UHGV virus genome: UHGV-0291501
Reading direction: 5' to 3' (one strand)
Origin: a virus
DNA: 64,000 bases
The notes beneath the pieces were generated by a model. The model saw only the letters and a list, made by a program, of their open reading frames with translations. It did not search any database and was not told the origin of the DNA. This document shows positions 1 to 64,000 of this stretch, one piece after another (positions within the stretch are counted from its first letter, which is position 1; each line of letters begins with the position of its first letter). The position numbers were made by a program, and so were the translations under genes.

Positions 1-153
1 AAATATTAGATAACCACACTCAAAGAGTCAAGAAAAATTTTAAAAATATTTTTGGCAAAACTGTAATGAAACGGGCGCACACGACTACCACAAAACAGAA
101 CACAAATCAAGAATTATTTTTCAATCCGCTACAAATTTTTCTCTTGACTTTTA

Positions 154-183
154 GGGAGAGGGGGAGTAAGAGGGGGAGAGGGG
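154..183 (+). other. G-run tract matching a canonical G-quadruplex motif (G3-N3-G5-N7-G5-N3-G4)
   Basis: Read directly: gggagagggggagtaagagggggagagggg in a non-coding stretch; folding not computed. Confidence 0.3.
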
Positions 184-206
184 TTGGTCTGGCTCTCTAT
201 AAAAAC

Positions 207-350
207 CTACCTGCACAATTCTAAAATGATTTTTCTTGCCCGACCTGAGCGGGGTCTGCACGTTTTGAAAATGATTTTTCTATCCGGCGATGAGATTTTT
301 TGGGATATCTGTACAGACCCCTACAGATACCTGCACAAATTGAAAATGAA
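207..350. repeat. Three spaced direct repeats, core CTGCAC-N8/9-AAAATGA (iteron-like)
   Basis: Copies at about 211-236, 257-282 and 331-350, plus 8-bp palindrome ctgtacag at about 308-315. ORF 184..369 here starts at TTG and its repetitive KMIFL peptide just reflects the DNA repeats. Confidence 0.45.
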
Positions 351-351
351 A

Positions 352-398
352 AAGGCCGCCTTACCTTAAATTTTTCAATGGGTTAGGCAGCCTTCTTA
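352..398 (-). terminator. Imperfect long hairpin followed by U-rich tract on minus strand (candidate terminator)
   Basis: Arms ggccgccttacc / gggttaggcagcc with about 14-nt loop; lies just downstream of minus-strand gene ending at 428. Confidence 0.3.
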
Positions 399-427
399 GA
401 TGATTTGTAGATACTATGAAGTGCTAA

Positions 428-1207
428 TCAGCTTATGAATTTGAACTTTTTAGAATACAGCAAGTAGTGAACTTCATCCTGATTTGTTGTGTAGATGTAT
501 GCTGCTGGGTAGTTATTAAAGAACACCCCTTCATATCTTCCAAACGGGTCAACTGGGAACATTTCACTGTTACACATACCCATCTCACTAACCAGAGGGT
601 AACTAACCTCAACCTTGCCATCAACAAGCTGATAGAGGGTAACTTGATTAGTCTTCCCGTCACTTAGCACGACACCATCATAGAATTGTGGTGCTGAGGT
701 AGCATACTTAGGGGTAACTACACTTGCCATTGCTTCATCATAGACGTAGAGGTACACATCAACGTTATACATAACACTATTAATGAGGCTTTTCACAGCT
801 TGTGCATCTAAACCGCCTATACCTGCCCCAATCATGGGTAAACCAATCTTACGAATGTTGTGCAGCCAGCAAAATTTACGGAGTTTTTCTAGTGACTCCA
901 CTAAGTATCGGTATGATGCACACTTCCCAACATCCAACTGTGTATATAGGTTAAAAATGTAACCATACTCCGTTCGAGCATGTGACACCTCACCAACCAT
1001 CTGGTATCCGATATCATGAGCACTGTAGCCAAACTTTTTATGGAATTTCCGGTCAGCTTCTTCAGCTTTTGGGAAAATCTTAGCAATTTTTTGAGCGATT
1101 CCAGCACCCATGAGGTTACGACAGTTGCAACCATGAGCAATTAACTCAATATCTGTGTTTTTGAAGGCAGCCAGTAAGTTACCTTTTACAACTTTTACAA
1201 TACCCAT
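428..1207 (-). CDS. Macro-domain protein (TARG1/OARD1/DarG-like N-terminal domain) with uncharacterised C-terminal extension
   Basis: N-terminal motif HGCNCRNLMGAGIAQKIAK resembles the TARG1-type macro signature; remaining ~110 aa unrecognised. Confidence 0.5.
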   Translation of the reverse strand: MGIVKVVKGNLLAAFKNTDIELIAHGCNCRNLMGAGIAQKIAKIFPKAEEADRKFHKKFGYSAHDIGYQMVGEVSHARTEYGYIFNLYTQLDVGKCASYRYLVESLEKLRKFCWLHNIRKIGLPMIGAGIGGLDAQAVKSLINSVMYNVDVYLYVYDEAMASVVTPKYATSAPQFYDGVVLSDGKTNQVTLYQLVDGKVEVSYPLVSEMGMCNSEMFPVDPFGRYEGVFFNNYPAAYIYTTNQDEVHYLLYSKKFKFIS

Positions 1208-1408
1208 TTAACATCTCTCCCAAGATTCTTTATCTTCTGAAGGTTTTACACGTTGTCCTTCGTGGTCTACCCAGATACACCCGCAACCTTCACAGATTAC
1301 TGGCATTGCATAGCCAGCTTTAAAGTCATCTTCAGTGATAAGACCTTTTAAGTCACCTGTATCACGTCCGAACATTTCGATAGAACAGTCTTTGCAGAAG
1401 TCAGCCAT
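1208..1408 (-). CDS. Small Cys-rich protein, probable zinc-binding, hypothetical
   Basis: 66 aa with CKDC ... CEGCGC pattern; tightly packed in the minus-strand operon. Confidence 0.45.
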   Translation of the reverse strand: MADFCKDCSIEMFGRDTGDLKGLITEDDFKAGYAMPVICEGCGCIWVDHEGQRVKPSEDKESWERC

Positions 1409-1420
1409 ATAATATACACC

Positions 1421-1648
1421 TTATAGTTCAGTTTCTCGTAATTCTTTGCCTTCATCATAGAAGCATTTATAAAATGTATCTATAGAAATTCTGGCAAAGG
1501 TGAGGTCTTCAAAGTATTCTTCTGGAGTTATCCCTGTGAAACTAAAGTTATCGAGATTGTAAAACGGTATCACTGTGTCGTCACTAACGAAAACACATGC
1601 TGATGTAACTTCTCCAGTGTCTTTATCAATTACCTCTAGAGCTTTCAT
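1421..1648 (-). CDS. Hypothetical protein
   Basis: 75-aa ORF in operon context; no recognisable motif. Confidence 0.4.
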   Translation of the reverse strand: MKALEVIDKDTGEVTSACVFVSDDTVIPFYNLDNFSFTGITPEEYFEDLTFARISIDTFYKCFYDEGKELRETEL

Positions 1649-1955
1649 AGTTTACCTTCTCAGTTAGCTCATATAAATCAACATGCTCAATACTGTCAAT
1701 GTTGATATCAATCTTTTTGAAACGTTCTATCACTTCGTTGTCAGTCATCCATATCAGACACCAATGATTCTGGATGGATTCTTCAAGAAGGTCAACACAA
1801 TCTTTAAAAGTTTTTGTATCACTTCTTGTTCCAACTACTGCGATTGTCCCATACAACCACTTACCATTGCCATAAGATACTTGTGCTACGCCAACTTCTT
1901 TATCTTTCTCGTAGTAAACGGCTACAAAGTCTCTTCCATTAATCTGCATAGTCAC
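1626..1955 (-). CDS. Hypothetical protein
   Basis: 109-aa ORF; start overlaps upstream stop; no motif. Confidence 0.45.
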   Translation of the reverse strand: MTMQINGRDFVAVYYEKDKEVGVAQVSYGNGKWLYGTIAVVGTRSDTKTFKDCVDLLEESIQNHWCLIWMTDNEVIERFKKIDINIDSIEHVDLYELTEKVNYESSRGN

Positions 1956-2221
1956 TTCCTCGTTTTAAGAACTGCTAAGATTTCTTTAGAATCTGGTAAG
2001 AACCATGTGTAGTGATTCTCTTTGATTTCTGGATGAGTGTCAACCTTTATTTTGCAATCTTTACCAACATGCTTAAGCTGTGCTGTGACACCTTGCATAA
2101 AGATATGACACATCACATTATCCATAATGGTTGGTAAGAAATCGATTCGCATATAAGTTTCTTTTGGTCGTGGCAACAGTAAGTAACCTTCTACATAGAA
2201 AGTGTCTTGATTCTCTGTCAT
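1952..2221 (-). CDS. Hypothetical protein
   Basis: 89-aa ORF; ATGA-type overlap with neighbour. Confidence 0.45.
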   Translation of the reverse strand: MTENQDTFYVEGYLLLPRPKETYMRIDFLPTIMDNVMCHIFMQGVTAQLKHVGKDCKIKVDTHPEIKENHYTWFLPDSKEILAVLKTRK

Positions 2222-2487
2222 TGCTGCTTATTCCCTAATAAAATCATGTCAATAAGGTTATTAGCTTTAATTGTACACTGGTAAAAGCCGTCACGGTAGA
2301 ACTCAAGTGCTGCTGCTACATCACTGCCTGTGTTGCCTTTGATGATATACCGTGATTCTTCTTGAGTGTACTTATCACTCTCACTTACTTGGGAGTTTTT
2401 GAATGTACTGTTCACTTTGTTCGTTGAACACCCTGACATAATTATCAGTAACACAAACATTATAAAACTCTGGCTTAGTTTTTTCAT
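2218..2487 (-). CDS. Putative lipoprotein, possible o-spanin (Rz1-like)
   Basis: Signal peptide with lipobox (LLIIMSGC); out-of-frame overlap with the 3-prime end of 2381..2728; RBS gaggt upstream. Not Pro-rich, so the spanin call is tentative. Confidence 0.35.
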   Translation of the reverse strand: MKKLSQSFIMFVLLIIMSGCSTNKVNSTFKNSQVSESDKYTQEESRYIIKGNTGSDVAAALEFYRDGFYQCTIKANNLIDMILLGNKQQ

Positions 2488-2728
2488 ATGTTAGTACCTC
2501 TTTTGTGTGCTTATTCTTAGCAAGCACATCTTTCAAATCATTTTTGTAATTGGTGCTCAGTGTAGCTAATCCTTCCTGATAAGCATCTTTAGCAACACTT
2601 ATCAGCTTCTCATTATTTAGCTCAGTTTCAGCAACTTGGTAGTCTCTGTAAGAGTATCCTCCCCAGACACCTGCCCCAACTAAGAAAACAATTATGAAAG
2701 TAGCTTGACAGAACTCTTTAAATGTCAT
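2381..2728 (-). CDS. Membrane-anchored coiled-coil protein, possible i-spanin (Rz-like)
   Basis: N-terminal TM helix (FIIVFLVGAGVWGG) then charged helical region; overlapped by the lipoprotein ORF in another frame. Confidence 0.35.
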   Translation of the reverse strand: MTFKEFCQATFIIVFLVGAGVWGGYSYRDYQVAETELNNEKLISVAKDAYQEGLATLSTNYKNDLKDVLAKNKHTKEVLTYEKTKPEFYNVCVTDNYVRVFNEQSEQYIQKLPSK

Positions 2729-2740
2729 TTAACAATCTCC

Positions 2741-2768
2741 TGAAATGAAAAAGGCTCCCGAAGGAGCC
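2741..2768 (-). terminator. Rho-independent terminator
   Basis: Hairpin ggctcc-cgaa-ggagcc followed on minus strand by UUUUUCAUUU; sits between genes ending 2781 and starting 2728. Confidence 0.6.
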
Positions 2769-2780
2769 TGTATCTTAACC

Positions 2781-3260
2781 TTAACCGAGGACTTTAGCAA
2801 GGATATTCGCAGCCATCGAAGAAGCTTTTGCAGCAGCAACTACGCCAGCTTTGACAGTGCTATCCTTAATAGCAGATACCGTTGCAGCATCAGTAAAGAG
2901 ATAAGTGATTGTTTTGGAACCACTTGTAAAGGAAAGCATAAGAGTAGTTTCCAGATTGAAAGAGCGATACGGAGCACCTTCTTTAACGATACCTTCAGCA
3001 CCTAACTCTGAAGCCTTACCCATATCATAGATAGTCATCAGGTTTTCTTTGTGTGCAGTCGTTGAACCAACACCTTTTACGTGCTTCTTAACGTTCAACA
3101 ATGCACGATATTCGCGAATGCTACCATCAGCTTTTACATTAACAGCACGGAAAATTTTACCTTCAAAGTTACCTTGAATCATTTTACGAACTACTTCAGA
3201 TTTGTTTGCCGTATCGTCCAGTGCTACCGTAATGATATTGTTCATAAGTTCTTCTCTCAA
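2781..3260 (-). CDS. Hypothetical protein
   Basis: 159-aa ORF; an alternative start at 3245 (MNNIIT) has a better purine-rich RBS. Confidence 0.45.
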   Translation of the reverse strand: MREELMNNIITVALDDTANKSEVVRKMIQGNFEGKIFRAVNVKADGSIREYRALLNVKKHVKGVGSTTAHKENLMTIYDMGKASELGAEGIVKEGAPYRSFNLETTLMLSFTSGSKTITYLFTDAATVSAIKDSTVKAGVVAAAKASSMAANILAKVLG

Positions 3261-3952
3261 TGTTTAACTAACATAGTTTTAATGTGTGGAAGGATTCTGT
3301 TTACCTTCTGAACATTCTTCTCTGTATCTTCTATAAAGCATACTATATTAAAGTAAGGAAGAATGCAAGACTGAATCATCCTCACTTTCAAACTTTCTGC
3401 ACTTATAGAGTTAGTTCCAAAACCACGCATAAAAAGCAAGTAATCATGCTCTATATTGTGCCTTAAAAAAATCTCAGTAGGTATTCTCTGAGATTCACCT
3501 CTTGCTGTCAAGAGTCCAACTGCTGCATGATTTGCAATTGCATCAATAATGTTGAAAACATATGTTGGCTTTGCTCTTACAGAATCAAGAAGATTAGTGT
3601 ACTGTGAGAATGACCCATCAGTCAATTCCGTTGAGCAATCTTCGTGATTAAAATTTGTAAGAACACCATCAATATCTGCTAAGATGAGGTTACCTTTTTC
3701 TACAAGGTCTTTATTGACTATCACTAAACTATCACGCCTTACACCTATAGTTTGTCCAGTCTCTTTGTCCACAACGTTCACAATGGGTTCTGATGTGTGG
3801 AACTCTTCAAGTGAACATACAACCTCTCTTGCAGTGTCTTCAAAATCTCTGCACTGTTCTGGAGTCCATACACAGGAATCAAGACCTAACTCATGAGGAT
3901 GCAAGTCATAAGCGTGGCACAGGACTTCATCAGACTTTCTTAATTTTTTCAT
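3257..3952 (-). CDS. HAD-superfamily phosphatase-like protein (possibly 5-prime(3-prime)-deoxyribonucleotidase-like)
   Basis: Motif ILADIDGVLTNF (HAD motif I DxDG) and LLTARGES (motif II-like); N-terminal ~80 aa unrecognised. Confidence 0.4.
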   Translation of the reverse strand: MKKLRKSDEVLCHAYDLHPHELGLDSCVWTPEQCRDFEDTAREVVCSLEEFHTSEPIVNVVDKETGQTIGVRRDSLVIVNKDLVEKGNLILADIDGVLTNFNHEDCSTELTDGSFSQYTNLLDSVRAKPTYVFNIIDAIANHAAVGLLTARGESQRIPTEIFLRHNIEHDYLLFMRGFGTNSISAESLKVRMIQSCILPYFNIVCFIEDTEKNVQKVNRILPHIKTMLVKH

Positions 3953-4478
3953 GATTTACCTTAGAAATGTTTGTTGCAAATTCACATTGAGCGATAACTT
4001 TCATATTGTTATAGACATCTTGAGAGTATTTCTTAGCTTTAGGGATTCTATACGAATACCCAGCATTATATGATGCTAAAACTTTTTGTAAAGTCTTCTT
4101 TGACTTTGGGTGACCATGTACCTTCGTCCAAAACTCAAGCTCTTTATGTGTTTCTTTTGCGGCATAGTCAAAATCTTTTAAGAGTTTCTTTTTAGCAACA
4201 TTAGGACTAATTTTGTTACGCTTTACAACAGTCTTCAAGTGATTCTGGAAGATACCATAGTCATGGGTCTTTTTATTTTCTACCTTCAGACCTAACTCTG
4301 ACTCTTGTAAGGCTATAGCTGCTAGAGTGATACCCCAACCTTTACCCATGTTATTCTCACCATACTGGTAAGCTTTTAACATGTTCACTTTTTGGCTAAT
4401 TGATAGCTCTGGGCAGTCAACTGCATAAGATAAGTGTGCTGTAAACATTAAGCACAAACCTAGAATCAATTTCTTCAT
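3930..4478 (-). CDS. Secreted lytic transglycosylase-like protein (SLT domain); candidate endolysin or cell-wall remodelling enzyme
   Basis: N-terminal signal peptide MKKLILGLCLMFTAHLSYA; catalytic-type motif ALQESELG ... DYGIFQNH. Confidence 0.5.
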   Translation of the reverse strand: MKKLILGLCLMFTAHLSYAVDCPELSISQKVNMLKAYQYGENNMGKGWGITLAAIALQESELGLKVENKKTHDYGIFQNHLKTVVKRNKISPNVAKKKLLKDFDYAAKETHKELEFWTKVHGHPKSKKTLQKVLASYNAGYSYRIPKAKKYSQDVYNNMKVIAQCEFATNISKVNHEKIKKV

Positions 4479-4532
4479 TGGTTCTCCTGTTTAGTTTATC
4501 GTGACAACAATTATACAGCACTCTGCACAAAA

Positions 4533-4563
4533 TACAAATAAAAAAGGCCGCCGAAGCAGCCTT
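4533..4563 (-). terminator. Rho-independent terminator
   Basis: Minus-strand RNA GGCUGC-UUCG-GCGGCC (one G-U pair) followed by UUUUUUAUUU; downstream of gene ending 4579. Confidence 0.55.
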
Positions 4564-4578
4564 TTAAGAAATTACTTA

Positions 4579-5688
4579 TTAGATTTCACGTTTACGTTGA
4601 GAGATGAGTTCACCAGCGGTGCCAACGATGACATGCAAAGCTTCAGTCTTACCGTCCCATGCTTCCAGCACTTTACGTTGATTATCAACGATTGCTGCAA
4701 CTTCATAACGAGAGGAACGCATCTTCATATCGTTGTAATCAGTTGGAACAGATACAACATCTCGTGGATGTACGCGAACCTTCAGGATTGTATCACCTGA
4801 GAAGCAACGAACATAATCCCAAGCACCAACATGAAGACCTTGAGAGCAAGTTACGTTACGGTTATTATCAACCATCCAACGTGGCATTTCTACAATGTTA
4901 CCCAAATCATTAGGCACTTTGTAGGTGTGAGAGTCAACCAGCTTGCCTTCACGAGTAGAGACTTTCTTCCAACCAATGATGTAGCCTTCTTCATCAATCT
5001 CAACATCAAGGTGAGATACAAATCCCCAAAGTTGTTCTACAGAATCTTTAGATGGGTTTTCCATCAGTTTTTCGAAGAACATTACAAGTCGTTCAAAACC
5101 TTTATCGCCAGTTTTCATCATGTGAAGAATACGGTCAACCAGAGTAGAACGCATCTCAACAGCACCGTAGAATAGCTTGTCACCTTTGATTGTGATAGCG
5201 CCCTGAGTGAAGTTTTCGATAGACTTACGAATGTTCATCAGTTCAAAGGCTTTCTTAAACTCACCTTTCACAACATGAACTACAATCTCTTGATAGTTCG
5301 GATGAGTAGATTCAACAATTTCAGACTCTGAACCGTAAGTCATAATTACAGAGTCACCAGTAATCATGTACTCAATCTTGTCATCTTTCTGCATAGCTTC
5401 ATGCAGTTTATTTACTGGAGCTTTCTGTACAGCCTCTTTAACAACCTTTTCAACTGGTTTGCCAGTTTTCTTTTTAACTGACTTAGCAACTTGCTTTAGG
5501 GTCTTCTTAGCTGGCTTAGAAGTTGCCTTTTTCTTACCTTTTAAGGTTGCTTCATGACGCTCTACAGCACGACCAACTGAACGGGTTGAAGTATTGAACT
5601 TCTGTGCGATAGCTGTTTTAGTCAGCTTACCTTCTTTAACCAGTTCGTAAATTTCTGCGTCAATCTGTGCTTTAGTTTTAGTAGTCAT
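4579..5688 (-). CDS. rIIB: rIIB-like protein
   Basis: Immediately downstream of the rIIA-like gene as in T4; central region (LFYGAVEMRSTLVDRIL ... ENPSKD ... EEGYIIGWKKV) resembles rIIB as I recall it; lysine-rich N-terminal linker. Confidence 0.45.
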   Translation of the reverse strand: MTTKTKAQIDAEIYELVKEGKLTKTAIAQKFNTSTRSVGRAVERHEATLKGKKKATSKPAKKTLKQVAKSVKKKTGKPVEKVVKEAVQKAPVNKLHEAMQKDDKIEYMITGDSVIMTYGSESEIVESTHPNYQEIVVHVVKGEFKKAFELMNIRKSIENFTQGAITIKGDKLFYGAVEMRSTLVDRILHMMKTGDKGFERLVMFFEKLMENPSKDSVEQLWGFVSHLDVEIDEEGYIIGWKKVSTREGKLVDSHTYKVPNDLGNIVEMPRWMVDNNRNVTCSQGLHVGAWDYVRCFSGDTILKVRVHPRDVVSVPTDYNDMKMRSSRYEVAAIVDNQRKVLEAWDGKTEALHVIVGTAGELISQRKREI

Positions 5689-5767
5689 CTTATTACTCTC
5701 TCTTGTTAGTTAATAAATCATTTTGTAATGCTATTCTAAGGGGCTTTAAAGCCCCTTGTCAAACACT

Positions 5768-8134
5768 TTAATCGTAAATTGTAGTCCCTTCTGGAACACA
5801 CTTCACATCAAAGCCTAAGAACTTACTCACTTCGATGGGTGACACTTTATTCCAATCTAAATGAGAAAGCAAGAAGTTTTCTTGTTTTCTTTTTGAAAGG
5901 TAGTTTGTCACCTTAATGACCATACGGTCACCAGCTTTCTTAATTTTCTTGTACAGCTTTGTATCATTGTCAAGGCAGTCTTTCAAAGTTTGCAACCTAC
6001 TAATAGTGTAAGTATATGCAAACGGTGCAGCAACGTATTGGATTTTACCAAACATTGCCTCTACAGCATCTTCATTGCCTTCTAAGAAGATAGTTTTGTT
6101 TGTATCCCGTGAATAACAATAGCCACGAGAAATCTTCCTGTTATTGAACGTAAAGTTTCTGGCAATAATCCAACTGCTTGTAAGGTCGAGGACACCATTC
6201 ATATAGATACGTGTCATATACCTGTTATGATTAATCCAATGAACATCAGTTAAGCTGTCGTTCAAGAGCTTCTCATCTACTTCAATCCAGTCTTCTGGTA
6301 TCTTTTTCCAATTTGCTTTTCGGAAAACATAGACTGTCTTACCTGTAACATTAGCAACTGACTTAGCTACATCTTCTGGAGATGAGCAAAAACATTCGCC
6401 ATCAACTGTGTCACCAACTGCCTTAATGTAAAGCTGAGGTTCTTCAATTGTATCAAAGTCCTCTGAAACCTCTTTATAGGAAGCTACACCTTCTGCTGGA
6501 ACAGCTTTCCAGAGTTTTACAACACCTCTTACAGCTTCTTTACGCTGATAATGGTGTTCCTTATCAGACATCTTCACAATCTTTAACAAGCTTTTATCAA
6601 GTTTGTGCAGATTGATTAGGTCGTCTAACTCTTTTTCAGTCGAGAATACAAAGACAATACCATTGTATCTGTGAAACAGACTAGACTCACTGGCATAGTC
6701 TCGACATGCACCACGCAAGATTTGATTGCGTCCTACAGTCTTCTCAGTACCGTTTTTATTGCGACGGTCATTTATAACAAACAAAAACTGTTCAATTTGG
6801 CTTTTACGCATTGCGCCAAAGATATTGAACATACTTGCCTCTTGAGTGTAGGAAAGCGATGTTGCACGAATCTTACTCTCTAAAGAGTTGAACTTGACAT
6901 AAGCAACTGGGTCATAAAGATAATCTACTTTAGGTATATTGTTCCCGTTCCTATCAACCTTAATATTACCTTTACCGTCACGTTCATAAATGACTGAGCC
7001 GTCTTCTGCGTAGATAATTCCACGACGAATGTTTAGTAATTCTTCTTCCAGAGAATCAAGCTTAACACCACCCCACTCTAGCTTTGGACACACAGCATTA
7101 AACATCTCTCGTGAGTTCAAACGTAACTCAGCATAAGCCTGTGCAGCATCCATGAGTGTGGGCTGATTGTTAATCTTTTTGATAACATCCTTTGTAATGG
7201 CTTCAGTTATCTTTTTGGTAGCCTCAATGATGACATTTTTTGTCGTATCATTCATCTGCAATGCTTCACGAGAAGCTGCAATAGCAACTGAACCAATAGG
7301 CATGTAGATGTTTACAAGGTCTACGCTCCTACGGAAAAATTCTGGCAATACTTTGAAGAAATCATCACCAAGTAATGCTTCCATGTTAACAGGGTAGGCA
7401 ATGTTACCCATCACCACATTAAACTCTGTCCTGTTATCACTAGAACGCCAGCTGTGCTTATGAATCATGGCATCATAAACACCTTCTTCACGGGCAATGA
7501 CGTTCATATCTGCTAATACATCGTCGTACTCAATATTACTTTCTGGTTTTACAGTGAAGTATGAGTACACATTCCCAGCTTCTTCAAAGAACTTTGAGAT
7601 ACGGTGGTCAGCAACCGCCACACGTACAGCTAAACCATTAGGTTCTTTTGTTGGGTTAGTTGTCAGCTTAGTTACTTGAGGGATACCATTCTCAAGATAA
7701 ACAGAGTACTTATTAACAACACCATCAACATAGCTAGATACTGTGAATGACTGAGCAATTGCAAATGGTGACTTTGAGCCGATACCCATTGCACCAATGT
7801 AGTCATTAGAGTCATTCTTCGTAGAAGCTCCATAGTTTAGGTACAAACTCATAACTTTATCATGAGTCAATCCAGTTCCAAAATCACGAACTTCGAAGTA
7901 AGGCTCAAAACGAGTAGGTAAATGCACATGGAACGGGATGTTCTCTTTTCCAGCCTCTTTCTGAGCATCTACTGCGTTACATGACAGTTCACGAATCACT
8001 GCCCTTTCTTTAAAGGTATATACACCAGAACTCAAAAGGCTGAACATTTCAGGTGTCATTGTAATCTGTGCTTGAGACGTCTCTAAAGAAGTTGAACTCT
8101 TAATCACTTCTGCGTGGTCGTTTACCATGCGCAT
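5768..8134 (-). CDS. rIIA: rIIA-like protein with N-terminal GHKL-type ATPase domain
   Basis: 788 aa; N-box-like CNAVDA, G-box-like RDFGTGL and AMGIGSKS; followed by rIIB-like gene. Confidence 0.55.
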   Translation of the reverse strand: MRMVNDHAEVIKSSTSLETSQAQITMTPEMFSLLSSGVYTFKERAVIRELSCNAVDAQKEAGKENIPFHVHLPTRFEPYFEVRDFGTGLTHDKVMSLYLNYGASTKNDSNDYIGAMGIGSKSPFAIAQSFTVSSYVDGVVNKYSVYLENGIPQVTKLTTNPTKEPNGLAVRVAVADHRISKFFEEAGNVYSYFTVKPESNIEYDDVLADMNVIAREEGVYDAMIHKHSWRSSDNRTEFNVVMGNIAYPVNMEALLGDDFFKVLPEFFRRSVDLVNIYMPIGSVAIAASREALQMNDTTKNVIIEATKKITEAITKDVIKKINNQPTLMDAAQAYAELRLNSREMFNAVCPKLEWGGVKLDSLEEELLNIRRGIIYAEDGSVIYERDGKGNIKVDRNGNNIPKVDYLYDPVAYVKFNSLESKIRATSLSYTQEASMFNIFGAMRKSQIEQFLFVINDRRNKNGTEKTVGRNQILRGACRDYASESSLFHRYNGIVFVFSTEKELDDLINLHKLDKSLLKIVKMSDKEHHYQRKEAVRGVVKLWKAVPAEGVASYKEVSEDFDTIEEPQLYIKAVGDTVDGECFCSSPEDVAKSVANVTGKTVYVFRKANWKKIPEDWIEVDEKLLNDSLTDVHWINHNRYMTRIYMNGVLDLTSSWIIARNFTFNNRKISRGYCYSRDTNKTIFLEGNEDAVEAMFGKIQYVAAPFAYTYTISRLQTLKDCLDNDTKLYKKIKKAGDRMVIKVTNYLSKRKQENFLLSHLDWNKVSPIEVSKFLGFDVKCVPEGTTIYD

Positions 8135-8162
8135 AATACTTTCCTCTTAGTTTACTGTTAAA

Positions 8163-8339
8163 TTACTTGTTAAACATTTTACCAGAACCACCACACATAG
8201 GGCAACAACCTGCTCTTGTATAACCTTCCCCATTACAGTAGTCACATTTTTTGTGCTCTGCATAGTACTTACAAAGAAGGTAAACAAACACTGCTACGCC
8301 ACCAAGTGACAGTAAAATTTCTATCCAATATGCTTGCAT
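8163..8339 (-). CDS. Unannotated small membrane protein with DnaJ-type CxxCxGxG zinc-finger repeats (58 aa)
   Basis: Below the track's 60-aa cutoff. ATG at 8339 with RBS gaggtgag; translation MQAYWIEILLSLGGVAVFVYLLCKYYAEHKKCDYCNGEGYTRAGCCPMCGGSGKMFNK; overlaps the upstream stop by 19 nt. Confidence 0.35.
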   Translation of the reverse strand: MQAYWIEILLSLGGVAVFVYLLCKYYAEHKKCDYCNGEGYTRAGCCPMCGGSGKMFNK

Positions 8340-8656
8340 GACTCACCTCTCATATTCTTGTAAAGGATAAAGCTTCTGTCATGGACGATACTTGTAGATA
8401 CTGCAAAGTTACTTTCAAGCATCTGTTTATTTGGATTGTAGAAGCTTTCTTTAAACTCGTCAAGTGCAAATTGGTGATTGTCTGGAAGACCTTTTACACA
8501 GACCTTTATTGTGATTGCTGCTGCAATCTTACCAGTCAGTTCTTCTTTAGCTGCTACTAAAATTTTGTTAAGGAACTTATGACCATTTTCAGGTTTCTTG
8601 ATGTTCTCCCAACGTTCCTCTAAGACGATGTTGATGTTCATCTCTTTGATTTTCAT
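8321..8656 (-). CDS. Hypothetical protein
   Basis: 111-aa ORF directly after a terminator; no motif. Confidence 0.45.
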   Translation of the reverse strand: MKIKEMNINIVLEERWENIKKPENGHKFLNKILVAAKEELTGKIAAAITIKVCVKGLPDNHQFALDEFKESFYNPNKQMLESNFAVSTSIVHDRSFILYKNMRGESCKHIG

Positions 8657-8667
8657 AATCTTCTCCA

Positions 8668-8694
8668 GAAATTAAAAAGGCTCCCGTAGGAGCC
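8668..8694 (-). terminator. Rho-independent terminator
   Basis: Hairpin ggctcc-cgta-ggagcc with minus-strand U5 tract; downstream of NAMPT-like gene. Confidence 0.6.
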
Positions 8695-8709
8695 TCTTAT
8701 CATATACTT

Positions 8710-10491
8710 TTAAAGCTGCTTGTCAATATTATTTCGAATATCACCAAGAGTTGTGTAGCCGAACTGCTCAGAGTCACTAAAGACTAGACGTAAAGCACAA
8801 GCTGGATGTTCAAGTGCATCTGCAAAGCTCTGGAACCCATAGCCATCTACAGCTTTCAGATTTTCACCATCCCACATAGGTGCTACACCACCAAAAGCAG
8901 ACTTCTTAACACCACTATCTGTTTTAGGGTCTTTTGCAAGCATAATCTCTTTACCACCAATGCTTGCAAGGGTTGCTTTGACAGCAAATGCAAAGGTGTC
9001 ACGAGTCATGTACTGGTAAGTGTAAGAACCTACACCAAACACTACGTTAGAGCTTGCAAAACCCATTTCATACAAACGCTTCAGTATTTCATTTGCACGT
9101 TCCAACGTGATAGAGTCGCCATAAATAAGTCCAATATGCTCATCCAGTACCTTAAAACCTTTAGAGTTAATAGTTCCCCCAAAGATGTTATACAGTGTCT
9201 TGATAGCTCCATCAATCTCAGCTACAGGACGTGTTACAACGTTTGCAGAACCAACCATATAAGCATTTTTCAACATCACTGTATCAGCAACTTCAAAGTC
9301 TTCTCTGTCAACAACCATCTCGTAGCCTTCTGACAGTAGCCATCCAGCAATACCATAGTTGATGTTCTCAAGCTTCATGTTCAGAACAGCATTCAACATT
9401 GTGTCACTGGCTTCCAGCTTGCTTAGGTGCTCGTAATAAGCCTTCTTAGCACATTCTAAGTGGATTGCTTTATAACCTGTGACAATATGTACAGGGTCTC
9501 CAGAGTCAGGGCGAATTACCAGTTTGCCATCACGTTCCATAATTTCTTTACGAAGTGCTGGTAAGATTTCTGACACAGTTCTCCAGAAGTTATAAGTATC
9601 TGAAACAATGCTTGCAATACCTGTTGGGTAAGTTTCTGTTAAGAAACGACGGAAGGTTTGTAACTCACCTTTAAAGCGTCTTTCTTCTTCAATCAACTCA
9701 TTACCACCTTCCCAAGCAATGTTTGCACACATTACAGAGTGCTCAGTGGCTGGTACAGAACTACCAATATCAGAGATTGGGTAGGACTGTCCATAGATTC
9801 GTTTAGCCGTGTATACAGCAGGGAAGCTATCAGTCCCTTTAAAGCTGGTTAAGTGACCTACAGCGTTAAATGCGTCATCAGTAAAGCCGGACATACCACG
9901 CATAGCAAAATCATGGCACTGATAAGGTAAATGTAAGTCATTGTCACAAGTAAGGTCAGCCCACTTCTTACAGATGCGTTTGTAATGCAATGCAATAGTT
10001 GCAATGGTGCAAGCCTTCCAAATTTCAGCAGAGAAAGCATCTTCCAGATAACCTGCTACCCAATGAAAACCTGAAACAGTGTTCTGAAAGACAATCATCG
10101 GGACACGCATTGGAACAACTGTGCCTTCTTCTACAGCGTATACTTCAACTGGTAGATAACCTAAGTCGTGAAGTGCTTCCCAATGCTCTCGACCGATAGC
10201 ATCTTTACCCAGAACACCATTCATGACTTCTAAGATTTCATCAATGGCTTCTTTTTTATCACGTTCAAAGAAAGTGGCATTCCAGTGGTCTATCAAGTAA
10301 TCTTTAACAAAACGTTGAATACCAAAAGCCACTACACCGTCAATTGCTAAGGGGCTGTTAAACCATTTGTCGCTACGTGGTGTCAGATTGAACATCAAGT
10401 ACTCTGTTGCACTAGGGTACTGGTAAACATGACCAGATTTGTAAGCATCTGCGTTTAAACCTGCTGGTACTGCATAAAGTGATTTAGTCAT
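8710..10491 (-). CDS. Nicotinamide phosphoribosyltransferase family protein (NadV-like; may be the NARP1 enzyme Namat)
   Basis: 593 aa; N-terminal DAYKSGHVYQYP matches the NAMPT signature; adjacent to a Prs-like gene. Confidence 0.8.
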   Translation of the reverse strand: MTKSLYAVPAGLNADAYKSGHVYQYPSATEYLMFNLTPRSDKWFNSPLAIDGVVAFGIQRFVKDYLIDHWNATFFERDKKEAIDEILEVMNGVLGKDAIGREHWEALHDLGYLPVEVYAVEEGTVVPMRVPMIVFQNTVSGFHWVAGYLEDAFSAEIWKACTIATIALHYKRICKKWADLTCDNDLHLPYQCHDFAMRGMSGFTDDAFNAVGHLTSFKGTDSFPAVYTAKRIYGQSYPISDIGSSVPATEHSVMCANIAWEGGNELIEEERRFKGELQTFRRFLTETYPTGIASIVSDTYNFWRTVSEILPALRKEIMERDGKLVIRPDSGDPVHIVTGYKAIHLECAKKAYYEHLSKLEASDTMLNAVLNMKLENINYGIAGWLLSEGYEMVVDREDFEVADTVMLKNAYMVGSANVVTRPVAEIDGAIKTLYNIFGGTINSKGFKVLDEHIGLIYGDSITLERANEILKRLYEMGFASSNVVFGVGSYTYQYMTRDTFAFAVKATLASIGGKEIMLAKDPKTDSGVKKSAFGGVAPMWDGENLKAVDGYGFQSFADALEHPACALRLVFSDSEQFGYTTLGDIRNNIDKQL

Positions 10492-10502
10492 CTTTTAATC
10501 TC

Positions 10503-10527
10503 TCTCAAAATGGGGCTTTCAAGCCCC
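10503..10527 (-). terminator. Rho-independent terminator (weak U tract)
   Basis: Hairpin ggggct-ttca-agcccc followed on minus strand by AUUUUGAGA. Confidence 0.45.
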
Positions 10528-10536
10528 TATAAACTT

Positions 10537-11433
10537 TCAATCAAGGTTTGCTACAGTAACTTGACCATAATGTGTTAAGCCACGGTCTTTAGCTTCGCCT
10601 AAAGAGTTTGTAGTGTAAATATGGTCGATACCGTTGTCAAGAAGGTTTTCAACACCTTTAGAGAAGATACCATGTGTTACATAAAGCTCTACACGTTTTG
10701 CACCTGCTTCACGTAGGTGTTTAGCTGCCTCTACGAAGGTTCGACCACCATCACAGATATCATCAAGAATCATGACGGTTTTATCGGTCAAATCAACATC
10801 GTCAAGGATTCGCATACCAGTGATTTCTCCAGTCTTAAGATTGCGCACCTTAGACATTGTGATATATGGTTTATCCACCTCTTTAGCAGTCTCTGCAATC
10901 TTCTTAGCAGCACCTGCATCTGGGGCTACTAAGTAATCAATCAGTGGGTCATTTGCGTAGTGAACTGCAATCTCCTTTTGAGGAATACTCTGGAAGCAGT
11001 TAAACAGGTTATCTGGAACGTAACTGTGAGGGTCAACTGCACAGACTGCACCAAATCCCATTGCATTTACCTGTTTAGCAAAAACCTTTAAAGCTGCTGC
11101 GTCGCCTTTAAACATGTGACGGTCATAACGTGCATTTGGTAAGTAGTAAAAGATGACAGTCTTTAAAGCATAATCATGAGGAATTAAATCATCAATTGCT
11201 TCTTTAGCAAGTGCCACAGCAAACAATGTATCCTTATCATAACCTTTTACAATCATAATCACATTGTTGATGGATGATGCTGCATAAGCAGTGAAATCAA
11301 CAAACTCTGGCGAAAAGTGTCCACCAATCTCACCAGAAGGAAATTGGATGATGTTAAACTCTTCTTCATGAGTTCCTTTAGTTGGTGAATGAACTGTAAC
11401 ACGGATAGATGTTTTCATAGTTTTCTCTCTCAA
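10537..11433 (-). CDS. Ribose-phosphate pyrophosphokinase family protein (Prs-like; may be the NARP1 enzyme Adps)
   Basis: 298 aa; PRPP-binding-type motif MILDDICDGGRT; directly upstream of the NAMPT-like gene in the same operon. Confidence 0.75.
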   Translation of the reverse strand: MREKTMKTSIRVTVHSPTKGTHEEEFNIIQFPSGEIGGHFSPEFVDFTAYAASSINNVIMIVKGYDKDTLFAVALAKEAIDDLIPHDYALKTVIFYYLPNARYDRHMFKGDAAALKVFAKQVNAMGFGAVCAVDPHSYVPDNLFNCFQSIPQKEIAVHYANDPLIDYLVAPDAGAAKKIAETAKEVDKPYITMSKVRNLKTGEITGMRILDDVDLTDKTVMILDDICDGGRTFVEAAKHLREAGAKRVELYVTHGIFSKGVENLLDNGIDHIYTTNSLGEAKDRGLTHYGQVTVANLD

Positions 11434-11708
11434 TCAAAAGTTACGTTTGTTACTGCCATTGCAGATTTGCATTTTGCAGGGTCTACAACGTGATAAAGTA
11501 CACTACAGTTACCTGTGCTGTCTGGTACAGGTTTAACCCATTGTTGCTTGACAGTTGGTTCGCCTAAGTCTTTGTAAGAACCATCTGTAAAGTTGTTTAC
11601 CATCTCAAGTGCAATTGGCTCTGGAACATGACCACGTATCATGTACATTTCACAACCATTACCTCCTTCACTGACTAATGGTAAAATCTCCCACTTTTCT
11701 TTAGCCAT
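11430..11708 (-). CDS. Hypothetical protein
   Basis: 92-aa ORF; ATGA overlap with Prs-like gene. Confidence 0.45.
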   Translation of the reverse strand: MAKEKWEILPLVSEGGNGCEMYMIRGHVPEPIALEMVNNFTDGSYKDLGEPTVKQQWVKPVPDSTGNCSVLYHVVDPAKCKSAMAVTNVTFD

Positions 11709-12216
11709 TATAAGTTGCCCTATAAACTGTCTCGAACTTCAACAGGAGAGATATTGCCAAATCTGTATAGTTGTTGTCAAGCACATCTGGCATATTATTT
11801 TTGATATATTTCTCTTGCTCTTCATAGGTCATCTTAGGGATACTTAGGAGGCTATCTCCTTGCTTCTGGTTATCAGTTTTAGTTTGGATAAACCAGTTCG
11901 CACAGTGATGTTCACCACCTTTTGTAACAGGTTTGTGGTGGCCTAGTGTAAATGTTTGCTTACCCGTATACCTGCAAAGATTGTTCAGTGTTGCAATGGT
12001 GTTCTTCACAACACACCATTCATACAGGTTATCTATTGTGTAGTGTGGGTAATAACGGACAAGTGCTCTTTCACGGAAGTTATCACGATTCCAAAGAACC
12101 ATGTGATTAGAATTTGAAGGGTCATATTTGTGGGAGTCTATAAACTCTTGACGCTCATCAAAGCTGAGTCTTAGAACTGACATTGCAACCGAACGTTTCA
12201 GGTTTGACAGATACAT
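11701..12216 (-). CDS. Hypothetical protein (weak HNH-like His cluster)
   Basis: 171 aa; LGHHKPVTKGGEHHCANW vaguely resembles an HNH core but lacks the Cys ligands. Confidence 0.4.
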   Translation of the reverse strand: MYLSNLKRSVAMSVLRLSFDERQEFIDSHKYDPSNSNHMVLWNRDNFRERALVRYYPHYTIDNLYEWCVVKNTIATLNNLCRYTGKQTFTLGHHKPVTKGGEHHCANWFIQTKTDNQKQGDSLLSIPKMTYEEQEKYIKNNMPDVLDNNYTDLAISLLLKFETVYRATYNG

Positions 12217-12267
12217 TTTACCTCCAAAATAAAAAGGGAACCTTTACAGTCCCCTTATAGTATCTGT

Positions 12268-12588
12268 TTACTGAGCTACTTTCAAGATGCTTGTGAATGA
12301 AATATCACTCTCATCCATAAACTCTTTTGCTTCTCCAGTAACTTTCACAAAGTTATCTAGGCAGATAATCTTCTTATCTTTCTTGCTGTAGGTTAGCTTA
12401 ACCTTTTCAATATCTTTCTTAGAGCTTTTCTCTTCATTAAAGAGTTTTACAGCTTCTTTGAATGGGAGGTATGAGCCATCATCATCGCTAATAAAACCTG
12501 TACCACAATAGTAGAAGTTGTATTCTTTAGCCATAAACTGGCACAGTACGAAAATCTGTAATTTACGAGTGTTATAAACTTTGCTCAT
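12268..12588 (-). CDS. Hypothetical protein
   Basis: 106-aa ORF; no motif. Confidence 0.45.
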   Translation of the reverse strand: MSKVYNTRKLQIFVLCQFMAKEYNFYYCGTGFISDDDGSYLPFKEAVKLFNEEKSSKKDIEKVKLTYSKKDKKIICLDNFVKVTGEAKEFMDESDISFTSILKVAQ

Positions 12589-12590
12589 GG

Positions 12591-12857
12591 TTATTTAACC
12601 TTCTTGTTACGTTTACGGTTACGAGCTTTCTTAGCTGCTCGTTTAATAGCTGCTGCACCAGATTGGCGGTGGGCTTGTTTCTTACCACCTTTACCACGTC
12701 CTACGTAGATGTAAGGATGCTGTTCAATTTGGCTTGCAAGAACCTGTGCAACCGCTGAAGCATCTACACCGACCTGCTTTCCAGTCATAGAAACAATTGC
12801 TGCTGCTTTTTCCAGTGCCTTCAAGAATCCAGCTTTCATATTACCTAAAATTCCCAT
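12591..12857 (-). CDS. Hypothetical protein with highly basic C-terminus
   Basis: 88 aa ending KRAAKKARNRKRNKKVK; possible nucleic-acid binding. Confidence 0.45.
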   Translation of the reverse strand: MGILGNMKAGFLKALEKAAAIVSMTGKQVGVDASAVAQVLASQIEQHPYIYVGRGKGGKKQAHRQSGAAAIKRAAKKARNRKRNKKVK

Positions 12858-12953
12858 TTTTAGTCTCTCTCATTAAAGTTTAATACAGAACTTATGAAGT
12901 TCTTCTTCAGTGATACCAATTGGAGTTATACCTTAGTCCATTTGCCAGAATAA

Positions 12954-13439
12954 TCACTCTGCTCTCCACTGACAATCACCTTGCCATCCGTACTCTTTTC
13001 TCCAGAGGTTTTGGTTATCTGAACCACGATACGGTTTAACTGTTGGTTTAGATGAATCATACTTACCATCAATCACCACGTCAACATATTTCATCACATC
13101 AAGGTGAATTTTTTCATGTAACTGAAAACCTGTCCAGAGCCAGATAGATTTTTCTGGGTAAACGGTTTTAATACGTTTGCATATGTTGGTAACCTCTTGA
13201 ATGTTTCTATCATCCAGAGGTTCTCCACCAAGTATTGACAGCCCACTGATGGCATTATCATCCATTAACTTAATGATGCCATAAAGGTTTGCATAAGTGA
13301 ACTCTTTACCAGCATTAAACTTCCAAGATTCCTTATTAAAGCAACCTTCACAGTGATGCTTACAACCAGCTACGAAGAGGCTTACACGAACCCCTTCACC
13401 ATTAGCTGTGTCAAATGGTCGAATCTCCATGTAATTCAT
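12954..13439 (-). CDS. nrdG: Anaerobic ribonucleotide reductase activating protein (radical SAM)
   Basis: CxxxCxxC radical-SAM motif (CKHHCEGC) near N-terminus; size ~160 aa; in operon with nrdD. Confidence 0.7.
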   Translation of the reverse strand: MNYMEIRPFDTANGEGVRVSLFVAGCKHHCEGCFNKESWKFNAGKEFTYANLYGIIKLMDDNAISGLSILGGEPLDDRNIQEVTNICKRIKTVYPEKSIWLWTGFQLHEKIHLDVMKYVDVVIDGKYDSSKPTVKPYRGSDNQNLWRKEYGWQGDCQWRAE

Positions 13440-13448
13440 CTAGTTACC

Positions 13449-13748
13449 TCACCAATACATATAAGTGTTCTTAGCGGCTTTCTTTGGAGACTTGCTATCA
13501 ATATCAAAATCTTCATCTAAGAAGGATGTCTTAGAAAGCTGCCTTATTTGTGTTCTTGTAAGACGTTTAGTGGCCTTCTTAATCTCTCTACAAGGCTGGC
13601 TTGTGAAGTCGTAAGAGCCACCTTTTCTGGACATCATATCAGAATGGAAGTAGACATCTGAAGCATTTTCTCTGTTACGTACCTCATTTCTCCACTCATA
13701 GAGTCCATGAACGTTCTTTAAACCTTTTCTTCGAATTGTTTTACTCAT
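13449..13748 (-). CDS. Hypothetical protein
   Basis: 99-aa ORF; no motif. Confidence 0.45.
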   Translation of the reverse strand: MSKTIRRKGLKNVHGLYEWRNEVRNRENASDVYFHSDMMSRKGGSYDFTSQPCREIKKATKRLTRTQIRQLSKTSFLDEDFDIDSKSPKKAAKNTYMYW

Positions 13749-14140
13749 TCAAACACCACCTGACAAGGAACCTGTTTAGTAATAAATCCTTCGCAGTGTT
13801 CTTTAATGAAGTTTTGTAATGGCACACAATCTTGTGCACAAGTCATTAGTATAATGTACTCTGGATTCATAATGTTTTCAAGAGTGTAGAAGACAACATC
13901 GTTAGATAATTCATGACCGTCTTCTTCAGACCAAGTTCCAGAGACTACAGCTAATTTGTCAAGCAATTCATTAGGTAACGCTACACCATCTTCTACGGAA
14001 TCACTTAGAACGTTGTCGCTGAGGTACAATGTGAAGGTCGTATGGAATGTTGAATATCTTACGTGATTCTTTTCGCAAGAGCCACACTCTGAGGCATAAT
14101 CTTTAATCCACTCTAACTGTTTTTTGTTCAACTTAATCAT
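13745..14140 (-). CDS. Hypothetical protein
   Basis: 131-aa ORF; ATGA overlaps on both sides. Confidence 0.45.
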   Translation of the reverse strand: MIKLNKKQLEWIKDYASECGSCEKNHVRYSTFHTTFTLYLSDNVLSDSVEDGVALPNELLDKLAVVSGTWSEEDGHELSNDVVFYTLENIMNPEYIILMTCAQDCVPLQNFIKEHCEGFITKQVPCQVVFE

Positions 14141-14337
14141 AATTTCACCTTAGTTGGCAATGCACTGAATGCTATGACTAACCCTAAAAATGGTTTGAAG
14201 CATGACCATAAATCCATCTGACCCTGATATGCGAAACTCCATTGTGGGTCTGAAAAACCCCATACCATAACACTAACCCCAAAGAAGAAGATTAGAATGT
14301 GGAGAATGTATATCAACGCTTTTGATATTTTAAACAT
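14137..14337 (-). CDS. Small membrane protein
   Basis: 66 aa with hydrophobic segments (ILHILIFFFGVSVMVWGF). Confidence 0.4.
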   Translation of the reverse strand: MFKISKALIYILHILIFFFGVSVMVWGFSDPQWSFAYQGQMDLWSCFKPFLGLVIAFSALPTKVKL

Positions 14338-14491
14338 TTTAACTTGCCTCTTAATTCACAATAAGAGAGTCCTAAAAAGAACCCTAGTAAGACAGAACCT
14401 ATGAACAACCCAATAATACTCTCTGCCATATCTAACATCCAATAAAAAAGGTGATGTAAGCCTATCAAGACTCACACCACCATGTCAAGTT

Positions 14492-16636
14492 TTACATAGA
14501 AACTCTGTCACGAATCTCAGCGATTTTTGCATCATTCATTCGTGATTCACCTTTAATCTTAGTCCATCCAAGATAACCACACACCCTGTTAATCACAGAG
14601 ATATCATGTGAGTGACAAACTTCACACTCTTCAACATCTGATTTTGGTCTGTTACCACAATGTTCACAGATTGCTAAGTCAAAGTTAAGTCCCTGATAGA
14701 AACCTTTCAACATCCCTCTGGTAATACAGCTTTTAAGTGCTGGTAAGTTTTCTGGGTTAGCTACCCTGACATACTGGATTCTGCCACCTCTACAGATATG
14801 GAAGAATGGCTCTTCTAAGTCCTGCTTCTCAAATGGTGAGATGTCTGCTGCAACATTCATATGGAAACTGTTTGTAAAGTATTCCTTGTCAGAAACACCT
14901 TTGATAACACCAAACATTTCTCTGAACTGTTTTAGCTGAGTTCCACAAAGTGATTCTGCTGGAGTACCATAGACAGCATATAAGAAGCCATCTTCATTTT
15001 TAAACTCTTCAGTTTTCATGTTAATGTATGCCAGAACATCGTATGCAAAACTATAGCTCCCAACTTCATGCAGCCGTTTACCTTCAGCAAGAACAGATAA
15101 CTCATCAAGCGCAGTAACCCCAAAAGAAGCTGTGAAAGACTTCACGATATCCCAACCAACCTTGTCAGTAGGTTTCTTGGTCCCTTTGTACAGACCACCT
15201 TGTGTGAATGCAAGAGGGTTAGAGCTTGCTGGCATATTAGCAATCATTTCGTAGCGTTTCTTGTGGAAGCTGCGAATCATCTCTAGGTACTTGTCAAGCT
15301 CTTTCCAGAAATCTAAACCATTCTCTTTAGAATACTGGTAAATCATTGGTAAGTTCAAAGACACAGCACCAATGTTAGCACGACCAACGTAGAACTCTTC
15401 TCCATTCTCGTTAAGATATGGGGATAAGAAAGCTCTGCAACCCATCGGTGAAATTACCTTGCCAGAACGCTCAAAAGCCTCTGCTACAGCACCATGACCA
15501 GATACGCTTAAGAAATCTGGATACATTGCTTTAGAGCAACACTCAATAGCTTTACTGTACAGTTGGCCTTGACAGATATTCTCATCGTGTCTCTTCTGGT
15601 CATGAATATAAACCAGTTTAGGGAATACAACAGGCTTCTTACTCTTACCTTGTCCATTCATGCGAACATCAAGAATGGTGTTTGCAATCATGTATTGTAG
15701 CCGGTTGTCTTCATTAGACATGTCTGAGTCAAGTAAACCAAATGTTAAAGTTGTGAATGCGAAATCACCACGGCTACAAGGTACAGTGTTCAGTTTCATT
15801 TCAAGTGACTGAAAACCTTGAGTTAATTCAATTTGTAACTGCTCCATTACATAATTGTGGTAATGCTCTTTAGGAATACCATAAGATGATGCTTTCTCAG
15901 CATGATAGCGTAGAGACTTCTTAGCATACGGTACAAGTACCTTATCAATCTCTGCTAAAGTAAAACCACCAAATTGCTGTGCAGTTGCTGAAAGTACTAC
16001 GTCACCAATAACCTGCAACGCTGACAGTACAGATTTAGGTTCACAGTACTCAATGCCGGACATTTCAAAGCCACCTTTTAGTACTTTACCAATGTCAAAC
16101 AGGCAACAGTTAATACCACCAAAAATCAGGTCTCTTAAATCATGGATATAGATAAAGCCTTTCTCAATGGCTTCAAGTTCCTCTGGTGTTAGATGATACT
16201 GTTTAAAGATTTCTTTAGTCAGGTAACCACGGATAATTGAACCTTTCGTAGAAATTAAACTGCTGTCAAAGTTAGCATTTTCACGGTCACCTAAGAAGAG
16301 TGTATCTTTAGTCTTCTGGTAGAGTTCATCCCAATTTTGAGCAACCTCTTTACGGTAATTTCTATATGTTGAGTAAGACTCATAAATCTCGTGATTGACT
16401 TCTGCCAAAGCACCCTCAACAATACTGTGAATATCATTTACCGAAATTAGCAAATTATTCTGCTTAGTGGACTTTACCAGAAGCCTCATAAATGCTGACT
16501 CAAGAGCTTGAGTAACATCTGGTGGAAGCTCTTTATAACCAACTCTGTTAGCTGACTTTGTGACTGCTGCTAAAACTTTTTTGATATCAGGTTCTTCAAG
16601 TGAGCCATTCTTTTTAATAATCTGTACTTTGTTCAT
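14492..16636 (-). CDS. nrdD: Anaerobic ribonucleoside-triphosphate reductase (class III)
   Basis: 714 aa; C-terminal zinc ribbon CEHCGN ... CEVCHSHD and glycyl-radical motif RVCGYLG. Confidence 0.85.
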   Translation of the reverse strand: MNKVQIIKKNGSLEEPDIKKVLAAVTKSANRVGYKELPPDVTQALESAFMRLLVKSTKQNNLLISVNDIHSIVEGALAEVNHEIYESYSTYRNYRKEVAQNWDELYQKTKDTLFLGDRENANFDSSLISTKGSIIRGYLTKEIFKQYHLTPEELEAIEKGFIYIHDLRDLIFGGINCCLFDIGKVLKGGFEMSGIEYCEPKSVLSALQVIGDVVLSATAQQFGGFTLAEIDKVLVPYAKKSLRYHAEKASSYGIPKEHYHNYVMEQLQIELTQGFQSLEMKLNTVPCSRGDFAFTTLTFGLLDSDMSNEDNRLQYMIANTILDVRMNGQGKSKKPVVFPKLVYIHDQKRHDENICQGQLYSKAIECCSKAMYPDFLSVSGHGAVAEAFERSGKVISPMGCRAFLSPYLNENGEEFYVGRANIGAVSLNLPMIYQYSKENGLDFWKELDKYLEMIRSFHKKRYEMIANMPASSNPLAFTQGGLYKGTKKPTDKVGWDIVKSFTASFGVTALDELSVLAEGKRLHEVGSYSFAYDVLAYINMKTEEFKNEDGFLYAVYGTPAESLCGTQLKQFREMFGVIKGVSDKEYFTNSFHMNVAADISPFEKQDLEEPFFHICRGGRIQYVRVANPENLPALKSCITRGMLKGFYQGLNFDLAICEHCGNRPKSDVEECEVCHSHDISVINRVCGYLGWTKIKGESRMNDAKIAEIRDRVSM

Positions 16637-16653
16637 TATTGCCCCTTTACATG

Positions 16654-16676
16654 CTAAAAAGGTCTCCGAAGAGACC
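16654..16676 (-). terminator. Rho-independent terminator
   Basis: Hairpin ggtctc-cgaa-gagacc with minus-strand U5 tract. Confidence 0.6.
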
Positions 16677-16684
16677 CTTTCATT

Positions 16685-16891
16685 TTAAATCTTTTTAGAA
16701 AACTTAGAAACGAGTTTTCTCAGTTTTTCAGTGATGCCTAGCTGTATCTCTAATATTTCAAAGATAACCCATAGTAACATGGCCCCAAACAATGAACCTT
16801 GTTCAAAATCAGTAAATAGGTTAACAATCAGCATACCAATCACAATAGCTGGTGCATCGACAACCAAACCTTCCCAAATGCGTTTAAGCAT
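16685..16891 (-). CDS. Small membrane protein
   Basis: 68 aa with two hydrophobic helices; holin-like topology but no lysis context. Confidence 0.4.
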   Translation of the reverse strand: MLKRIWEGLVVDAPAIVIGMLIVNLFTDFEQGSLFGAMLLWVIFEILEIQLGITEKLRKLVSKFSKKI

Positions 16892-17126
16892 TATTCACCT
16901 CTGCCATAAAATTCTGTAGCGTCCCAACAGGTTTTAGGTTTTGTCCATCAGTTTTCATGATGAATGGCATCTGACGAACTGGCATCTGTGCAATATCCAT
17001 CAGGTCTGACAGTTCATAGTCCTGCCCTAACATTCTCACAACATGGTCAATACCACGAGCTTTTGCAAAATTCTTTGCAGTCTCACACTGAGGGCATCCA
17101 GTTTTGGAGTAAATCACATAAGTCAT
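16884..17126 (-). CDS. nrdH: Glutaredoxin-like protein (NrdH/Grx type)
   Basis: 80 aa with CPQC active-site motif near N-terminus; between nrdB and nrdD. Confidence 0.65.
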   Translation of the reverse strand: MTYVIYSKTGCPQCETAKNFAKARGIDHVVRMLGQDYELSDLMDIAQMPVRQMPFIMKTDGQNLKPVGTLQNFMAEVNNA

Positions 17127-18199
17127 TAAGGAACCTCTAAAAATCCACTATTCAAATCATCTACAACAGTATTCAACAGGTACGCACCGTTCTGTTGCTC
17201 CTGATTAGCATTCTGCTCTTTATCAATTTCCATCTTCTTAATCATATACTTCAAAGGTGGTTCTTTAGGAGCTACAAAATCTCTGGGAATGCCAAACATA
17301 TCATACAGTGGGGCAGCATTATAGTAAACCCACTCATGAAGAAGTTTTGTATTTAAGCCAACTACAGCACGTCCTTCGGAGAAGATATAATACGACCATT
17401 TCTCTTCACTTTCAACTACTTCATCTAAGATTACTTTAATCTCTGGAAGAATTTGTTGAAAAGCTTTCTGCCACTCATCATCTCTTAAAGTTTCTTTTAA
17501 AACTTCAATATCAATCTTGGTGTGAAGGATTTCATCAAGCATAATTTTCTGGACAGCTTGAGCAATACCCTGAAATTTATCCTGAGCATCAAGTGCAAAG
17601 GTACATGCAAAGGATGCCATGAAGGAAATACCTTCAAGTGCAGTCACTGCAAATAGACCTTTTAGAATCACTTTATGGAAGTGTAATGGGTCTTTGTCCA
17701 GAAGTGAGTCACGCACATAACTGAGACGATAGTTTATGCCTTCATCCAGTAATTCTTCAAGAACACGATTCACAGTTTTTAATCGGTCTTGTACAGCAAT
17801 GTTCTGGTTAATCTCATCTAAGATTGTTTCAGGATTTTTAATACACTGTCTTACAATCTCCGAGTAAGTAAGAGCATGTAGGTTTTCAATCTCAGACTGC
17901 TTCATAATTGCAGTTGCATAAATGTCATCAGAGATGAATGGTGCAAAAGCAAACGCTAAACTCTTAGCAACTTGGGTATCTGCTTCCCACTGCCACTTAA
18001 GAATCTCAAGCATTACACCTGACATTGATGCTGGTACACTCTCAAAATCAAGACGTGATTGTTCAAAAGGGAACTCATCTTCTGACCAGTCTTGTGCTTT
18101 TTGTTGTTTATAGAGTTCAAAGATTTTTGGGTAGTGCTTGTTAAGTGAGTCAAATGTCTTTCTCTCACCACCTAAAAAGATTGGGTGTTGGTTAATCAT
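17126..18199 (-). CDS. nrdB: Ribonucleotide reductase small subunit (class I beta)
   Basis: Downstream of nrdA; ferritin-like size. Start placed at ATG 18199 (MINQHP) with aggag RBS rather than the track start at 18259. Confidence 0.7.
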   Translation of the reverse strand: MINQHPIFLGGERKTFDSLNKHYPKIFELYKQQKAQDWSEDEFPFEQSRLDFESVPASMSGVMLEILKWQWEADTQVAKSLAFAFAPFISDDIYATAIMKQSEIENLHALTYSEIVRQCIKNPETILDEINQNIAVQDRLKTVNRVLEELLDEGINYRLSYVRDSLLDKDPLHFHKVILKGLFAVTALEGISFMASFACTFALDAQDKFQGIAQAVQKIMLDEILHTKIDIEVLKETLRDDEWQKAFQQILPEIKVILDEVVESEEKWSYYIFSEGRAVVGLNTKLLHEWVYYNAAPLYDMFGIPRDFVAPKEPPLKYMIKKMEIDKEQNANQEQQNGAYLLNTVVDDLNSGFLEVP

Positions 18200-18453
18200 A
18201 GCGTGATTTCTCCTTTCTTTATCATCTCTAAGGCTTGTTTTCTGTCTAAAACTTCCCAATTTTCTTTGTTAAACATGTCATAAGGTCTTGCATAGATTTT
18301 ACCATCTGCTGTAGAGATGTAAGAGACACCATCGACCCATGAGTCATCATTTTGTTTTATCATCATGTCTGTGCTACTCACATAGTACATCGTTTTCCGA
18401 GGTTTGTGGAACAAGTATATGGGCCATTCGTGATTTGCTATTAAGTCTTTCAT
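18196..18453 (-). CDS. Hypothetical protein
   Basis: Start placed at ATG 18453 (MKDLIANHE) with ggagag RBS; the track start at 18537 would overlap nrdA. Confidence 0.4.
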   Translation of the reverse strand: MKDLIANHEWPIYLFHKPRKTMYYVSSTDMMIKQNDDSWVDGVSYISTADGKIYARPYDMFNKENWEVLDRKQALEMIKKGEITL

Positions 18454-18508
18454 AGTCTCTCCAAAGTTAATTTTAGAGGGTCTTTTACGACCCTCATAGT
18501 TATTAAAA

Positions 18509-20743
18509 CTAAACACCACAACCCTCGCAATAAGCATCTTGCAGTGCAGATTTACCTACACCAATGCGACTGTTAAGGTAGTACATAGTTTTCATACCTA
18601 CTGAGTTAGCATAAATCATGTACTTCAAAGCTTGAGCCAATGATACCTTCTTAGCTTTTGCGTAGTCAACATAGAAATCTGAAGAGATAGCTTGACCAGT
18701 GAACTTTTGAACAATTGCATAACAATCAATCAGGTCAAAGGTGTCAATATCCCAAGCAATTTCATAGACATACTTCAACTCTTCGTAATCTGGAACAATA
18801 AACAGTACGTTACCAGTTGCAGACTTTTTAGTTAAAATAAAGTCACGAATTGGGTACAAGCCGTTTGTCGTATTAGTTGCCAGTGAAGAACTCTCATTAG
18901 GCATGTAAGCCTCTAATACAGAGTTACGGATTCCACCATTTTCTTTAATACGTTGTGCTAAGTCATCCCAATCATAACGAAGTTTTGCATCATGCTTCTC
19001 ATCAATCTTCTTGTTAGCTGTCTTTGGAGGAACCCAGCCTTCAGGATACTTAGTGAACTGCATATACTCAGGTACACCACGTTCTTTAGCAAGTCTTAAA
19101 GAAGCTTCGTGTAAGTAGTAAGAGTGCATTTCAGCAAGCTCATGAAGCTTCGTCTTACCTGCTCTTGAAGAGTAGTTCACGTAGTTTTTTGCAAGGTAAT
19201 GAGCCACATTTGTAAGGCCAATACCAACAGAACGACGCTTCTGAACATGGTTACGCATCGACGGATACGGATAATCCATAAGGTCAATAACGGAGTCAAC
19301 CATTGCAAGAGCATAATAAGCAACGTCAGCGTATTCATCTTCTGAAATTCTCCCTGCAACCAAACTAGCTAGGAAGCAAAGAGCTACCTCACCATCCTCT
19401 TTCACAGCATCATCTCTGTAAAGGTCTGTCTCTTTCTCAAAGCCGTACACTGGCAACACAATTTCCATACAAAGATTTGACATCTTCAAAGGTTCTTTAA
19501 ATGGCGTATGTGTGTTTGCATTATTCGTGAAGAATGGGTACACACGGCCTGTTGCATAACGCTGCTGGATAAACAGTTTAGCAATTTCACGAGCCTTTAC
19601 TCGTCTGTGCTTAACACCTGAATGGACTGCGTGACCAACTGCCATAGCAAACTCATCAGCAGATGCTGTGTAGAACATGTCATAGAGTTTTGGTGCATCC
19701 TTGTAAGAGAATAGCAACCAGTCTGTATCATATTGAACACACTGCCAGAAATAATCATTTGTACCAAATGAGTAGTCCATCTCGTTAATACGTTTCGAAG
19801 GAACCGTTGTAGGGTGCTTCAAACGCAGTAAATCTTCAATCTGCGGGTCTAGAGCAGTATAGAAGTTGTTAGCTGAACCACCACGACTCTTCTGTTTGTT
19901 TGCCTCTACAGATGAACGTACAAGCTTGTAATAAGGTAGCTTACCCATGTGTTCAATAGTATTTTGACGGATACCATCACCAATAGTGCGAGTCTCCATC
20001 AGCATCCCGATACCAGCTTGCTTTGTAGTCATGTCATAAGCAACCTTTGCAGCAATACCTAGAGATTCAGCAGTATCGTTCGCCTTAATCAAACAACATG
20101 ACGCATAACCTGATTTAGTAGCTCTTAAACCATTCAGATAAGGCGTAGGGGCATTAATCTTCAGGTCAGATAGGTAAGTGTACAGCTTGATAACATCTTG
20201 CAGTCTACGGTGCTTTGGTTGCTTCTCAAAGGCTTTCATAGCCATACCCATAAACATAAATTGCGGTGACTCAAAAAGTCTTCCAGTTTTAATATCACGG
20301 ATACCATACTTGTCTCTGAACTGTTTCAAGACTGCATAACCGTAAGAGATATCTTTTGAGTGCACGATGTAACCTTGCAGGTATTCAAGCTCTTCCTGTG
20401 AATAATCCATCTTCTCCCAAAGTCCTGCTCTCTCCATATTTTTAACGAAGGTAATCAGCGTAGGAACCTTAGTAAAGCCTCCAAAGGCTTCTTTGTAGAT
20501 AATACCCAAAAGCAGTCGTCCAGCCATATCTGAGTACTCTTGAGTTTGTTTATCAACACAAACATCAATCATGGCTTGGTGCATCTCTTTTGTAGTGCAA
20601 CCCTCATAGACACGTTTCATAGCTTCCATAGTGACCTCTGACCAGATAATTCCACGTTTATCTGCCCATGATGCCCACTTATTCAGTCTTTCTGGGTCAA
20701 AGCTTACTACTGTACCGTTTGATTTTTTAATTGTCTTAATCAT
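18509..20743 (-). CDS. nrdA: Ribonucleotide reductase large subunit (class I alpha)
   Basis: 744 aa; N-terminal ATP-cone-like region; C-terminal CxxC tail (YCEGCGV). Confidence 0.85.
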   Translation of the reverse strand: MIKTIKKSNGTVVSFDPERLNKWASWADKRGIIWSEVTMEAMKRVYEGCTTKEMHQAMIDVCVDKQTQEYSDMAGRLLLGIIYKEAFGGFTKVPTLITFVKNMERAGLWEKMDYSQEELEYLQGYIVHSKDISYGYAVLKQFRDKYGIRDIKTGRLFESPQFMFMGMAMKAFEKQPKHRRLQDVIKLYTYLSDLKINAPTPYLNGLRATKSGYASCCLIKANDTAESLGIAAKVAYDMTTKQAGIGMLMETRTIGDGIRQNTIEHMGKLPYYKLVRSSVEANKQKSRGGSANNFYTALDPQIEDLLRLKHPTTVPSKRINEMDYSFGTNDYFWQCVQYDTDWLLFSYKDAPKLYDMFYTASADEFAMAVGHAVHSGVKHRRVKAREIAKLFIQQRYATGRVYPFFTNNANTHTPFKEPLKMSNLCMEIVLPVYGFEKETDLYRDDAVKEDGEVALCFLASLVAGRISEDEYADVAYYALAMVDSVIDLMDYPYPSMRNHVQKRRSVGIGLTNVAHYLAKNYVNYSSRAGKTKLHELAEMHSYYLHEASLRLAKERGVPEYMQFTKYPEGWVPPKTANKKIDEKHDAKLRYDWDDLAQRIKENGGIRNSVLEAYMPNESSSLATNTTNGLYPIRDFILTKKSATGNVLFIVPDYEELKYVYEIAWDIDTFDLIDCYAIVQKFTGQAISSDFYVDYAKAKKVSLAQALKYMIYANSVGMKTMYYLNSRIGVGKSALQDAYCEGCGV

Positions 20744-20757
20744 TTTTAAATCCTACA

Positions 20758-20783
20758 GATGAAAAGAGCCTCCGAAGAGGCTC
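20758..20783 (-). terminator. Rho-independent terminator
   Basis: Hairpin gagcctc-cgaa-gaggctc followed on minus strand by CUUUUC. Confidence 0.5.
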
Positions 20784-20789
20784 CCTAGT

Positions 20790-21125
20790 TTAAATCTTGA
20801 AAATTTGCTCATTCTGCCACATATCGTAAAACTTATCACTTACTTTTGTGACTGAAGAGGCGTGCATACAATTTAGGAACCATGACGGTGTACTAGCATC
20901 CATAATTGTTTCAAGTTTTTGTGTGACATTCACATCCATGTCTGCAACAACGTAATTGCCTCGCATCTTGCAAACAATTCTTCCAAACAAGATTGCACTT
21001 CTGCCTCTTCTGTCGTCACAGTACATAACTGTGTCTCCGTGCTTAACATCTTGTCCGATACTATCAACACCTAATTTAGCACCTGAGATAATGTCATCAT
21101 AAGATAGCTTTTTTGCTTTAGACAC
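20790..21125 (-). CDS. Hypothetical protein
   Basis: 111-aa ORF; no motif. Confidence 0.45.
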   Translation of the reverse strand: MSKAKKLSYDDIISGAKLGVDSIGQDVKHGDTVMYCDDRRGRSAILFGRIVCKMRGNYVVADMDVNVTQKLETIMDASTPSWFLNCMHASSVTKVSDKFYDMWQNEQIFKI

Positions 21126-21450
21126 GGTATTTCTCCAAGTTTCTTTTTAGATATAACCAACCATAGTCAGTTCTTTCTACACCCATGAAGAGTGGAGCCA
21201 TTACAACTTTACCAAAAGTATTCCTGTGTTGACAGATTTCAAAAGAATACTCTTTCTCAATATCAATCCCGTATTTGTACAGGACTGCTTTTAAAACTTG
21301 TTCATTATCCAGAAGTGTATCTGGAGTCTCACCATACTTCTCAAGTAACGGGTCATTCATAAACACCGTCATAGAGATATTGTAGTTTGAGAAGTGGCTC
21401 TTCTGAGCCACACCTTCTTTATTAATGTTCTGTGAATCCATTATAACCAA
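21118..21450 (-). CDS. Hypothetical protein
   Basis: 110-aa ORF; no motif. Confidence 0.45.
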   Translation of the reverse strand: MVIMDSQNINKEGVAQKSHFSNYNISMTVFMNDPLLEKYGETPDTLLDNEQVLKAVLYKYGIDIEKEYSFEICQHRNTFGKVVMAPLFMGVERTDYGWLYLKRNLEKYRV

Positions 21451-22177
21451 CCCCTTTTAACCAGCACTTCAGGTTATTAGCATCATAATTCAGTTTCGGG
21501 TATGAGGTTACATGGAACTGCTCACCATCATAGTAGACAATATCTGCAATCCATAGTCCATTCTCTTTACAGAAGTCTTTATCTGCTTTAGAGGTAATTG
21601 GATTAACTTCTACAAAACCATCTACACCCAAATCCTTTAAGCTACATACAATACCTTTGCAGATAACGCATGTGTCAGATACTACCACAAAAAGTTCTTG
21701 GCTTTCAAGTTCTACAATGTATTCACCAAGCTGAACTTTAGGGAGATTAGATTGCTTCATAACCTTCCCATCGGCTGCGCGAACAATTGCATACCACTCT
21801 TTACCATCAACTACTGACATTCTGATGATACACTCTTGACCAGTACGCTTCTCAATATCTGCAAGACGTTTTAAAGCTTCTTCATAGTCGTCTGTGTACT
21901 TCAGGTCATTATTATGGCAAACAGCTTTCATAGCACCGTTATGGTCATGTTGTGACAGGTAAATCAAACCGTCAAGAACATATTGCAAATCTGCCTGAGC
22001 ATCCAGTGTCTCAATGGGGTCTTTCTCTTCAATTGCTTTTACAAGCTCTTTTGCTTCTTCAAGCATACACAGAGATTGAGATTTCAAAGATTCCCAATAC
22101 TCATTACTGTAAGGTTGTTTTTGAGTGTTTCCACAACGAAGATTCCAGTTTTTTACTGATTCTCTTGAGTTAAACAT
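21422..22177 (-). CDS. Protein with N-terminal MazG-like nucleotide pyrophosphohydrolase domain
   Basis: LEEAKELVKAIEEKDPIETLDAQADLQYVLDGL resembles the MazG/HisE all-alpha signature; C-terminal half with CVIC unrecognised. Confidence 0.4.
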   Translation of the reverse strand: MFNSRESVKNWNLRCGNTQKQPYSNEYWESLKSQSLCMLEEAKELVKAIEEKDPIETLDAQADLQYVLDGLIYLSQHDHNGAMKAVCHNNDLKYTDDYEEALKRLADIEKRTGQECIIRMSVVDGKEWYAIVRAADGKVMKQSNLPKVQLGEYIVELESQELFVVVSDTCVICKGIVCSLKDLGVDGFVEVNPITSKADKDFCKENGLWIADIVYYDGEQFHVTSYPKLNYDANNLKCWLKGVGYNGFTEH

Positions 22178-22416
22178 TTTGGCTCCTTAAAATATCTGTT
22201 AACCTTTAGCTCTCGTGTTTCGATATATTCTAGATGCTCACGTAGCTCTTGACGTTTAAGCATTAGGTGTTGCATTTGAGATTCAACAGCTTCAACTTCT
22301 TTAATTATTGACTCTCTAGCATTTGCAAGAATGCGCTCAAGTTCTTCAATCTTGCTGTCAACTTTTGCTACATGACTCACAGCTTTGCTTTTGTTAAACA
22401 TTTTATTCTCTCTCAA
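22153..22416 (-). CDS. Hypothetical coiled-coil protein
   Basis: 87 aa, charged heptad-like sequence. Confidence 0.4.
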   Translation of the reverse strand: MRENKMFNKSKAVSHVAKVDSKIEELERILANARESIIKEVEAVESQMQHLMLKRQELREHLEYIETRELKVNRYFKEPKCLTQENQ

Positions 22417-22422
22417 TAGTTA

Positions 22423-22920
22423 TCAAGCATAATTTGCTTTCATTACCTTATGGATTCTTTTTTCAGCATCTTCATAAGTTTCTTTAGTAATAAACTTAAT
22501 TGCTGCAATATTGGCATTGTAGAAGAGCCTGAGCTTCGAGTCAATCCTTTTTGTCATTACATCGAATTTATGTTGAAGGTTTGCTTCACCATAGACTAGA
22601 CCACCTTTTGTGTAGTAGGTTTGAATAATGTAAAAATCAAAAGATTCTTTTCCAAAGCTTTCAATATCTTTTTTAATATACTCAGAAGAGGTTTCGTAAG
22701 TCATCCAATCACTCTCCTTAGTGACTACCTTCTTCCGAGTCTTCCCAGCAACTTTTCTTTTTGTCACACTGTTAAGCTGTTTCTTTCCGATATAATATTG
22801 TCCAGTCTTCTTACAGTGCACTAAATAGACAAAGCCAAAATGTTTAGTGGGGTCAACTTCCCCACATAAAGATACCCAATGACCGTAGGTAGGGCAATTG
22901 CCAAATCCTTTAATCTTCAT
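22423..22920 (-). CDS. GIY-YIG homing endonuclease (free-standing)
   Basis: Motif FVYLVHCKKTGQYYIGKK near N-terminus; adjacent to an HNH endonuclease gene. Confidence 0.6.
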   Translation of the reverse strand: MKIKGFGNCPTYGHWVSLCGEVDPTKHFGFVYLVHCKKTGQYYIGKKQLNSVTKRKVAGKTRKKVVTKESDWMTYETSSEYIKKDIESFGKESFDFYIIQTYYTKGGLVYGEANLQHKFDVMTKRIDSKLRLFYNANIAAIKFITKETYEDAEKRIHKVMKANYA

Positions 22921-23441
22921 TCATAAGCTTCTCCGTGATTTGAAAACTCTTTATGTAGTTCTTCTCTTTTCTTTTTGACAACTGATTCAGCCTCAGTGAT
23001 AGAGTCAAATAAACCTAGATGGTAGCATACTTTATTATGCTTGACTTGTGCAGCCCATCTACCTCTTTGCTTGTGGTAATATACACCCTTCACACCAGAC
23101 TTATTATCTTTTCTTTTGACTGTATTGCAGTTGTTGTCTGACCTGCTACACTCTCTCAAATTGTCGAACCAGTTGTCGTGCCTGATACCATTCTTGTGGT
23201 CAACAAATTTTGGGAGGTAGCCTTTCATATACAAGAATGCCAGTCTGTGTGCTGCATATCTTTTTCCGAAGAGTTTTATATAGATATAACCACTATGGTG
23301 TTTAAGACCTGCTACTGAGCCAGCTTTGGCCTTACCTCTTCTACCAACTAACCAAGTAAAGACCCCTGTTTCGGGGTCATAGTGCAGGTATTCTTTAAGA
23401 GTTTGTTGAGTTAACATTTGGTGTCCACCCATACTTATCAA
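22917..23441 (-). CDS. HNH homing endonuclease with AP2-type DNA-binding domain
   Basis: HNH core AHRLAFLYMKGYLPKFVDHKNGIRHDNWFDNLR; AP2-like SGVKGVYYHKQRGRWAAQV. Confidence 0.65.
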   Translation of the reverse strand: MISMGGHQMLTQQTLKEYLHYDPETGVFTWLVGRRGKAKAGSVAGLKHHSGYIYIKLFGKRYAAHRLAFLYMKGYLPKFVDHKNGIRHDNWFDNLRECSRSDNNCNTVKRKDNKSGVKGVYYHKQRGRWAAQVKHNKVCYHLGLFDSITEAESVVKKKREELHKEFSNHGEAYE

Positions 23442-24441
23442 AAGTGAAATCGTCTTTCTTGTTTCTTTCCTGATAAGCTAAGAAAAAGTGTTGCTGCATT
23501 AACTCTAAAGGTGTTCTGGTAATTGTTTGACCATCCCATGATACATAAGTGTATGACTCTTTCTTAGCATAAAGTTCATAGATAGCATCAAGACACTCTT
23601 TATAAGTATTTTTACCTTCAAGGGCTTTCATTACAGTAGCCTTACCAACACCCTTTAAACCAAAATAATTATCAGCATTGTCACCAGCCACAGCTTGATA
23701 ACAAAGGAATTTAAAACCTACACCAACTGTCTTCTTAGCTTTTGGTGTTGATTTTATTGGGCAATCCCAAATTTCACCTACGTTGTTGTCAGCAATGAAA
23801 ATCAAAGGCGACTTTTCATAGGTCATATCAATGCAGTAAGTCCCTTCAGCTTGGCGAAGGTCTTTATCAATACTCATCAAGGCAGCCTTTTTACCCATCT
23901 TTTCAGCTTTAGCAATAACGATAGAATCGGCTTCAAATCCATCAAGAATTAGTTTGAACTCTGGTCTTGACAGAAGATACTCACGACAAGCAACTAAGTG
24001 TGTTGGTGTGACAGCATCTTTACGGTTACCTTGATATTGGTGCTCAAGACCTTTAATGTCTTTATGTTTATGCACACCTTTCTCTGTTAAATAACCTACC
24101 CAAGTTCTCTCTTTACCAACAATCTTAAGCCATTCCTGAAGCACCTGTTGAGTAGCCATGATAGCTTCTTTTTCACTCTTAGCTTCTTTCCAAGTCTGTC
24201 TTTCCCATTCATCTTCATCAAATGTCAGCCCAAGCTCTTCCACAAGGATTCTCTGGTCTGCTAACCATCTTGCAGCATCTTTCGCATTATCAAATGGCTC
24301 AGATTCTTCTGCTGTGAGTTTATTGATGTATTTATATTTTGCTTTCTCAACTACACAAGCACCTTTATAGGCAATACTGTCAGAGTCAATAAAAACATGT
24401 GTAACTGAATCGGGAAGTTTTGTTAATGTGTACTCCTCCAT
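23395..24441 (-). CDS. 5-prime-3-prime exonuclease / flap endonuclease (RNase H-like)
   Basis: PIN-like N-terminus (FIDSDSIAYKG) and helix-hairpin-helix motif GDNADNYFGLKGVGKATVMKAL. Confidence 0.7.
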   Translation of the reverse strand: MEEYTLTKLPDSVTHVFIDSDSIAYKGACVVEKAKYKYINKLTAEESEPFDNAKDAARWLADQRILVEELGLTFDEDEWERQTWKEAKSEKEAIMATQQVLQEWLKIVGKERTWVGYLTEKGVHKHKDIKGLEHQYQGNRKDAVTPTHLVACREYLLSRPEFKLILDGFEADSIVIAKAEKMGKKAALMSIDKDLRQAEGTYCIDMTYEKSPLIFIADNNVGEIWDCPIKSTPKAKKTVGVGFKFLCYQAVAGDNADNYFGLKGVGKATVMKALEGKNTYKECLDAIYELYAKKESYTYVSWDGQTITRTPLELMQQHFFLAYQERNKKDDFTFDKYGWTPNVNSTNS

Positions 24442-24503
24442 TATGGCTCTCCATATGAAAAAGCCCCATACTAAGTACAGGGCTTTAAAGTAACTTTTAG
24501 AGA

Positions 24504-25361
24504 TTAGTCTTCTGTATCGAAGTCTTCATCTTCTTCGTCATCTGGGTCTGGCAAGTCTTCATCGTCACCATCATCAGAATCATTCGAAGATTTATGGTCT
24601 GTTGCGTCTTCTTCAGTGATTTCACCGTTATCTTCGACACCATCAAGACCAAGCATAGCCAGTTCATCTTCATCCAGTTCAGGTTCACCGTTAGCACCGT
24701 TACCACCAGTGTAAGGTACAAGAGTATCAATGATAAACTGTTCCTGAATAGGTTTAGTCAGAACATTGTTCTCAAAAGTGTAGAAGTGAGTAGAAAGAAT
24801 CACACTACCAAAAGAACCGTTACCAACTGCAATATCTGGATGAATTACATCATAGTTCTTGTCATCTTCGTGTTTATCAGATGCTTGAGCTTTAATTTTC
24901 TTCATCGGCTGTTTAACAGCTACACGCTTACCATTTACTTCTTCAATAAGCATAACAGGGAATGACTGTTTAGCTGTCCATACAGCACCATCTTTATAAG
25001 CTGCTGCACGACTTACTTTCAAGATGTAGTAAGTGTCTGCTTCAAAAGGTGGTTTACAACCAAACTTCTCTTCGAAGTCGTCTGCATCAACTGCTTCAGT
25101 AGTAACTTTATCCCATCCTTCTGGATTTTTCTTAGACTTAGTAAACTCTTTAAACAGTTTGTTACCGTCTTCTGCCAGAATTGATACGCTGTAGTTACAA
25201 TCTTTTCCTGGGAATTTCTTATCAATAGACTTACCTTTTCCCGGACGTGGTGAAGTATTCAGGTAATAAAACCAGACATCTTTCAGCAGGTAACGCAGAG
25301 TTTGACGTTCAGTACCGTTGTACTTCTCTACCGGAGCTTTCATTTTAACAACTTTAGACAT
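24504..25361 (-). CDS. Single-stranded DNA-binding protein-like (gp2.5-type) with acidic C-terminal tail
   Basis: 285 aa ending in a strongly acidic tail (DDGDDEDLPDPDDEEDEDFDTED); promoter and RBS upstream. Confidence 0.45.
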   Translation of the reverse strand: MSKVVKMKAPVEKYNGTERQTLRYLLKDVWFYYLNTSPRPGKGKSIDKKFPGKDCNYSVSILAEDGNKLFKEFTKSKKNPEGWDKVTTEAVDADDFEEKFGCKPPFEADTYYILKVSRAAAYKDGAVWTAKQSFPVMLIEEVNGKRVAVKQPMKKIKAQASDKHEDDKNYDVIHPDIAVGNGSFGSVILSTHFYTFENNVLTKPIQEQFIIDTLVPYTGGNGANGEPELDEDELAMLGLDGVEDNGEITEEDATDHKSSNDSDDGDDEDLPDPDDEEDEDFDTED

Positions 25362-25397
25362 TATTTAAACCTCTATCTCAATTTATGAAGAGTACCA

Positions 25398-25426
25398 ATT
25401 CTAATTTGTTGATACTCTATTGTCAA
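25398..25426 (-). promoter_or_regulatory. Sigma70-type promoter (TTGACA-N17-TAGAAT) on minus strand upstream of the SSB-like gene
   Basis: Read on minus strand: ttgaca atagagtatcaacaaat tagaat. Confidence 0.4.
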
Positions 25427-25433
25427 ACATTAA

Positions 25434-25583
25434 TTACTGGAAGTTGTGCTTATCTTTAGAAGCTGCTTTACGTGCAGTTTTTCCAGTTCTTACACGTTTT
25501 TCTTCATAGTATTTTGCTGGTTTTCCAGCAGTGGCTTTTAAAGAGTCCCCAAAAACTTTTTCAAATGCTTTAGAGTGTTTCAT
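25434..25583 (-). CDS. Unannotated small basic protein (49 aa)
   Basis: Below track cutoff; ATG overlaps stop of upstream ORF (ATGA); translation MKHSKAFEKVFGDSLKATAGKPAKYYEEKRVRTGKTARKAASKDKHNFQ. Confidence 0.3.
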   Translation of the reverse strand: MKHSKAFEKVFGDSLKATAGKPAKYYEEKRVRTGKTARKAASKDKHNFQ

Positions 25584-25873
25584 GATATTCTCCGATATAC
25601 TTGATATTCAAACACATTTTCTTTCATTATAAACAGCCAACCAATATTATGCTGAGGCAGTGTAATGATGACTGTAATCATACTTTGATGGAACTGTTGT
25701 TCTATTTCAACTTCTCCATCGCATTTCATGTGGAGCATTCTATAGAACCTATCAATCTTTGTCAAACACTCTTCATGAAATTTATTTAAACTTTTTTCTT
25801 CAAAGAAGGGTGTGAACCCCTCTCTTTTATAGCTATCACTCAGTTTCGAACGGGCAGTCATCTGCATCCTCAC
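25580..25873 (-). CDS. Hypothetical protein
   Basis: 97-aa ORF overlapping the helicase stop; no motif. Confidence 0.4.
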   Translation of the reverse strand: MRMQMTARSKLSDSYKREGFTPFFEEKSLNKFHEECLTKIDRFYRMLHMKCDGEVEIEQQFHQSMITVIITLPQHNIGWLFIMKENVFEYQVYRRIS

Positions 25874-27827
25874 TTAATACAGGTGGAATCGTTGAGCTTT
25901 GACGCTGCTCTTCAGTATAGACTTCACCAGTCTCACGGTCAAACACTTCATCCTCATAATGTGGCAAAGAGTCATCGTAATGGTCTTCAGCTTCACCAAT
26001 ACCAAACTGTTGGCGAATATTTTCTGCTGCACCATCAATGTCAACTCCACAACCAGAGGCTTTAATGAGACGTCCTGTATCTGGATTGTACCAAGTATGA
26101 CCAGCAATACCTGTTGACTTACCGTGACGACGGCATTTAGTTAACTTGATTTTTGTCAAGTTTTTCTTAACAGGGTCTGGGTCAACCTTGTTACGCATTA
26201 ACAGAATGTTGTTCATAGAAATCTGGAAATACGCACCAGAACCTTTGATATCCTCTTCAGAGATATCTCCACCTTCGGAGTTAGCCTTCTGACCACCTGC
26301 ACTCTTACGAACGTGACAGACGTTCACCTGTGCATACTGGTAGCGTTTGCAACGACGCAATAGCTCAGATAAAACTTCCTCTTCATCCGTATCTGAACGT
26401 GACAGAGCCAACGTAATAGGGTCAAGAATAATAATCTTACAGTCTAAGCTGTTAACAAGATAGTCAACAAACTCCAGCAAGTTATCTTGGTCAATTGCCC
26501 CTTGATGGTCAACGATATGGATACGACGGCCTTTAGATAGTTCTGCGTGTGCTCCTTTTAATTCATCCCAATCCCGTTCATCATAAGGAATCTCAGAAAT
26601 CTGCTTGCTCAGGTGGATTGCACAGAGCATCTCCATCAACTCTTCATAGGTATCTTCTACAGGAATTACACCGATATTATAATCAGTTTCTTTCCAAGCT
26701 GAGTAAATCATCTCACGAGTGTAAGCTGACTTACCTACTGAAGATGGTGCTGCAATAGTTGTAATCTCACCTAAACCGTAACCACCATAAGTCAGCCTGT
26801 TCAAATCTCCGAAAGATTCTGGGAAAGGAATCAATGGAATCTGACCACGATTCTTCATTGCCTCAAAACCATCTGCAAAGTTCTTGATACCAGCAGGACA
26901 GTAACGAGGTGCATTGTAGATACGCTGCTTAAATCCTTCCAGAACTGTATCTTTCTCTTTATAGAACTTTGTCCACCACTCGTTAAGGTCTTTTACGCCT
27001 TCTGGATACTGGAATAAACGAACCTTCTCAATAGGTAGGATACCAGCGGCCTCTTTGGTAGCTTTAGCACCTGCTTCATCGTTATCAAAGCACAAGTAAA
27101 TTTCATCAAATGATGTGATGTACTGATAGTTATCTTTGATAGACTTGATGTTTGCACCTGACGGAACAGATACATGACAGTAATTCTTACGACGAGACTT
27201 GTCTTTAATCGCAAGAGAGGTCATATAGATTGCTGTCGCACATTCCATCTCACCTTCCCAGATGAATAGACGGTTACCACCTTCTGGAGCAATCCATGAA
27301 CCGAACATTGCCAGTTCACCTTTAATGTCTCCAACACCACCTGAAAAGTCTTTTAGCTTACCACGTAGGTGCTCTTTTGGATGGTCTTCTGGGTAACGGT
27401 GACGAACACGGTAGCCAACATGTTCTAGCTTACCATCTTCATTACGTTTGTAAGTTGGATAGAAGTGCGCATCAATTTCACCGTCACTGTCAATGTCAAC
27501 CTTGATACCTAAGCGTTCAAGGACTTTTGCAGGAATCTTCCTATCTTTCAAGTCCATTGCTTCAAGGTTTTCTTTCACATCGTCTAAATCCATTCCACGG
27601 AAAGTACGGTTTTTATTGTCTGAACCAGTAGAATAAGTGCTCACGATTTGTCCTTTATCAAAATCCCACTCTGGGAAACCTTTGTTACAACTAAAGCAAG
27701 TCATTGAATAAGAACCATCGTCATGATGATAGATTGAACCAGCATCTGATGAACCACAACGTGGACATGCGCAATGACCAACAAACTGACCAGCCTCTTT
27801 CAATTTACGACCTTTAGACATTAGCAC
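25836..27827 (-). CDS. Bifunctional DNA primase-helicase (T7 gp4-like)
   Basis: N-terminal zinc finger CACPRCG ... CFSCNK; C-terminal DnaB-type Walker A (AAPSSVGKSAY). Confidence 0.85.
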   Translation of the reverse strand: MLMSKGRKLKEAGQFVGHCACPRCGSSDAGSIYHHDDGSYSMTCFSCNKGFPEWDFDKGQIVSTYSTGSDNKNRTFRGMDLDDVKENLEAMDLKDRKIPAKVLERLGIKVDIDSDGEIDAHFYPTYKRNEDGKLEHVGYRVRHRYPEDHPKEHLRGKLKDFSGGVGDIKGELAMFGSWIAPEGGNRLFIWEGEMECATAIYMTSLAIKDKSRRKNYCHVSVPSGANIKSIKDNYQYITSFDEIYLCFDNDEAGAKATKEAAGILPIEKVRLFQYPEGVKDLNEWWTKFYKEKDTVLEGFKQRIYNAPRYCPAGIKNFADGFEAMKNRGQIPLIPFPESFGDLNRLTYGGYGLGEITTIAAPSSVGKSAYTREMIYSAWKETDYNIGVIPVEDTYEELMEMLCAIHLSKQISEIPYDERDWDELKGAHAELSKGRRIHIVDHQGAIDQDNLLEFVDYLVNSLDCKIIILDPITLALSRSDTDEEEVLSELLRRCKRYQYAQVNVCHVRKSAGGQKANSEGGDISEEDIKGSGAYFQISMNNILLMRNKVDPDPVKKNLTKIKLTKCRRHGKSTGIAGHTWYNPDTGRLIKASGCGVDIDGAAENIRQQFGIGEAEDHYDDSLPHYEDEVFDRETGEVYTEEQRQSSTIPPVLSEDADDCPFETE

Positions 27828-28014
27828 CTCTTCGTTGTAGTTCTGCCTTCAATCCATTTTCAATCTTGTCCAGTTCATGAATTTCATCTGCAATCTCTTT
27901 CCTTCGTGATTCAACTCTCTTAAGACGTTCAATCATTACCTCATTGGAAAGAGATGAGAGTTCCACTAAACGGTGGTCAATAACTTTAAAATTGTCTTTT
28001 ACTCTCATCTTCAT
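27814..28014 (-). CDS. Hypothetical coiled-coil protein
   Basis: 66-aa charged helical ORF. Confidence 0.4.
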   Translation of the reverse strand: MKMRVKDNFKVIDHRLVELSSLSNEVMIERLKRVESRRKEIADEIHELDKIENGLKAELQRRGANV

Positions 28015-28022
28015 TCTCTCTT

Positions 28023-28766
28023 TTAAACTTTAATGATGGCTCTTAGCTTGTTCTCAAGGTCTGCAAGAGTACCATTATTATGAATAATGTCACGCTCATA
28101 TTTTGTAGAAATCCCATTTTCTGAAACATGTGATGAAACTTTGTCCACATTGTCTCTTTTTACTTCAATAGTTTGGTGTGCAAATCTACTCAGCCATTCA
28201 GCTTCAGAGTCGAATCTTAAATCATTGATTAAGACAAAACCATATTGGTTTCTAAGTGAGCACATTTCATGGAATCTAACCATTCTTTTTTCAAGGTCTT
28301 TAGACCAGAACTTGTCGCCCATTACTTTACGGACAACTTCAGTACCCCAAATCTGTTGAATTTGTCTTGATGAGAATTTATACTTTTTACTAAATCCCAG
28401 ACGTGTTAATAGGGTAGGTTTAGCAACCTTCTTAAGCTCCATGATTAATCGTCCGGTTAACTCTGACATAAGCTTGAAGTCCATATGGTAACGTTCATCT
28501 CTGAAGGTGAACTCCATAGCTTCCGTAACTTTAAACATCAGTTCAGGATATGATAAGTCAAATACTTGTGGAGTCTCTTTAGTTTCACCATACAGGTCAT
28601 TCCAAGTCAGGTCAAATATCTTTGATGCAGACAGTTTAAGGTTGTCTGCAAAGGCCATTACAGCAACATTGTAGCCGTACTCATCCTCTAAGATGTTCTT
28701 CACAATAGAACATGAGGTGTCTTTTCCAGAGCGTGCCTTTCCAGTAAATGCGATAATATTACTCAT
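28023..28766 (-). CDS. Deoxynucleoside monophosphate kinase-like (T4 gp1-type)
   Basis: N-terminal P-loop IIAFTGKARSGKDT resembles the T4 dNMP kinase N-terminus. Confidence 0.6.
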   Translation of the reverse strand: MSNIIAFTGKARSGKDTSCSIVKNILEDEYGYNVAVMAFADNLKLSASKIFDLTWNDLYGETKETPQVFDLSYPELMFKVTEAMEFTFRDERYHMDFKLMSELTGRLIMELKKVAKPTLLTRLGFSKKYKFSSRQIQQIWGTEVVRKVMGDKFWSKDLEKRMVRFHEMCSLRNQYGFVLINDLRFDSEAEWLSRFAHQTIEVKRDNVDKVSSHVSENGISTKYERDIIHNNGTLADLENKLRAIIKV

Positions 28767-28784
28767 TTTATCTCCCTTAATTAC

Positions 28785-28811
28785 TAAAAAGCCCCCAACT
28801 AAGGAGGCTTG
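28785..28811 (-). terminator. Rho-independent terminator (stem with one G-U pair)
   Basis: Minus-strand RNA GCCUCC-UUAGUU-GGGGGC then UUUUUAGUAAUU. Confidence 0.45.
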
Positions 28812-28827
28812 TAAGATTTATAAAGAC

Positions 28828-29628
28828 TTAGTGCAGTTGCTCAGCAGACTCTTTTTCAGCCATAGCTGAGATTTGCTTCACAAAATCATCACCGAAGTTA
28901 ATGCGTAGCTTCTCTTCAATGATTGAAGCACCAATACTCACCAAAACATCATTGATTGCTTGCATACTAACACCACCAGTCATTTCCTCAATGAACTCAA
29001 TACTCACACCCATCATCTGTGACAGTTGGATTAGTGCAACGATATTCATCATCGTAGAGATAGCTGGAATCATCAGTGCAACTTTCACCTGAAGTGGTTC
29101 AATGTCAGCTACAGAGTCATTTTCAACAGCTTCTTCCAAAGACTCTTTAGTTTGTTGGATAATCTCTTTGATTCGTGGGTTTAATTCTTCTACGCCCCAA
29201 TCAAGTTTTTCATATCGTGAAAGTTTCTCTTCCATACGCTTCTCAAGAACAGCCATAACAGCACTCGTTGATGAGATAAGCGTATCAATAATGAAATCAG
29301 TGTCCTTAGTCAGCAACAGTTCCTTATCTTCGTCTGACATCCTGATATAGTCATTCTTTTGCATTTCATAAAAAATGAACTCAGCAAGTGCATCAACACC
29401 AACCGCAATAGATGCCAGAGCAAGTGTAGTGTCTGTTAACATCATGTTGACCTGTTCTGCAAAAGCACCGTTATCAGACTTGTCTTCAGGCAAGTTATAG
29501 CTTGCAGGCATAAACTGTTCTGTGTAGTTGTTACCACGAAGAATCATAGCCATGCTTTCTACGGCATTGATTAAGAATGCTTCATCAACACCTTTCTCTT
29601 CAAGCATCTTTTCTACATCGATATTCAT
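28828..29628 (-). CDS. Hypothetical protein
   Basis: 266-aa acidic, helical ORF; no motif. Confidence 0.45.
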   Translation of the reverse strand: MNIDVEKMLEEKGVDEAFLINAVESMAMILRGNNYTEQFMPASYNLPEDKSDNGAFAEQVNMMLTDTTLALASIAVGVDALAEFIFYEMQKNDYIRMSDEDKELLLTKDTDFIIDTLISSTSAVMAVLEKRMEEKLSRYEKLDWGVEELNPRIKEIIQQTKESLEEAVENDSVADIEPLQVKVALMIPAISTMMNIVALIQLSQMMGVSIEFIEEMTGGVSMQAINDVLVSIGASIIEEKLRINFGDDFVKQISAMAEKESAEQLH

Positions 29629-29629
29629 A

Positions 29630-30052
29630 TTATTTCTCTCTCAGTTGGTTAAGTTTCTTTCTAGAACATTTTAAGTTTTCGGATGAAGAAAAGTCAAGTG
29701 TCTTTTCAGAACGTGGATAGTAGTGTCTATCCCAAGAAGTTTCGACATCGTTAATCAGTGATGCTAGATTACACAGGTCTGTACCACTTTGCAATCTCTT
29801 TTTAAGAGAATCTAGTAAAGCAACTGTGTCTTTGGCTTTACGTCTAGCTGTAGCAACATCTTTCATATGCTCAAATACAGAGCATTTTAAGTCATCTTCA
29901 TAGTTTTCAGACAACTCTATTTCATGTTGTATATCAACCATTCTCCTGTGATGGTGAGCATATTCCCGTTGAGCAGCAATGTCAAGTTCTTCCAACTTCT
30001 GCAAAGCTCTAACAAAGTCAGCTATGTCTGGGTGAACAAACATTTTCTGCAT
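29630..30052 (-). CDS. Hypothetical protein
   Basis: 140-aa ORF, first gene of the leftward block. Confidence 0.45.
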   Translation of the reverse strand: MQKMFVHPDIADFVRALQKLEELDIAAQREYAHHHRRMVDIQHEIELSENYEDDLKCSVFEHMKDVATARRKAKDTVALLDSLKKRLQSGTDLCNLASLINDVETSWDRHYYPRSEKTLDFSSSENLKCSRKKLNQLREK

Positions 30053-30309
30053 GTAAGCCTCTTTTAAGTAACTATTAAGTTTTAATCTTTTATCTTAACG
30101 TATTCTATACGTTATACTTTAAAGCTTTTTAAAAGCTATTAAATAATCTTTTAAGAGTTTTAAAGTATCTGTATAGTTAAACTGTTAAGTAACCTTTTAA
30201 GTAAAAACCCACTTCGCAAAGATTAACACCTTGTCAAGTACATTGTCAACTTGCTTTTTATAATTTTTTGCAGTAATGTATGAGGTTAATGATTTTAGAG
30301 GGAGTAAAA
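30053..30309. promoter_or_regulatory. Divergent AT-rich intergenic region between leftward and rightward gene blocks
   Basis: 257 bp non-coding; contains CTTTTAAG(AG) boxes and near-palindrome agctttttaaaagct; TATAAT at about 30259 but no well-spaced -35. Confidence 0.3.
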
Positions 30310-33009
30310 ATGGAAAACGTAGATTTTAAAAACTTACATTTAGTTGGTGATACAGAAACTGATGGTTTACTCCTTGAGTTCACTAAAGTTCACGTAATGG
30401 CTTTCGCAGACTACAAATCTGACGACGAAGAACCACCAGTATGGGTCTTTACTGATGAACCTATTCTCGGTCACAAGTACACTAAGTACATCAAGGGTGG
30501 ATTACGTGAAGGTATTGAGTTTGCGTTGAAGGCAAAACGACTTTGTATCCATAATGGTCTCGGTTATGACTGGTGGGTTTTCAATCACATTGCACCTGAT
30601 TTGTGGAACTTTGATAATCCAAAGTGTAAGCCGTGGAGTAATTTCTTTCAGGATTCTCTTATTCAGTCTCGTGTTCAATGGATGGATAGACCAACTCCAA
30701 AAGGCTATAAAGGTGCTCATGGCTTGGCAGCATGGGGTGCTCGTGTTGGTGTTCGTAAACCAGAGATTGAACATTGGGGTGTGTGGAATGCAGAAATCTT
30801 CACTCGTGTTGTAGAAGATATCCGTATTAACGCCAAAACTAAACGGGCACTTGATAACGAGTATCTCAAGCTTAAGAAGTGTGGCATAGACACTTATGAA
30901 ACCTACATGCGAGCTAAAGAGACATCTTTCTGGATGAGCCAGCAAGCTATCAATGGTTGGAAAGCTGATAAAGAGCTTATGGAGTTCCATGTAAAGGAAC
31001 TTGACAAGCTGACTAATGAGCTTGCTTCAGAGGTTGAACCACATCTACCTCCAACTATTAAGACCAAAGGTAAAGTAACTGGTGAAGAGTTTGCAAAGGC
31101 TTGGAATGAGTATGTTGAAACATTTGGTCATGCAGATGGGTTGAAGAGAATTACCAAGTACCCTAAGACAAAGTACCGTCAGCAGGTACGTAACGGTGAG
31201 ATGCAGACATATGAAATCAAGCCATTTGGTAAGCCAACTACAAAGATTTTTAACATTGAAAAGAGAAATTGCTATACACCAACCAACTCTGTAACTGGTG
31301 AAGAGTACAAGGAAGGCTTTGTAGCAATGAAGGATGCTCGTGCAATTTGCAATGAGTTGAATGCAAAGATTGGTAAGAAATGCAAAGACTGGAAGCCAGT
31401 AAAAACAGTCAAAACTGTGAAGTACTACAACAGTCATGTTGTTAACCACTTTGAACTTGAGTCAAGTCGCTATACAGGTTTGATTGATGCACCATATACA
31501 CCAATTGAGTTCGAAGTTTCTCGTATGACTCAGGTAGCAGTTGTTAAAGACTACTTGAAATCAGTTGGTTGGATTCCAGATGACTGGAACTACAAGAAAG
31601 ACTCAGATGGTCGCCCTGTCAAAGTTTGTCGTTTCAAAGACAACAAAAAGATGATTACAAAGCATCCTAAGTGGCAGGAGATGGTTGAACGGTGTGGCTT
31701 GAGTTATGTTGAACATGAAGGTGTCCAGTACATTGAGCATAACTGGTCTGTGAAGAAGTACACAGATTTGCTTGAGCCTTGCTTAATCCGTACTTCACCA
31801 AAACTTACTGAATCATCTTATGATACGATTGAAGGCGAGCTTGGACAGAAGATTGCTAAATACTATACTTTGATGCACCGACGTAGAACTATTGAGAACT
31901 CAAAGGATGATGAAAAAGGTTGGTTGAACCAGATTCGTCCTGATGGTCGCCTTAGTGCTGGTGCAATGGTGTTTGGTACTTCAACTGGACGTATGACACA
32001 ATATGGTATTGTAAACGTACCGTCTGGTGCTGCTGTCTATGGGGAACCAATGAGGGCAGTGTGGATTTGTGAAGAAGGTACTAACGTCGTCTCTGTAGAC
32101 ATGAACTCAGCCCAGCTAGTTCTTCTTTGTAACTTTATGGGTGACAAAGACTTCACCAAAGCGGTGACGCAAGGTAAAGAAGAGATTGAGTTTATTCGTC
32201 AAGAAGATGGACGCTATTACTGCAAACATTTTGATGAGTACCTCAATCCAGAGATTGATAAGTACCTTCGCTATGACTCTGAGAATGACCTTTACGTTGT
32301 CTATTCAGGGACTGATGCACACACACTGAACAGTATTTACTTTAGCTTGAATGATGAGCAGGATATCTTGACTTGTCGAGCTACTCAGGATGAGAATCTT
32401 CTTCATGAGATTAGTAAAGGTCGTAAGAAAGCTAAGAATGGTATCTATGCACTGCTGTTCGGTGCAGGGGATGAGAAGTTTGCTAAGACGATTAAAGCTG
32501 CAACTACTCAGGAAGGTGCACTGACTAAACAAACTTACTTTATTCGTTTGCCTAAAATTAAGAAGCTACTAGATGACTTGGAAGCTGACTACAAAGCAAC
32601 TAAAAAGGCACTTGAAGAGGTGTTTGGTAAGACTGCTGCAATCTCTAAAGGGGGTTTTGTAAAGGTTGCTGGAGCTTGGTTGTGGTGTAAATCTCCACAC
32701 AAACTGTTGAACTACCTTTTGATGGGTTCAGAGGCCCAGATTCAAAATGAGGCAATTAACCTTGCTTGTCGTCGCATGATTGACGAAGGGTTGATGAAGC
32801 TAAATGGGCGTAAACCAGCTATAGGTGCTCGCTTATTGTGCGCATATCACGATGAGACTAGCTGGGAATGTCCAGAGAGTATGACGGCAGAAGTAAAAGC
32901 AGTTACTGATTGGTATTACGGGCAAGCTTCTAAGAACTTAGGTCTTAAGAAAGAAACACTTGTAACTGGTACAGGTAAGGTTGGAAAGAGTTGGCTTGAG
33001 GTTCACTGA
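30310..33009 (+). CDS. DNA polymerase, family A, with 3-prime-5-prime exonuclease domain
   Basis: Exo I motif LVGDTETDGL; motif B RKKAKNGIYALLFGAG; motif C YHDE. Start placed at ATG 30310 (MENVDF) with gagggag RBS. Confidence 0.85.
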   Translation: MENVDFKNLHLVGDTETDGLLLEFTKVHVMAFADYKSDDEEPPVWVFTDEPILGHKYTKYIKGGLREGIEFALKAKRLCIHNGLGYDWWVFNHIAPDLWNFDNPKCKPWSNFFQDSLIQSRVQWMDRPTPKGYKGAHGLAAWGARVGVRKPEIEHWGVWNAEIFTRVVEDIRINAKTKRALDNEYLKLKKCGIDTYETYMRAKETSFWMSQQAINGWKADKELMEFHVKELDKLTNELASEVEPHLPPTIKTKGKVTGEEFAKAWNEYVETFGHADGLKRITKYPKTKYRQQVRNGEMQTYEIKPFGKPTTKIFNIEKRNCYTPTNSVTGEEYKEGFVAMKDARAICNELNAKIGKKCKDWKPVKTVKTVKYYNSHVVNHFELESSRYTGLIDAPYTPIEFEVSRMTQVAVVKDYLKSVGWIPDDWNYKKDSDGRPVKVCRFKDNKKMITKHPKWQEMVERCGLSYVEHEGVQYIEHNWSVKKYTDLLEPCLIRTSPKLTESSYDTIEGELGQKIAKYYTLMHRRRTIENSKDDEKGWLNQIRPDGRLSAGAMVFGTSTGRMTQYGIVNVPSGAAVYGEPMRAVWICEEGTNVVSVDMNSAQLVLLCNFMGDKDFTKAVTQGKEEIEFIRQEDGRYYCKHFDEYLNPEIDKYLRYDSENDLYVVYSGTDAHTLNSIYFSLNDEQDILTCRATQDENLLHEISKGRKKAKNGIYALLFGAGDEKFAKTIKAATTQEGALTKQTYFIRLPKIKKLLDDLEADYKATKKALEEVFGKTAAISKGGFVKVAGAWLWCKSPHKLLNYLLMGSEAQIQNEAINLACRRMIDEGLMKLNGRKPAIGARLLCAYHDETSWECPESMTAEVKAVTDWYYGQASKNLGLKKETLVTGTGKVGKSWLEVH

Positions 33010-33070
33010 TTAGTATTGACAAGGTTCTCATGGAAGAGTACCTTATACTGTATCTTATATAGGAGGGCTT

Positions 33071-33280
33071 ATGAGCCACCGTGGAAGAACTCATGCAGCA
33101 ATGATGAAAGGTGCTTCAAAGGAGACTATCAAGAATCGTAAGCAAAAGTTGTTTGAGAGAATGAATAGACTCATTGATAACACTTCCCTGTCTGGTGGTG
33201 AGAAAGTTTTCCTTAAAAGTAACCTTAAAAGCATTGCACAAGAACTTATAGACATTGAATATTGGAGATATCAAAAATGA
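33071..33280 (+). CDS. Hypothetical protein
   Basis: 69 aa; RBS ggaggg upstream. Confidence 0.45.
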   Translation: MSHRGRTHAAMMKGASKETIKNRKQKLFERMNRLIDNTSLSGGEKVFLKSNLKSIAQELIDIEYWRYQK

Positions 33281-33495
33281 CACTTGCAGACGTTATTCAG
33301 CAACTTCATGATAACTGCTATACTCCAGAGCTGATTCAGGAGATGTGCATTGTAGTCATGCCTAGTAGGTTCGTAAAAACCTTTAACAGCGACACTTTAA
33401 GGTCTGCACACATTCTTATTGTTGAAGGTAAGATTGCAAAAGACCGTACTGGAGTACTCAAAGGTGAACGTATTGATATTCTGGAGTTGCTATGA
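33277..33495 (+). CDS. Hypothetical protein
   Basis: Start at ATG 33277 (MTLADV) coupled to upstream stop (ATGA); track start at 33262 is TTG. Confidence 0.4.
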   Translation: MTLADVIQQLHDNCYTPELIQEMCIVVMPSRFVKTFNSDTLRSAHILIVEGKIAKDRTGVLKGERIDILELL

Positions 33496-33627
33496 AGAAA
33501 ATGTACAGTCTCTGGGGGAGGGTTGGTAAAGGTTTTGACTGGACACTTCTTCGTTCAAACGTTAAACGTAGTGACTTACCAGAACTCATCACTCACTATT
33601 TAAAAACATACAGAGAGGTAGACTATC

Positions 33628-33888
33628 GTGAACAATAAGGTTAAGAGTTGTGTGAAAGCAATGGTTGCACTTGGAGTAATTTTTCTGGCTGGCTGTAACC
33701 CATCTTATGAAAACAAAGATGCCTCTTACAGCCTCCCTCCAGAGATGCAAGACTGCAAAATCTACAAACTCAATGGGGATGCTATAAGCAGGGATATTGT
33801 TGTTGTCAGATGCCCAAACTCTCAAACAACAACATCTTATAGATATGGCAAAAATGGTCAATCACACACTACTGTTATTGATGGATGA
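33628..33888 (+). CDS. Putative lipoprotein
   Basis: GTG start; signal peptide with lipobox (VIFLAGC). Confidence 0.5.
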   Translation: MNNKVKSCVKAMVALGVIFLAGCNPSYENKDASYSLPPEMQDCKIYKLNGDAISRDIVVVRCPNSQTTTSYRYGKNGQSHTTVIDG

Positions 33889-33895
33889 GACTAAT

Positions 33896-34102
33896 ATGCA
33901 AGTTTTAGTACACTATATCTACTGCTACGATGTTGTTTATTCCACTGCAACCGTGGCCCAACGTAACCCAATCGTACCGCGAGAAGGTGAATTGGTTCGC
34001 ATTGAGGGTTGGACTTACACTGTGGAAAACATCATTCATAAGTTTGATGTTGCTGGTGATGTTCAAGTTATTGACGTAGAGATTGGTGGTAAGAGAAAAT
34101 GA
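33896..34102 (+). CDS. Hypothetical protein
   Basis: Internal ATG (MQVLVHY) with RBS ggatgag; the longer track ORF from 33797 overlaps the lipoprotein gene. Confidence 0.35.
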   Translation: MQVLVHYIYCYDVVYSTATVAQRNPIVPREGELVRIEGWTYTVENIIHKFDVAGDVQVIDVEIGGKRK

Positions 34103-34290
34103 ACAAAGAAGATAAGCATAAAAATGCTGTACGGACTCCTGATGGAAAGGTTCAATCCTTCATCCTGACAGTTGGTGGAAAGCCGTTTCGTTGCCACTGC
34201 GGAGCAAACTGTTTTCATAAACCAGATAAAAATAACTTAGAGCTTTACGCATGTAATGCTTGCAATACTTGGTATCACTCAGAGGATTGA
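34099..34290 (+). CDS. Small zinc-ribbon protein
   Basis: 63 aa with CHCGANC ... CNACN pattern. Confidence 0.45.
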   Translation: MNKEDKHKNAVRTPDGKVQSFILTVGGKPFRCHCGANCFHKPDKNNLELYACNACNTWYHSED

Positions 34291-34292
34291 TT

Positions 34293-34817
34293 ATGATTGA
34301 CAATAGGCGCAGAAATATAATCATCAAAAACTTCCGCGAAGTGTCGCAAAATTTAAGACTAGATGATGTCAGACTTAGGAAATCTTGGTATGACATGAAG
34401 GTATTAGAATATTCTAAAAATCAGCCAATTAAGTTATCTATCTTAGAACATTGGTATACAAACTTTGCAACACCTGAAAATCATAATAAATTATACAAAA
34501 ACTATGTAGATGTTTGTAAAAAGTTTGGTGTAGCAATAGTCGACGACAGTATTGGATTGCTTTATGACCTGTACACAAGGTTCTCTGAATATGCTTTTAA
34601 TGTTCAGTTCAAGAACTACTTAAAGTATGATGATGGTTCATTAAAGTTGTACAACTATGGTTATGGAAAACTAGCCTGCAAACAAGATGATGGTTCTTTT
34701 ATAGACTTCTACACAGGGGTTTTTGTGTACTTACCTGAACAGTGTATGTCACTATCTGATTTAGCAGTCTCACAATTTGGTATCTTTATTCCAGTAAAAT
34801 CACACATGCTAAGGTAA
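34293..34817 (+). CDS. Hypothetical protein
   Basis: Start at ATG 34293 (MIDNRRRN) with gagga RBS; track start at 34260 is TTG. Confidence 0.45.
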   Translation: MIDNRRRNIIIKNFREVSQNLRLDDVRLRKSWYDMKVLEYSKNQPIKLSILEHWYTNFATPENHNKLYKNYVDVCKKFGVAIVDDSIGLLYDLYTRFSEYAFNVQFKNYLKYDDGSLKLYNYGYGKLACKQDDGSFIDFYTGVFVYLPEQCMSLSDLAVSQFGIFIPVKSHMLR

Positions 34818-34822
34818 TTTGA

Positions 34823-35923
34823 ATGACAATTCTATACAAACAAAATAAAGATGGCTCTTTTAACGTCTGGTCATGTGTCGCTGTAGGTGACAAAGTTATT
34901 ACAACCTATGGTAAAGAAAATGGCAAGATGATGTTTGAAGAGTATACAGCAGAACCTAAAAACATCGGTAAAAAGAATGAGCGTAACGCTGAACAGCAAG
35001 CTCTCTTTGAAGTTGCTGCTAAGTATAAAAAGCAAGTTGACCGTAAAGGTTATGCTTACACAAAAGAGTCTGCACAGAATACTGAGAAGGTAGGTGTACA
35101 GCTTGCTCATGATGCTGCAAAGGTTAGTCATGCAAAGTATCTGAAGTTCCCTGCTGATGCTCAACCAAAACTTGATGGTGTTCGTTGTAGAATTTCAAGA
35201 GATGCTGATTCAGTTAGCTTCACGGCTTATTCTCGTGAGAATACTGTTTACAACGTCCCAGTAGAACTAATCCCAGATTTGCTTTTGTTGCTTAAATTGC
35301 ATCCACAAGTAGAAGACTTTGATGGTGAGATTTATGCTCATGGTTGGGACTTAGAAGATATTGTGTCTATGATTAAGAATGCTGACAATCCAGACCGACA
35401 TCTACTCCAGTTCTACTGGTACGATATCTGTGACAGCACTAAGACGTGGCCTGAGCGTAGAGATATTATTGAGACTTCACCTATTGTTGAGCTTGGGGAT
35501 ACCTGTAGAGTGGTTCCTGTACAGACTATCCGTGTAAATTCTTGGGAAGAGTTTGATGAAGCCCATGATAAGTGGGTTGAAGCTAAGTTTGAAGGTGCAA
35601 TGTACCGTTCAATCTCTGAAGACTCCTTCTATGAGTGTGGTCACCGTTCATACTTCTTGATTAAGCACAAGAAGATGCACACTGAAGAGTTTAAAGTAAC
35701 TGGTGTAAAGACTGATAAACGTGGTCATGGTAAGTTCGTCGTAGAGACTCTTCCTAACGTCTTTGTAGATGTCTCATGGAAGACTACTCATGAGAAGAAA
35801 CAGTATCTTGCTGAACATCCTGAAGAGTTTATCGGGAAACCTTTAACTGTTCAGTTCCAGAAGATGACTCGTAAGGGTTCTTTACAGTTCCCTGTTGGGT
35901 TAGTTATTCGAGATTACGAATAA
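34823..35923 (+). CDS. ATP-dependent DNA ligase
   Basis: Adenylation motif I KLDGVRC; size like T7-type ligases. Confidence 0.8.
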   Translation: MTILYKQNKDGSFNVWSCVAVGDKVITTYGKENGKMMFEEYTAEPKNIGKKNERNAEQQALFEVAAKYKKQVDRKGYAYTKESAQNTEKVGVQLAHDAAKVSHAKYLKFPADAQPKLDGVRCRISRDADSVSFTAYSRENTVYNVPVELIPDLLLLLKLHPQVEDFDGEIYAHGWDLEDIVSMIKNADNPDRHLLQFYWYDICDSTKTWPERRDIIETSPIVELGDTCRVVPVQTIRVNSWEEFDEAHDKWVEAKFEGAMYRSISEDSFYECGHRSYFLIKHKKMHTEEFKVTGVKTDKRGHGKFVVETLPNVFVDVSWKTTHEKKQYLAEHPEEFIGKPLTVQFQKMTRKGSLQFPVGLVIRDYE

Positions 35924-35930
35924 AAAGTTG

Positions 35931-35958
35931 TTGACATAGAAAATTTGGTGAGTATACT
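35931..35958 (+). promoter_or_regulatory. Near-consensus sigma70-type promoter TTGACA-N16-TATACT
   Basis: Read directly just after the ligase stop; would transcribe into the G/T-rich non-coding region. Confidence 0.45.
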
Positions 35959-36035
35959 GAGCAGCATAAACCAACGGGTACTCACCAGCATCACTTAAGA
36001 GTCTTCTAAGAGGGTTTTTAAGTAATGTGATGTTT

Positions 36036-36119
36036 GGTTTGGTGTGGTCAGGTAATGTGATGTCTGGTTTAGTGCGGTGATGTGCGGTCCGGTAAGGTCC
36101 GGTGCGGTAAAGTGCGGGT
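36036..36119 (+). repeat. Phased pentamer tract 1A: about 17 tandem (G/N)GTNN units
   Basis: ggttt ggtgt ggtca ggtaa tgtga tgtct ggttt agtgc ggtga tgtgc ggtcc ggtaa ggtcc ggtgc ggtaa agtgc gggta; strict 5-bp phase. Confidence 0.7.
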
Positions 36120-36177
36120 AGTTAGTCTCAGCTACATTAAAATGAGACTTACCTTTTTAAAAGGTCTTTAAGAGGGT
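36116..36177 (+). repeat. 62-bp hairpin module, copy 1 (identical to 37527-37588)
   Basis: gggtagttagtctcagctacattaaaatgagacttacctttttaaaaggtctttaagagggt; 7-bp stem agtctca/tgagact; 15-bp palindrome acctttttaaaaggt. Confidence 0.75.
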
Positions 36178-36186
36178 TTTTTAATG

Positions 36187-36270
36187 AGGTAGGGTAAAGT
36201 AATGTTTGGTCTGGTTTGGTAAGGCGCGGTCTGGTTTGGTAAGGTAAGGTTCGGTATGGTATGGGTGGAT
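36187..36270 (+). repeat. Phased pentamer tract 1B: about 17 GGTNN units
   Basis: ggtag ggtaa agtaa tgttt ggtct ggttt ggtaa ggcgc ggtct ggttt ggtaa ggtaa ggttc ggtat ggtat gggtg. Confidence 0.7.
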
Positions 36271-36297
36271 GGTAGTAGCCACGTTAAAAATCTACCA
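36270..36297 (+). other. Stem-loop (6-bp stem, 16-nt A-rich loop) conserved with a compensatory change in region 2
   Basis: tggtag-tagccacgttaaaaat-ctacca here versus tggcag-tagccttataaaaaat-ctgcca at 37671-37698. Confidence 0.5.
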
Positions 36298-36354
36298 AGT
36301 TTCTAAAGAGTCTTCTGTTGAGGGTTCTTTACAAACAACTTAACAATCAACTAA

Positions 36355-36960
<606 letters not shown>

Positions 36961-36962
36961 TT

Positions 36963-37403
36963 ATGAATACAAAAGCATTAGCAGCAAAGTTTAGTTACGG
37001 TGACACTGTATCACATTCTGAGATGGACACCTTCTTAGGTATTGTGAAGCCAACTTATCAAGGTGACATTGTTAAGTACGAAGATGAAATGAAGGCTTAT
37101 GCGCTTACACGTCTAAACCGACTTGAGAAGTTTATTGAGAAGCTTCTTAAAGAAGAGAAGATTTATCTGGTTGCTTCAATGGGTGTTGGTTATCGTGTGG
37201 TTGAACCTAAGCATCAAGCAACTATTGCAAAACGTAAAATGTCTGGTAAAATTGGTCGTGCTTTAAAGCAAGCTACTCAAGCAATTGAGAATGTGAACAC
37301 TATGGCACTTAGCCACCAAGAACGTTCACGACTAATTGAACAGCAAAACCATTTAGCTGCTATGAAAGCTAACATTAACAAGCAACGTAGAAAACCTTTC
37401 TAA
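36963..37403 (+). CDS. Hypothetical protein (cassette gene 2), helical, basic C-terminus
   Basis: 146 aa; tightly coupled to the upstream gene; followed by a terminator. Confidence 0.5.
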   Translation: MNTKALAAKFSYGDTVSHSEMDTFLGIVKPTYQGDIVKYEDEMKAYALTRLNRLEKFIEKLLKEEKIYLVASMGVGYRVVEPKHQATIAKRKMSGKIGRALKQATQAIENVNTMALSHQERSRLIEQQNHLAAMKANINKQRRKPF

Positions 37404-37414
37404 GTTGACTAGGT

Positions 37415-37437
37415 AGCCTCTTCGGAGGCTCCTTTTT
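37415..37437 (+). terminator. Rho-independent terminator
   Basis: Hairpin agcctc-ttcg-gaggct followed by CCUUUUU. Confidence 0.55.
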
Positions 37438-37462
37438 AAAAGGTCTTTAAGAGGGTCTTTTA

Positions 37463-37530
37463 ATGAGGTAGTATACGGTATGGTGGGGTAGGGTGAGGTC
37501 TGGTTTGGTAAGGTAGGGTCTGGTATGGGT
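37463..37530 (+). repeat. Phased pentamer tract 2A: about 13 GGTNN units
   Basis: ggtag tatac ggtat ggtgg ggtag ggtga ggtct ggttt ggtaa ggtag ggtct ggtat gggta. Confidence 0.7.
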
Positions 37531-37588
37531 AGTTAGTCTCAGCTACATTAAAATGAGACTTACCTTTTTAAAAGGTCTTTAAGAGGGT
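37527..37588 (+). repeat. 62-bp hairpin module, copy 2 (identical to 36116-36177)
   Basis: Same 62-bp string as copy 1, compared by eye base for base. Confidence 0.75.
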
Positions 37589-37596
37589 CTTTTAAC

Positions 37597-37665
37597 AAGG
37601 TTAGGTTAGGTCTGGTGTGGTAGGGTTAGGTGGGGTTAGGTTTGGTATAGTTTGGAAGGATGGCA
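37597..37665 (+). repeat. Phased pentamer tract 2B with telomere-like TTAGG/TTAGGG units
   Basis: ggtta ggtta ggtct ggtgt ggtag ggtta ggtgg ggtta ggttt ggtat. Confidence 0.7.
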
Positions 37666-37670
37666 GTAGC

Positions 37671-37698
37671 CTTATAAAAAATCTGCCAAATAAGCTAT
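37671..37698 (+). other. Stem-loop paralogous to 36270-36297
   Basis: tggcag-tagccttataaaaaat-ctgcca; T:A to C:G compensatory pair relative to region 1. Confidence 0.5.
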
Positions 37699-37706
37699 AA
37701 AATCTG

Positions 37707-37735
37707 TTGACAAGTCAGGTGTTATAGCTTATTTT
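37707..37735 (+). promoter_or_regulatory. Weak sigma70-like promoter candidate (TTGACA-N17-TATTTT)
   Basis: Perfect -35 but poor -10; a better -10 (tatact, about 37736) is 23 bp away, so function is uncertain. Confidence 0.25.
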
Positions 37736-37779
37736 TATACTCAATGTAATACAAAATTTAATATAACTTTGAGGTCATT

Positions 37780-38163
37780 ATGAAAAAGATTTTATTAGCT
37801 GCTGCAATGGTTATGGCAATGAATTTACCAGTCAATGCAACAGAACTTCCAAATGTGGACTTATCAGGTGTTCCAGAAGACACTTGCCAGATTGTTAAAG
37901 GTGTTGCCCTATCTAAAGGTGAACTACTTAAACCAATCTCTGAAGAGTCTTTAACAGAGATGACTGATAAGGTAACTGACTATCAGTATCGTGTTCTTGC
38001 AGAGTATTTCCTGCAATCTGCAAATATTAAAGAGAAGCACCCTGATGATATTGATGTACAGGCTATGCTCAATCATCGTATCCAGTTTAAAGAAGATTTG
38101 ATGCAAAAAGCTATGTATGGTGTTGAGTATTTCTTAGAAAACAGAAGCTGCACAGGTATTTGA
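37780..38163 (+). CDS. Secreted/periplasmic small protein, hypothetical
   Basis: N-terminal signal peptide MKKILLAAAMVMAMNLPVNA. Confidence 0.5.
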   Translation: MKKILLAAAMVMAMNLPVNATELPNVDLSGVPEDTCQIVKGVALSKGELLKPISEESLTEMTDKVTDYQYRVLAEYFLQSANIKEKHPDDIDVQAMLNHRIQFKEDLMQKAMYGVEYFLENRSCTGI

Positions 38164-38164
38164 T

Positions 38165-38377
38165 ATGGCTCTTAAAAAGTTACATCCCAGAAGCGGTTAT
38201 GGTAAGATAATTGACGATACAGACGGCTTTACAGTCTTTACAGTCATCTGTCAGGATGATTCACAGATTGAAAAGGCTCTTGACGATTATCTTAATGATG
38301 AACGTGAAAAGGTCAGAGCTACAAACATAGACTCATTAATTGATACTTCACGTAAACGGAAGAAGAAAGATGAATGA
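38165..38377 (+). CDS. Hypothetical protein
   Basis: 70-aa ORF; no motif. Confidence 0.45.
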   Translation: MALKKLHPRSGYGKIIDDTDGFTVFTVICQDDSQIEKALDDYLNDEREKVRATNIDSLIDTSRKRKKKDE

Positions 38378-38669
38378 GGTTTTTGACCCTTATGCTCCAC
38401 AAGATGATTGGGAGGCTGATAGAGAGGCTGAAATGGAGAGTTATATTTGTCCAATGGATGTAGACGAAATGAGAGACTTCGTTGCACATCGTTTTAAGAG
38501 AGAGATTAAATCCAGAGGTCTTTCTCAAGAGCAAGTTGCTAAAATTTGTGGTATCTCTCAGGCTCGTGTATCCAACATAATCCACCTCACTGGGAATGTT
38601 TCCCTTGAGTATATGTTGGAAGTGTGTGAAAAATTTGGTGTTAATTTTAATTTAAGGTTGGCAGACTAA
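38370..38669 (+). CDS. Small acidic protein with C-terminal XRE-type helix-turn-helix
   Basis: Start at ATG 38370 (MNEVF); HTH-like LSQEQVAKICGISQARVSNIIH; track start at 38340 is TTG. Confidence 0.5.
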   Translation: MNEVFDPYAPQDDWEADREAEMESYICPMDVDEMRDFVAHRFKREIKSRGLSQEQVAKICGISQARVSNIIHLTGNVSLEYMLEVCEKFGVNFNLRLAD

Positions 38670-38670
38670 T

Positions 38671-39030
38671 ATGAAACGTGAAAACATTATCCACTCTGAA
38701 AACTTCGCATTAGGCTTTTATGGTGTACCTACTCACCTTGAAAAGTACTATGGTGTGAAGATTCTTTCCAATCTCATTATGGCTTACAAAGATGGTAAGA
38801 TTAAGCACACTGAGAAGAAACGTGTCATGGGCTATATGGCTGTAGGCTCAGCAGTCTCAAACATTAAGCTGGAAACAACTAGCAGTCAGATTGTAAAAGA
38901 CCACTTCATCAAAGAGCTTTACCACAATCTTGATGGTGTAGATGTTCAGGCTGTTTGGCTGGATGTTGATGGTCACAACTACACAAGTTTTGTTTTCAAA
39001 AACGACGACATTAAGTGCTTGTTCCCATAA
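38671..39030 (+). CDS. Hypothetical protein
   Basis: 119-aa ORF; no motif. Confidence 0.45.
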   Translation: MKRENIIHSENFALGFYGVPTHLEKYYGVKILSNLIMAYKDGKIKHTEKKRVMGYMAVGSAVSNIKLETTSSQIVKDHFIKELYHNLDGVDVQAVWLDVDGHNYTSFVFKNDDIKCLFP

Positions 39031-39037
39031 TAGGTGA

Positions 39038-39559
39038 TTGATTATGATTGATATCTACTTACAAGATGCTCATGCAGATTTCCTTAAAGAGATGCTTAAA
39101 AAGTTTATGGCTTCACAGTATGAGAATGAAGCATCTTTTAAAATAGTTACATGTGGCGACGAAGCTGGTTTTGTTGAGATTGAACATGAAGGTACTGGAA
39201 AGACTGTTTGCAAGTTACCTGATAGTATGTTCTCTAGCACGTTCTTAACAAAGACTAGTATAAATATTAAGCTTGTTCCACAGATTGAAACATACTCTGG
39301 TACAGATTACCCTAAAGGCTTCAAGTCACTGATGAAACACTTCTTAGATGACTTTGTGAGTAATCTTCTAAGTGAGGTAACAGAAAGTCGTACAATATTG
39401 ACTGTAGAGAACATCGGAGGGACTATCAGGGTTACTTCTGACCGCTACTCAATGAGCCTCTTCGACTTCGTTCCTAAGAATTTTGATGGTATTCTGGATG
39501 AAGAAGATGACTGTGTAGACTTTATATTGGTTCTTGAGCCAGTTTTTGAGGTTAAATAA
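39038..39559 (+). CDS. Hypothetical protein
   Basis: 173-aa ORF; no motif. Confidence 0.45.
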   Translation: MIMIDIYLQDAHADFLKEMLKKFMASQYENEASFKIVTCGDEAGFVEIEHEGTGKTVCKLPDSMFSSTFLTKTSINIKLVPQIETYSGTDYPKGFKSLMKHFLDDFVSNLLSEVTESRTILTVENIGGTIRVTSDRYSMSLFDFVPKNFDGILDEEDDCVDFILVLEPVFEVK

Positions 39560-39820
39560 ATGAAAATTGAACACTGCTATGAGTCTGATGGAACACCTAT
39601 CCGATGTCCACATTGCGGGTGTACAGACTTACAAGGTGAGGTAAGTGAAATAGTCAACGGTCATATTGCTGAAGAAAGTACCCGATGCACAGGGTGTAAT
39701 GAAATTATCGCTTTCTGGGCTTATGGTTCATACCAACCCTCTCCACATTTTATCTACCATCGTAGTAAAGTTGTGAAGAGTGTCATCAACTGGTTCATTA
39801 AGAAAGGGTTTACAAAATGA
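39560..39820 (+). CDS. Small zinc-ribbon protein
   Basis: CPHCGC ... CTGCN pattern; stop overlaps DHFR start (ATGA). Confidence 0.45.
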   Translation: MKIEHCYESDGTPIRCPHCGCTDLQGEVSEIVNGHIAEESTRCTGCNEIIAFWAYGSYQPSPHFIYHRSKVVKSVINWFIKKGFTK

Positions 39821-40362
39821 TTAAGCTAATATTTGCAAGTGGTGAAAACGGTGAATTTGGTACTCCAACTGGTATGCCGTGGCCTCGACATAAACAGGAC
39901 ATGCAAGAGTTTAAGAGACTCACTAAAAATAACTTAGTAGTCATGGGTAATGAGACTTTTAAGACTCTGGGTAGTAAACCTCTACCAGAACGTGCAAACC
40001 TAATCTTAACAAATTCTGTACCATACTTAGGTATAGATTTTGGCAAAGATGGTGTAATGTATGCTAAGGCCAGCAAAGAATCCTTTGGAGCATTTTTGAA
40101 GTATCTTGATAGCTCTATTGATGAAGATGTCTTTGTAATTGGTGGTGCAGGTGTCCTTGTCAATGCTTTACCGTATGCTGGTGTGGTGTTCCATACAGTC
40201 TTCCATAAAGTTACTGAAGAGGCTACTGTGCATTTACCTTTTGAAAACTTCTTTGAGAAGCTGTATGATAACCGTGTATTTACAAAGGTACAGTCAAAAC
40301 CATCAGAGGATGGTAAAGCAACTTTTGAAATTTATGTTCCACAAGTAAAAGGACACTTTTGA
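39817..40362 (+). CDS. frd: Dihydrofolate reductase
   Basis: Motifs GMPWPRHKQDMQEFKRLT and VVMGNETFKTLG; directly upstream of thymidylate synthase. Confidence 0.8.
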   Translation: MIKLIFASGENGEFGTPTGMPWPRHKQDMQEFKRLTKNNLVVMGNETFKTLGSKPLPERANLILTNSVPYLGIDFGKDGVMYAKASKESFGAFLKYLDSSIDEDVFVIGGAGVLVNALPYAGVVFHTVFHKVTEEATVHLPFENFFEKLYDNRVFTKVQSKPSEDGKATFEIYVPQVKGHF

Positions 40363-40363
40363 T

Positions 40364-41263
40364 ATGTCACAAGCAGATTCAAGTTACAAAAATATCCTGA
40401 ACCATGTTTTATCCGTTGGTGAACTGCGTACTACACGAACTGGAGATGTTATCTCTGCATTTGCTCCACCTCAGTTTCGTTTTGATATGCGAACTGGTTT
40501 CCCGCTCTTAACATCTAAACAGGTGTTTACACGGCAAGTCATTGGGGAAGCTTTATGGTTCCTGAATGGTGAGAATAAACTTGGTGAACTCCGTTATCGC
40601 ACTTGGGGTGAAAATGATGGAGAACGTTGGACTATCTGGTCAGATGATTTTAAACGTTGGTTAAGCTCTAACTATTCTTCTGAGCAAGACTGGTTAGAAG
40701 ATGCAGGTGGGAGAATCTACGGGGTTCAGTGGAGAAACTTTGAAGGTCATAATGGTTGTGTTGTAGACCAGTTAGAAACCTTAGTAACGAAGATGAAAGG
40801 TGATATCACAGACCGTTACATGCTTGTTAATGCTTGGAATGCAGCAGATATTGCAGCAAACTCAATGGCTTTAGCACCTTGTCATGTTCTGTTTCAGATT
40901 TATATCACCAACGAAGGTGAAGTTGACTTGCAATGGTATCAGCGTTCTGTAGACACCTTTTTAGGGCTTCCATTTAATATTGCGTCTTATGGTTTTATTC
41001 TGGAAGTTCTTTGCAAGATGACTGGATACACTCCACGATACTTGATAGGTGTCTTTGGGGATACTCAGATTTACCAGAACCATATGAAGCAGGTTTATGA
41101 ACTGATGAACAATGAAGAGTTCCATGCACCTACTTTTGAGATTGGTGTACAACTTAACACCTTAAGTGACTTAAAACATCTTACTGCAAGTAACTTTATT
41201 GGTGGCATCAACAACTACAAACATGCAGGAAAGATTGAAGCACCTTTGTCAGTAGGTAAATAA
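40364..41263 (+). CDS. thyA: Thymidylate synthase
   Basis: Hallmarks RTGDVISAFAPPQFRFDM, active-site ALAPCHVLFQIY, YQRSVDTFLGLPFNIASY. Confidence 0.9.
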   Translation: MSQADSSYKNILNHVLSVGELRTTRTGDVISAFAPPQFRFDMRTGFPLLTSKQVFTRQVIGEALWFLNGENKLGELRYRTWGENDGERWTIWSDDFKRWLSSNYSSEQDWLEDAGGRIYGVQWRNFEGHNGCVVDQLETLVTKMKGDITDRYMLVNAWNAADIAANSMALAPCHVLFQIYITNEGEVDLQWYQRSVDTFLGLPFNIASYGFILEVLCKMTGYTPRYLIGVFGDTQIYQNHMKQVYELMNNEEFHAPTFEIGVQLNTLSDLKHLTASNFIGGINNYKHAGKIEAPLSVGK

Positions 41264-41308
41264 AACAAAAAAGGCTCCCGTCAAAAGGAGCCTTAAAATT
41301 TTATTTTT
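41258..41308. terminator. Bidirectional terminator between convergent genes
   Basis: 8-bp stem aaggctcc/ggagcctt with U-rich tracts on both strands; between thyA (plus) and 41301..41672 (minus). Confidence 0.5.
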
Positions 41309-41672
41309 CAGTATTCTTTGTGTTCTTCTCAGTAATAGCTTGGAGGGCTGATACTGATTGAGCCAGATTATTCACACTGTCAGAGAATTTATCAAGAGTT
41401 TTGGTAAGTTTTGCGTTTTCACCCTTAACATTCTCTAACTGAACTTTCTGGTTCTCCATCCCTAGCTGAATCAGTCTCATGTCAGACTGTAAATCACGAA
41501 TAGCTGAATAATTACTTTTGGAATAATTATCTAACTGTTGTAACTTTGTTGTGATAGACACTTCTTGCTTACCATCCGAGACTTGCATGGTGGTATACAT
41601 CCCAATAACACTAAAAATACCAACTACAATTGCACCAATATTATTTTTAAAAGCTTCCTCTAGCCACTTCAT
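41301..41672 (-). CDS. Membrane-anchored coiled-coil protein, hypothetical
   Basis: N-terminal TM helix (IGAIVVGIFSVIGMYTT) then long helical region; downstream of tail fibres. Confidence 0.4.
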   Translation of the reverse strand: MKWLEEAFKNNIGAIVVGIFSVIGMYTTMQVSDGKQEVSITTKLQQLDNYSKSNYSAIRDLQSDMRLIQLGMENQKVQLENVKGENAKLTKTLDKFSDSVNNLAQSVSALQAITEKNTKNTEK

Positions 41673-41866
41673 TTATTCTCCCCCTTAAAAGCTTTTTCTA
41701 AGTTATCTACGAACTCATCATCAATAGGTGTGTCTGTTTTACTCGCAAGGTATCTTGCAAGCCTAAAGAACACTTTCTCAATCATGTATTCACTTAGAAG
41801 GGATAAAATGAGTTTCCAGAAGAAGCTACCTAGATTTTTTAGAAGAATTGCTAGGATTGTAGGCAT
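41669..41866 (-). CDS. Small membrane protein, hypothetical
   Basis: 65 aa with one hydrophobic helix; holin-like size but no lysis enzyme adjacent. Confidence 0.35.
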   Translation of the reverse strand: MPTILAILLKNLGSFFWKLILSLLSEYMIEKVFFRLARYLASKTDTPIDDEFVDNLEKAFKGENK

Positions 41867-41945
41867 TTAATCACCTCATCAGCCAAGATGGTGAGAATAC
41901 CCATAAAGAATATTAACACCATCTTAACAATCAGTCAACAAGGGA

Positions 41946-44336
41946 TTAAGCAGTTCTCACCCAAGCCATTAACTTGTAGAACTGGTTAGTAACACTAAAT
42001 GCTGAACCAGAACCTGTACCACCAGTGTTACCACTAACTGTATGAGTGTGAGCACCGATACCTACAGAGTGGGTGTGAGCACCAGTGTTACTTGTAGTAC
42101 CAGACCATGTGTGTGTATGGTTACCAGTTGTGTTAGTGTTAGGGAATTTGTTATCTTTTCTATCAAGCCAGTCAAGAGTTCTTGTCTTGCTGTTGCTAAC
42201 AGTTGTGTAACCATACTGAGCATCACCACCATTAACCAATAGCAGACCTAAGTGGTGAGCGTGGTTACCAGCAGCACTTGTTGTACCACTTACAGAGTGA
42301 GTATGACCACCAGTGCTATTAGTGTTCTTCGTACCATAATCAAAAGATGAAGTGGTAGCAGAGAAACTATGGGTGTGTGATGGTAAGTTACCAACAGCTA
42401 ACGTCACAGAATCTGAACCGCCAGTTGTAGCAACATCTGAACCGTTTGCTGCTGCAACCCTGATAGTTCTACCAACACCATTGTTAAGGTACGTCCAAGT
42501 TAGACCAGGAAGTGCCGTATTAGGGTCAACATTACTGTTAAACCATGTTACAATACCTACTGGATAGATTTTGTTAAGGTCTGTAGAGTCACTTACTGCC
42601 TGTGCAATCTTCTGGTCAGTTTCAGCTTTAGTGTATGCACCAATATCTGAAGGGGTTGGTTTAAAGGCAGTTGTATAAATCTGTGCTTCCCCAGCATATC
42701 TGCCATCTTTGTCATAGGCATAGGTAAATGTTGCCAGTCCATTTGAGCCATACACAAAAGAGATTCCTCTTGCATGTGCAGCAGTCTTATTAGAGTGAGC
42801 AACATGAATTGCCAATTCTCTCAGTCCACTAGCAACCTGATTGTTTCTGACAAAACCTGAGTACCCAAGATTAAACCCTGAAGGGTTTTCAAGGTTATCT
42901 ACAGATACTGTCATTAAGGATTGGTTTAATAACTGAGTTTTAACAAAATATCTAGCATCTAAGTTAGAAAAGTTCGAAGGTTGAACTTGACCAGTAATGG
43001 CTAAATTCTTATTCGCAACAATTGCTGATGGTTCAAGGGCAATTTGAGTACCAGAGTAACTATTGTTTAAGGTTACCACATTAGAGTTTGGGCCACCTAC
43101 GCCTAACCACCACCTCGATACGTTCGCGGTATCCACACCACGGATATATAGTGGTTGCCCCTGTGTCAAGTTTCTTAATACTAAACCTTCGTTATTTGAT
43201 ACGATAGTCTGCACATTCACGAAAGTGTTTGCCACATTAAGTTTAGGGAGATTACTCAAAGTAGCTGCTGGAATATATCTAGAGTCAATATTAGCCCAAT
43301 CAGAAGGCTGAACTTGACCAGTGATTCTGAAGTCCTTGTTTACTGCGACATGCCCATTGTCAAGTCTAAGATAAGAACCATACACATAGTTGCTGATGAA
43401 TACAGCAGGTGTATTATCACCATTTCCTACATACCACTTGCCAGAACCATCATTAGCTTCGGCTTTAACGTATAGTGCAGCATTTGCTACAGTATTTTTC
43501 AACCTTAAAGCAGCACTGTCACTGATAATAAGTAGGTTCCTGCTAAACGTGTTAGTGCCAGTGAAATTGTTATTGGCAGCTAACTGTGCAAATCTCTGAT
43601 TAGCCACTGTCTGAGTGAAGTATCTAGCATCTAAGTTAGAGAAGTCAGAAGGCTGAACTTGACCAGTGATTGATAAAGACCTATTAAAAGAAGCAGTCGT
43701 GCCTAGAGTGAGGATGGAACCTTGTTTACTCTCGATTTGAACATCAAGACTGCCCCTAATCAGGTTCCCAATAGCCCAAGTTTTTTCATTACTTGCGTCC
43801 CTACCTACAATAGCAGAGTATGCGCTATCCCCACTCACAGGAGATTTTAGTGTTAACTGTTCCCCATTTGCGATGATAGTCTGTTTAGAATTGAATGAGT
43901 TTGTAACAGCAAGCCTTGCATATCTTGCATCATTCTCTTCATTAGTTCTCATCCCAAGTTCATTAGGGCTTGGCTTATTCAGAGTATGATAAACAGTTGC
44001 CGACCTTGAAGTGTCTGCAATAGTCAGTTTAAGGCCATTTGCGTTGATTTTAAAAGTCTTTAAAACATCCCCAATATTAATCTCAGAAGAGCCTGTTGGG
44101 TTAAATACTACCTTACCACCATAAAGTAACTTAACAATCCCTAAGTCACCTGTCATAGTGCTACCAGCAATCTGAACAAATCTCTCAAGTTTAAAAGATG
44201 CTAAGAAATCTTGATAGGTCATTCGACGGTCTTCATCGCCAAGCATTTCAGGTCTCTTTTTAACTCTGACATGAAGAAGGTCATCTGAACGGATTGTATC
44301 GATTGAGTTTAATTCACTCAACTTGTAATCTGCCAT
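41946..44336 (-). CDS. Tail fibre protein with His-rich (HxH repeat) C-terminal tip
   Basis: 796 aa; C-terminal GNHTHT / GAHTHS / GAHTHT repeats like the metal-binding HxH motifs of T4-type fibre tips; C-terminus paralogous to 44383..45570. Confidence 0.7.
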   Translation of the reverse strand: MADYKLSELNSIDTIRSDDLLHVRVKKRPEMLGDEDRRMTYQDFLASFKLERFVQIAGSTMTGDLGIVKLLYGGKVVFNPTGSSEINIGDVLKTFKINANGLKLTIADTSRSATVYHTLNKPSPNELGMRTNEENDARYARLAVTNSFNSKQTIIANGEQLTLKSPVSGDSAYSAIVGRDASNEKTWAIGNLIRGSLDVQIESKQGSILTLGTTASFNRSLSITGQVQPSDFSNLDARYFTQTVANQRFAQLAANNNFTGTNTFSRNLLIISDSAALRLKNTVANAALYVKAEANDGSGKWYVGNGDNTPAVFISNYVYGSYLRLDNGHVAVNKDFRITGQVQPSDWANIDSRYIPAATLSNLPKLNVANTFVNVQTIVSNNEGLVLRNLTQGQPLYIRGVDTANVSRWWLGVGGPNSNVVTLNNSYSGTQIALEPSAIVANKNLAITGQVQPSNFSNLDARYFVKTQLLNQSLMTVSVDNLENPSGFNLGYSGFVRNNQVASGLRELAIHVAHSNKTAAHARGISFVYGSNGLATFTYAYDKDGRYAGEAQIYTTAFKPTPSDIGAYTKAETDQKIAQAVSDSTDLNKIYPVGIVTWFNSNVDPNTALPGLTWTYLNNGVGRTIRVAAANGSDVATTGGSDSVTLAVGNLPSHTHSFSATTSSFDYGTKNTNSTGGHTHSVSGTTSAAGNHAHHLGLLLVNGGDAQYGYTTVSNSKTRTLDWLDRKDNKFPNTNTTGNHTHTWSGTTSNTGAHTHSVGIGAHTHTVSGNTGGTGSGSAFSVTNQFYKLMAWVRTA

Positions 44337-44349
44337 TATAAATTTTCCT

Positions 44350-44372
44350 CTTAAAAGGGGCTATCAAGCCCC
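44350..44372 (-). terminator. Rho-independent terminator (short U tract)
   Basis: Hairpin ggggct-atca-agcccc followed on minus strand by UUUUAA. Confidence 0.45.
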
Positions 44373-44382
44373 TGTAAAGAAA

Positions 44383-45570
44383 TTAAGCTGTTCTCTGCCA
44401 TACATACAGTACAAAGGATGGCTGCTCAATGTTGAAAGCTTGTCCACCACCAACACTATTAGTGTTCCCGCTATGCGTATGTTCAGAAGAAGAAACTGTT
44501 ACAGTACCATTGTGTGTATGTGAACCAATACCAACTGTGTGGCTGTGAGCACCAATACCAACCGTATGGTTGTGGTTACCAGTTGTGTTAGTGGTAACAC
44601 TGAAAGAGTGGCTGTGAGCACCAGCGACTTCACAGACAGCATCTGCTGAGTACCATGATTGGTCATTTCTTGAAGACCAAACCATTGCAGGTCTTTCAGA
44701 TAAACCACCACCTGATTCATAGGTCAATCTGTGGTTGTGAGCACCAGCAGCACTTGTTGACCCACTGCCAACATGGTTGTGGTTACCAGTCGTGTTAGTG
44801 GTCTTTGTTCCATAGTCAAAAGAGTTGGTAGTCTTAGTTCCATAATCAAAAGCTGAAATTGACACAGTTGCATTATGAGTGTGACCACCACCACTAAGAG
44901 ACACGGAGTGTGAATGTTGAGGCATGTTATTAACTGACAAAGTAACAGTTGAAGCACCAAATACAGAACCTGCTGGTCTTGTGTCAGAGTCATAACCAAC
45001 CAATGCTCTACCTTTTGAAACTAACTCCCAAGTTCCTCCACAAATTAAATACGTAGAAGGGTTTGCAGAGTTCATGGAAAGATGGATAGTACCTACTGGA
45101 TAAGAAGCCTGAACAGCCTTGTACAAGTTATTTACTGCTCTTGCTGTAGCGTACTTGTCTGCATCTTCGTTATAAAGGTTCGATGTTGTCCAGTTCTGGA
45201 CATTGCTCAACCCTACCTGTGCCTTAGTTGTATTGTGTGGGTTGCTCTTGTCTTGAATATGCTGTTGAACAAGATTATTAACCTCTTCTGAAGACATAAT
45301 CTGTAGATTTGCTCTTGCCTGAGCTACATTAGTAACGTCTGATAAGTTATTTGCAGCAACTAACTGAAGAGCATTGATAACGTTATCTAAACCAATTTGT
45401 GTTTTAGTAACACCATGAGGGTTATTTCTTAGGCTTGAGTGTGGAGCAAGTAATTGCTCAAGAGTGCATCTCTTATCCTCAATACCCTGCTTAAGATGGA
45501 AGATATCACTAAGGTCAATTGGTAAGGCTGCTTGAGGCAAGGCACTAATTTGAATTTCACCTACCGCCAT
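44383..45570 (-). CDS. Tail fibre protein (second, shorter) with HxH-repeat C-terminus
   Basis: 395 aa; GNHNH / GAHSHS / GSHTHN repeats; internal tandem duplication FDYGTKTTN x2; C-terminus ends QRTA like the longer fibre (VRTA). Confidence 0.7.
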   Translation of the reverse strand: MAVGEIQISALPQAALPIDLSDIFHLKQGIEDKRCTLEQLLAPHSSLRNNPHGVTKTQIGLDNVINALQLVAANNLSDVTNVAQARANLQIMSSEEVNNLVQQHIQDKSNPHNTTKAQVGLSNVQNWTTSNLYNEDADKYATARAVNNLYKAVQASYPVGTIHLSMNSANPSTYLICGGTWELVSKGRALVGYDSDTRPAGSVFGASTVTLSVNNMPQHSHSVSLSGGGHTHNATVSISAFDYGTKTTNSFDYGTKTTNTTGNHNHVGSGSTSAAGAHNHRLTYESGGGLSERPAMVWSSRNDQSWYSADAVCEVAGAHSHSFSVTTNTTGNHNHTVGIGAHSHTVGIGSHTHNGTVTVSSSEHTHSGNTNSVGGGQAFNIEQPSFVLYVWQRTA

Positions 45571-45572
45571 TA

Positions 45573-53591
<8,019 letters not shown>

Positions 53592-53592
<1 letters not shown>

Positions 53593-53831
53593 TACATTTT
53601 TCCTGCTCTTCTAAGTTCGTTGTAAGCAATTTCCTCTTTATACGACCTCTGAATCTCAAGAAATTGTCTCAATGATAATAAATCAGAGAATGTCATAGCA
53701 AAGAGTTGGTCAAGTGTTTCTTTACACCCTTCCATACCATAAATAGCAAGCACAAATTTCATCTCGTCTGCTTCTTCATAGGTTGCCTCTACAGCAGCAT
53801 CAGTTAGTGGTGTCTGTAGAGTGTTACCCAT
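53592..53831 (-). CDS. Tail assembly chaperone, -1 frame extension segment (gpT-like)
   Basis: ORF in -1 frame relative to 53834..54232 and open across the overlap; see slippery site. Confidence 0.55.
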
Positions 53832-53833
53832 GT

Positions 53834-54232
53834 TTACTGAGAAGTTAGGCTTTTGAAAATGCTTGCTTCGAAAAAACTTCCGAAGTTTGCCTCCAGCGCA
53901 AATGCTAAGTAATCAATAAACTCACCGTAGTTTGCTTGGAAGTACGTATCAATATTAAGTGGGAAGTCATCAACAGTTGCCCCTTGAAATAACAGGGTAG
54001 CCATTTCTTCAAGGTTAATTTCTTCAATTCTGTCAAAACAAGCTTCAACAAGTTCTTTAAATGGAACCATTGGAGCTTCTTTCTTACCCTTGTCAGTCAG
54101 ACTTGACAGCATCTGTGCAAAAGTTGGAACAACAATTTTACCCAACTTCATAGACATCTTAATACCATCTCTTGCCCCAAGCAGAACGATATTTACTTTC
54201 TTACCATTAATTACTCTAGATTCTGTTTTCAT
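53834..54232 (-). CDS. Tail assembly chaperone (gpG-like)
   Basis: 132-aa ORF between tail tube and tape measure genes; contains slippery heptamer near its 3-prime end. Confidence 0.55.
   Translation of the reverse strand: MKTESRVINGKKVNIVLLGARDGIKMSMKLGKIVVPTFAQMLSSLTDKGKKEAPMVPFKELVEACFDRIEEINLEEMATLLFQGATVDDFPLNIDTYFQANYGEFIDYLAFALEANFGSFFEASIFKSLTSQ
53870..53876 (-). promoter_or_regulatory. Programmed -1 ribosomal frameshift slippery heptamer U_UUU_UUC
   Basis: Minus-strand ttttttc in the 0 frame as agt ttt ttc (S F F); the -1 frame stays open from here through the 53592..53831 ORF. Confidence 0.5.
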
Positions 54233-54261
54233 TGTGATTCCTTAATACTTTTAAAAGAAAC

Positions 54262-54297
54262 AAAAAAGGGGAAGACCTTTTAAAGTCTCCCCCTTAT
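54262..54297 (-). terminator. Rho-independent terminator (bulged stem, U6 tract)
   Basis: Minus-strand RNA GGGGAGAC-UUUAAAAG-GUCUUCCCC then UUUUUUGUUUC; downstream of tail tube gene. Confidence 0.45.
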
Positions 54298-54305
54298 AGG
54301 ATTTA

Positions 54306-54752
54306 TTAAACACTTGACGCTGGAATTGTAGAAGTGTAGTCTAGCTTCTCACAACCAAAAATCCAAGTTTTAGAGTTCTGGTCACGACCAAGTTCAATCT
54401 GCGGTAATTCCTGCAACCAAGCATTAATACCAGTTGCCAGAACAGAGCCTGATGGGTCGTAGATTACGAAGTTAGAAGAGATATCTTCTTCAAGTTCCAT
54501 ATTGTCTTGTTTAGCTTGAATTGCAGAAAGCATCTGGTTAGAGAGAGAAGTCTGCATTAACTCAATCTCAATAGTACCTGTCTTGTCTGCATTTCTTGTC
54601 AGAGCAACTTGACCACCTGCACCAACAACTGGTGTCACAAGTGGTGATGTTCTCTGTAGACGCAAGAATGAATCTGGGGCAAAGCCTTCAATGGCAATAC
54701 CATTCCAGCTACATACAACGTCTTTAGGGGAATATTGCTGATACATAGCCAT
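54306..54752 (-). CDS. Tail tube protein (by position)
   Basis: 148 aa, between sheath-like gene and chaperones; followed by a terminator, consistent with high expression. Confidence 0.5.
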   Translation of the reverse strand: MAMYQQYSPKDVVCSWNGIAIEGFAPDSFLRLQRTSPLVTPVVGAGGQVALTRNADKTGTIEIELMQTSLSNQMLSAIQAKQDNMELEEDISSNFVIYDPSGSVLATGINAWLQELPQIELGRDQNSKTWIFGCEKLDYTSTIPASSV

Positions 54753-54767
54753 TCCAATTTACCTCTA

Positions 54768-56120
54768 TTATTCGTAAGCCACTGTACCTTTCAAGTCAAC
54801 ATCCAAGATAGCCCCTGCTAAGATACCTGCGAAGGTAACGTCTTTCAGGATACGTGCTTTCTTGTCTGCTAAAGCAACTTGAGAGGCTTTAGGAACATTA
54901 ACTGTGTAAGATGACAGGAAGTTTCTGTTGACTGCTCTTTGCAGAGAGGTTTCAATGACTTGACGAATACGAGTAATACCAGTATCATCATAAGTAATCT
55001 TACCACCCTTCTGGTTAATTAGCAAGTCTCTCAGAGAAGTTTTCAGGTCTGATTCTAACCAGTCAACACCACGGATGATATCAATCCATTCCCCACCAGA
55101 AGTAATCCCTCTACGAACCACTGGAACACCACCATCAAGGTCAATAAAGTTACAGTGACGTGCATCTAAAGCAGACTTCTGAATACTTGTCAGAGGTCTC
55201 TGATTAGATGGTTGTAGAGAAGCTGCTACACCAGTTAGCTGAGCATTACCCCAAGCAATCGAACCTGCGTCATATGGAGCACCATAAGCAATGTATGCCA
55301 TCTCTGGATAATCTTCTGCTGCTGTGTGATGCCACAAGCAAACTGTACGAGTGTACATATTCTTAGCAAGCTGTGCTGGAACATCATTTGCACTGGCTAA
55401 TTCTGTGCCTTGCAGTGCTGCTACATCTGAGTTAGCCGTAAAGAAGATTTTCTTGCGAGCCTGAATCTCAGAAGCCATTGCTAAGACAAACTGTTGAGTT
55501 CTGTCTTCTGCTGCAATGAAATACCAGTCAGTAGAATAAGCTTCGATAGCTGCCAGAGCAGTTGATGCTGTATCGGCAGTTGTACTTGCAATGTATACAG
55601 TCTGTGCTGTGGTTGTTACTTTCACAAAGTCATTATCACCAGCTTTGGTAATAATCATTGTGGCAGAGCCATTGCTACCAGTTACATTCACAGAAACCTT
55701 ATCTTTGATTGTTGGGTCAGCTTCAATCTGTGTTTTAAACTGTTGCAACACTACCTCAGCAGTGTCTGAGTCTTGTGCTGTGTACTGGTATGGTTGAGAA
55801 ATTCCACCGCCAGCAGCTACAGTAATTGAGTAGTCTGTACTTTCGGTAACGGCATCAGGAATTGATACAGTGTACTGCATAGCACGTCTACCAATATAAA
55901 GCTGAGTTACTTTAGGAGTCTGACTCCAAAGTTGTTTAGCAGCCTTATATGCAGCAGAGTTTTCATCGAAATCTTCAGCAACTTCAGTTAAGGAAGTGTA
56001 ACCACGGACTCTTTCTTCAAAGTTATCTGTTGAAGCTAAGAATAGTGGCAAACCAAAACCTTCTCTTGTAGTTCCTGCGGTGTTCAATGTAATATCTACA
56101 TTAACAATTGGATTCCACAT
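54768..56120 (-). CDS. Tail sheath protein (by position and size)
   Basis: 450 aa immediately upstream of tube gene; standard sheath-tube-chaperone-tape measure order. Confidence 0.5.
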   Translation of the reverse strand: MWNPIVNVDITLNTAGTTREGFGLPLFLASTDNFEERVRGYTSLTEVAEDFDENSAAYKAAKQLWSQTPKVTQLYIGRRAMQYTVSIPDAVTESTDYSITVAAGGGISQPYQYTAQDSDTAEVVLQQFKTQIEADPTIKDKVSVNVTGSNGSATMIITKAGDNDFVKVTTTAQTVYIASTTADTASTALAAIEAYSTDWYFIAAEDRTQQFVLAMASEIQARKKIFFTANSDVAALQGTELASANDVPAQLAKNMYTRTVCLWHHTAAEDYPEMAYIAYGAPYDAGSIAWGNAQLTGVAASLQPSNQRPLTSIQKSALDARHCNFIDLDGGVPVVRRGITSGGEWIDIIRGVDWLESDLKTSLRDLLINQKGGKITYDDTGITRIRQVIETSLQRAVNRNFLSSYTVNVPKASQVALADKKARILKDVTFAGILAGAILDVDLKGTVAYE

Positions 56121-56720
56121 TTATTTTACCCCTTTGGAGTCTACATCTAGATGGATAGTATATTCTGGTGGCTCTTGTCCTTCTTCATAAACTAACTCAC
56201 CATCAACAATGACACGCTCAATAATACTTCCACGTTCATCTTTCAGGACTGAGTTTTTTACAAGAGTTACAACAAGAGGTGCAGAATTTTCGAAATCTGT
56301 ATTGAGATAAGTATAGTCATTCGGGATAGCTCCAGTGTCCAGTACTGTAGCTCCTGTTTCTTCAAGGATTAAATCTCTGACTGAACTCATCTCTAATCGT
56401 TGTTTAAGCTCAAGCATAATACTGTGAGCACCTTTACCATTCACCGTAATTAATACAGGAATCTGAAAAGCAATTCTGTAGCAAACTACATCATCCTCAA
56501 CAAACTTATCAAGAACCCAACCATAAGGTGTTGCAGCATCTTGACAGTATACGGTAATAAATGGCTGGTCAGGTTTTAAACCTTTGTCATTTGAGTTATC
56601 AGAAGGGTAAGCTCTAATTACATTTGGTCTATTATTCTTATCACGAGCTAATCTGTGACCAATAACATCCACTAAGGTTCTAACTAGACCTTTTTCAAGT
56701 TCTGCTGTTTCTAACTGCAT
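56121..56720 (-). CDS. Tail completion/terminator-like protein (by position)
   Basis: 199-aa ORF directly upstream of sheath. Confidence 0.35.
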   Translation of the reverse strand: MQLETAELEKGLVRTLVDVIGHRLARDKNNRPNVIRAYPSDNSNDKGLKPDQPFITVYCQDAATPYGWVLDKFVEDDVVCYRIAFQIPVLITVNGKGAHSIMLELKQRLEMSSVRDLILEETGATVLDTGAIPNDYTYLNTDFENSAPLVVTLVKNSVLKDERGSIIERVIVDGELVYEEGQEPPEYTIHLDVDSKGVK

Positions 56721-57096
56721 TCATTTTATCCCTTCTAATAATGATATATTCATAATGGGATGTATGGGCTAATTGCTGTGACCAATCCATAGTCATAAAT
56801 ACTTCATACTCATGACCATCAATCATAACAATGTCAGACTCATTCCACTCTACATCATCTGAAGTTCTAAGTTTATATGTGGTATACAGGATTCTTGTAT
56901 CGGTAAGCCTAATACCTTCCGGTAAAGCAATCTGTGTACCATTCTTTACAGAACCTTTGATATATGGCTGGATATTACCTTTACAGTTAACCTCTACAAC
57001 ATCTTGTGAAGCTACCCAATCACCATCATCATTATAATAACCGTCTTCAGAGACTTTACGCTTTACTACAAAGCTGTGTCTGTTTAAGAGTCTCAT
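56695..57096 (-). CDS. Neck/tail-completion protein (by position)
   Basis: 133-aa ORF in head-tail joining region. Confidence 0.35.
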   Translation of the reverse strand: MRLLNRHSFVVKRKVSEDGYYNDDGDWVASQDVVEVNCKGNIQPYIKGSVKNGTQIALPEGIRLTDTRILYTTYKLRTSDDVEWNESDIVMIDGHEYEVFMTMDWSQQLAHTSHYEYIIIRRDKMNAVRNSRT

Positions 57097-57575
57097 TTCT
57101 TAATACCCTTCTTAGTAGAAATTTTATAAGCAAGGTTATCTCTTAAGTCACCTGTCTCAACAAGAGGTGCATTAAAGCCTTTTTTCTTGACTGTGGAAGG
57201 TGCGTTAGGAGGGAGGATAGCAGAATTACCAAAACCCCTTTTAATTGCCTTTTGAGTATTCTTTGCAAATGCTTCTAAGGTATTTGAAGGGTCTGTGTTG
57301 AGACTGCTAAGTTGCTTATATAGATTCTTCTTAGTCTGCTCTAACAAGGTCTGTTTGTTTAGCATCATAGTGATTTCAAACAACCTACGATATACTTTAC
57401 CAGAAGCTGAAGGAACCCCAATAACTTCTTGTAAATACATTAAAGCAGGATAAGAAAAACCAGAGCTATGTTGACCTTGTTCTTGAAAATACCCAACTTG
57501 AGCATTAGCCGTTTGCAAGTTCTTCATAGCCCCGACTAATTTTGCTCTCGCGGGGTGAATAACCCTTTTAACCAT
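57093..57575 (-). CDS. Head-tail joining protein (by position)
   Basis: 160-aa ORF; ATGA coupling. Confidence 0.35.
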   Translation of the reverse strand: MVKRVIHPARAKLVGAMKNLQTANAQVGYFQEQGQHSSGFSYPALMYLQEVIGVPSASGKVYRRLFEITMMLNKQTLLEQTKKNLYKQLSSLNTDPSNTLEAFAKNTQKAIKRGFGNSAILPPNAPSTVKKKGFNAPLVETGDLRDNLAYKISTKKGIKK

Positions 57576-58024
57576 TATTCATCTCGCTCGATAATAAATA
57601 CGCCATTAACACGGTTGCAGTAATCTCTGCCTTCGTATCTGGCAGCATCACCATATTCTGTGTATTTCTTGACAGAGCAAGGATTCTGACGACGCATGTC
57701 AATATCACACTGATTAATACCACCTGCATAGGGGAGTCCTGAAACAGAGCTTTTAACAAGGTCATCATAAACAGCTTTCAGAGACTTGAATCTGGAAGAG
57801 TTACGTAAATAAACACCACCAACCTTCTCATCTCCCATCTTGGCTACTTGAAAGAGTAAATATTTAAGAGCTTTGATGGCTGCTTTCTTTTCATCCTTTC
57901 CAGATTCTAGGTAGAACCACTCTAGCACAGACTGTTCAATAAGAATTTCGTCATTATTGGTGTCTGTGCAGAGGATTCTTACTCTATCAAGAGGGTTATT
58001 GGCTGGGTCGCCTGTATAACACAT
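57575..58024 (-). CDS. Head completion/connector protein (by position)
   Basis: 149-aa ORF just downstream of major capsid gene; preferred over the nested 66-aa ORF 57568..57768. Confidence 0.35.
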   Translation of the reverse strand: MCYTGDPANNPLDRVRILCTDTNNDEILIEQSVLEWFYLESGKDEKKAAIKALKYLLFQVAKMGDEKVGGVYLRNSSRFKSLKAVYDDLVKSSVSGLPYAGGINQCDIDMRRQNPCSVKKYTEYGDAARYEGRDYCNRVNGVFIIERDE

Positions 58025-58045
58025 TCATAACCCTCCTTAAGAATA

Positions 58046-59155
58046 TTAGTCTTTAGCGTCAGAACGAACATCTACCAGCAACTGAGGACGAGTACAGTAT
58101 GGCAGCATGTAAGAGTGAGCTTCAAAGTCGATACCTTCGTCACGGTCTTTTTCGTATTCGAATACGTATAGTTCCTGACCAAGTGTATTCGCATAACCCA
58201 TCTTAGGACATGGGCCATATGCCACTTCGAAGATGTTGTTTGCTTCACCCAGCATAGAAACGTTAGGGAAAGCATGTCCTACACCTACAGTTCCATCCTG
58301 AGTAACACCATCAATGCTAACCAGAGTGTGAACTTTACCACGCTTGTCTTTGAACTTACCGTTGTACTGGACAAACTTAACACCACCGTAGTAGAAGGTG
58401 TTCATATGAGCCTGAACGCCGTCAGTACCACCAGTTCTCAGAGAACCAGTAATCTGTTGCCAAGCCAGTGGAGTCTGCTGTGCAAGATAAGCGTCACGAA
58501 TCTTAGGATGCTTAACCAGTTTGCTGAAGAATACACGGTCAACAACTACGTGAATTTCTTCACCGTTGATTACAGTGCCAGTCTTAGCTTCGTCTTCCAT
58601 GTGCATACGCAGTTCTTCAATAGAAGCGTCAATGTCAGCATTAGGGTTGTCAAGGTCGAAGTAAACAGTCTTCTTCTCAACGTCGAACTGCTTGTACAGG
58701 TCAGCATACAGAGTACCACGAGCATCAACAACTTTACCCTTCAGAGCTTGCATAAACAAGAACTCACGAGTAATATCGAACTTGGTACGAATCTTCATCA
58801 GCTTCTTAGCACGTACTACAGCTTCAGTAGTCAGTTCGTTTGCAGTGCCTGGCTGACGTACACCCTGAATCTCATCAGGAGTAATGCTTTCAACTTCTTT
58901 GAAGTACATCATTGGGAAGCTGATTTGACGAACACGCTCAGGTGCGCTAGTCTCTGCTTTACGGCTATCACGGTCTACCGCATCAAGCAAGCTAACATCC
59001 CAATCAGTCAAGTCCATAAGGAAAGTAGTTTGGGTGATTGGTGCTGAACGGAACAGACCTAAGTTGGAAATATACCCATAAGTATTTGGGATAGACTGGA
59101 CTTCACCAGTCAGGTCAGCAAGGAAAAATCTGCTTTTTTCAGAATTAGTCAACAT
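58046..59155 (-). CDS. Major capsid protein
   Basis: 369 aa, positioned after protease-scaffold and decoration genes; call is positional. Confidence 0.6.
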   Translation of the reverse strand: MLTNSEKSRFFLADLTGEVQSIPNTYGYISNLGLFRSAPITQTTFLMDLTDWDVSLLDAVDRDSRKAETSAPERVRQISFPMMYFKEVESITPDEIQGVRQPGTANELTTEAVVRAKKLMKIRTKFDITREFLFMQALKGKVVDARGTLYADLYKQFDVEKKTVYFDLDNPNADIDASIEELRMHMEDEAKTGTVINGEEIHVVVDRVFFSKLVKHPKIRDAYLAQQTPLAWQQITGSLRTGGTDGVQAHMNTFYYGGVKFVQYNGKFKDKRGKVHTLVSIDGVTQDGTVGVGHAFPNVSMLGEANNIFEVAYGPCPKMGYANTLGQELYVFEYEKDRDEGIDFEAHSYMLPYCTRPQLLVDVRSDAKD

Positions 59156-59188
59156 TGTAAAATTCTCCAGAATGTCTTATTATTGTTA

Positions 59189-59566
59189 TTACAGGCCAGT
59201 TGGTACGAAATCAATACCTTTAGCAGCCAGAGCTTTCTTGACTTCAGTAGCATCAACGCTTGATTCAAGAGTTAGCAGGTCTTTCAGTTCTGCATCACGG
59301 TGGATACCTACTACTTTCAACTGACCATGATAAGACAGTTGCAGGTCTGCGTAGAAATTAACGATACATACAGAGTCTGCTTGGGCTTCTTCTCCAGCTT
59401 GTACCTTAGTACCATCTGCTTTCAGAACTTCACCTACACGATACTCTGTAGATGCCTGTGGGGTGTACTCTTTACGAGAGTGGCCTGTTGGGGTAATCTG
59501 TTCCCAAAGAATGATATCATTCAGAGGTTCTCTGTTACCTAACTTAGTAAAACCTTGATATGCCAT
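59189..59566 (-). CDS. Head decoration protein-like
   Basis: 125-aa ORF between protease-scaffold and capsid genes, the usual position of lambda gpD-type decoration proteins. Confidence 0.4.
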   Translation of the reverse strand: MAYQGFTKLGNREPLNDIILWEQITPTGHSRKEYTPQASTEYRVGEVLKADGTKVQAGEEAQADSVCIVNFYADLQLSYHGQLKVVGIHRDAELKDLLTLESSVDATEVKKALAAKGIDFVPTGL

Positions 59567-59577
59567 TATTGTGTTCC

Positions 59578-60924
59578 TTATTTGATAAGAGATTTTAGAG
59601 CATTCTGGAGAGCCAGTTTGCGTTGTTCAGCGGTGTCTTCGGAAGCATTCTTAGCTGGTTCTTTTTCTTCTTCAACCAAATCAGCTTCGCCGTCATTACC
59701 CATTTCTTCCATAGCATTAGAATGTTCAAGAACAGCACCAGCAGTTTCTTTCAGCTTGGTAATTTCTGATTCTTTTTCTTCCATTGCAGAAGCATGGGAC
59801 GCGATAGTTTCATTAAGTTTCTGGTTAGCACCTTCCATAGCATTCATAAACAGAACGCTCAGAGGGTTATCAAGACCAGCACCTAAAATAGTCGTTGCAG
59901 CTTCTTTTGCATCAAACCCAAAAGCTTCAGCAGAAGCAGAAATCTTATTAGTCAAATCTGACAAAGCAGCTTCCTGTTCTTTAGCTTTCATTTGAGCAAC
60001 CTGAAGACGCAAAGCTTCTAGTTCTTGCTTTTCTTGTTCAGTCATTTCTTCACCTGAATTGTTAACGTTTAAACTTACAGGAGCCTCTTCAGAACCTTGT
60101 AAGTAATTTAAGAAATCATCTTGAGACATGATTGAGTTAATTAAACCAAGTTCAAGAGCTTCCTGAGCAGAATAAACATTCGCCTCAGTATTCTTTACAG
60201 CTTCTTCAGAGAGATTACGAGATTCGGCTACAAAACCTGTAAAGGTTGCGTAGGTATCATTAATCCTCTTTTGAAGTCTTTCTTTGCTTTCTTCTGAGAG
60301 TGCTTGGAATGGTGAACCCATACCTTTAAACTCACCAGCTTTGATGACGTTAATTGTTACGCCATTCTTTTCAAATGCCTTAGTTAATTCCTGATGAACC
60401 ATAATTACACCAATAGAACCAACATCTGCATCTGGTGATGCAATAATTTCTTCAGCAGAAGATGCAAGAGCGTATGCAGCGGAACAAGCGAACTCATCTA
60501 CATAAGCAATAATTTTCTTTTGGCCTCTTGAAGCCATAATGTGACGTGCTAATTCAAAGCAACCTGAAGCTTCACCACCACCAGAATCGATGTGCAGAAC
60601 AATAGTCTTGATTGACTCATCTGCTAAAGCTTCGTCAAAGCCTCTACGCAAACCTTCATAAGAGCTTAATCCACCTGTACACATTGCATCAATGAATGTC
60701 ATACGATGGGTTAAACCACCCATAATAGGGATAATAGCAATGTCATCTTTTACTTTTAAAAGACTTCTTGCTTCACCTTTGGGTTTATCAAAGTTTACTG
60801 CTGCTTGGACATCACCCAGCAATCTGTTATTCACATAAGTTGCTGCTGAGTGAGCTAATGATTCAGTGGCTAGTAAAGGTTGGTTGAATAATCTATCAGC
60901 AAGTCTGAAGATATTCGAACTCAT
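59578..60924 (-). CDS. Prohead protease (S49/ClpP-like) fused to scaffold-like C-terminal domain
   Basis: Motif VLHIDSGGGEASG resembles the SppA/ClpP signature; C-terminal ~200 aa Ala/Glu-rich coiled coil typical of scaffolds. Confidence 0.65.
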   Translation of the reverse strand: MSSNIFRLADRLFNQPLLATESLAHSAATYVNNRLLGDVQAAVNFDKPKGEARSLLKVKDDIAIIPIMGGLTHRMTFIDAMCTGGLSSYEGLRRGFDEALADESIKTIVLHIDSGGGEASGCFELARHIMASRGQKKIIAYVDEFACSAAYALASSAEEIIASPDADVGSIGVIMVHQELTKAFEKNGVTINVIKAGEFKGMGSPFQALSEESKERLQKRINDTYATFTGFVAESRNLSEEAVKNTEANVYSAQEALELGLINSIMSQDDFLNYLQGSEEAPVSLNVNNSGEEMTEQEKQELEALRLQVAQMKAKEQEAALSDLTNKISASAEAFGFDAKEAATTILGAGLDNPLSVLFMNAMEGANQKLNETIASHASAMEEKESEITKLKETAGAVLEHSNAMEEMGNDGEADLVEEEKEPAKNASEDTAEQRKLALQNALKSLIK

Positions 60925-60935
60925 TTTTACTCACC

Positions 60936-61268
60936 CTATTTGTTTAAATCTACAGAGACTGAAGAGATAACATAGATACCTTCTTCAGCAAAGAATTGAG
61001 GTTTGCTAAGAGCACCAGTTGCCACGCATTTATCGTTAGCATCCCACAAGCTATAGTGTGAGACCGTTGCAGAAGCTGGAACAGTAATATTAACTGTATC
61101 TTCTGAGGCAATTAAGCCATTATCCGGTTCAGAAAAATAAATAGCCACTGGCTGAGTAACCTTATTTGCTGTAGGGTCTGCCGTTGGGTCTACATTGTGT
61201 AAAATAATAGTCGTTGGGGTTAGCGTGGCGAGGATTTTATTCTTACCATCAATAGTTAATGTTCCCAT
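60936..61268 (-). CDS. Hypothetical head-module protein
   Basis: 110-aa ORF between portal and protease genes. Confidence 0.4.
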   Translation of the reverse strand: MGTLTIDGKNKILATLTPTTIILHNVDPTADPTANKVTQPVAIYFSEPDNGLIASEDTVNITVPASATVSHYSLWDANDKCVATGALSKPQFFAEEGIYVISSVSVDLNK

Positions 61269-61768
61269 TAATTAAACCTTACTTTTTGTTTAAGGACTGT
61301 TGAATGGTTACCAGATTCATCTACCACATTTACAATCATATCATATACTTTACCTTTGACAAGTACTTTGTAATCATTTTGTGAAAAAATGTATTCAAGT
61401 CTGTTTGTTTCTTTATTAACTGTCATTGGAGATTGAAATGCAGTATCGAGGGTAATGAAAGCGGCTTCAATGCTATTAACATTGATACGTTTATTCTCGC
61501 AGTTATATAACTTTACACCCAAAAGGCATGAGCTGTCAAATGGAATTTTAACAATTTCACTACAATTTCCTGAAATAAACGGTTTTCCACTCATTGGTGC
61601 ATCAAGTAACCTGCAAATAGTGAAAACGTCAGAGACTCCACCATCACTAACATAACCTGAAAGGCTGACCCTTGAGCCAGCCTCTACAGATAACTTGTCA
61701 GTAATGATAAGGACACCCCTATACGAATGCACTCGTGTAGCATTTGAAATAGAGATAACTTCAGCCAT
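61268..61768 (-). CDS. Hypothetical head-module protein
   Basis: 166-aa ORF immediately downstream of portal. Confidence 0.4.
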   Translation of the reverse strand: MAEVISISNATRVHSYRGVLIITDKLSVEAGSRVSLSGYVSDGGVSDVFTICRLLDAPMSGKPFISGNCSEIVKIPFDSSCLLGVKLYNCENKRINVNSIEAAFITLDTAFQSPMTVNKETNRLEYIFSQNDYKVLVKGKVYDMIVNVVDESGNHSTVLKQKVRFN

Positions 61769-63243
61769 TATTTATTTGCCTTATTTGCTGTGCTTGGGTC
61801 TTTCGCTGAAGGTGTCTTTGCAGTACCTTCTCCAGCGGTCTTATAACCATCTCCTGAGCGGCTTTGGCTATTTGGAGAAAGCTTTTCAGATACTGGCTGA
61901 GACTCATCAGCAGGAGGGAGACCAATATGCTCTCTAAGTTTGTTAGATAGCTCTTTGTCAACTTCCAAAGCACCTACTGCAACAGTCTTCTGAATATAAG
62001 AACCAATTGCTTCAAGGTCTGGAGTTTCGATATCATCATATGTGATTTGTACATGTTCTTCATCATCCCACATATTAAGAGCATAAGTCTGTGCAACTAA
62101 ATCACGGTTAATTACGTTCTTAATTTGCTTCAGCAGAATATCTACTGACATTGCTAGTAAGCTTGTCTTAGAATCTGCAAGAGAGAATGAACCATATTTT
62201 GACTGACCCATAGCAAGAACATCTGACATAAATGCCATCATAATCTGCTTGGAATATCTGTCAATAATAGAACCTGTATCGTATGCTTTAGCACCCTGTC
62301 TAGAAACTAATGAGAACTCGAAAATATCCTCTTTAGTATCTGGGTCGATATATCTAGGCCAGATTAAACCTGCTCTATCATTAGCAATCATATCGTTAAC
62401 AACAGTTTTGCAGTATTGTACGAAAGCTTTCTTTTCAGGTTCTGCATTTTCATCCAGATAATCTGGTGGTAAACCAATCTTTGGCATACCTACCAAGTCT
62501 CTTGAAACACCAACAGCTTCGTACTCTTCAATCTGAACTTTATACTTCCACGGTACATAGGCATTAAGTAATGGTGAACGACCTTCTGGGTTTCCATATT
62601 CATCATCATACTTAAACAGCATGAATTTAGCTCGTGGAAGTTTTCTTGTTAGCGGTCTTTCTCCAAGATTAATTGCTCCAGCAATATGTGAAACATTTCT
62701 CAGATTCTGTCTGACACCAGTAACTTTTCTAAAGTCTTCGTCAAAATACCACTTATCAAGTGTTGATTGGTTTCTGATTGGTAATTTAGCCCATCCAATT
62801 AGACCATCATCAAATTTTGACTGGTACTTTCCTTTTTTACCCTGTCGCTTCTTATAAACTTTCTCGTTAACACAGAACCCATAAGTGCAGAATGACATTA
62901 CAGAATTAATAAAATCTGCCCAATCATGCTCCATGTCATCCATTAAAGAATTAAAGAAGTCTGCTCTTTCAAGCATTTTAGGGTCTTGCTCTTTTCCCTT
63001 TGGAGGTACGAATCTCCAGTTGACTTTTCTGACAAACATCTTAATAATATTTACAGATGCTGCTACAGCAGGGTCACGCATCATTAATTGGAAAGTTTTA
63101 ATACTTTCAGGGAACCTTAGTGCCTGACGAGGTTCTTCATAGATTCTTCCATTCTTAACCTTCAGACCCAAAGAACCTACTTCACCCATTCTAAATGGTG
63201 GTAAGCTTTCTTGTGTTTCTGTAATATCTGCCATTCTTCTCAC
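61768..63243 (-). CDS. Portal protein
   Basis: 491 aa directly downstream of terminase large subunit; charged, low-complexity C-terminal tail; positional call. Confidence 0.6.
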   Translation of the reverse strand: MRRMADITETQESLPPFRMGEVGSLGLKVKNGRIYEEPRQALRFPESIKTFQLMMRDPAVAASVNIIKMFVRKVNWRFVPPKGKEQDPKMLERADFFNSLMDDMEHDWADFINSVMSFCTYGFCVNEKVYKKRQGKKGKYQSKFDDGLIGWAKLPIRNQSTLDKWYFDEDFRKVTGVRQNLRNVSHIAGAINLGERPLTRKLPRAKFMLFKYDDEYGNPEGRSPLLNAYVPWKYKVQIEEYEAVGVSRDLVGMPKIGLPPDYLDENAEPEKKAFVQYCKTVVNDMIANDRAGLIWPRYIDPDTKEDIFEFSLVSRQGAKAYDTGSIIDRYSKQIMMAFMSDVLAMGQSKYGSFSLADSKTSLLAMSVDILLKQIKNVINRDLVAQTYALNMWDDEEHVQITYDDIETPDLEAIGSYIQKTVAVGALEVDKELSNKLREHIGLPPADESQPVSEKLSPNSQSRSGDGYKTAGEGTAKTPSAKDPSTANKANK

Positions 63244-63250
63244 CTAGCTA

Positions 63251-64000
63251 TCAACGTCTAAGCCCCTCATATGGGTTTCCTCTCACTAAGTCTGTGTGAG
63301 CACCCATTGATGGTGGCTTGAATAATTTAACTTCGTTAAGACTGTTGAAAGCATCACTGGTAGCATCCACTTGGTCATCTTTAGTTTTACCATCACCACA
63401 AAAGCCTTCAAGCTCTTGGAAGTAAGCTTCATTCCAACTACCTCTCAAGACTTTTACAAGTCCAGCTTCAGAAGCAGCAGAAAATCCCGCAAAGCGGGTA
63501 ACTTTATCTTTATTTGTTGGTTTAGCTCTTGCTCGATAACCTTTCTCGGCAAGTTTCCTGATGAGGGATGTTGCGTAGGATTTACCAGCAGCGCCTGGGT
63601 CTTGAGGGATAAAAATACCAGTTCGCTTACCGTCACTTTCAGCAGTCAAATTAATTTGTGTTTCGACTCCAGAGGGTCTATCTCTAAATCTTACTACATC
63701 AATGATATAATAGCAACCGTCTTTTTTAGATTTACCCATCTTAACACCTGCTGTCCAGTCTGGATTAGGGTTAATCTCAGATGGTAAAGTTGCTGCTAAG
63801 TCCCATGCTCTAACATCGAATACATCTTCTGGGAGTGAATCAACAATTTCACACCATTGTCTTTGCCAATAGTTTGAACCTTCTGCACGAGCCTTCCAGT
63901 TACCGAAACGAAGTCTTGCAACGTTTACAGGGGTGTTGTTTTCCAACTTACCACGGTACTTAGGCTCTAAGAAGTCAAGGATGGGGTTATCATCAATCGT
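63251..64000 (-). CDS. Terminase large subunit, C-terminal nuclease part (partial; 5-prime end beyond window)
   Basis: RNase H-like nuclease-domain pattern (RAWDLAAT ... YYIIDVVRFR ... DDQVDATSDA). The reading frame stays open to the window edge; the track start at 63946 is probably an internal Met. Confidence 0.65.
   Translation of the reverse strand, partial: TIDDNPILDFLEPKYRGKLENNTPVNVARLRFGNWKARAEGSNYWQRQWCEIVDSLPEDVFDVRAWDLAATLPSEINPNPDWTAGVKMGKSKKDGCYYIIDVVRFRDRPSGVETQINLTAESDGKRTGIFIPQDPGAAGKSYATSLIRKLAEKGYRARAKPTNKDKVTRFAGFSAASEAGLVKVLRGSWNEAYFQELEGFCGDGKTKDDQVDATSDAFNSLNEVKLFKPPSMGAHTDLVRGNPYEGLRR

Follow-up and report, generated by a model that had tools for sequence, protein, structure and literature searches.

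In phage lambda, a siphovirus, the tail assembly chaperones gpG and gpGT are encoded by a chaperone ORF that has the major tail gene on one side and the tape measure gene on the other, with a -1 shift near its end at the heptamer G_GGA_AAG, which differs from the T_TTT_TTC motif dealt with below. The extra domain of the gpGT fusion binds the tube protein, and the low efficiency of the shift sets a ratio of about 30:1 (Levin et al. 1993; Xu et al. 2004, 2013, 2014; summarised in PMC5009743). A similar arrangement occurs in phage P2, which has a contractile tail and whose small chaperone gene, just upstream of the tape measure gene, gives a longer second product from the same start by means of a -1 extension (gpE and gpE+E', of 91 and 142 aa). 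Frameshifting at the P2 heptamer TTTTTTG has been demonstrated experimentally (Christie et al. 2002; Xu et al. 2004; summarised in PMC3091744), and no downstream hairpin has been reported for this pair (PMC3091744). The T4-like chaperones were also considered as a slippage precedent and were discarded, as separate short and fused genes have been reported for them (PMC10274946).

Heptamers of the X_XXY_YYZ class, to which the site described here also belongs, are found in E. coli dnaX and in the IS3/IS911-type cassettes, together with a 5' Shine-Dalgarno (SD)-like stimulator at 9-14 nt. These systems need a strong 3' hairpin or pseudoknot, and their efficiencies reach 30-50%.

Gene neighbourhood and reading frames

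The locus studied here lies in the window, as we call the whole 64,000-nucleotide stretch of DNA that was analysed (UHGV virus genome UHGV-0291501), whose source is a Felixounavirus, a Felix O1-like myovirus of the Ounavirinae (Andersonviridae). Its 641-base region 53592..54232 shows 99.9% identity with Enterobacteria phage KhF3 and Escherichia phage skuden, and about 98% with Felix O1-type phages. All the genes concerned map to the minus strand, in the order sheath, tube-like protein, 132-aa chaperone ORF, 79-aa ORF, tape measure and Dit-like protein. The sheath gene (54768..56120; PHROG 205, E=1.2e-123) is followed by the gene of a 148-aa tail tube-like virion structural protein (54306..54752; Pfam PF11681 KPP10_Orf10, PHROG 280), directly upstream of the chaperone. 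The chaperone ORF itself (53834..54232) has an SD of its own at the start (AAGGA, duplex dG -6.1) and would give, by standard translation, the 132-aa short form of a tail assembly chaperone (TAC-N, gpG-like), with matches to Pfam PF21822 Phage_TAC_15 (E=1.7e-19, 71 bits against a cutoff of 22, profile positions 1-124 of 127) and to PHROG 1613 (E=2.9e-48). The 79-aa ORF, usually annotated separately (53592..53831), matches PHROG 4963, 'tail assembly chaperone' (E=2.8e-55). Next comes the gene of the 742-aa tape measure protein (51364..53592; Pfam PF20155 TMP_3, PHROG 4036), the ATG of which overlaps the stop shared by the 79-aa ORF and the predicted frameshift product (TAATG at 53592; junction sequence ATGTAATGGCA). 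On the structural side, a PDB sequence search with the chaperone gave no relative (best match E=0.61), and a single-sequence AlphaFold2 model reached a mean pLDDT of 32.6, too low to be usable. No tRNA genes were found in the window.

An in-frame scan of the 132-aa ORF gave a sole slippery heptamer of the X_XXY_YYZ type, T_TTT_TTC (U_UUU_UUC in the RNA), at 53870..53876 of the minus strand, in the phase AG-T TTT TTC and with its TTT as the 13th codon before the stop. The 79-aa ORF begins 2 nt past this stop, in the -1 frame of the chaperone ORF, and this frame is open for 106 codons, beginning 25 codons before the 132-aa ORF stop (12 codons upstream of the heptamer) and extending to 53592; the +1 frame closes about 6 codons on. 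A slip at the heptamer would join residues 1-121 of the 132-aa ORF to a -1 extension, or T-like domain, of 92 codons plus a stop (minus strand, 53592..53870), resulting in a long form (TAC-NC, gpGT-like) of 213 aa with the junction ...GSFF|RSKHFQKP...

An earlier note on this DNA had placed the pair in a tail module and had read it as a gpG/gpGT-type arrangement, with a -1 frame open from the heptamer through the next ORF and a fusion of about 213 aa. All the coordinates and numbers that it gave for the 132-aa ORF, the heptamer and its distance to the stop are right, and translation confirms both the open frame and the size of the fusion. The tail-module assignment is upheld by the location of the pair between the tube and tape measure genes and by the Pfam and PHROG chaperone matches, while gene order, -1 overlap, phased heptamer and conservation in relatives (see below) all agree with a gpG/gpGT-type organization. 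However, since the phage is a myovirus, its closest proven precedent would be P2 E/E+E' rather than G/GT of lambda, which as a siphovirus is unlike the phage described here. The similarities to P2 include the contractile tail, the small chaperone gene just upstream of the tape measure gene, the -1 extension that would give a longer second product from the same start and the absence of a downstream RNA structure. On the other hand, the products differ in size (132 and 213 aa in this phage), the last base of the heptamer is C instead of G, and the frameshift was shown by experiment in P2, whereas in this phage we infer it from the sequence.

Conservation of the heptamer and of the -1 extension

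The heptamer alone is unremarkable, because 65 in-frame XXXYYYZ slippery heptamers occur in about 75 long ORFs of the window (19,377 codons, or about 0.0034 per codon), and the chance of finding some heptamer within the 25-codon zone of open -1 frame is roughly 8%. Only one of the 65, the chaperone site with its 92 codons, is followed by a -1 extension of more than 35 codons. A mere coincidence, in which the heptamer would do nothing else than encode Ser-Phe-Phe and the downstream ORF would be unrelated, could appeal to the fact that F120 and F121 are invariant residues, and that NNT TTT TTY is expected in about 31% of cases for S-F-F under the codon usage of this genome. Such a reading can be weighed against a set of 34 loci, made up of 13 curated ones (the window plus 12 fetched annotated loci) and 21 divergent loci from IMG/VR. 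The fetched loci come from Felixounavirus, Suspvirus, Mooglevirus, a Hafnia phage, Kolesnikvirus (Erwinia), a Yersinia phage, an Alteromonas myovirus and the Vequintavirinae phiTE and FV3, and reach down to about 28% chaperone identity. The IMG/VR scan, carried out with a six-sequence Ounavirinae alignment, resulted in 46 more loci, among which the 21 divergent ones were analysed.

In each of the 34 related loci examined, T_TTT_TT(C/T) occurs in frame, and the -1 frame past it remains open over 83–123 codons. In the curated set, the motif is T_TTT_TTC in 12 of the 13 loci and T_TTT_TTT in the Alteromonas phage, it is located 11-35 codons ahead of the chaperone ORF stop (n=13), and the -1 ORF, present in 13 out of 13, spans 92-123 codons, for predicted fusions of 210-248 aa. 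The curated -1 frames end at or just before the next annotated gene, which is the tape measure in all cases except phiTE. The arrangement is also kept in 21 of the 21 analysed IMG/VR loci, including phages with 57-64% GC at 26-31% identity; five GC-rich representatives were checked, and in four of them about 3.4 kb of sequence contained no T6 run other than that of the heptamer. Against a coincidence, the codon choice is identical in every independent lineage, the GC-rich genomes included, the residue preceding the two phenylalanines varies (Ser, Cys, Asp) yet its codon always ends in T, and the -1 ORF always begins at or before the heptamer and runs to the tape measure gene (in phiTE, to the next annotated gene). 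Because none of the related loci examined has lost the heptamer or the open -1 frame, chance is ruled out as an explanation; the coincidence is effectively refuted by these comparative data, and its probability seems close to nil.

The same conservation can be followed at the nucleotide level. The DNA of the distant Kolesnikvirus matches the query only at positions 346-386, which correspond to the heptamer and about 23 nt downstream, with an identity of 92.7%, and the 19 nt directly 3' of the heptamer (GAAGCAAGCATTTTCAAAA; minus strand, 53851..53869), within the dual-coded overlap, are nearly invariant across the Ounavirinae. Synonymous conservation, taken as the fraction of identical codons at identical amino acids in pairs below 60% protein identity, amounts to 0.82, 1.00 and 0.86 on the three codons of the heptamer, as compared to 0.38 gene-wide, and to 0.65-0.90 on the next five codons (+2..+6), which are dual-coded. 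The conserved F-F dipeptide and the downstream dual coding account for part of the nucleotide conservation.

Regarding the -1 extension, its amino-acid identity to relatives within the Ounavirinae is 89, 80, 49, 51 and 46%, and third-position changes dominate in the -1 frame (21 versus 7 in the comparison with SUSP1, 19 versus 11 with Moogle). Its first eight residues, RSKHFQKP, are conserved from the shift site on, with HTRRFRKP as their counterpart in FV3. As judged from these patterns, the extension is under purifying selection and evolves as a protein.

A different possibility is that of two independent genes, in which the 79-aa ORF would be translated from the ATG at 53831, possibly through re-initiation, and the fusion would be absent. 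Many GenBank/RefSeq records do show two separate CDSs, and in Felixounavirus the ATG is found 2 nt after the stop of the 132-aa ORF, a layout compatible with termination-reinitiation. However, this ATG is not preceded by a Shine-Dalgarno (duplex dG of +0.7, versus -5.1 to -12.6 for 11 neighbouring genes), and the start codon is not conserved, being an ATG elsewhere in Moogle and SUSP1, a GTG in the Hafnia phage and a TTG in the Yersinia phage. The Kolesnikvirus phages phiEa21-4 and Ep030 of Erwinia have no start codon for the second ORF at all, and in the record of phiEa21-4 this stretch was left unannotated. Moreover, the conservation of the -1 peptide begins at the heptamer, 13 codons upstream of the ATG, and synonymous constraint acts on the heptamer itself. 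These comparisons make it unlikely that the 79-aa ORF is expressed on its own, and two separate genes with no fusion would be a very improbable solution; what the data support is that the 79-aa ORF corresponds to the C-terminal part of a frameshift product. The comparative evidence agrees with the proposal of the earlier note that both ORFs form a single frameshifted gene pair, and its central claim of a programmed -1 frameshift finds strong support in the conservation across the 34 loci, the synonymous constraint, the purifying selection on the extension and a 79-aa ORF devoid of an RBS.

Probable mechanism of the shift and candidate stimulators

The chaperone pair is very probably expressed by programmed -1 ribosomal frameshifting, a reading built on comparative sequence data. 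Most ribosomes would reach the stop of the 132-aa ORF and produce the short chaperone, and a minority would pause on U_UUU_UUC with tRNA-Phe on UUU in the P site and on UUC in the A site. Both tRNA-Phe would then re-pair one base back on UUU_UUU, in a tandem -1 slippage, and decoding would resume at CGA in the -1 frame for 92 codons, up to the stop that overlaps the tape-measure start. The outcome would be the 213-aa long form, with residues 1-121 in common with the short one. If the two forms act like lambda gpG/gpGT and P2 E/E+E', the N-terminal part common to both would coat the tape measure protein and the frameshift-only C-terminal T domain would recruit the tube protein, while the frequency of the frameshift would fix the ratio of short to long form. 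In E. coli, U_UU.U_UU.C is one of the heptamers that, even without stimulators, have shift frequencies above 0.10% and that are found in genes less often than expected, and U_UU.Y was ranked among the most shift-prone A-site motifs (Sharma et al., PMC4066793).

A fusion of the same kind could also derive from slippage of the RNA polymerase on the T6 run (A6 in the template), which would give mRNAs with one base fewer or two more. The site is homopolymeric, T6, or T7 in the Alteromonas phage, and the conserved upstream T makes the run longer and is at the same time needed for the heptamer, so that the sequence fits either mechanism. A pattern scan also flags a weak hairpin plus T-run just upstream (minus strand, 53896..53880), although this 'terminator-like' match was rejected as an artefact of the T run. 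On the other hand, in bacteria the runs described as productive for slippage consist of about 9 A or T (PMC5009743), against which 6 is short, the T run keeps the exact X_XXY_YYZ phase in 34 of 34 loci, and ribosomes have been shown by experiment to shift on U_UUU_UUC (PMC4066793). Nor is there a conserved 5' hairpin that could act as a stimulator of slippage, as the alifold of the upstream region in 15 lineages gave only -0.4 kcal/mol. In the light of these data, polymerase slippage looks improbable as the origin of the long form.

As for the stimulation of the ribosomal frameshift, the earlier note had suggested looking for a 3' stem-loop or pseudoknot, and RNA folding of the site and its relatives was negative. 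Downstream windows of 40, 60, 80 and 120 nt were folded. Folds of the 80, 60 and 40 nt immediately 3' of the heptamer gave shuffle MFE z-scores of +0.8, +1.2 and 0.0, the same 3' region in seven relatives ranged from -1.06 to +0.94, and a six-genus alifold consensus 3' of the site was of -1.25 kcal/mol, with essentially nil covariation. No stable stem-loop or pseudoknot was detected 5-9 nt past the heptamer, where the dnaX and IS3-type systems have theirs, and the 19-nt spacer at 53851..53869 forms no stable structure. About 37-95 nt downstream there is a fold of moderate stability (z = -1.84), which was rejected as too distant and not conserved, and a hairpin enclosing the heptamer, CUUCGGAA/UUCGAAG, had a z of 0.04 and was also set aside. 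A second shift site, U_UUC at ATT-TTC (about 53859..53856), was considered as well, and this tetramer is explained by a conserved aromatic residue of the -1 frame (H-F-Q, R-F-R, R-Y-E) rather than by a selected slipperiness. The missing 3' structure is no argument against frameshifting, as in P2, too, no such structure has been reported (PMC3091744). An RNA structure does not seem to be required for the site to work, and the efficiency of the frameshift would probably be low because no 3' stem-loop or pseudoknot is present.

In contrast to dnaX and the IS3-type cassettes, a 3' structure was not found at this site, but a tentative counterpart of their 5' SD-like stimulator could be the GGAGG at 53890..53894 (minus strand), 13 nt 5' of the heptamer, a spacing within the 9-14 nt described for SD-like elements that stimulate -1 shifts (PMC5009743). 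The 53.6 kb of sense-strand gene interior contain GGAGG only 8 times, and among the 15 aligned lineage representatives 11 have either GAGG or GGAGG. The element is not conserved in all lineages, being absent from the Hafnia, Kolesnikvirus, Yersinia and phiTE phages. Furthermore, GGAGG encodes a conserved L-E-A, with about 10% expected from codon choice alone, and the synonymous conservation of the GAG codon within it is only 0.53. As a candidate, this upstream motif may give a modest stimulation. A more specific idea, which we consider doubtful, is that in the branch of E. coli, Salmonella and Citrobacter phages and in several metagenomic lineages the frameshift would be tuned by rRNA pairing of GGAGG, in the manner of the dnaX/IS-type SD stimulators, and not by RNA structure; the invariant 19-nt 3' spacer might contribute to the tuning too. 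If true, a lower chaperone ratio would be expected in the lineages lacking GGAGG (phages of Erwinia, Hafnia and Yersinia, and phiTE), and GGAGG would adjust, in a host-specific way, a recoding site that is conserved among the phages.

Annotation of the chaperone pair in Felix O1-like phages

Felix O1-like phages are widely used in typing, biocontrol and therapy of Salmonella and E. coli, and cell-free systems are now being used to rebuild them. For the engineering of their tails it is important that the gene models are correct.

The frameshift of the chaperone gene in these phages has been predicted before in published work, and some relatives are annotated accordingly. Salmonella phage Mushroom (KP143762), with a DNA identity of 98.1% over the 641 bases, carries a joined CDS over the exactly equivalent interval, and Citrobacter phage Moogle (NC_027293) has a joined two-piece CDS over the equivalent interval, the tail-chaperone frameshift being stated in its genome announcement of 2015 (PMC4319497). 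For 231 Andersonviridae and 159 Vandenendeviridae genomes, a more recent paper of December 2025 described a GTTTTT motif conserved at the 3' end of the short chaperone gene, which its authors read as a conserved -1 frameshift (PMC12846349). The predictions for Mushroom, Moogle and the Andersonviridae concern the same gene, site and predicted product as those of the window, and nothing substantive differs. The literature searches on Felix O1-like phages gave neither an experimental proof of the frameshift (by protein, reporter assay or ribosome profiling) nor results on the other hallmarks of gpG/gpGT-type pairs, namely two products from a single start at a fixed ratio, both of them required for tail assembly and missing from virions. 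An exact look-up of the 213-aa fusion in the protein collection showed it to be absent, which is to be expected because gene callers leave the two frames unjoined and the protein of Mushroom differs by a few residues.

The locus would be one more well-supported example of a long-established rule of tailed phages and raises no new question. A small new angle is offered by the sharp preservation of the T6 heptamer in relatives with 57-64% GC, plus the possible SD-like stimulator. The main value of the analysis is a correction of the annotation, in which two small ORFs would become one recoded gene for a 132-aa and a 213-aa chaperone. Most records, including those of Felix O1, KhF3, skuden, dune and the RefSeq entry of UAB_Phi87, show two separate ORFs, and in some of them the two small ORFs are labelled as 'head closure' or 'tail completion' proteins.

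Sequence context of the slippery heptamer in related loci

The proposed -1 slippery heptamer of the chaperone gene, T_TTT_TTC (53876..53870, minus strand), lies within a stretch of 29 consecutive nucleotides (53895..53867, CTGGAGGCAAACTTCGGAAGTTTTTTCGA) that is identical in five IMG/VR contigs, L043 and L045-L048, and differs by one base in L044. These six contigs form a separate metagenomic lineage, in which the C-terminal half of the chaperone is just ~50% identical to that of the window and the sequence downstream of the 29 nucleotides has diverged completely. The shared stretch includes a GGAGG motif (53890..53894, minus strand). This local identity is the strongest clue that the upstream context of the heptamer may be under selection at the RNA level.

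The same heptamer is kept at the equivalent position in L049-L058, uncultivated IMG/VR relatives of 57-64% GC (for example at L049:1893, L053:1869 and L056:1875). In L053 and L056-L058, an additional in-frame heptamer, A_AAT_TTC, is found four codons upstream, where a slip would also enter the -1 ORF used by T_TTT_TTC. Directly 3′ of the heptamer, L049-L058 carry a G+C-rich stretch, such as GACGGCGCGCGCAGCGGCTCGACGCCGCTCGCGC in L049, which might fold, in contrast to the Felix O1-like site.

Tape measure gene: translational start and an internal heptamer

The stop codon of the predicted 213-aa frameshift product, which is also that of the 79-aa ORF, overlaps the start of the tape measure gene in the sequence TAATG (53594..53590, minus strand), with an AGGA motif 9 nt upstream (duplex dG -5.1). 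Because of the stop/start overlap, the arrangement suggests that translation of the tape measure is coupled to any ribosomes finishing the -1 frame.

An in-frame heptamer, A_AAA_AAG, also lies inside the tape measure ORF, around codon 95 (53305..53299, minus strand). According to the Atkins review (PMC5009743), this heptamer is far more shift-prone in E. coli than the other A- or U-rich heptamers tested. The -1 frame that follows it in the tape measure gene is shut after 5 codons, and any slippage would therefore yield a truncated product only; the heptamer is most likely incidental.

Terminator upstream of the chaperone gene

The 73-nt gap between the stop of the tube-like gene (54306) and the chaperone start (54232) holds a strong intrinsic terminator (54295..54256, minus strand), in which a 13-bp stem (AAGGGGGAGACTT / AAGGTCTTCCCCTT) closes a 4-nt loop and is followed by a TTTTTGTTTCT tail. 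This same element is annotated as a Rho-independent terminator in the KhF3 record. The terminator probably attenuates transcription, keeping the output of chaperone and tape measure below that of sheath and tube.

Labels in public records

Both ORFs of the frameshift pair are misnamed in SUT_S920, VpaE1_ev78 and VpaE1_ev035, either as 'head closure protein' or as 'Hc1 head closure / Tc1 tail completion'. 'Campylobacter phage A132' and similarly named records are ~98.5% identical to Felixounavirus at the chaperone locus, and the Staphylococcus hyicus entry WP_252560994.1 corresponds to the 132-aa chaperone; contamination or mislabelling appears to lie behind these entries.
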